Origin: Ostrea edulis
Lineage: Eukaryota
Reading direction: 5' to 3'
Assembly (NCBI RefSeq): GCF_947568905.1
Contig: NC_079167.1
Span: 6,820,001-6,884,000 of the forward strand
DNA length: 64,000 nt
Shown here: one piece after another, positions 1-64,000 of the stretch
Position numbering within the stretch: the first letter of the stretch is position 1
Layout: each line of letters begins with the position of its first letter
Program-made: the position numbers and the translations under genes
The notes under the pieces: model-generated
Seen by the model: only the letters and a program-made list of their open reading frames with translations
What the model was told of the DNA's origin: nothing
Databases searched by the model: none

Positions 1-501
1 GATCCACCCCTTGTAAAAAAAAAAATCTTCGATTTACGGCGCATAAAAAGAATGCGCATGGTTTAGGCCTTACATTGTTGTATTCTTGCAAAATCTAATA
101 TAAAAAAAATCTTACATATTTTCCGACTATACTTGTGTCCAACCTTACCTTCAAACATTCATTAAAGCCCCATACGACCCCAAAACCCACTGTTTCAAAT
201 GATTTCGTTTGCTGACGTACCTATGTCCCAATGATTTTTCAGAGAGCTACAGATTATTCTGTACAAAAATGAAAATGATTTACATTAAGTACGCAATGAA
301 GGTATTCAACGACAAGTGTATTACACTGTAGTTTATTATTGATCCAAAAAGGATTCTGGGAAGAAACTTCTGTCAAGAAAATATCATAATCAGTTAAATA
401 TAAAGTGCGTTGTGGTGAAAAAGTGCAACATTAGTATTTCTAAATCAAGCAATTTAGAAGTTCAGTAGCTACCATGTATAAGGGACGAATTATGGATTGA
501 A

Positions 502-832
502 GATTGAAGTCAGCATTTCGCAAATTCTATGGTCGTTATAACGATCTAGTTCGTCAATACAACCTCGCATTGGGTCAAATGCTGTCTGACGTGTTTCATA
601 CCGATTGTTAAGCCGTTCTTGGCACACTGATTTGACTGCGGATAACTCCGTTTACCTGATCAGGATATGGGGCTCACGGCGGGTGTGACCGGTCAACAGG
701 GGATGCTTACTCCTCCTAGGCACTTGATCCCACCTCTGGTGTGTCCAGGGGTCCGTCTTTGCCCGACTATCTATTTTGTATTGCTTGTAGGAGTTATGAG
801 ATTGATCACTGTTCGTTATCTTCACCTTGCAT
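502..832 (+). mobile_element. 5'-truncated 3' end of a non-LTR retroelement (ORF C-terminus plus 3' UTR); clade not determined
   Basis: 504-611 reads LKSAFRKFYGRYNDLVRQYNLALGQMLSDVFHTDC*, followed by a GC-richer tail ending ATCACTGTTCGTTATCTTCACCTT. Pieces of the same tail recur at ~13305-13332 (+) and ~23485-23550 (-). The family is recognised from memory of bivalve repeats only. Confidence 0.7.
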
Positions 833-1624
833 GGAACGATAAATTTGCTGAGATAGTTTGGACCATAGCTACACTGCATGGTACAACGCTATACTTTCAC
901 ATCATGTTGAAGAGTTTACAACCACAGTCCACATCATGAATCGCTAATAGTTCGAGAAGCTTTTCAAAGGTATCGTCATTTATCGAAGATATTTAACTTT
1001 CCTTTCAATTATCCCATTAGTAAGTTTTTAGTAATAAAAACTAGTAGACGGGGTATCTATCGAGGCCATTTGATGACCTGTGAAATGTTGAAATGACCAA
1101 TCTGAAATGGGTCACATCAGTATAGTTTTCATATCAACTGATCTAAGCCATTTCAGTTGCATATTTAAAAGTTTTTTTTACCTACTACTGCTTGCATTGT
1201 TCAGAGCGATGTTGTGCTCAGGTTGCTTTTAATTTGAAAGTAAGAACAAATCTTTAAAAAGAATATTCTTTAAAACTTTACTGGGAAAAAATACTGGCCC
1301 TTTAGGAAGAAGAGTTTTTAAGAAATTTTATTATTTGATTGACATTTGAATGTCCTGTGGAATTCACTTTTTTACGCTATTTTAGTAGTATTGTTTTAAA
1401 AAAGTGTTCTGTTTGTGGTGTGTATACAGGTATCTGCTGTGAAATTGTAGTGTAATGGGGAAAATGTGAAGGTGAAAGAGTGACGGTACAATATTATACA
1501 TATTATGTATTTCTGATAAGTAAGCATCATAAATGCACACTCAGGATAATTTTTTACGAAAATGAAGAGGTGCACATATGTACTGGTTATTAGGGAAATG
1601 TAGATTTAAAACATCACAGAATTA

Positions 1625-1900
1625 AAGGGATGAAATATCACATCGTTCGCAAGAGTTAAACAATTCAAGAGATGAAATATTAATATGATTTGCAAGAGCT
1701 GAACAATTCAAGGGATGAAACATGAATTAACTTGATTTGCAGGAGTTGAATAATTCAAGACTTGATATATTATTCTATGACTTTCAAGAGATGAACAATT
1801 GGTGCAAGAGTTGACACAACCTATGATTTGCAATTAAAAGATGAATAGTTCAGGAGTTGACAATTCTGTAGTTTGCAAGAGTGCAATATTTTAAAGAGAT
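1625..1900. repeat. Degenerate tandem repeat, ~43-47 bp unit
   Basis: The TTTGCAAGAGTTGAACAATTCAAG(A/G)GATGAAA motif recurs (CAATTCAAG at 1661 and 1704, TAATTCAAG at 1751) and decays to the right. Confidence 0.6.
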
Positions 1901-2724
1901 GATACATTTTCTTGAAATATTTTTAGCAATATTTGTTTTGACTACATGTAGTTATTCTTTTAGATTACCACGTGTGGAAACAAATGGGAATTTTAAAAAT
2001 TCCACCGAAGAGCCTCGATAAGTAATGTAAAATTCAGTCGCAAAAGCAAAACCTGTTTTCAGAATCTTCATTCTGCCTCAAATCAGTTTTACAAATCTAT
2101 CAATAGGACTTGGTGCAATTTTTACATGCCAGGGCAGTTCAGTTGCTACATTTGCTATGGATTTGAAATTTGATCATCATACACGTGACAATGAAGTTAA
2201 ATGCTATAATCCAGATCGTAATGCTGCTTTATTGACAGTACATGTATGTGGATTTTCAAACTTGAATTTTGATCTGCTTCTTGTTTTCTTTTTTCACCTT
2301 CAAGGCATCAATTCTCCCCTAGCAGCATAGGCATTACACAGAATAGATGTATACAGTATACAGCATTGATATATTTACTTTGTGACATTGTGCCGTTTGT
2401 CAACACAATTCAGTACTTTCGTTACTTTGATTTTTTTGTGTTTAAAACTTTACTTTCTTTCTTTTTCATTCATTGAGCAGATATATTAATCACACTTGAA
2501 TTTATAAAACACCTGCATTTATAAGTTTCATTTTGATAAAAAAAAAAAATCAAATAACGTGTTTATCATAATGCAAATAAAATTTTCATATTGCATTAGT
2601 GTATTTCCACGTTTGAATCAAATTCCATACATTTAAAATTGTTGAAAACAGCAATTCTTTCTTATCAAGTGAGTATATAAAATTGTTTCTTAATCAAAAA
2701 ATGTCATATTACATTTTCTGTGCG

Positions 2725-3045
2725 TTAAGGAGGAATGCTGCACCAGAGAAATTTGATGTGAATGAAAAATGGAGGATATGTGCAACAATATTTTGAAATT
2801 GAAAACTTTCAAATTTACTTTATATCGTGAAAAAAATGCACTTTTAGTAAAAAGTAATCTGGAAATTTTTTTAAACCTCTGCCAGATTCAAACCCGCGAT
2901 GTACAGTTCAGCAGTCGACGTGCTAACCCGCTGAGCTACTCAATTACGCATAGGCAATGAAATTCGAATGGAAAAGACAAATATTGCTTTTACTTGTATA
3001 TTTTCATTTATGGTTTAAAAGGAAGCTGTGGAGTATCCCCTTCAA
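2725..3045 (-). mobile_element. TTAA-flanked non-autonomous DNA element with tRNA-like core, copy 1 (degenerate end)
   Basis: Starts TTAAGGAGGAATGCTGCACC and aligns in reverse with 6340-6667. The tRNA-like core is at ~2878-2945 on the minus strand. Confidence 0.8.
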
Positions 3046-3178
3046 ATTTTAACGGCCGCTATGATGCTCACGTCAAAATTATCTTGTATTGACTGATTTT
3101 AACAGGGTTTTTTAAAATTCAGATCAAATTATTAGTTTCCGCACTGCCATGGTGTGTAAAACGTTGCTATTTTCGATT

Positions 3179-4199
3179 ATCTTGTGATGTATATTCAATA
3201 TCTTGTGATGTATATTCAATATCTTGTGATGTATGTGCAATATTTTGTGATGTATGTTTGATATCTTGTGATGTACATTCAATATCTTGTGATGTATGTT
3301 CAATATTTTGTGATGTACATTCAATATCTTGTGATGTATGTTTGATATCTTGTGATGGTTGTTCAATATCTTGTGATGTATGTTTGATATCTTGTGATGG
3401 ATGTTTAATATCTTGTGATGTATGTTCAATATCTTGTGATGTATATTCGATAATCTTGTGATGTATGTTCAATATCTTGTGATGTATGTTTGATATCTTG
3501 TGATGGATGTTCAATATCTTGTGATGTATATTCAATATCTTGTGATGTATGTTCAATATCTTGTGATGTATGTTTGATATCTTGTGATGTACATTCAATA
3601 TCTTGTGATGTATGTTCGATATCTTGTGATTTACATTCAATATCTTGTGATGTATGTTTGATATCTTGTGATGTATGTTCAATATCTTGTGATGTATGTT
3701 CGATATCTTGTGATGGATGTTCAATATCTTGTGATGTATGTTCAATATCTTGTGATGTATGTTCGATATCTTGTGATGGATGTTCGATATCTTGTGATGT
3801 ATGTTCAATATCTTGTGATGTATGTTCAATATCTTGTGATATATATTCAATATCTTATGATGTATGTTCAATATCTTGTGATGTATGTTCAATATCTTGT
3901 GATGTATGTTCGATATCTTGTGATGGATGTTCGATATCTTGTGATGTATGTTCAATATCTTGTGATGTATGTTCGATATCTTGTGATGTATGTTCAATAT
4001 CTTGTGATGGATGTTCAATATCTTGTGTTGTATGTTCAATATCTTGTGATGTATGTTCAATATCTTGTGATGTATGTTCGATATCTTGTGATGGATGTTC
4101 AATATCTTGTGATGTATGTTCGATATCTTGTGATGTACATTCGATAATCTTGTGATGTATGTTAATATCTTGTGATGTACATTCGATAATCTTGTGATG
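3179..4199. repeat. 21-bp minisatellite, ~49 units (ATCTTGTGATGTATGTTCAAT)
   Basis: ATCTTGTG recurs every 21 bp from 3179 to 4189, with point variants (GGAT/GTAT, TCG/TCA, TTTG). Confidence 0.97.
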
Positions 4200-6339
4200 C
4201 CCGCTTGATGATGGCTGATAGATATACAAAATTGATATATAGCGGTCATCTGGTTTCTCCTATGTGAAAACTTTGTGGGATGTTTTGATCTCCGTCTTTC
4301 CCTGAACAATCTTACTAATTGAGCCTGAAGGTCAATATAATAGATAATCACTGCGCATATAAACACATTTGAACTAAAAGTACAATACAGGTTTATTATC
4401 ATGTGATTAAATTGACTAAAACGCAAATATAAGGAATACCTTTCAGTATTTGAAAGATAACTCAAACCTCTTCACACCGAAATACTAGTATATTTCATGG
4501 AGCGCTAACTGACACTACAGCTCATTTTGCGCAAAAAGCATGAAATGACAATTTCCCCAGAACTTTCTAAAATTCTGTTGCATAGTTGAATGTATAAACT
4601 CTGCGAAAATAACACTTATCTAAAGTTGTAAATTTTCGTTTTAACCCCCAAATTAATTCTTTCTCATGGCCAATACAAAAAAATCAAAGTACTGAAAGTA
4701 CGAAAGTACTGAAAAGCGCTAAGCTGACTTCATATATGTTACCGAGGAGGAAAAACAGGAGAAGTTCAAGCATTAATGTTTAATTTTATACAACTAGATA
4801 ATACATTTTCTGTAAGGAAATAACATACATGGATGTCCTGAGCCTGTTTACCATGTTGAATATAAACTTTATAATGGCGTTGATAAACACAAAAGCAAAA
4901 AGAAAAATTCACACAATTACATATATCAAGTAGCAAGTACCAACATAATAATGAAGGTATACGAAATACTTTACATCCCTTTCATCACTTTACCAGAAAT
5001 CATTTAGATGTACCTAATTATATGCATCTTTATGGCTCTGAATTCACTGCATAATTATCGGTAGCAATCAAAGCATGAAAGTTGGGTTATTTTTTGTAAT
5101 CAAAAATGAGGTTGACTTCAATTCAAAGTCAGGTTGGATAGAATGTGAATCCAAAGTTCTAATATGAAAAAAATCATAAAAGAAGTGACTAGCAATAAAC
5201 ATCATAAAACGCTACAAGAGTAATTTGCAAACAGTATTTTTCAAACTGTTACGTTATACGTAAATAAAAATGACTGGTCTCCTAACAAAGAGAGATCGCA
5301 GAATAGCAACAGGCAGAATCAGTCCAATATTGACAGGTTTAGCTTTTTAAAAAAAGTTTAGAGATTCAGCCAGCGAAATTTCCATAATCAAATCACACAA
5401 ATATTATATATGCAAATCATATATCATATGTATTTTGGTATAATCATATTCCAAGCAGGGAGAGGGTATCGCTCTCCATGGACTTTGATAAGAATCTTTA
5501 CTACTAATTTCCTCCTGTTAGAAAAAATGAAGAGGTATATCGCCGAAAAACTATTTAAAAAGATTTCATATAAAAAGATCATTCGCAGAAAAAATGAGGG
5601 AATGGGGAATACAGGTTGTGAAACCATGCCCTTCCTTCATACGTTCGGCAATATTATATGTTTAAGTAACAAGAATAGATATGGGTTACCCCATATCCAA
5701 GATATTCGACTTTTAATTTACTTGAATTTTCACTATGCTCGGCTGATCTCTAAGAAAAGACTGCACTTGTTATGAAACTGGTGTATAGTACTCAATGTCC
5801 GTAGCAAACACCGTCACCAGTCTTTTGTCAATAGCAAACAGTGCATACACCGGTGCTTGCAAGACATATGAAAAAATTGATAGATGGCACAAGTACGGTA
5901 CAAAGATATTTATGCTTTTTTGTCGAATGATAAAGAAGGAAATCAAGTAAAAACAAATTGAAAACACTAATATTTTTCATTGTATGTTGCTGTAGACCGC
6001 AATCAGTTTAAGGCTCATGCTTGAAACAATGACAATTTGCAGTATTTTCCTTAGTAGAGACATATATATTTTATTTCTGATACACGTGCACAACAGAAAA
6101 CGTGCGTGTCGGATAATATTGTGTTCTATCTCAAATTAAAATTAGTATGATGTACTCATCCGACTTCTCCTAACCGTTCTGGAAAAAAAATTCAAATTTA
6201 AATCGTCATTTCAAATCCATTTTAGAGAGAGGGAGAAGAAAGAATCAAAGGCCTCAAAGTCGACTCGTCCACGATTTCCAACAAGGGGTGGTGGTGAGGG
6301 GGGGGGGGTATATATGCAGCACCGTCTTATAAGATTTAA

Positions 6340-6667
6340 TTAAGGATGTACTCTACATCGTCATAATGGATGACTTCCTTTTATAACATGGATGAAAATT
6401 CAATTATCAGCAATATTTGTCTATTCATTATAGATATTTTCGCCTAGCTGAGTAGCTCAGTAGGCTAGTATGTCGACTGCTGAACTGTAGATCACGTGTT
6501 CGAATCCAGCAGGGGTTTTAAATTTTTCTCAGATTGCTTTCTACTAAAACTACATTTTTTTTTTCTAAATAAAGTAAATTTGAAAGTTTTCAATTTTAAA
6601 ATATTGTTGCACATATCCTCCACTTTTCATCCAAATCAAATTTCTCTGGTGTAGCATACCTCCTTAA
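6340..6667 (+). mobile_element. TTAA-flanked non-autonomous DNA element (Kolobok-like termini) with tRNA-like core, copy 2 (most intact)
   Basis: TTAA at 6340-6343 and 6664-6667. Termini are GG...CC with an imperfect 16-bp TIR (GGATGTACTCTACATC vs GGAGGTATGCTACACC, 12/16). A-box TAGCTCAGTAGG at 6453 and B-box GTGTTCGAATCC at 6496. TTAA plus RR...YY termini fit Kolobok; Crypton is not excluded. Confidence 0.85.
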
Positions 6668-7449
6668 TTTTGAATCTTTAAAGCATAGTAAAACAAAATG
6701 TACAAGCATATGTATTATGCTTAACTATATATCTTTGGAATTTCAACGTCACAAACTAGGAACACGACACATCGGCTAGAGGAATACACCCATAAAGCTT
6801 CAAAAGTTGTGTGAACATAAAAGTTCAAGATCAAAGGTCACCGTGACTATTCATGGTACCCAGCACATCTACATGAAATGATCACTTATCGGTACATATC
6901 AAATATCAAAAGCCTACCACAAAAAACAAAACAGTTACAGCCCGGACACAATTTGTAGCAGGTATCGATACAAATTTAATTTCTTGAAGTCTTCAAATAT
7001 CTTCCTTCGTTCTGCTTACATGGCGTATTCCCGCAAAAATGTACCACGTGTTTATGTAAATAATGTTAACTCGTTCGTTGTTTATTTATTAAAACACAGC
7101 AAATATAGAATTCGTTAATTTATTTCAGATAAACCGGGGTATTTTCGTCAGAATTCTGTTAGAATATTAGTTCAAAAATAGCAATATCATTTATTTCCAC
7201 GGAAAATCGAAGTCCTTATGCATCCTCACCCTCTCCCTCTTTATATTCTTGCGCGATTAAAAATATTTCGATAGACTTCATACGTCTTTCCCCATTATTG
7301 TTTGACTAAGATTTTAATATATCATATATGACTTTATTAACCATGTTGACAAATTTTAAATTCAATGAAAGATATGCACTGTCTGCTTTCATATCCGTAG
7401 TATCATCTTCTCCCAACTGTATTCAGTTGCAGACCTGCTAGGTCGATGC

Positions 7450-7524
7450 CATCGTCCGATACCCACGGTTGACCTCGTCTTCTACTGAGTAGAAGACGAG
7501 ATCAGCCGTGGGTATCCGACGATG
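7450..7524. mobile_element. 75-bp palindromic MITE with exact 9-bp TSD
   Basis: 37-bp arms (CATCGTCCGATACCC... / ...GGGTATCCGACGATG) with 3 mismatches and a 1-nt loop. GGTCGATGC is duplicated at 7441-7449 and 7525-7533. Confidence 0.9.
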
Positions 7525-8789
7525 GGTCGATGCCTGATTCTAAAATACACTCACATTCTTTCACAAACAATTTGTGCGTTCCATCGACATTAAGAATTTA
7601 ATGTATACGGCAATGATTTCATTTAACAAATCAATAAACATACACTGCCAGTCAAACTATATTCAGTTGCGTATGAGCTAGGGTGGTATTGTGAAGCGGT
7701 GAATCCGCAGGACGGACCTGATACTAAGAAAGTAGCTCGCTACGCGAGTCGACTCAAAACCCCCATCCGAGTACGCGATTTTGTGAACACAGGAAAAAAT
7801 CCTCTTTGATTAACCAGCAAAATATATTATACACACTTTTTCTAAATTCTGTTTTAACTGAAATACGTGGCCACCCCTTTCATTTACAAATTTACATTCT
7901 TGACAAATTTTCAAGATACGCAATAAAATAATGCTCCATTTCGATGATCACAATGAGAACATTGCAACAGTAAAATGCGTCTACAATCCGTCGTATTTAC
8001 CATGTGTCCTGTCCACGTGCCTACCGTGTAATAGCTTAATGACGTGAACTCTAATTACATAATGCACTCTGCGAAAATATTGATTTTCTTGACCTCTAAC
8101 CGCTATGCGAAGGTTACAGTGCGCAGACACCATAATCCCAAAAATCAGTAACGAATCGTTTTCATCTACAGATTCTTATTGATGTTTTGTTTGTAAGAGT
8201 AAATTCCTTAATAAGCACTTTTTACAGACGTAGATTGAAATAGAAATTTTCAAAGAATAGCTTGCTTTTTGTGTCCCACTATTTCCCAGAATTCCAATTT
8301 CAGCCGATAGGTGGCGGTTATCTGTAAACGCGAACATCGAAATTAGAAATTGTTTGAACTGTGCGATGGTTATGAAAATGTGCTCATTAATTATTGTAAA
8401 AACATCGTTATTCAACTATGTATAACAATTAATGTAAATGTGTGCCCCATGAGTGTCCCATGTCCACTGACCATTGTGAAAACACTTTAGTGAAAACAGT
8501 TTTCATAACTGCATTGTTGTGCAACCTTTGATCATTAATTACAAGCTTACAGTAACTTAACTATTAGAAGTTTTTATTTCAAAACAAAATGATCCAACCA
8601 AAGTGTGAATAAAAACATATGAAATAAAATCTGGGGGGGGGGGAATATAAAAATAAAAATAAAAAAATAAAATAAATGCATCTATTTTTTAATCAGTTTG
8701 ATATAAATAATTAATTTTCACTACAGAAAGTTAAAGAGAAATAAACAAAACAAACCCTTTTGATAGGTCTAATAAAAGTATCAATGAAA

Positions 8790-8977
8790 TTCGATAAACA
8801 ACTTGCATGTAATTAAAATGTAATCTAAATGTAATCATGATTACAGGAAAAAATTAAAGTAATCAATTACAATTACGATTACATGTAATCTAAAAGAAAA
8901 AGTTCGATTACAGATTACATTTGATTACATGAGAAAATGTAATCAATTACAGCTGATTGCGATTAATCGATTACCCC
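8790..8977. mobile_element. One end of a GTAATC/GATTAC-rich MITE-like element
   Basis: Dense GTAATC/GATTAC subterminal-type motifs end in ...TAATCGATTACCCC. The partner end was not found. Confidence 0.5.
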
Positions 8978-8981
8978 ATTT

Positions 8982-8983
<2 letters not shown>

Positions 8984-9017
<34 letters not shown>
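8984..9017. repeat. (TA)17 microsatellite in the presumed 3' UTR of the F-lectin gene
   Basis: Direct reading; it lies 80 nt past the stop codon on the minus strand. Confidence 0.95.
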
Positions 9018-9023
<6 letters not shown>

Positions 9024-9096
9024 GGTACATGTATCACAAATCAGTCTTCCAGATACAAGTCCACGGACAGCAGCTACTGTCAGCAGACTCTGGTCA

Positions 9097-9187
9097 CTAT
9101 CCTAGCCTCTGTGTCACTAATACTTCACACAGTAACAGGGACTGGGGACTCCTGTATCCATCTGTTCCTCTCCGGATTACTACATAT
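9097..9187 (-). CDS. F-lectin gene, last coding exon
   Basis: (R)YVVIRRGTDGYRSPQSLLLCEVLVTQRLG*; acceptor TTTCTATAG; TAG stop at 9099-9097. Confidence 0.88.
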
Positions 9188-12100
9188 CTATAGAAACAAA
9201 CGTATAGAAAAACACCTTTTTATATTCAACAGTATACCATGCCATGTCTCTTCCATATTCAGAACGGGTAATACTAGCTAGAAAATCATATATGAATGAT
9301 ACGATCCACAAATAAAATTCAACTGATTTATACCATTCTTGAGAAACAGACTTGATTTTAAAATCATATCTTTATATCAATGCTTTACACCAGAATACCA
9401 TTTATTCAGTTCCAATGGATGATAATGAAACAGACACACATTACCTTCCATTGGCGTTATAGCCACACGTGGTGATGATTGACGTGGACACCTCTGTCTG
9501 AATGAAACAAGGTGCTGGATTGCTGGAGTTTTCGGAAATGAAAATGGGTTCAGTCATTTGAATTGTGACACTTAAATTTCGAAGACCTGGAGCAAAGAAA
9601 ATTAAATATTTCTAAAAAATATCAATTATTTTTAGTCTTCTTTCCACAATATATATTTGTTTTGGTGTTCGAAAAGTAATATTCAAAGGAAAAATCAAAG
9701 TACTAGGCGTTGTGAATAGTGTGAATTGTAACATTTAATACGACTTTACCTAGACAACATTAGAAAGATGTAATACTACAAATATTTGAACAGCAGTTTT
9801 AAATACGCAACGTTAACCTAACACATATTGATAAAAGTAAGAAATAAGAAGATCAAGTACGCTATCATAATTAGAACATAGCTTCAGTGAATGAAATCTT
9901 TTTGAAAAATGACCATAACTGGTCCCTGTAATTGACGATACAACCAGTTTAATAAGTAACGTAGTAAAGAAAAAGTCCGGAAAACGGTGAAGGACAATAA
10001 TTGCTTTCGTGAAAATGGAAAAATCGATATGAAATTCAAACTTTATCTTTCAGTCATCAGTATAAACTACATGTACATGTATAAAGAGATGCATCAAGTA
10101 TAAGCTCTTGCCAGTACAAGTACAGCAACAACAAAAAGTCTGGAAAACAGTCTAAGAGCAGTAGCTTTGGTGAAAATCGGTCAATCCATATAAAACTCGA
10201 ACTTGATGTGAAGGTCATCAATATAGACACCATATAGCTGCTCATTATATACAAGCACAGCAACCAAATAAAGTCCGGAAAACTGAAGAATTTAATATTT
10301 TCTAAGTCTAAGGACAATTATTTTGGTGAAAATCGGTCGATCGACATGAAACTTGAAATTAATCTGTAAGTCATTTAAAAGAATTATACCAAATATTAGT
10401 TCATTATTTACAAGCACAGTCAAAAAATTTCCGGAAAACTTACTATGACAATCTAATTAAAACCAGACTGCTTAGATTCGTGCCGCATACTCTGCGATTG
10501 TGAGCGTATCTTAGGATCTGATTTTAATTAGATTGCTTACTATGACGGGATAACAGACAGTCAGGAGTAACACTATATGTCCAGAACATGGCGGGGGCAT
10601 AAAAACAGGGTTTTTTCTTAAATAAGTTGTTGATACCTTGATTAGGACTTCCTTTGATAATGACTGCCTCTATTGGTCTAATGGTTTTTAGGTCTACCCA
10701 CCACCATGGCCATATTTCCTCATCTACAAACAAGTAAACAAACAAATAAAAAGAAGAGTGAAAATATAGCGCTGCACTTTAAACAAAAGATTCTATAATT
10801 TATATTGATTATCTTATAAACAATGTACGTATTTCCTAGACTTCAATCCTATTAAAAGATTATATAATTTATATTGATTATCTTATAAACAATGTACGTA
10901 TTTCCTAGACTTCAATCCTATCAATTGATTATTTATAAACATAGATAGGAAGAGAGTAGACTTCGGGGTATTCTTATTGGATTCTCGTGGGCGTTTGTCG
11001 TTCTTTCTGTTTTTCCTCTGGTTACCATTTCACTGACTTCCTGTTAGCTATTCCGCTTATTGCTTTCCTTTTGATTATTAGATCATGGACTTCTTGTTAG
11101 CTATTCCGCTTATTGCTATCCGTTTGATTATTAGATCACGGACATCCTGTTAGCTATTCTGCTTATTGCTATCCGTTTGATTATTAGGTCGCGGACTTCC
11201 TGCTAGTTATTCTGCTTATTGTTATCCGTTTGATTATTAGGTCGCGGACTTCCTGCTAGTTATTTTGCTTATTGTTATCCGTTTGATTATTAGGTCGCGG
11301 ACTTCCTGCTAGTTATTTTGCTTATTGTTATCCGTTTGATTATTAGGTCACGGACTTTCTGCTAGTTATTCTGTTTGCTGTCCCTCTAATTATCAGGTCA
11401 CTGGCTTCCTGCTAGTTATTATGGGTTGGTTTTTGTTGCTATCTCTCTGATTACCAGGTCCCTTCCTTCCAGTTGCTCTATTGTTATCCCTCCAGACTTC
11501 CTGCTCGTTCTTCTCTTTGGTTTTTATGTTACACCTCGGATTACCAGGTTACTGACTTCCAGCTAGTTATTATAGGGTTTTTTGTTATCCCTCCAGGCTT
11601 CCTGCTCGTTCTTCTCTTTGGTTTTTGTTATATCTCGGATTACCAGGTTACTGACTTCCAGCTAGTTATTATAGGTTTTTTTTTGTTATCCCTCCAGGCT
11701 TCCTGCTCGTTCTTCTCTTTGGTTTTTATGTTATATCTCGGATTACCAGGTTACTGACTTCCAGCTAGTTATTATAGGTGGGGTTTTTGTTATCCCTCCA
11801 CACTTCCTGCTCGTTCTTCTCTTTGGTTTTTGTTATATCTCGGATTACCAGGTTACTGACTTCCAGCTAGTTATTATAGGTGGGTTTTTTGTTATCCCTC
11901 CAGACTTCCTGCTCGTTCTTCTCTTTGGTTTTTATGCTATATCTCGGATTACCAGGTTACTGACTTCCAGCTAGTTATTATAGGTGGTTTTTTTGTTATC
12001 CCTCCAGACTTCCTGCTCGTTCTTCTCTTTGGTTTTTATGTTATATCTCGGATTACCAGGTTACTGACTTCCAGCTAGTTATTATAGGTGGTTTTTTTGT

Positions 12101-14502
12101 TATCCCTCCAGACTTCCTGCTCGTTCTTCTCTTTGGTTTTTATGTTATATCTCGGATTACCAGGTTACTGACTTCCTTGTTATCCCTCTATGCTTACCAC
12201 TGGTTTTTTGTTTATTTCTAGGTTTTACGTCCCTTCAAGAATTTTTCACTCATATTTAAGAACCACAAATTTAGATCTATGCTTAGCGCTCAGGGCCGTA
12301 ACAGTGAGGGTTCTTCTGCGTGCCAACACCTGCCGCGACATGGGAACTCCGTTTTTAAGGTCATATCCGAAAGACCCGTGATTCTCACTTCTAGATGCCG
12401 AGCGTTTGGCAAAGGAGCAATCACTATCTATGTTTACGCGTTTAAGTTCAAACTCACGACCTCCCGGTCACGAAGGTAACGCTCTACCATTGAGCAATCA
12501 CAACCGGTTCTGCTTAACACTGAACTGACTTTCAGCTAATACTGAACTGACTTTCAGCAAATATTGTTTCCCTTGTATTTATAAATGAAGTTACTCCCAG
12601 GTAACTTTCAGAGCGACTTATCTTATCAATCGTGCAGTTCTGTAACTTGGATCGTCCTCTCCTTATTGATTATTACGATTTTTGCTTTACCTGTTTGTGA
12701 GCAGGTTTGGCTGTCTCCGTCTACGGCTAGTTCTGAGTGACCTCTGGTCTCCTCCACATGATCTGAACTTTGTTTGGTTGGTTTTTCAAGGGCAAAGTTG
12801 TTCGTGGAAACAAACTGATCTGTTGACAGAAAGTCAAGAAAACTTAGATGACATCATGTGAAGGTTCAATTCGGAAAGATAACATTCCGCTGTTATACTC
12901 TTTTAAGAAATATAAACGTGAATGCGTTAAGCAAATTTAGTGGCCGCAACCACTTGACCTTGGCTTTGATACACCATTTGGTTACGTTTTGAAACATAAC
13001 TTTTTGCATTGTACATTGATACACATCACAAATTCATGGTACAGACAACAGCAAAAATATATACAAGTACCTATGTTTACCACAAAACATTTTTTAATGA
13101 TAACGTTGTAAGTCCGACATATTCAAATATTTACATTTCCAATGCTTTGCCTTTGATATCTTTACAAATTGTAATAATGGACATTTCTTCACGAACGCGC
13201 TACAGTTGTAAACAATGCACGTGTGACGACAGAACTATTTGATAAATATAGTAAGTCTATTTTAACGACTGGGAATTTCGACAGAAATGAATATACATGA
13301 ATATATCACTGTTCGTTATCTTCGCCTTTCATGAGGGTATGGACTGCAACGATACGCGCTTCCTGAAGAAAGCCAGCGTGAAGCGTCGCAGATCATATAC
13401 CCTCCTGTATTTTTAATAGATATATATTAGAATTAGACATGTACGTGCGAAATTCACGTTGTTTTGGTTACAATAGCAATCTCAAGTCGTTGCACGATTC
13501 ATTTCGTGCAAGATCATGACTACAGTACAGGTATTCATGATTACAATTTCTTTAACATAAATTGACAGTTTACTGAGGACTAAGTGCAATTAGTCGCCAT
13601 TAGAAGAGGAAGTGAGTTGCCTTACTTACCAACGTTTTCTTCGATGAAACGTTCTCCCCATTTCCTCTGAAATCAATACAAACAGTACAGACATGATATA
13701 CCAAGAATTGCAATGTTTACACAATATATATTAGCAGTAGCAATGGGTTATATGTATGGAATAATCGGCTCACTGCAATCTTTTAATTTACATCTCAAAG
13801 GAGATATTCATAGCTGAAGGATGAACTAATCAAATTAATCAAGGTTTCTTAGATGTAATGCTTGTCGATTTGTTGAAGGCACATTATCTATTGTGAGATG
13901 ATAGGAAAACAGAAAATTCCCACAAACATGAACCTGTGTGTGAAAACTGTCCCCCAAATGTCTTTAAATTTTTGGAATCTTGATTGTGTGTCTAAAGGTT
14001 GCTGATATCAAGCATGCAAATAATAAGTATTCAAGCCTACTCTGAAGCCAGTCTCTGTATACAAAAATCAAGAACATGTTAGGTGGGTTAAATATTCATT
14101 TCATATGTGATACTCATTAATACGTTAATTGATTAGAACTTTATCGCACAAACCCGATTTCCTCATCAGGATGAATTCAGAATTCATCAATAAGCGCGCG
14201 ATTGATTGTCTTACCTCTTCTTCCTTGTTACACTGGTTGACCCTTATGGTTCCCGCCACCATTAGCACCAAAGACACCACAAACAGTAGACACCCAGACA
14301 CTAGGTACACATACCGAACTCTCCCGGACACACGTGGTCTCTTTGGTCTTGTCAGCACTGGTACGTACTTCCTTGTAATTTTGATGGACTCTTTGTCTGT
14401 GGATGTTAACAAGCGATTGTCGTCTGGTGCCGGTGAACAGCCTTCGTGTGTAAGACAACCATCTTGATTCAGTGCAGACGGGGACTGAAGAGCGTCCTTC
14501 AT
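9097..14502 (-). CDS. Type II membrane protein with a C-terminal F-type lectin (fucolectin/FTP) domain, 257 aa, 6 coding exons
   Basis: join(complement 14215-14502, 13630-13666, 12691-12819, 10637-10723, 9445-9586, 9097-9187). All introns are GT-AG and the phases chain 0,1,1,1,2. The domain reads NFALEKPTKQSS...AVDG...CSQT...PWWWVDL...C...C...GRYVVIR...LLCEVLV, matching the FTLD signature. TM YVYLVSGCLLFVVSLVLMVAGTI follows a basic stretch. The start codon is uncertain because the frame is open to an acceptor at 14580. Confidence 0.88.
9445..9586 (-). CDS. F-lectin gene, coding exon 5
   Basis: (G)LRNLSVTIQMTEPIFISENSSNPAPCFIQTEVSTSIITTCGYNANG(R); acceptor CTCCAG, donor GTAATG. Confidence 0.88.
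10637..10723 (-). CDS. F-lectin gene, coding exon 4
   Basis: (D)EEIWPWWWVDLKTIRPIEAVIIKGSPNQ; acceptor TTTGTAG, donor GTATCA. Confidence 0.9.
10785..10922. repeat. 69-bp tandem duplication
   Basis: AAAAGATT.TATAATTTATATTGATTATC... starts at 10785 and again at 10854. Confidence 0.9.
11035..12180. repeat. Composite minisatellite: ~8 x 53-bp monomers followed by 7 x ~99-104-bp dimeric units
   Basis: GACTTC (GACATC at 11141) at 11035, 11088, 11141, 11194 (period 53). GGATTACCAGG at 11538, 11637, 11740, 11842, 11946, 12050, 12154. Confidence 0.93.
12204..12508 (-). mobile_element. tRNA-derived SINE
   Basis: The minus-strand head ACCGGTTGTGATTGCTCAATGGTAGAGCGTTACCTTCGTGACCGGGAGGTCGTGAGTTTGAAC has A/B-box-like motifs. 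The body is shared with 17543-17903 and ends in a short simple-repeat tail. Confidence 0.85.
12691..12819 (-). CDS. F-lectin gene, coding exon 3
   Basis: (D)QFVSTNNFALEKPTKQSSDHVEETRGHSELAVDGDSQTCSQT; acceptor TCAACAG, donor GTAAAG. Confidence 0.9.
13333..13404. mobile_element. Short inverted-repeat relic (~20-bp arms GAGGGTAT.../...ATACCCTC)
   Basis: Imperfect TIR pair with no TSD found; it abuts the LINE-tail fragment at ~13305-13332. Confidence 0.4.
13630..13666 (-). CDS. F-lectin gene, coding exon 2 (37 nt, stalk)
   Basis: RKWGERFIEENV; acceptor ATTTCAG, donor GTAAGT. It supplies the phase 0-to-1 change needed between its neighbours. Confidence 0.85.
14215..14502 (-). CDS. F-lectin gene, coding exon 1 (cytoplasmic tail plus TM)
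   Basis: MKDALQ...DDNRLL...YVPV...RPKRPRVSGRVR-YVYLVSGCLLFVVSLVLMVAGTI-RVNQCNKEEE; donor GTAAGA. Confidence 0.85.
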
Positions 14503-14769
14503 AGTTGGGAGAAAACTACTCACATTTACAACCACGTATCGCTTACATAAAGCATTCGACGAAAAGTAGCTGAGAGAATCCTTCAAAAATCAATAGATCA
14601 CCACAATATTGTGCTGCGAGATTAATGCGATGCGTCGCTCATTTTCCTGAAAATTCAACACCTATTTGTGAAGAATGAAATAAACCCATTGACATTTTTT
14701 TTAATATTTTTCTTCAAACTAGATTCATTTATTGACATCACCAGTTTTAATTACTACTTTTTAATTACT

Positions 14770-14953
14770 CAGGGATGTGACTGAATTCCTCAGAAATCAG
14801 AGGAAAACTGGTCAACAAGGGAGGAAAACACCTCACCCTACCTGGAAAAATACCATTTTCTGCCACTTTAGATCAAATCCAGAGTGTTTCATTTTTTCGA
14901 AAATTGAGCAAATCAGAGGATTTCCTCTGAAAAGAGGAAAAATCACATCCCTG
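14770..14953. mobile_element. 184-bp MITE with CAGGGATGTGA TIRs
   Basis: CAGGGATGTGA at 14770 and TCACATCCCTG ending at 14953. ATTACT lies directly on both flanks. Confidence 0.8.
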
Positions 14954-16184
14954 ATTACTACTTTACATAATCATTCAAGAATGTGCTGCTAAAAGATTTA
15001 GTTTAAAATGACTCGTTCTTTCACATCGGACTTGTTCGTAGATTGTCTTTTCTCCATTTTTTTTATTTTCTTATTTTCACCGTCCTCCCCTATTGAAATA
15101 CATGCTTTCACGAACACAACCTTGATCTTTTTCTGTCTCTTCTAATGATTGTACTTCAGTATCTGTTTTGCAATCATTTATGGAAAAAGTTGCCTGTTTA
15201 CCATTCCTTCATTTTTATCAATCTCAAATTTCTCACAGTCGTTGGTCTGAATTTATCTTTTAAACTTTAAATTTTATTTTTCCAACTGACAAACTGTTGC
15301 GTGAACCTACATGAATATGTCCCTCTTTGATGTCAAGTACTGACCTGAATTTGTTCCTATGAAGTTATGGCCACTGGTTCTCTGTATGCTGGAGCTCCCT
15401 ACTTCTTATTGTTTTCAGCCATTCCGCTAACTCTTCCTCCTTATAATCGTACCTTGTGTCTCTGGTCGGAACATTTTATATTACAATACTGAAATCTAAC
15501 CTTTTTTTCATTCTGGGGCAAACCGATTCTTTTCTAACCTTGCTGCTTAAGTATTCTGGATCACTGACTTCCATACATTCGAAAAGTCTTCGATTTTTCC
15601 ACATGATGACTTCGGACCACAAACTTTCACAATTTACACAGAAATACCGCCATCATCATGTGACATATATCAAGGGTATGTCTTGCCCTTACATTCTATC
15701 AATATACTATATGGTACATTAAGCACAATATATGACTTGTTAAAATTGCTAAGTAGTTGCATTTCAGTAAGATACAGGTTAATATAACTTCACACCCAGC
15801 TCAACGGACCTATATGTCACTTTAAACAATTTAACACAATAAACGATGTCTTCGCATAAACATGTATACAGTCATTTGGATTGTATATTACGATAGATAA
15901 TTGAATTATGTAGCCTTCCATAAGTATTTTTGTCTGGTGTTATAAGAATTATAGATAAATTTTGCAGTTTTTCTTGGGAAATTACAAACAATATTAATAA
16001 ACACAGAATCATGAATGTCTTCAAAGATTATCAGTTACCATCAGCCGGGTCTTAAAGTCTGACTGTCCTCCTCCGAAAATAGCTGTCTACCGTACATGTA
16101 TCCTAGGACCGTTCGGTATCCAATACTCATCTGTTATTCTGGGAAAGCGCTGTATAGGAAGTGATGTAAAATTATCACGGATTA

Positions 16185-16622
16185 TTACCAAATTCCTTCC
16201 CACGGATTAACGAATCCCCCCGCCAATCCATTCCCACAGACTACCAATCTATTCCCACGGACTATCAATCTAGTACCACAGACTACCAATCCATTCCTAC
16301 CGACTACCAATCCATTCCCACGGACTATCAATTCATTCCCACAGACTACCAATCCATTCCCACGGACTACCAATCCATCCCCACAGACTACCAATCCATT
16401 CCCACGGACTATCAATTCAATCCAACGGACTACCAATCCATCCCCACAGACTACCAATCCATCCCCACAGACTACCAATCCATTCCCACGGACTATCAAT
16501 TCAATCCAACGGACTACCAATCCATCCCCACAGACTACCAATCCATTCCCACAGACTACCAATCCATCCCCATAGACTACCAATCCATTCCCACAGACTA
16601 CCAATCCATTCCCACAGATTAC
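16185..16622. repeat. 21-bp minisatellite, ~20 units (CCAATCCATTCCCACAGACTA)
   Basis: Direct reading; it produces the GNGLVVC-type repeat ORF in the track. Confidence 0.95.
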
Positions 16623-17542
16623 CAAATCGTTGTCAGCTCTCTTAATTAATAACAAATAATCAGTTCCACTCGGAAACAGTGGGGAGGTAACATTATTTTC
16701 CCATTGCAAAATATAAGGAAAGGGTTCTTGCCAAAAAGGGGACAGGCACCCTGGTATTACAGTATGTACGTGCCTGTAGAAAATCCCTATCAGAATGGAT
16801 AATTTTTACTTGGTGAGCAGAGTATCGATGATCCTTAAACGGCATCTCTTTAGACCAACTGAATTTATTATTCAATGCTATTACATGTATATACAATATT
16901 AACATTTATAAATATAGCCTATCATATATCATTCAAAGCAAAGTTATTAGAATTTTTGCACTTCTAGAGTTAAAGTAACGTCTTATTTTCCAAAATAATA
17001 ACATAAAAATATGAATCATCGTTCGCAATAATCCTGGTTGCTTTAAAAATAATCAGACAAGGGAACAAATTTGATTATCTGTGAGAATGGATTAATAATC
17101 CATTATAGTGGTAAACCGTGGGAATGAATTGTGTAAATCAAGATCTCGAATTACTTTTAGCTCTTTAAGACTACAGACATGTCTCCTCGCGTATATTTGT
17201 AGAAATGAAAGTAGAATGTACATTTAAGTTTTGAAAATACGTGTGGGTATGAATTGAAGCGCTTCACGCCGGAATACTTTTCATGAAGCGCTAACTATGA
17301 ATCGCCGAATGAACGTAAACTCAAAAATTGAAGATATTTTTAATTTAATTTAAACTATATTTTATTCACAAAGTGAATGGGATCGGGCAGCAGGCATAGC
17401 CTATTTAAGCCCTCTCCCTAAGATATTTTTAATAATTTGAAGATACCATCCATCCATTTGATGCACGCTACAATTCAATTAAAGATTTCTTTAAATAATC
17501 TAAGGTATCTTCAATTTTGAATTATTATACGAATTAATTGAA

Positions 17543-17903
17543 TTGTTGATTGGTTGTTTGTTTTACGTCCCGTCGAGAATTTCTCACTAATATTGAGACG
17601 TCACCAGTTGTGGGTACCAAAAATTTAAACCTATGCTTAATGCAATACCAGTGGTGGGTTTTTTATGCCGCGACACGGTACCTACATTTTTTAAAGATCC
17701 GTTATTCTCACTTCTAAAGATCCGTTATTCTCACTTCTAAAGATCCGTTATTCTCACTTCTAAACACCGAGCGTTTGGCGAAGGAGCAATCACTACCTAT
17801 GTTAACATCTTAGGTTTGACGCGAACATGGCACGAACGGAGCTCGAACTCAAGACCTCCCGGTTACGAAGCGAACGCTCTACCACTGAGCTACCGTGACC
17901 GGT
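17543..17903 (-). mobile_element. tRNA(Thr-like)-derived SINE with an internal 3 x 23-bp duplication
   Basis: Head ACCGGTCACGGTAGCTCAGTGGTAGAGCGTTCGCTTCGTAACCGGGAGGTCTTGAGTTCGAGC. AAAGATCCGTTATTCTCACTTCT occurs at 17693, 17716 and 17739. Same family as 12204-12508; a further body fragment is at ~28855-28960. Confidence 0.88.
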
Positions 17904-17909
17904 GACTTT

Positions 17910-18686
17910 TTGATAGCATTAATTATTTTTGCTGAATTGATGCGCGCAATATCCTCTTCAAATGAACTGGTGATATCAACAATTGAATTGATGCGCTCTA
18001 TAATTCAATTGAAGAGAAAAATTATTCAATTAATGCGCACATCAATTCAATTAATGTGCGCAATAATTGCTCTCTTCAATTTCATTATTGCGCACATTAA
18101 TGCAATTAATGGAATTGATTATGTCAATAATTCAATTGATGCGCGCAATGATTCCTTTAAAAAGAGCGAGCAATCATTTAATTGGAGATACATTGTATAT
18201 CCACAATTGAATTAATGATCTCCTAAATGAGATTGTTCCTTTAAAAAGAACTGATGCTCGCATCAATCCGTTTACAGAATCGCTGTAAATGATTAAAGAT
18301 ATCTTCCATGGAATTAAAGAGATCATCAGATCATTCATACCGAGCTCCAATTCAATTTTTGCAAGCTAGGATTCCACCACCTTTGTGTGAGCATTCATTT
18401 AATTTATGAGAGCATTAATTGATTTGATGCGCGCTTCAATTGATTTAATGCGCGCAATTATTGAATTGGTGCGTGCATCAAATCCGTCACTGCTCTCATC
18501 AATTCAATTAACATTGGGCATCAATTCAGTTGATGAGAGCAATGTTAAATTGATGCACGCATTAATTCAACTGACTAGAACAATAATTGATTTGATGTCC
18601 AATCAATCGAATTAATTGAATTAATGATATCTTCAAATAATGATATCTTGAGTTATTTGAGCCAGCAACCAATTTGGTGCTCCATA
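17910..18686. mobile_element. Element relic built of degenerate ~21-bp AATTGAATTGATGCGCGCAAT repeats
   Basis: Two blocks of GCGCGC/TCAATT-rich repeats (17920-18215 and 18400-18650). The right end reads ...CCAATTTGGTGCTCCATA; the left end abuts the SINE. Confidence 0.55.
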
Positions 18687-20151
18687 GCTAATGCACTTTG
18701 TGAAGTCTGCCGGCACAAGGCCTTGTATATATTTTCATTTGAACAGATCATCGAGAACACTATTGTTTCAATAGAGATGACGTCAGGGGAAGGTATGGTA
18801 ACAGGGTCCATGGTGTGTGCTCGTTGGTATCCGGTTTTCTCAAAGTCTTGTGTCTCTTAAAAAATGAATAAGCTCAAATTTGAGAAAAATAGTTACTGAC
18901 TCGCAATGATTATAGAGCCTATATATCTTCAATTCGCGTGCACGCCTTTAATTTCTAGTAGTACTGGGAGGTTCGGGGGGAGGGGGTGTGCAGTAAACAA
19001 GCATGGGGTGTTTCTCATTGATCTATTGTTCTATATAATGTCGATATTCTGTTTGTCTCTGAAAATGTTGATGCACTACAGGTCTGGTCCATCAAATCCA
19101 AACTGTTAAATAGACTCAGCAAATTAAAATTTCAAATCAGAGAGGGATTTGTTTAGAATTGAACTCTGTAAATAATTTTGTTAACCTGCCAATGAAAACA
19201 TTTAAAAAATTCAACTTCAGCATTTGGAAACATGAAAGCAATATTAGACAATTTCCGAAAAACAAAGCCCCAGGCAAATATAAGAGATATCCCAGTATCA
19301 ATGACCGAGGACTTAATCTTACAAAAGACAAAAATCAGATATCTATAATGATAGATAATGTCCAAATTTTGACAAATGACATTCAACAGTACTTTGAGAT
19401 AGCGAGGAGAAAAAATTTAAATCAAATCCGCAAAGAAATATATCCCGAACTTTTTAAACAATAGACAAACTGATATATGAGCTGATCTTGATAACTTTTT
19501 AGATTTTTTTCCTTTGTAGGAGTTTAGGCAAGCTTACACATTTGGGCAACGTTGTGTAGACTACAGTACTTTGTTACATACTTATATCATATATGACATA
19601 ACAATTTAACACACATGTTTTGTATAACACGTATATTACCATTTTGCTTGTTATCATTTATTAGATTTGTACAAAATAATGTGTTGATAATTTGTTCATA
19701 TATATATATATATATTATAAAGACAACAATGTATATCTATTAAACTAATTAAACGTGTCAAACTAGTGTGACGTGCTCAACGTTAATACTATTACGTCAA
19801 ATTCAAAAATTGATCGAATTGAAATCTTTATCAGTATTCCCACATTGATTTTGTTCAAGCACTCATTTAAACCCAACACAACACCAAGGTAAACTATTAT
19901 GGATAAAGTTGTGTTTGTTTTTGGTCCACAATATGGGATTTAAGTTCTTCTAAATGCATTCAATAGTTTTAACGATGATATCTTGTTTCCACTTTATAAA
20001 GCCTTGCTTTAATTCTGTTAATCGATATGTATCTAGAATATGTATTCGATTTGTCGCCTAGATGAATTAAACATTGATAAATTTTATTCAAGTTTGCACA
20101 TTCATTAAATAACGCGTGAGAAATGTTCCCCATCGATCCCGTTCTGAACAG

Positions 20152-20230
20152 GTAAGTAAAAATCCCTTTGTGCTTCGTCCATTAGAATACATTTTTCCGT
20201 TGAGAAGTTTTAAACAGCTTTTACTTTCAG
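20152..20230 (+). other. 79-nt intron in the 5' UTR of the profilin gene
   Basis: Consensus donor CAG|GTAAGT at 20152 and acceptor TTTTACTTTCAG ending at 20230. Confidence 0.7.
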
Positions 20231-20306
20231 AGTGAATGCATTCATTAACTAACAGCCATTTAACCTACACTCATGTGTTCGACATTTGGATGAAGTGAAC
20301 ATCGGG

Positions 20307-20699
20307 ATGTCACCCGCTTGGTCGGAATATGTCACTAATGTGTTAATTGAGAGTGGGTACGTGTCCCGGGCCGCGATAGTGGGCGCCGATGGACGACGCT
20401 GGGCAACATCGCCCACTTTGGAACTGTCTTCTGCTGAGATTCAAGCCATCACACGGGGGTTCGTGGAACCCAGCAGTCTCCGAATGGAAGGGATATCACT
20501 GTGTGGCAAACGATACACGTGTACGCGGATGGACAGCGTTGTGATGGTTGGGCGTGAGAGTGCCTCGGGCACGGGCTGTATCGTGTATCGCTGCAGGAAC
20601 TCGCTGGTGATTGGTGTGTACGAGGATGGCGTTCACCCAGGAGGGTGTTACAACATGATATGTAAAGTAGGCGACTATCTCAGGGAGCATGGTCTTTGA
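20307..20699 (+). CDS. Profilin family protein, 130 aa, single coding exon
   Basis: MSPAWSEYVTNVLI...AAIVGADGRRWATS...GISLCGKRY...SLVIGVY...KVGDYLREHG. The W/Y pair near the N-terminus, the W(A)S motif and the C-terminal GDYL are profilin hallmarks, including the poly-proline-binding aromatics. First in-frame ATG is 20307; candidate AATAAA at 21097. Confidence 0.95.
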   Translation: MSPAWSEYVTNVLIESGYVSRAAIVGADGRRWATSPTLELSSAEIQAITRGFVEPSSLRMEGISLCGKRYTCTRMDSVVMVGRESASGTGCIVYRCRNSLVIGVYEDGVHPGGCYNMICKVGDYLREHGL

Positions 20700-45900: not shown

Positions 45901-48900
45901 CATAAACTGGTTGTGTAGATTACAAATAAATATTATGAAAGAGTGAATTTTATTTACATTAGCTGGTGGAATACATTAAACTGATCATATCAAAAAGAAA
46001 TTGTTTGAATTAGACTGATGAATTAAATCTGTAATTTTATCTTTCATTTCCTCTTTGACACGGTTGACACTTTTAACAAAGAAATATGGTGAATTTCGAG
46101 TTTTGTTCAAGTTATTTCATTCTCAAATACTCCTTAACTTACTGAATTTGAGTTTCCCTTCAGTTTGGGTGTTTGCATATAGCAGCTGGTAATCCTCCTT
46201 TCAGCAATATATGAATGTACCCAATGCGTGTGGATGAAAATAGGTTTTGCATCTCACTGTACGTAAGAGTTCACGAAAAGGAAACAACTACAGGGCAACT
46301 AGGAAATTGTGTATTATGATGTACATGTAATCCTCCTCTTTGATGTGTATGATAGGCTTACTTTTACAACTTTTTTGACAAGATCTGGAGATTTCTTCAC
46401 CCATCCAGCCTCTTTCTGCTGTTGCAAATCTTCAAATTTCTTGTCTACATCTTCTACCTTTATAAAATCAATGTACCATCAAGATTTCAGATGTGCTGAG
46501 TTCTAATAACAATTCAAAAGTTGGTTGTTTTTGATTGTGACAGACTCAGTATTTTACAATATTCAGTACCTGAAAATAAATCATATCCCAGAATCCCTGA
46601 AGATCTGTAAAAGTTGTCTCCTTCTCACCAAGTTTGAACTCACAGTTGTCCACTAAGCCAATAAACTGTTTAAATCTCTGTGCTATCAACAGCTTGGCTT
46701 GCCCTATCACTGAGCGGATTTGTCCTTGAACTAAAAACATAACAATAGGCATAACTTTTATTTATGGGCATACGCAACATTTCTCAAAAATACATAATTT
46801 TTCTTGACATTTCACGTACAATTCGCTCGCATCATATCTCTTTTCCACAAAAAATCTTGGAGTATATTACCATATCTGTTTTAGAACTAGCAAATTTTGA
46901 TAGTTCCCATGTCAGTTCTTATGTATTACATATATTACAGTAAGTTGTATAAAGGGGCATTGCTGTAGCAAAGAAGGATAAGAAAAATCTTTTTAACAGG
47001 GTATCAAACCCAGGACCCTTGCATTACTAGTTAGGTGATCTAATCACTGAGCTACGAAGGCTGATATATAAAGTATGGTAATATTAATTACTACAATATA
47101 AAATTTAAAAAAATTATAGGAATCATACAAGAATTCTTCATATCAAAGAAATAAAAAAATAATCTTAGAGAAAATGTCAGAAATGTCGCATATATATGTC
47201 CTTAAATTGGAACAAATGATTGAACAGTCTGATAAAAGTAAGCAAAATAACAATAAATCAATAGACAGAAAATAGTCATAAATACTTATGATTAAAGTGT
47301 AATGCTACCAAATATAGTTCAATGTAATATTGATGCGAAGAATTGCTGTGTGAAACACTAAATACCTTATAAGATCATCAAATAGAGCTGAGAGGGGTAT
47401 ATATTTGGTAATTTGGGCATTCAGCTAATCTGATAATATTTTCTCCTGACAAGTAGGCTACTGGATTAAGGGGAACTCCCTGCATCTGAATTTAGTAATT
47501 CAGCATTATTGTTTAACTACTAATACATGTACAGCCAATAACATGCTTCTTGGAAATGAACACTCAGAGCAGGTCTTAACGATCAGTTTTTTATCATCAA
47601 GAGATGCAGCATTTCTTCCCCATGTGATCAATCTAAGGTTTCTGTGAAAATTTAGGCTAAAAATGACCACTGCATCCTAAGAAAAGAAGTGGGCAGTCAT
47701 CCGGAAAAATAAAGTTATTCTTACAAGTTCTATTGCAACTAGCAGTTAGGGGATAAATTTGTAAAAATTCTGTACCTTCATGAGTACATGTAAATAATGG
47801 TGCATAATTTGATTAGTAAATGAATACCTTCTTCTGAGAGATCAGGAGTATTGATGGCTTCCCATTTCTCACATACAACATTGTATCTGGTTGTCTCAGA
47901 AGACACAAGGTTCCTAAAATAGTTTACATCATGTTCTGGCTCAGATCTTCTTTCTGTGAAAAAAAATTAAGAGAGCTGGTGTAACAGGATTATTATACAC
48001 CTATTTACTGGCTATGAGGACAATAGCAAGTTTATTGTCCCCCAAGACAGCAACTATTTCCCCGAGGCGCAGCTGTCGAGGGGGACAATTAACTTGCTAT
48101 TGTCCGAATAGTCAGTAAATAGGTGTTTTACCAATACCAAAGTAGACTTTAATACTTGTATCAGACATACCAAAGTGAAGTTAAACTAATTAGAGTTATT
48201 GGACTTTGACGTCAAAAATTTGATAACACTAGAGATATTCCAAAAAAGAAAACGTGGGAAAATATAGCATCCGGTAAATAGTTTCGAGACTATTTCCCTA
48301 GGGCAGATAGTTCAGAAACTATTTCACGGCTAGCGTTATCCAGAAGAAATAGCAAATTTATTCACCTAACATTTATATAGTAATTTGGTTTATCTACACA
48401 ATAAAATATCTTCAAACCAAAAGGAATAAAGAAAACAGAAATTCAGTTTCATAATTTTGCTGTGGGACGTTAAAGGGGCATGGACACGATTAGAGCTGAA
48501 AATTTTATTTTTCCATTTTTATTGTTTACAATGCTTAACTAAAGTATTTCTAATGGTCATCCAAAATTTTAATATCAGTTGTTGAGTTACAAGTGAGATA
48601 CAGCACTCATAATTCTTTGGTATGTAAATAAGACTCATGCTATGTTTTTGTTTAGTTTACATATAGATTGCTTAATAGAAAATAGCATTTTTAAAACAAA
48701 ATGAGATGTGCCAAACATTAGAAACTATTAAATTGTGTTCAGAATTAACTTATAAATTGAAAAAAATCTGCTTTAAACAAAACTTTTACAAGTATATTAA
48801 ACCTATGTAAATAAAAACATGGCACAAGTCTTGTTTACACAACAAAAAATTGTGAGCTCTGTATCTCCCATGTACCTTGATAACCGACATTAAATTTTTT

Positions 48901-51900
48901 GCTGACCATTAGCAATCCCATGTTAAGCATTCTAAACATTACAAATGGAAAAATAAAATTTTAAAATTTTCAGCTCAAATTGCATGCATGCCCCTTTTAA
49001 AGACAGATCCATGGAATACTGTTATGCCCCCTCCCCACGTCATAACACCCATTTTGTAGCTTATTTCAATCTTTTTCTTGAAAGTTTTCAAAGAGAAAAA
49101 AAAATCTAATATATGTAGGACCACAATATTGCAGTATGAATATTGTATCATATTGGAAAAATCTGGCCAATATGCAGCCCTACCCTGGCATTCTCTCAAC
49201 AGAGGGCGCATTACACAAGCTTATATATATTTCTGTCAATGTTTGGAAAATAGTTCCTACATCATATGTCAATTTAATCACATGATATAAACAATCAGTA
49301 ATTTGTCGTGGTATTAAAGCAATGTACCAAATATCAAACAGGACGAACAAACTCAGGGCTCGAAATATTCACAAAATGTGAGTACATTTGAAAAATAGCG
49401 AGTAAAAATTGTGGACACCCGAAAATCTTAGTGAGTGTTGATTCACAAACCATGATCGCATTGTATGCATTTTATACGGTGACGCGCAATTCATTTTTCT
49501 TAAACTTGCACTTAGAATCATACAAACGCTTCCATGAACGACCAATTTCAACAATAATTTTTTAAAGAAACTCAGAGTCAAGTAAATGCTTTAAAGGTCG
49601 GACATCACATCATCATGAAAAATAGATATGTGCCAGGAGTCCTGTTCACTTATAGAGATGATTAAATTGAATTCAAGTATGAGGTTTTTGTTATTCATTT
49701 CAATTTCAATAAGGATAATCAGCAAAATCCACTATGTAGACATCCCGCTGATCTTTACAAAAAATCTGAGTCTATATTTGACCAATTCTTCTGGTAGCTA
49801 TTTTTATCAGAATGAAAAGTAGCATCGTTTGTTATCATTAAAATTAAAATTCATAGTTAACAGTGTATCAAATTTTCTCATTGATGCCATCACATTGTTG
49901 AGTGCGCAAGACATTCAAAGAGTTCCGATTGACTGATGCTCCCCCCCCCCCCCCTTACAACATTTTGGTGAATAATTTTCAAAGTAGGTCAATTTCAAGG
50001 TCACAAGGCCAACAAATTTGGTACCAATGGAAAGATCTCAAAAGATATGGCTCATATTAGAATTTTCTAAAAGTAGGTCAAAGGTCAATTCAAAACTCAC
50101 CAGGTCAAAGATTTTGGTACCAATGGAAAGGTCTTGCCACAAGGAATACACATGCCAAATATGAAAGCTCTATCTCTTATGTTGTAAAAGATATGACCAA
50201 GGCTAATTTTTTGGGGGGGAAATTTCCAAAAACTAGGTCAATGGTTAATGTAAAAAAAAATCTGGTATCATTGGAAAGGTATTCTCACAAAAAATGCACA
50301 TGCTTAATATAAAAACAGTGCCTCTTAAAATTTGTAAAAATCTCAACCCCTGCACTCAAATCGACTGCGTATCGATTGCCTGATAATTGTTACATCACTA
50401 ACAATGTTAAGAAATTTTACCAGTACTAATGGATGCAGTGTCTGAGTCTTGCTGTGCTTTTGGTGAGTCTGACGCTGCTACCTCCATCTGCTCAACACTT
50501 GTCTGAACAGCAGTCGGCTCTGCATCATATTCATCAGCTGATAAAGAGGAATTCAGGTTGGCCAATATAACCTTGGAAATATCTAGGTCATTCTGAACTT
50601 CCTCCTTTGGTGGTAAATTGAGGTCATCAAGGTCAAGTTCCAAGTTTAAAACTGGCATTCTTGCTGAAAAGCAATGTAGAACAAGAATTCACATTCTAGG
50701 TTTCCTTTTATCACAAAATTCAGATTTCATATCATCTAAATTAAAACTAAATTGCTACTTTCTACTTACACACAGGTGATTTTTGTTTAGGAGTTCTGCG
50801 ACTCATTTCTACCATCGGACTGCTCTTAAGGATCTCTACCCTATTACAAATAAATATTATCTAACATTAATTAACAGGAATACAATTAATCTCTATACAA
50901 ATAGGAATTTTCTGTATACAAAAGAACATTTTTGGTTGATTAAAACCCTTTTGGTCATAATACGAAAGTACACAAAGTAGACTGACCATTCCTCGGGACT
51001 CTTTGCTACATGAAGCGTATGTCGTCTCTGTTTTGGCTTGGTACGTTTGGTAGACATGGACTCAGATGGTAACTTGAAGCCATCCACCACAGCCAAGGAG
51101 CGACGAGTGATCTTTTTTGGCTTTGAGTTTTCTTTGTCACCAGCTGTAAAGTCTTCTTGCATTACGACAAAATCTGGTCTCATCCTGATCGATCGTCTGG
51201 ATTTTCTCCTTGGTGCTGGAGAGGAATTGCCTTCCGAAAACACCTCATTGGTCTCTTCTTTTTCAGCCAGCAATGCTTCAGTATCATCAGAAGTGTCAGG
51301 TTCTGGTTTTAACAAAATTCCACTGGCTTTTGCCGAGATTTCTTCTTCTATATTAGTACTTGGGACATCTTCTGTGAGTTTTCCTTTTGATGGTGTAGAT
51401 CGTCTTGATCTTCTGTTTGGTAACGGAGAAGGTTTTGGCTGATGAGATACTTGATTGGTATCCTCGGTCACTTCGACTGTTAGGCTATGTTCACTAAGTG
51501 TAACAGTTCTTTTGGAAGCCACCTCATCCATAACCTGGTTTTCACTAGTTTCTGTAGACTCTGTAAACTTTTCATTTTTCTCCTCCTTGTCCCAACTATC
51601 CACAATTTGATCTGTTTCATCATCTGTAGGCTTTTCCTGCTGCTCAGGAGAAGTCATCACATCCACCTGGACACCACCACTGGGGTTCATATTGACAGAC
51701 CTCCGGGATTTTCTTCGTTTTGTTGTGCTTCCTTCCTCTTGACTATGGGATCTTTTTCTAGAGCGAGACCTTGATGGCAGCTCTCTGCTAGATGACCTTG
51801 TTCTTGACTTTGTAGAAGCGACGGAAGCATTGTTAATAGACTTCCTGGAACGCGATGGAGTTCTTCCTGTAGATTTTCGGGATGAACAGTAAGTTTCTTT

Positions 51901-54900
51901 TCCCCCATGACTTGAATTCATTGCTTTAGATTCTGTTTCCTTTGCAGATGAATTCTTGGCAAATGACAAAGATTCACTTTTCTGAGTGATATATTTAGTT
52001 AGAGACCTAGTTTGTCTCCTGGTTTCTAGTAACTCTGTAGATGTTTCTGCTAAGTAATCATCATTCATGCCTTGCTGATGCTTGCCAACTCTACCATTTC
52101 TGTTCTCTTTAAAATTTTCTGAAATCAATCAAATTCTTCTATACATAAAATCCTTTTCTAAATATACTGTAAACATGAAAAGCAAGACATCACATTAATT
52201 AAAACATAATTCAAATGTAATAATATCGTTCCTGCTATATCTCAAACACACTATGTAGTTTACAGGGTTGCAAATAACAGTCAAAATTTAAGGGGCCATG
52301 TGGGCCCCCAAACTTTACCGACATTACTAGCCCACACAAATATTTTGGGGCCCACAGTTGCAAATAACAATTTTATCATTAATTTATCTATAAAAAGAAA
52401 AAAACTCTTATGACAATATCAGGTGTTGTTTTATTTCAATTCTATTTCATGTTCAGTCAAACTCATACACTGTCCGTTCATACTATCATATTCACTTTCA
52501 GTTTGACTGTTTCACTCCCACACTCTACACCCTCATTCTGTAAACTTTCATTCCCTTTCTCAGCTCTTTCATCTACAATATCCTCTCTTTCTAAACTTTC
52601 ATCCTCAATATCCTCAACTCTCTCTCAACATCAGTCCTCTGACTTTACTGTGTCTGTATTAATTACCAACCATGCACGTTTTCCTGCCCGTTTCAAAAAA
52701 ATATTTCGGAGAAATAATATTTGAGATCTTTGCATTTTTCAGTGCACTCCTTCCATGGATTTCCACATGTTTACTTTCCCATAGTCATCATCAATATAAT
52801 GTTGACTCACTTCAAGATTTATAAAGCATTGTATCGATAATAAAACAGTAAATATGAAAGTTAATTTAATGATTTAATAGTCAAGTCAACCTGCGAGCGG
52901 ATTCTGGAAAAGTTCCGGGAAACTTTTACTCACCAGGTGGGCGAGAAGATTTTCATAATTTGTTGCACACAAATAAAATTACTCACATTGCAAGTGTTTA
53001 TTTGCAACCCTGGTTTAGTATCAATGCAGTTTAGAATATGTTCTAGATATTGCAACAGTACTTGTCTTCTGCTATCAAGACTATGTCTCAAACACACCAC
53101 ACCATATAATATCAATACAGCCTATGATACTGGTATGTCTCAAACACACCACACCATATAATATCAATACAGCCTATGATACCGGTATGCTCTTCGACAG
53201 TGCTACAGTATTGGTCTCTTGCTCATCATGACTGTATCAACACAACCACACTAGATCGTATCAATGCAGCCTACAATATGCTCTAGACAGTACTATATAT
53301 AGTATCAATGCAGCCTACAATATGCTCTAGACAGTACTATATATAGTATCAATGCAGCCTACAATATGCTCTAGACAGTGCTACAGTACTATTTATAGTA
53401 TCAATGCAGCCTACAATATGCTCTAGACAGTACTACAGTACTATTTATAGTATCAATGCAGCCTACAATATGCTCTAGACAGTGCTACAGTACTATATAT
53501 AGTATCAATGCAGCCTACAATATGCTCTAGACAGTGCTACAGTACTATATATAGTATCAATGCAGCCTACAATATGCTCTAGACAGTGCTACAGTACTAT
53601 ATATAGTATCAATGCAGCCTACAATATGCTCTAGACAGTACTACAGTACTATATATAGTATCAATGCAGCCTACAATATGCTCTAGACAGTACTACAGTA
53701 CTATATATAGTATCAATGCAGCCTACAATATGCTCTAGACAGTACTACAGTACTATATATAGTATCAATGCAGCCTACAATATGCTCTAGACAGTGCTAC
53801 AGTACCTGTTTCTTGCTCATCAGTAGCTATAACAACACTTGCTGCTCTTTCTCTTTTGGGCGTTGAACATCTAATAAATAAAAAAAAAATCAATTCAAGA
53901 ACAGAAATGGCCAGGTTGCATTGAAATATGTTATCTATCATAGAGATAGCAGTACAAAACATACTGGAAAAATGACATATCAAATGCACAATTTCTTAAA
54001 AAAGCAGAAGCACTTTTGAAAATGACAAAGTTTAACTACATCATGTAAGGGGCCTTAGAAAAATCGATGATTCTGTAAAGAAAACAAGAAATACAGAGCT
54101 GGACTTTATTTTCGAATATTCATCAATCCTAACACAATCAAAATAATCACATTTTCTACTGAAATAATCAATTTCCCCATCGATTGGGCATGTGTGTACT
54201 GAGTTTCACTTGTTGAAACTGGGTTTTCACTTGCCTCGGGCAATCGGACAACCGTTAATGTCGATCCCTGTGCAGTGCATGGATTCAGAATTCCGTTTGA
54301 TTTGTGTCTAAATTGACACTCCTTATTATAAATGTAAAAGCACTAACTATTGTTGGATCACTGAGACTTCCCATAAATAATAAGTGAATGAAAGTGAAGT
54401 TGCTACACCATCATCTATGTTTCACATCATTCAATTTCTTTCTATTAGCCTCTTATATAGCTCGAGGAAAATGACTTTAACCATGTTTATCTAAGCAGGA
54501 AGTGGAGTAGCTCCTGATCTGTAGCTCTCTGGGAAAATACTGGGACAGACCAGAAAGCAACAGATCCACCCCTTATAAAAATCTGCAATTTACAACACAG
54601 AAAGTTGAGGTTTTAAATCGAGGAATTCCTGCATTGCCATCTCAAAAATTTATTATACAAAATTCCTTACACATTTTCTCACTCTAATTGCATCAGAGTT
54701 GTCACTAACACAAGATTGTCCCACCCTAACGTATAATGTTATCAATCATAAGTGAGACAGCGTGATAACAAATCATATGAAGCTTCTATTCTTTAAATCT
54801 TGATGGCATAAATGTACCTTCCAAGGTCTGTTGCAAGAAATGCAGCACTCTCATCTGGATTGTTGGAGGACAAAAAGTTTTCAGAGCTGGTGGGGCTGAG

Positions 54901-57900
54901 AGGCTTAAAGACAAAGGAGGCCAGGTTGTTGGGAGCAGTAAAAGTGAACTCTTCAGGAGCAAATGACATTCCTCGTGTTGTGGACACTTTCTTTAAATCC
55001 ACTGATTTGGATGCACTCTTTTTGCAAGTTGTTTTATTTTTCAATTTTCTGTCAACATCCTGCACAGATTGTAATGTTTTAGCTGTAATAAAAAAGAAAA
55101 AGAGAGAATCAGTAAAACTACCTAAACCATAAGTAACATATGATTACTGACGTAAATATATCTAGACTAGGTAAGCCAGTGGCATGAAACAATAATAAAT
55201 GTAAATGAAACTTTCTAAAATCTTAGTATAAAGGACCCTCTATACAAAAATGTCCAAATTACACAATGGTTCTTGTCATTGTAGGGAGTTAAGGGTTATC
55301 GCCTCTGAAAATCAGTAATAAAGTGCACCTCCACGACACGATACCCCCTTCAGATATTTATTCATTATTCATAAATTATCATTATTATTATTTATAAACA
55401 GATAAATGTGCATGACACAAAATCATGTCAACCTTAATTAGTGCAAAGATTGCACCAATACAGTGGAACCTCACTTTTACGTTCCCCATTTATTACGTTA
55501 AACCACATATTATGTTGAAATTTTAAAGCACAAAACCATTTCTTGACAAACCTATATATAATAGACCTGATTATTACATTGCTCCAAGATGCATCGACTC
55601 GGAATTACGTTGTAAAAATTCTGACAAAAACGCAACAAACCCCTAAAATTATTCAATAGTAATTCTCAAGATAATCAGCCATTTACACGCAGACTGCCCC
55701 AGACGGTCAGCATGTAAATTTCCTGGTCTGTTAGGGGATTAGAGATGCTTAATTGATCATGCTTTGACAGATCTAGGGACATCAATACAGGTGAATACCA
55801 ACTATTGAAGCCAGTGATAAACAATAAGATAATGTTTATCTAGAAATTGTACTCTGTAACTAAGTTTATTCATTTTGCTTATTTTGATAACTGAAGAAAT
55901 GATAATTTCTCAGCAACATGCGTGATTACTTTCGCTATTAAAACTCCATTTTTGGACAGCTTTGGTATCAAACATAATTTGGACAATATTTATCATAACA
56001 ATGTTAACACAGCTTGGGTAACGGATTGGACAGGGTGAAGTGACAAAAGGAGCCAGCACCAATATTTGTGTATTAAACAGTGTTCAGCAATTTATAACTT
56101 GTCAATGACAATATCTTTATTCTCTTAAACTGATTTACAGTGTAGAGAAATCAGTTATTTTGACATATACATGTAGCTTGGGTGTAATTAGATCTCAACC
56201 AGTTTAGAGGATAAGTGTGGGGAGATTGTTGTGAAGGAAAAAAAAAACAGAAGAAGATAATGGAATTTAACAACTGGATTCCCTAAACGTGATTGAATAT
56301 GTTTTTATAAGTTTTTCCCACAGTGTAATGTTTAAATTACATGAATTTCATGCTACTGTTGAGGTAAGGAAAATGTTCTCTAGTTTTGATGTTTGTGCTT
56401 TTGAAAATAAAAATAGAACTGAATAAAAATGAATGTTGAATAGGAACCGGAATGAGTTATTGAGAGAAATTTATAAGAACCCATCGAGTAGTTAAACAAG
56501 AAAGTGGAAGTTGAAAAAATGTCGGCAACTAATGCAGATAAGCAAAGCTCATCAAAACATTAAGTATCCTACACCAAAAATAACGAAAAGGGATAAGAAC
56601 ATGAAGAATTACAGACATTTAAGATGTAAATAAAACAGTGTCATAGTCTTTTAAACAAAGAAACAGTAAAGATGTATTCACACACCCATTCTATGTAGTA
56701 TCAAGGGAATAAATACTCCAAATGATGTTTTTAACCGATTTCACAGGCAGCATTTATTAAGTTGCTGGAACTTTTCTACCAAAAATTATTTACTACCCTT
56801 TTCCCATAAAGGGGGAAAATTGAGAGCCACAAGCTCAAACTGTGTGAAAGGCGTGAAGCATCAAGGGGGTCCGTGAGCATGCCCCCCCCCCCCCCCCCCC
56901 ACAATTATGTTTAAATGGTGCAAAATCATGCAATCTGAGCATACCAAAGTCTGCTTTTCAAAGATCTAAAATACATCCATATTACTGCTTCGAACTTACA
57001 AAATCCATCTACAATTGTCGTATTGGTCAACATGACATGGAATGAAGACCCAGATTACGACATTCATTAAGATGTTTTACACAGATGTGAACAAAGAATA
57101 TATTTAACAAATGTCTGAATGATAAAAATACCTGTATAGGAAAATGCAGATCCCGAATTTATCTAGATATGTTACATGCGTAAATTTCGTGCAAATCAAA
57201 AGGAATTTATTTTATTTTTTTTAACAAAAGAGGAAAATTATTCTCCTAAAGAGAAAAATTTGACTTATTTTGGATTGGGAATACTTTCGAATTTTGACAG
57301 TAACTTAGACCTTGAAAAATCCCTGCGTTGCCCACAGTGTTACATTATTTTATTGTGGAAAAATGAGAAACTTAATAACTGGGTTCCACTATATCATTCA
57401 GTGAATGGCAAGTAAAACTGCATAACTGGCCTTGAAAATAAAATTTACATTAATTGCAGAAAAGAATAAAAAACCATAATCATATACAAGATCTAAAATG
57501 TGTTAACAGATTGATAACATAGAAATGATGGTGGCTGGATTTATCCTGTGTTAACAGATTGATAACATAGAAATGTGTGTTAACAGATTGATAACATAGA
57601 AATGTGTGTTAACAGATTAATAACATAGAAATGTGTGTTAACAGATTGATAACATAGAAATGTGTGTTAACAGATTGATAACATAGAAATGTGTGTTAAC
57701 AGATTAATAACATAGAAATGTGTGTTAACAGATTGATAACATAGAAATGTGTGTTAACAGATTGATAACATAGAAATGTGTGTTAACAGATTAATAACAT
57801 AGAAATGATGGTGGCTGGATTTATCCTGTGTTAACAGATTGATAACATAGAAATGATGGTGGCTGGATTTATCCTGTGTTAACAGATTAATAACATAGAA

Positions 57901-60900
57901 ATGATGGTGGCTGGATTTATCCTGTGTTAACAGATTGATAACATAGAAATGTGTGTTAACAGATTAATAACATAGAAATGTGTGTTAACAGATTAATAAC
58001 ATAGAAATGATGGAGCCTGGATTTATCCTGTGTTAACAGATTAATAACATAGAAATGATGGTGGCTGGATTTATCCTGTGTTAACAGATTAATAACATAG
58101 AAATGATGGTGGCTGGATTCATCCTGTGTAAACAGATTGATAACATAGAAATGTGTGTTAACAGATTGATAACATAGAAATGTGTGTTAACAGATTAATA
58201 ACATAGAAATGTGTGTTAACAGATTAATAACATAGAAATGTGTGTTAACAGATTAATAACATAGAAATGATGGTGGCTGGATTTATCCTGTGTTAACAGA
58301 TTAATAACATAGAAATGATGGTGGCTGGATTCATCCTGTGTAAACAGATTGATAACATAGAAATGTGTGTTAACAGATTGATAACATAGAAATGTGTGTT
58401 AACAGATTAATAACATAGAAATGTGTGTTAACAGATTAATAACATAGAAATGTGTGTTAACAGATTAATAACATAGAAATGTGTGTTAACAGATTAATAA
58501 CATAGAAATGTGTGTTAACAGATTAATAACATAGAAATGATGGTGGCTGGATTTATCCTGTGTTAACAGATTGATAACATAGAAATGATGGTGGCTGGAT
58601 TCATCCTGTGTTAACAGATTGATAACATAGAAATGTGTGTTAACAGATTGATAACATAGAAATGATGGTGGCTGGATTTATCCTGTGTTAACAGATTGAT
58701 AACATAGAAATGTGTGTTAACAGATTGATAACATAGAAATGTGTGTTAACAGATTAATAACATAGAAATGTGTGTTAACAGATTAATAACATAGAAATGT
58801 GTGTTAACAGATTAATAACATAGAAATGATGGAGCCTGGATTTATCCTGTGTTAACAGATTAATAACATAGAAATGTGTGTTAACAGATTAATAACATAG
58901 AAATGATGGTGGCTGGATTTATCCTGTGTTAACAGATTGATAACATAGAAATGATGGTGGCTGGATTCATCCTGTGTTAACAGATTGATAACATAGAAAT
59001 GTGTGTTAACAGATTAATAACATAGAAATGTGTGTTAACAGATTAATAACATAGAAATGTGTGTTAACAGATTGATAACATAGAAATGTGTGTTAACAGA
59101 TTGATAACATAGAAATGATGGTGTTAACAGATTGATAACATAGAAATGATGGTGGCTGGATTTATCCTGTGTTAACAGATTGATAACATAGAAATGATGG
59201 TGGCTGGATTTATCCTGTGTTAACAGATTGATAACATAGAAATGATGGTGGCTGGATTTATCCTGTGTTAACAGATTGATAACATAGAAATGTGTGTTAA
59301 CAGATTGATAACATAGAAATGATGGTGGCTGGATTTATCCTGTGTTAACAGATTAATAACATAGAAATGTGTGTTAACAGATTAATAACATAGAAATGTG
59401 TGTTAACAGATTGATAACATAGAAATGTGTGTTAACAGATTGATAACATAGAAATGTGTGTTAACAGATTAATAACATAGAAATGTGTGTTAACAGATTG
59501 ATAACATAGAAATGTGTGTTAACAGATTGATAACATAGAAATGTGTGTTAACAGATTAATAACATAGAAATGTGTGTTAACAGATTAATAACATAGAAAT
59601 GATGGTGGCTGGATTCATCCTGTGTTGCACTCAACCCATTAATGACTGTTTAGGTGGGCACTCTGATCTCGTGGTGCTGCTTTGGAAAGCTAAATAGTGT
59701 CCTCGCTGTCCCTCAGGCACTACTGCTTTCCAAAGCAACACCATGAGAGCATAGTACCCACCTAAACAGTCATTAATAAGTAAATGATAGTCCGGCTTTA
59801 ACCCACGGTGCACATTCCTCCGGCTCATGCACCGTGGATCAAACCTAGACTACTATTTCATCTAGTACATGCAAATCAGGCATAACACTATTTTAAAAAC
59901 CAAATCTGTTCATCCTGCTATATTGCTTATATGAAGATTCAGTATCTGGTTGCTTTTCCTTGGAACCAAAGTGTCCAAAATAACTAGGCCCTACAGCACA
60001 TTTATCTCTCCTGTAGGCCCTACAGCACATTTATCTCTCAAACAGGACTTTTGTGACACTGAATTTTCTGGTATCTGGAATAAACAAATTGGTATACCTG
60101 TTCTTTGGTTGGTTGACCTCGTTGTTCTCTCAGTCGCTGGTTTGCTTAGTCTCTGTTAAGAAGAGGTGAAGTAGCACAATCAGTTTTATACAAGAGTTAA
60201 AAACAAGTCACTTTAATATGTCCCAAGTCCCTTCATGATTTAACCTTTTATTTTCCCTTTTAATGTTAAGTCTTAGAGAGTAAATTCACGTAAAATAAAA
60301 GCTTAAAACTATACAGTTTGTATTTTTCTGATTCCAAAATAGAACCTTTTTTTCCTTTTTTTAAATATAAATATTCACTGTCACATGCTGAACAACAGAT
60401 GTTTGCAAAAAACACATATGCCCCCTTTCCAAAAATCACAGTATATATATACAGCACTACAAACTGAAGAATCAAATCTGCATGGGGAAAATGAAAAACA
60501 AGAGATGTTTGTAAAACACATATGCCCCCCATGGTGCAAAATTGAAAAGGGTTATACACACACATAATTTAATTGATAGTAGTATCAATTCAAAATATTG
60601 AGCAGACAATATCTTCCTATGTCAAGAGTTGATTGACCATGTGACCTAAAAATCAATAGGGGTCATCTACTCCTTATGCTATACCAGTGTACCAAGTTTG
60701 GTGTCAATCAAGCAAATAATTCTTAAAATATAGGCAACAACATATCACTATGTCTAGTTTGACCCTTGACCACAAAATCAATAGGGGTCATCTTCTCCTG
60801 AAGATATACCAGTGTACTAAGTTTGATGTCTGTGAAGCAAAGGGTTCTCAAGATATTGAATGGACAGTATATTCCTATGTCCAGTTTGACCTTTGACCAT

Positions 60901-63789
60901 GTAACCTCAAAATCAATAGGGGTCATCTTCTCCTGAAGATGTACCAGTGTACCAAGTTTGATGTCTGTCAAGCAAAGTGTTCTCAAGATATTGAGCAGAC
61001 AGTATATATTTCAATGTCCAGTTTGACCCTTGACCATGTGACCTCAAAATCAATAGGGGTCATCTCCTGAAGATGTACCAGTGTACCAAGTTTGATGTCT
61101 GTCAAGAAAAGGGTTCTCAAGATATTGAGCGGACAGTCTATTCCTATGTCCAGAGTAGATTGACCTTTGACCTGAAAAACAATAGGGGTCCTCTTCTACT
61201 CATAACCAACCCTGATATGAAATATTATTACGATCAAGTGAATGGTTCTCAAGATATTGAGCGGACAACATGTGGTCTACTGACAGACTGACTGGTGCAA
61301 AGCAATATGCCCCTCTTCTTTGAAGGGGGGCATAATAACAAGAAATCTTTGTTATATATACACATATATCATGCACCAGTGTACCAAGTTTGATGTCTGT
61401 CAAGCAAAGGGTTTTCAAGATATTGAGCAGACAATATATTCCTATGTCCAGTTTGACCCTGGACAATGTGATTTGAAAATCAATAAGAGTCATCTACTCC
61501 TTACGATGTACCAGTGTACAAAGTTTGATGTCTGTCAAGGAAAGGTGAAAATAGACAAATCAATATGAAACTCAAACTTGACTTGCAAGTCATTGATATA
61601 GAGATATACCAAATATTAACAACACTTTATCTTAAAGAAAACAAAATCTGTTTGTGAAATACTGATGACCTGGATTACAACAAAGTGGAATTTTTTTTAG
61701 TGTTGGTCAGAGGTCAATTTCATAGTCACAAGGTCAACAAATTTGGTACCGATGGAAAAATCATCTCACAAGAAATACACATGCAAAATCAGAAAGCAGT
61801 GCCTTACGGTTTAAAACATATGCCTCACATTAATATTTTCTAAAAGTAGGTCAAAGGTCACACGGTCAAGGATTTTGGAACCAATGGAAAGTTCTTGCCA
61901 CAAGGAATACACATGCCAAATATGAAAGGTCTACCTTATCAGATCTGATTTAAAATCATAAAATAAATCATTAAGTATGTATTGGAAGTCACACCTTGTA
62001 TAGATATTATTTTAATTACTTTATCTAAGAAATACTTATTGTCTAATTTCATAAAGAAAATAATAAATTATTAATTCACCAACATTTGTATCCATAATCT
62101 TGTAAATATTATATTTAATAACCAAGTTTCCAGAATGTCTCTCCTGTTTGTATTTTTCGGATTTTAGTAAAACCCTTTACTGTTGGCCACTTCCTGTTAT
62201 TAGCCTGACCATACATATATATAATGGCGGTCAAACTAAATATAGTCAACAGTATGGCTTAATGTGTATCTGGAAACTATATACTTCGCTGCATATCTGC
62301 TTATATGGATGCCTCTATTGTTTTACATATTCTTTACAAAACCTTTTGCATGTGCAGTGGTTTGGAGAATAAAACTGAAGAAAAAAAAGTATTTACTTTA
62401 TCAGCAATATACGGTAACCTTTTTTTTAAAATGACCAAATTTCCCTAGATTTGAAATTGGGAAAAACAGATATATATATAATTGGAAAAAAATAGCTAAT
62501 TTTAGTGAGGGGAAACAGCTGAATATCGGTGGCATTTTGGCTAAAAAAAAATCACTGCAAGGTTAAAGTTTTATGCCACAGACAGAAATGGACAGACAGC
62601 AAAAATTACATGCCATAGAATCTTCAATTTCAGGGGCAGAAAAAGTAACACTATATGACCTGACTATTTCAAGACTGGGGCACAACAAGCTGATTAATAT
62701 CAGATCCTATGATCCGCTCACGTAGAACGCTATACTCGTATATCGATCTACGTCAATGGATCATAAGATATGATTTTAATCAGATTGGGGGCACGAAAAA
62801 TCCCTTTTAAAACACCCTTTACCACTATATCTTGCTTCTGAAGTTTTACACTGCCATGCTTCTTTTGAACATTTATAGATATGTTGTCCATTGTTCCTTT
62901 ATTCAGTGACTTTGGCTGAAGGGGCTTAGTATCCTGTTTATCCTAAAATTGAAGAAAGAGACAAAATTAGAATTTGGTATAACTGATAATTATTAAGTGC
63001 ACCATAAAAAAATGTATTAGTCCATTTGTCCTGGATGACTTAAAATTTCTTTATCTGATGAATTTCCTTTTAGTTCAAAAATATTTAAAAACTATAAACT
63101 CATTACTAGTAATTATACTACTTCTGGTACACAGCTTCCTGTTCATATGAGAACTGAGAAAGTGCCTTGACGAAAAAAAAAAGGGAAACCAGGGATCAAA
63201 GTCTGTAGGGAAATTAAAATCTATAACAACTGGTGTGGATGAGCACTTCCAGTGATGTGTTACCATTAAATCTCAGTGTCTCCTTATTGACTATAAGCCC
63301 TGAAAATTTCATGTCTCTATCTAAAACCATTCTATACAAAATTCGGGTGGACAAAAAAATGTTGTGTGGACGTCAGAATAAAAAAACAAATCGGATAGGG
63401 CTACATTATTGCAGCTAAGTGCTGACCTGCCGACCGGAAGTGAATCCCCCCCAAAGGGTGTTGTTAATAAAATTACCTCTTTCCTGAGTGTAAAAAAGAA
63501 ACCTTGGGTAGTTTCTTCTCTAGGAGTATGCTCGACCTTTTGACCCCAAAATCGGTAGGGAACATCTTCTGATTATTAAAAACAAATATTAGTAAAAGGT
63601 ATTTTCTTACCTTAATAGAATCTGTTCCCCCTTTCTTTCCCTTTGAAGTCTGCAAAGTATCACTGTGCACTACATGTTTTATAATAAATGGTTTTCTCAT
63701 GGCCTTTTCTTGAGCTTCCAATTTCTTTTTTAATGCTTTCTCCTCTCTCCATCTCTTTAGTTTTTCTCTCATGTCATTAGCCTTTTCAC
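32028..63789 (-). CDS. DLGAP5: Disks large-associated protein 5 (HURP/Mars) homologue; 17 coding exons in the window, 5' end outside
   Basis: The 17 exons listed below have GT-AG boundaries and a consistent phase chain (3542 nt, ~1180 codons). Diagnostic motifs: N-terminal KLKRWREEK coiled-coil, SFAPEEFTF...KPLSP, GKAP domain (HDVNYFR...GQAKLLIAQRFKQFIGLVDNCEFKLGEKETTFTDLQGFWDMIYFQVEDV), GLFKVTSP and C-terminal LISFSP. Confidence 0.93.
32499..32876. repeat. 7 x 54-bp minisatellite starting at the DLGAP5 splice donor
   Basis: GTACTCACT at 32545, 32599, 32653, 32707, 32761, 32815 and 32869. Confidence 0.97.
32877..32977 (-). CDS. DLGAP5: DLGAP5 penultimate coding exon
   Basis: (V)NDQESDSGIPSDTESKFADLNVALTPVTRSSRS; acceptor ATTGTAG, donor GTGAGT. 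Confidence 0.87.
34850..35364. mobile_element. TTAA-flanked MITE, second family (GGTATTCCATGTATAATGA TIR)
   Basis: TTAAGGTATTCCATGTATAATGA at 34850 and TCATTATACATTGAATACCTTAA ending at 35364 (1 mismatch). Confidence 0.88.
35648..36160. mobile_element. hAT-type MITE, 513 bp, with perfect 8-bp TSD
   Basis: TAGGGCTGCAACG / CGTGACAGCCCTA termini; GTAGCTAC at 35640-35647 and 36161-36168; CCGAA/TTCGG subterminal motifs. An 8-bp TSD with TAGGG termini fits hAT. Confidence 0.9.
37592..37932 (+). mobile_element. RTE-clade LINE, 5'-truncated 3' end (one premature stop)
   Basis: LRIFWPN...WLSIGHICRR...RVALRWTPSKRKRGRPKETWRRSLEKEM...W*GQVQRWTQDR..WKSLVMALCADQHEED* followed by a TAAG-type tail. This is the typical RTE ORF C-terminus; the TAG at 37832 is probably from TGG. 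Confidence 0.9.
38205..38339 (-). CDS. DLGAP5: DLGAP5 coding exon 15
   Basis: (G)GKAVKSTLKQTRRRSARRSVSFCSPLQEKDKSCLRYPPTPHSLQ; acceptor CTTTGTAG, donor GTACAC. Confidence 0.87.
38590..38715. mobile_element. 3' fragment of the TTAAAGGGGCATG MITE family
   Basis: Ends CATGCCCCTTTAA and aligns with 48890-49000. Confidence 0.7.
39187..39449. mobile_element. 263-bp MITE with ~55-bp TIRs
   Basis: CTAATCC...ATATTGTGACATGTGCA and TGCACATGTCACAATAT...GATTAG; imperfect TCAAA(A/C)T flanks. Confidence 0.8.
40016..40612 (+). mobile_element. Inner complete pearl/HINE-type element (3 x ~138-145-bp units)
   Basis: 5' AACAAGAGGTACTGTGAG; TTGCTACTTC at 40117, 40255 and 40400; (GACG/GACA)n; 3' hairpin TATACCCCCCC...GGGGGGTATA. 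Confidence 0.88.
40798..41300. mobile_element. ~500-bp MITE with 23-bp TIRs, nested in the middle HINE
   Basis: TAATACGCCAGTTTCGAGATACG and CGTATCTCGAAACCGGCGTATTA (1 mismatch); TSD ambiguous (TA-like). Confidence 0.85.
42912..43105 (-). CDS. DLGAP5: DLGAP5 coding exon 14
   Basis: (R)RSINLKRRSVSFVEEPVKPESP...TPDASLLSS; acceptor ATTGCAG, donor GTAAGT. Confidence 0.88.
43229..43562 (-). CDS. DLGAP5: DLGAP5 coding exon 13
   Basis: (G)GSPKSQTDTRKSPMP...TPRHRRQSL; acceptor TATTCAG, donor GTTAGA. Confidence 0.88.
43921..44083 (-). CDS. DLGAP5: DLGAP5 coding exon 12
   Basis: KKFINKPVIKKPVKSKFAAFKASM...HDWGLFKVTSPIRKPTYHCE; acceptor TCAACAG, donor GTATGC. Confidence 0.9.
44549..45800 (+). mobile_element. 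Pearl/HINE-type element, 3'-truncated, with degenerate ~165-bp units
   Basis: 5' AACAAGAGGCCC...GGTCACCTGAG; repeated (C/G)GGATCATGAAATTTACAA(T/G)TTT motifs. Confidence 0.75.
46362..46457 (-). CDS. DLGAP5: DLGAP5 coding exon 11 (GKAP domain end)
   Basis: VEDVDKKFEDLQQQKEAGWVKKSPDLVKKVVK; acceptor ATAAAG, donor GTAAGC. Confidence 0.92.
46570..46730 (-). CDS. DLGAP5: DLGAP5 coding exon 10 (GKAP domain core)
   Basis: (V)QGQIRSVIGQAKLLIAQRFKQFIGLVDNCEFKLGEKETTFTDLQGFWDMIYFQ; acceptor TTTTTAG, donor GTACTG. Confidence 0.96.
46990..47062 (-). mobile_element. Degenerate tRNA-derived (SINE-like) head
   Basis: Minus strand GTAGCTCAGTGATTAGATCACCTAACTAGTAATGCAAGGGTCCTGGGTTTGATACCC has A/B-box-like motifs, but the stems do not close. 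Confidence 0.6.
47828..47953 (-). CDS. DLGAP5: DLGAP5 coding exon 9 (GKAP domain start)
   Basis: (E)RRSEPEHDVNYFRNLVSSETTRYNVVCEKWEAINTPDLSEE; acceptor TTTCACAG, donor GTATTC. Confidence 0.93.
47997..48126. mobile_element. 130-bp hairpin at the end of a non-autonomous element (possibly Crypton-type)
   Basis: 46-bp arms ACACCTATTTACTG.CTAT..GGACAATAGCAAGTT.ATTGTCCCC with 4 mismatches; the loop contains CGAGGCGCAGCTGTCGAG. The family call is from memory. Confidence 0.65.
48470..49000. mobile_element. TTAA-flanked MITE, third family (AGGGGCATG TIR)
   Basis: TTAAAGGGGCATG at 48470 and CATGCCCCTTTTAA ending at 49000. Confidence 0.85.
50421..50663 (-). CDS. DLGAP5: DLGAP5 coding exon 8
   Basis: (S)RMPVLNLELDLDDLNLPP...DSDTASIST; acceptor TTTTCAG, donor GTAAAA. 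Confidence 0.85.
50770..50840 (-). CDS. DLGAP5: DLGAP5 coding exon 7 (71 nt)
   Basis: (W)VEILKSSPMVEMSRRTPKQKSPV; acceptor GTAATAG, donor GTAAGT. It is required to convert phase 2 to phase 1. Confidence 0.87.
50987..52118 (-). CDS. DLGAP5: DLGAP5 coding exon 6 (1132 nt, S/R/E/T-rich low complexity)
   Basis: Lies inside track ORF 50893-52128; (E)NFKENRNG...HVAKSPEE(W); acceptor ATTTCAG, donor GTCAGT. Confidence 0.9.
53082..53183. repeat. 52-bp tandem duplication related to the adjacent array
   Basis: TATGTCTCAAACACACCAC at 53082 and 53134. Confidence 0.85.
53258..53805. repeat. 11-unit 44/52-bp minisatellite starting at a DLGAP5 splice donor
   Basis: GTATCAATGCAGCC at 53258, 53302, 53346, 53398, then every 52 bp to 53762. 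Confidence 0.97.
53806..53870 (-). CDS. DLGAP5: DLGAP5 coding exon 5 (65 nt)
   Basis: (R)CSTPKRERAASVVIATDEQET; acceptor TTATTAG, donor GTACTG. Confidence 0.87.
54818..55082 (-). CDS. DLGAP5: DLGAP5 coding exon 4 (SFAP motif)
   Basis: (A)KTLQSVQDVDRK...GMSFAPEEFTFTAPNNLASFVFKPLSPTSSENFL...DLG; acceptor ATTACAG, donor GTACAT. Confidence 0.92.
57500..59626. repeat. 60-unit two-state minisatellite (39 x 29 bp, 20 x 48 bp, 1 x 31 bp)
   Basis: Shared core GTGTTAACAGATT(G/A)ATAACATAGAAAT, followed by GT (29 bp) or GATGGTGGCTGGATT(T/C)ATCCT (48 bp). Unit lengths sum to 2122 bp, matching 57500-59621. Confidence 0.97.
59638..59777. mobile_element. 140-bp hairpin MITE with 53-bp arms
   Basis: ATTAATGACTGTTTAGGTGGG... 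and ...CCCACCTAAACAGTCATTAAT, 5 mismatches; TTAA at both ends. Confidence 0.85.
60098..60152 (-). CDS. DLGAP5: DLGAP5 coding exon 3 (55 nt)
   Basis: RLSKPATERTTRSTNQRT; acceptor CTTCTTAACAG, donor GTATAC; converts phase 0 to phase 1. Confidence 0.82.
60497..61335 (+). mobile_element. Complete pearl/HINE-type element (5 x ~126-137-bp units), with a second partial copy to ~61545
   Basis: 5' AACAAGAGATGTTTGT; repeated AAAATCAATAGGGGTCATCT; GACA/GACT tract; 3' hairpin ATGCCCC...GGGGGGCAT. Confidence 0.85.
62823..62942 (-). CDS. DLGAP5: DLGAP5 coding exon 2 in window (120 nt, not in the ORF track)
   Basis: DKQDTKPLQPKSLNKGTMDNISINVQKKHGSVKLQKQDIV; branch-like TTCTAAT plus a long pyrimidine tract ending TTTTAG; donor GTAAAG. 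It is phase 0-0, so skippable. Confidence 0.78.
63611..63789 (-). CDS. DLGAP5: DLGAP5 first coding exon in window (N-terminal coiled-coil region)
   Basis: (G)EKANDMREKLKRWREEKALKKKLEAQEKAMRKPF...GTDSIK; acceptor TTAACAG, donor GTAAGA. It starts in phase 1, so further exons lie upstream. Confidence 0.9.
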
Positions 63790-64000
63790 CTGTTAACAAA
63801 AAAAATCTCATAACTCTTTCAAATTTACTAAAATAGATTTTTTTAAACGTCCAAATGATATTTCCCTCGGCCTTATGCCATTAACTTTCATATCTTGAAG
63901 GATGGTCCAAAGGAGTGCCACCTTTACTTTTCAGGCAACACTATGGCCTCTGGGGCCACTATTAAAAAATTGTTTGTTGGGCGTTAGCCGCCTGACCCAA

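Follow-up and report, generated by a model that had tools for sequence, protein, structure and literature searches.

Ostrea edulis LOC125670894 encodes a protein of 257 residues in which a single F-type lectin domain is carried behind one N-terminal hydrophobic segment and in which, judging from alignment with canonical domains, the fucose pocket has been dismantled. An annotation for the gene exists, under the label 'uncharacterized protein'. Studies of F-type lectins treat them as soluble proteins that bind fucose in immunity and fertilisation, and bivalves show large expansions of the group. LOC125670894 is a genuine gene subject to purifying selection and a member of a mollusc-wide family, encoding a predicted single-pass type II protein (N-in/C-out) with a disordered tail, a transmembrane (TM) helix, Cys91, a helical stalk and one F-type lectin domain (FTLD), C-terminal, which would face the cell exterior or the lumen of an organelle. 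The domain probably recognises some other ligand, be it a protein or a glycan of a different kind, and the protein is most likely oligomeric. We hold this reading in its entirety, that is, a mollusc-wide type II protein of F-type fold that has lost its fucose pocket, engages another ligand and oligomerises, with moderate confidence.

The gene and its six coding exons

The coding span (isoform X1, XP_048762289.1) occupies positions 9097-14502 on the minus strand of the window, the whole 64,000-nt stretch that was analysed, from the A of the start ATG at 14502 to the final base of the TAG stop at 9097. It is divided into six coding exons (Table 1), with canonical splice sites and a frame that stays intact throughout; their joint translation is identical to RefSeq XP_048762289.1, to which coding exon 1 matches at 100%. 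The second is a micro-exon, bordered by AG (13668-13667) and GT (13629-13628), and the RefSeq protein is reproduced only when it is included. An exon of 37 nt cannot be shown by scanning for open reading frames, and a join of five exons based on open reading frames alone (243 aa) was rejected because orthologues carry 14 extra stalk residues, after which the micro-exon was found. Together with the acceptor used for exon 3, at 12819 and not at 12814, the micro-exon adds those 14 residues and brings the protein to 257 aa. The window is free of N, and no paralogue of LOC125670894 occurs within it.

Table 1. Coding features of LOC125670894 (positions in the window unless given as residues)
Feature	Position	Strand	Residues and content
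Coding exon 1	14215..14502	-	aa 1-96; start ATG, predicted cytosolic tail and TM helix, juxtamembrane Arg87 and Cys91; open reading frame with GT donor at 14214
'RKYVP' box, coding exon 1	aa 44-48	-	within the predicted cytosolic tail
TM segment codons	14245..14313	-	residues 64-86; Gly70, Ser77 and Gly84, all small, spaced by heptads
37-nt micro-exon	13630..13666	-	aa 97-108 and, of codon 109, the first base; belongs to helical stalk; located by tblastn with orthologues
Coding exon 3	12691..12819	-	aa 109-152; start of F-type lectin domain, AVDGD cation motif (140-144), Thr147, Cys148
Gln150, coding exon 3	His52 position	-	by profile alignment
Coding exon 4	10637..10723	-	aa 152-181; WWWVDL strand; degenerate loop with Ser177, Asn179, Gly181
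Coding exon 5	9445..9586	-	aa 181-228; N-glycosylation sequons Asn184 and Asn200; Cys207, Cys221
Coding exon 6	9097..9187	-	aa 228-257 and TAG stop; GRYV strand; LCEV motif (Cys248, Glu249)

Retained F-type scaffold and altered fucose pocket

The F-type lectin domain spans residues 114-254. Pfam PF22633 matches at 33.7 bits against a cut-off of 27.8 and the F-type domain is the only Pfam domain found, PF00754 being a weaker match under its own cut-off (24.5 against 28.2 bits); single exons were too short for Pfam to give any significant match. Sequence matches in the PDB were limited to three F-type lectins, 3CQO (2.9e-5), 2J22 and 1K12, and a profile of 50 canonical F-type domains aligns at 79.6 bits. 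The AlphaFold model predicts the ectodomain with pLDDT mostly of 86-97; its top Foldseek match is eel agglutinin (AAA, 1K12; E 1.2e-10), and VIA aligns it with lectinolysin, FBP32 and AAA at Z 18.7-19.0 and an rmsd of 2.0 Å over 129-134 residues. The single FTLD proposed from the sequence-only reading is thus recovered by profile search, structure prediction and structural comparison alike, and the short stalk is present too.

The scaffold is preserved. The four structural cysteines said to remain are Cys148, Cys207, Cys221 and Cys248, all in nearly invariant cysteine columns of 66 aligned F-type domains. In AAA the disulfides pair Cys50 with Cys146 and Cys108 with Cys124 (PMC5712786), and both appear to be kept, as the equivalents Cys148/Cys248 and Cys207/Cys221. 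The cation motif, h2DGx as defined in PMC5712786, aligns with A140-V141-D142-G143-D144, accompanied by Thr147 and Glu249 at the positions equivalent to Ser49 and Glu147.

The contacts with fucose are another matter. Residue equivalences in the binding site were drawn from sequence and profile alignment and not from structural superposition. In the profile alignment the canonical His is replaced by Gln150 (within TCSQT), the Asp by Asn179 and the third triad residue by Gly181, while the first Arg has become Ser177 (within KGSPNQ), an assignment on which the residue count (+27) and the profile agree. The degenerate loop of coding exon 4 is the site of NRxDCCxxR in canonical domains; the vicinal cysteine pair has been lost there through a deletion of three residues, leaving the spacer three residues shorter, and a further six are deleted in CDR2, where AAA has the aromatic residues Phe45 and Tyr46. 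Cys82-Cys83, Phe45 and Tyr46 all have roles in fucose contact in AAA, the aromatic loop gripping the methyl group of the sugar (PMC5712786). A pairwise HMMER alignment to 1K12 placed Arg183 at the position of Arg86, and was set aside in favour of the profile and multiple alignments giving Gly181, since these are anchored on a conserved Leu and Asn; Arg183 is not itself conserved, being Gln, His or Asp in orthologues. The protein does not, in sum, match the His...Arg-x-Asp-x4-Arg/Lys fucose motif. The initial reading had noted the Gln, the Ser and the missing vicinal cysteines, and the loss proves wider than it had claimed, extending to the basic residue in third place and to the aromatics of the CDR2 loop. 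By alignment, then, every element of AAA that contacts fucose is altered or deleted, and canonical fucose binding has most likely been lost.

The sugar pocket has changed lineage by lineage. Among orthologues the first triad position is occupied by Q, E, R or H and the second by S, R, K or N, while the third is never basic; oysters are left without any contact residue, scallops retain the Arg, and the Solemya orthologue retains both the His and Arg-x-Asp, so that loss of sugar binding need not be family-wide. Variability at the His position would fit relaxed constraint equally well as a new ligand.

Polar residues at the pocket (Gln, Ser and Asn) could still bind sugar, and the leading alternative, which we consider unlikely, is that the protein is still a working lectin whose remodelled, shorter-looped pocket binds fucose weakly, or some other sugar, through Gln150, Ser177, Asn179, Arg183 and the conserved acidic residues Asp152/Glu154. 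The intact scaffold and cation site and the residues kept in Solemya are consistent with this, and next to where the His once stood the sequence T-C-S/A-x-T-D hardly varies within the family, an argument for continued use of this face of the domain. Among the structural neighbours, at Z about 18, are chitosan-binding modules, in which other sugars are bound on the same face. Against these points stand the alteration or deletion of all the AAA contacts (triad, Cys82-Cys83 and the Phe45/Tyr46 loop), the differing residues found at the His position and a sequon, Asn184, that is conserved in oysters and lies within the former binding loop. We therefore continue to prefer a recognition module with a changed ligand.

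Conservation, membrane topology and transcripts

The search for orthologues recovered the same architecture in Saccostrea, Crassostrea, four scallops, a mussel-like transcript and Solemya, and also beyond the bivalves, in Lottia, Gigantopelta and Octopus. In total, at least 13 species from three molluscan classes have an identical architecture, and with conservation on this scale the pattern is not due to chance. The family is small, and it seems to be single-copy and to evolve slowly. When identity is averaged over pairs from ten taxa, the TM segment reaches 0.48 and the FTLD 0.41, against 0.21-0.22 in tail and stalk, so that the TM segment is the best-conserved part of the protein across molluscs. 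Gly70, Gly84 and Cys91 are invariant, position 77 is either Ser or Ala, and the box in the tail is conserved as [RK][KR]YVP; of the predicted extracellular parts the stalk is conserved least, and its length is variable. An oligomer is suggested by the small-residue face of the TM helix (Gly70, Ser/Ala77, Gly84) and possibly by a disulfide at Cys91.

Residues 1-63 form a hydrophilic tail that is predicted to be disordered, followed by the only hydrophobic segment above threshold, residues 64-86 (best 19-aa Kyte-Doolittle mean 2.63), over which AlphaFold predicts a helix at 60-89 with pLDDT 93-97. The 15 residues on its N-terminal side include six Arg/Lys and no acid (net +6), compared with four basic and four acidic residues among the 15 on its C-terminal side (net 0), a difference that indicates an N-in, type II orientation, which we infer to hold in vivo. 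The four scaffold cysteines and the two sequons are all C-terminal to the TM segment, and the predicted helical stalk occupies residues 93-115. None of the downstream starts could supply a cleaved signal peptide. Hydropathy and charge thus agree with the tail of 63 residues, the basic residues and the single N-in TM segment of the earlier reading, which is likewise upheld by the lack of any such start. The protein may also sit at the cell surface, bind a ligand and act as a receptor.

Golgi residents typically combine type II topology with a stem, and the protein might instead be located in the Golgi, ER or endolysosomal system, with the lectin-fold domain in the lumen of the compartment, for example as a cargo or quality-control factor. 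The slow evolution and single-copy appearance of the family are also housekeeping-like, and unlike an expanded immune receptor. Inspected by eye, the tail contains no ITAM, ITIM or hemITAM-type motif, its sole tyrosine being Tyr46 in R-K-Y-V-P-V; in oysters it does carry DDNRLL (residues 27-32), which fits the acidic dileucine pattern [DE]xxxL[LI], and YVPV, which fits YxxPhi. However, neither pattern is kept in scallops, octopus or gastropods, so both were dropped as sorting motifs of the family, and a tail of 63 residues is long for a Golgi enzyme-type anchor. We judge an internal resident somewhat less probable again than a working lectin.

Shedding is common among type II proteins, and the membrane form might be a precursor from which cleavage in the stalk releases a soluble domain, the poor conservation and variable length of the stalk being compatible with this. 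Nonetheless, the stalk of O. edulis contains no furin-type RxxR site, and the TM and juxtamembrane regions are the most conserved, which would be unexpected for a disposable anchor; we regard such a precursor as improbable.

In full-length orthologous transcript contigs the TM and FTLD parts are joined, as the type II reading would have it. For an uninterrupted Crassostrea contig of 248 aa, the homology blocks break at the exon borders of O. edulis, with a gap of 36 nt at the micro-exon, and the block of Crassostrea transcript L002 ends exactly at 14215, the border of exon 1. Two Logan contigs that carry a read-through open reading frame from exon 1 (L003 and L004) are colinear with the genome and hence silent on splicing, and were set aside as evidence for it. 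RNA contigs of O. edulis itself, from libraries with 5-6% of sampled words, matched only intronic repeats at about 11090-12400 and 13125-13333 and none of the exons or their joints, which does not indicate that the gene is silent. RefSeq also predicts an isoform X2 with an alternative acceptor, starting exon 5 at 9522, which shifts the frame and truncates the protein. Both facts would suit an annotation artefact or decaying gene in which the TM exon had been wrongly joined to a lectin pseudogene, but the intact frame over six canonically spliced exons and the identical architecture across classes, uninterrupted transcripts included, make this scarcely credible.

Comparison with known systems

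With canonical F-type lectins (AAA, 1K12; FBP32, 3CQO; streptococcal lectinolysin; SpX modules) the oyster protein has a common fold (VIA Z 18.5-19.0, rmsd about 2.0 Å), homologous sequence, equivalents of Cys50-Cys146 and Cys108-Cys124, the h2DGx motif and the LCEV end. It differs in having shorter loops and in the absence of the His/Arg/Arg triad, the Asp, the vicinal cysteine pair and the aromatic CDR2 loop; furthermore, canonical F-type lectins are secreted whereas this protein would be anchored by an N-terminal signal anchor. Sperm bindins and the other F-type lectins of oysters have the domain family and the host lineage in common with LOC125670894, although bindins are acrosomal, with 1-5 tandem domains under positive selection, while LOC125670894 has one domain, a predicted membrane anchor and conservation across Mollusca.

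Neither of its main traits is without precedent. In a survey of 618 F-type domains the complete triad is present in only 43%, and 11% are without a single one of its three residues; of ten C. gigas F-type isoforms that were modelled, half are likewise without the triad (PMC5712786). Transmembrane segments are already listed among the domains that co-occur with FTLDs in reviews (PMC5712786, PMC12221842). The Drosophila membrane protein furrowed (CG9095) has an FTLD that is thought unable to bind fucose because two triad residues are replaced (PMC5712786, PMC12221842). Furrowed is, however, a large mosaic that combines a transmembrane domain with a C-type lectin domain and numerous CCP repeats (PMC5712786, PMC12221842), whereas the oyster protein is of 257 aa and type II, with an N-terminal TM segment and a single domain, Pfam finding neither CCP nor CTLD; the likeness lies in a membrane-anchored F-type domain with a degraded triad, and does not imply orthology. 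The C domains of coagulation factors V and VIII (discoidin-type) are described as having the F-type fold but no carbohydrate binding because the basic triad is lost, and a co-option to phospholipid has been suggested (PMC5712786). The oyster protein matches PF00754 only under the cut-off and gives no sign of lipid binding.

Since triad loss is common and membrane-anchored F-type domains are known, the novelty of LOC125670894 is lower than the sequence-only reading implied. The protein is uncharacterised, with precedents for both of its main traits. Literature searches under the gene's LOC identifiers, and on bivalve F-type lectins of type II or transmembrane form, yielded no description of the family. 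Knowledge of the F-type fold itself is unchanged by LOC125670894; its significance is rather that a family was kept from cephalopods to oysters while the sugar pocket seems to have decayed. If our interpretation is true, these proteins would offer a natural series for the reuse of a lectin fold after the loss of its sugar, and a candidate lectin-fold receptor, not of the C-type, for work on immunity or cell biology in molluscs.

Vertebrate type II C-type lectin receptors, such as ASGPR, DC-SIGN and CD23, consist of a cytosolic N-terminal tail, a signal anchor, a helical neck and a C-terminal domain of lectin fold. The parallel drawn earlier with these receptors is sound as far as layout goes, the order of parts (tail, anchor, neck and single C-terminal domain) being the same, yet it is an analogy only: the folds are unrelated, the oyster domain being an F-type jelly roll with no CTLD match in Pfam. 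We suggest, tentatively, that the molluscan family might constitute a receptor class, which we take to be more than 500 million years old, in which the F-type fold has been repurposed to a non-fucose ligand, possibly a protein, and is presented by a disulfide-linked oligomer held together by the conserved TM segment, its layout convergent on that of the vertebrate receptors and independent of them.

Gene model and transcripts

The sequence-only reading had placed a type II receptor gene at window positions 9097-14502. Both limits hold to the nucleotide: on the minus strand, the start codon of Ostrea edulis LOC125670894 opens at 14502 and its TAG stop closes at 9097 (chromosome record OX387707.1, 6,829,097-6,834,502). 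The window as a whole is eukaryotic, has about 35% G+C and contains no N. Splicing open reading frame pieces at canonical GT/AG sites gave a five-exon product of 243 aa, which was rejected as 14 residues short of its orthologues and of O. edulis isoform X2; the additional residues follow the membrane segment and precede the lectin domain. A 37-nt micro-exon bordered by AG and GTAAGT was located with tblastn, and the following exon begins at a stronger acceptor, 12819 instead of 12814. The six-exon translation (257 aa) is identical to XP_048762289.1 (isoform X1), and the earlier observation is confirmed with its exon structure corrected.

Features at and around LOC125670894 (window coordinates)
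Feature	Position	Strand	Basis or description
Coding exon 1	14502-14215	-	six-exon model
Coding exon 2 (micro-exon)	13666-13630	-	tblastn, six-exon model
Coding exon 3	12819-12691	-	six-exon model
Coding exon 4	10723-10637	-	six-exon model
Coding exon 5	9586-9445	-	six-exon model
Coding exon 6	9187-9097	-	six-exon model
Minisatellite	11030-11420		53-nt unit x 7.4 copies
Minisatellite	11481-12176		104-nt unit x 6.8 copies
Microsatellite	8984-9017		(TA)17
Stop/Trp difference	~14591-14593		in-frame stop in the window
Profilin gene	20307-20699	+	intronless, 130 aa (PF00235)

An uninterrupted 248-aa orthologue is encoded in full by a 941-nt Logan contig (L002), whose sample is Crassostrea-like. Where this contig aligns to the window, homology ends at 14215 and restarts at about 12820 with 36 nt in between, which matches the micro-exon prediction and provides indirect transcript support for the O. 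edulis gene. Full-length uninterrupted contigs were also found for scallop, mussel-like and octopus-like members. RefSeq isoform X2 (XP_048762290.1, 208 aa) begins coding exon 5 at 9522, from an AG lying 64 nt into the exon; the resulting frameshift ends the predicted protein in exon 6 with '...DM' and costs the lectin domain its C-terminal half. A predicted isoform X2 of Saccostrea cucullata is likewise truncated, with the same 'DM' end; the O. edulis form, known here as a RefSeq prediction, may be real or a prediction artefact.

The intron between coding exons 3 and 4 contains two minisatellites. Contigs from three small RNA-seq libraries (labelled 'mollusc metagenome') match this stretch at 99-100%, and none matches the exons; the repeat is probably a dispersed, transcribed element. 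Some 80 nt past the stop codon comes the microsatellite, which probably belongs to the 3' UTR, and the profilin gene is encoded on the other strand, about 6 kb upstream of the LOC125670894 start. At the in-frame stop that lies 30 codons ahead of the start codon, two genomic Logan contigs derived from other samples (L003, L004) read Trp; the polymorphism falls outside the coding sequence and is harmless, but it accounts for a 178-aa database 'protein' (P0001).

Membrane anchor and lectin domain

The sole strongly hydrophobic stretch comprises residues 64-86 (Kyte-Doolittle 2.63), modelled by AlphaFold within a confident helix, 60-89 (pLDDT 93-97). Since residues 1-63 are hydrophilic and predicted to be disordered, this segment is a signal anchor rather than a signal peptide that is cleaved off. 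Ahead of the lectin domain the only Met after the initiator is Met81, within the helix, which excludes the cleaved peptide from a downstream start that the sequence-only reading had set against itself. The 15 residues on the N-side of the helix include six Arg/Lys and no acidic residue, and those on the C-side have a net charge of 0; sequons at Asn184 and Asn200 and all four scaffold cysteines are C-terminal to the helix. Under the positive-inside rule, the charge asymmetry argues for a type II (N-in, C-out) membrane protein, and the proposed tail of about 63 residues, with basic residues ahead of a single transmembrane segment, stands.

Residues 140-231 match PF22633 above the Pfam cut-off (33.7 bits; gathering score 27.8), and the only sequence matches in the PDB are three F-type lectins, 3CQO, 2J22 and 1K12. 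A model predicted from a 66-sequence alignment (mean pLDDT 82; domain mostly 86-97) has 1K12, the eel agglutinin AAA, as its top Foldseek match (E 1.2e-10). VIA-align returned Z 18.7-19.0 (rmsd 2.0 A over 129-134 residues) against lectinolysin, the striped bass lectin FBP32 and AAA, and Z <=16.5 for generic CBM32 modules, with two chitosan-binding modules tying at about 18.4. Together, these matches identify an F-type lectin domain by sequence and predicted fold.

In AAA, His52, Arg79 and Arg86 bind fucose, with the disulfide between Cys82 and Cys83 packed against the ring of the sugar and with Phe45 and Tyr46 contributing to the methyl pocket; two disulfides (Cys50-Cys146, Cys108-Cys124) hold the fold together, as does a cation bound by the h2DGx motif, Ser49 and Glu147 (PMC5712786). 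Aligned at 79.6 bits to a profile of 50 canonical F-type domains, the oyster protein keeps the scaffold (AVDGD, Thr147, Cys148, Cys207, Cys221, Cys248 and Glu249), including the four structural cysteines previously recognised. Every fucose contact is altered in this alignment: His52 corresponds to Gln150, Arg79 to Ser177, Asp81 to Asn179 and Arg86 to Gly181, the Cys82-Cys83 segment (3 residues) is deleted, and so are six residues of the loop with Phe45 and Tyr46. A multiple alignment gives the same changes, bearing out the losses of His, Arg and the vicinal cysteines first read from the sequence. Pairwise alignment to 1K12 places Arg183, not Gly181, at the Arg86 position; its equivalents are Gln in Crassostrea, His in scallops and mussels and Asp in Lottia, and the adjoining Asn184 is a conserved sequon in oysters. 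That the protein is a still-functional, non-canonical lectin seems unlikely.

A molluscan family

Orthologues, which the sequence-only reading had proposed to seek across bivalves, share this layout in oysters (Saccostrea echinata, S. cucullata, Crassostrea virginica, C. angulata), scallops (Argopecten, Pecten, Mizuhopecten, Ylistrum), a mussel-like Logan transcript (P0030) and the protobranch Solemya velum, and beyond them in the gastropods Lottia gigantea and Gigantopelta aegis and in Octopus bimaculoides. Each has a tail, an [RK][KR]YVP box, a transmembrane helix followed by Arg and Cys immediately beyond the membrane, a stalk and one degenerate F-type domain; these searches found an apparent one gene per species. 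Mytilus edulis CAG2240663.1 (P0048) has the family stalk and domain with unrelated N- and C-terminal extensions and without tail or helix, and, given the full layout of the mussel-like transcript, looks mis-assembled.

Mean pairwise identity among ten taxa is highest in the transmembrane segment (0.48), followed by the lectin domain (0.41) and the tail and stalk (0.21-0.22). Gly70, Ser/Ala77 and Gly84 are spaced by seven residues on one helix face, and Gly70, Gly84 and Cys91 are invariant in the family alignment. This conservation and small-residue face point to specific packing of the helix, with itself or a partner, to which an interchain disulfide at Cys91 could add a link.

At the His position oysters carry Gln, scallops Glu, and mussel, gastropods and octopus Arg, whereas Solemya still has His; scallops keep the Arg of the Arg-x-Asp site. 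The Solemya orthologue (P0173, residues ~133-264) retains His and Arg-x-Asp but lacks both the Cys pair and a basic residue at the third position; it is the least degenerate member and a natural comparison for binding assays. These lineage differences indicate that the pocket decayed stepwise within a family already anchored in the membrane.

Proposed role and known systems

The sequence-only interpretation, a cell-surface receptor with a changed ligand, is partly supported. We judge the chances slightly better than even that the type II anchor displays a scaffold-intact, pocket-less F-type domain, which would serve to recognise some ligand other than fucose, with oligomers assembling through the transmembrane helix. 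Residence in an internal compartment is a slightly less probable account than the unlikely functional lectin, and a shed precursor is improbable. An annotation artefact is scarcely credible.

Triad loss is common. Of 618 F-type domains drawn from the 146 best representative matches, 267 (43%) have the complete His-Arg-Arg/Lys and 68 (11%) have none of these residues. Eight proteins of this set have a hydrophobic segment that is internal and N-terminal: five belong to the LOC125670894 family, and three are long and multi-domain. In five others the segment is C-terminal. Reviews list transmembrane domains among those co-occurring with F-type domains, and report the triad as absent from five of the ten C. 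gigas isoforms that were modelled (PMC5712786, PMC12221842). Our literature search found no paper on a small type II single-domain F-type family and none naming LOC125670894, which is an uncharacterised, mollusc-wide variant of a known domain family. The earlier comparison with type II C-type lectin receptors holds for layout, with neither kinship nor signalling implied; by eye, its tail shows no ITAM, ITIM or hemITAM-type motif. Drosophila furrowed, whose F-type domain is without two triad residues (PMC5712786, PMC12221842), is likewise a membrane protein with a degenerate domain, although furrowed is a mosaic and the oyster protein carries a single domain.
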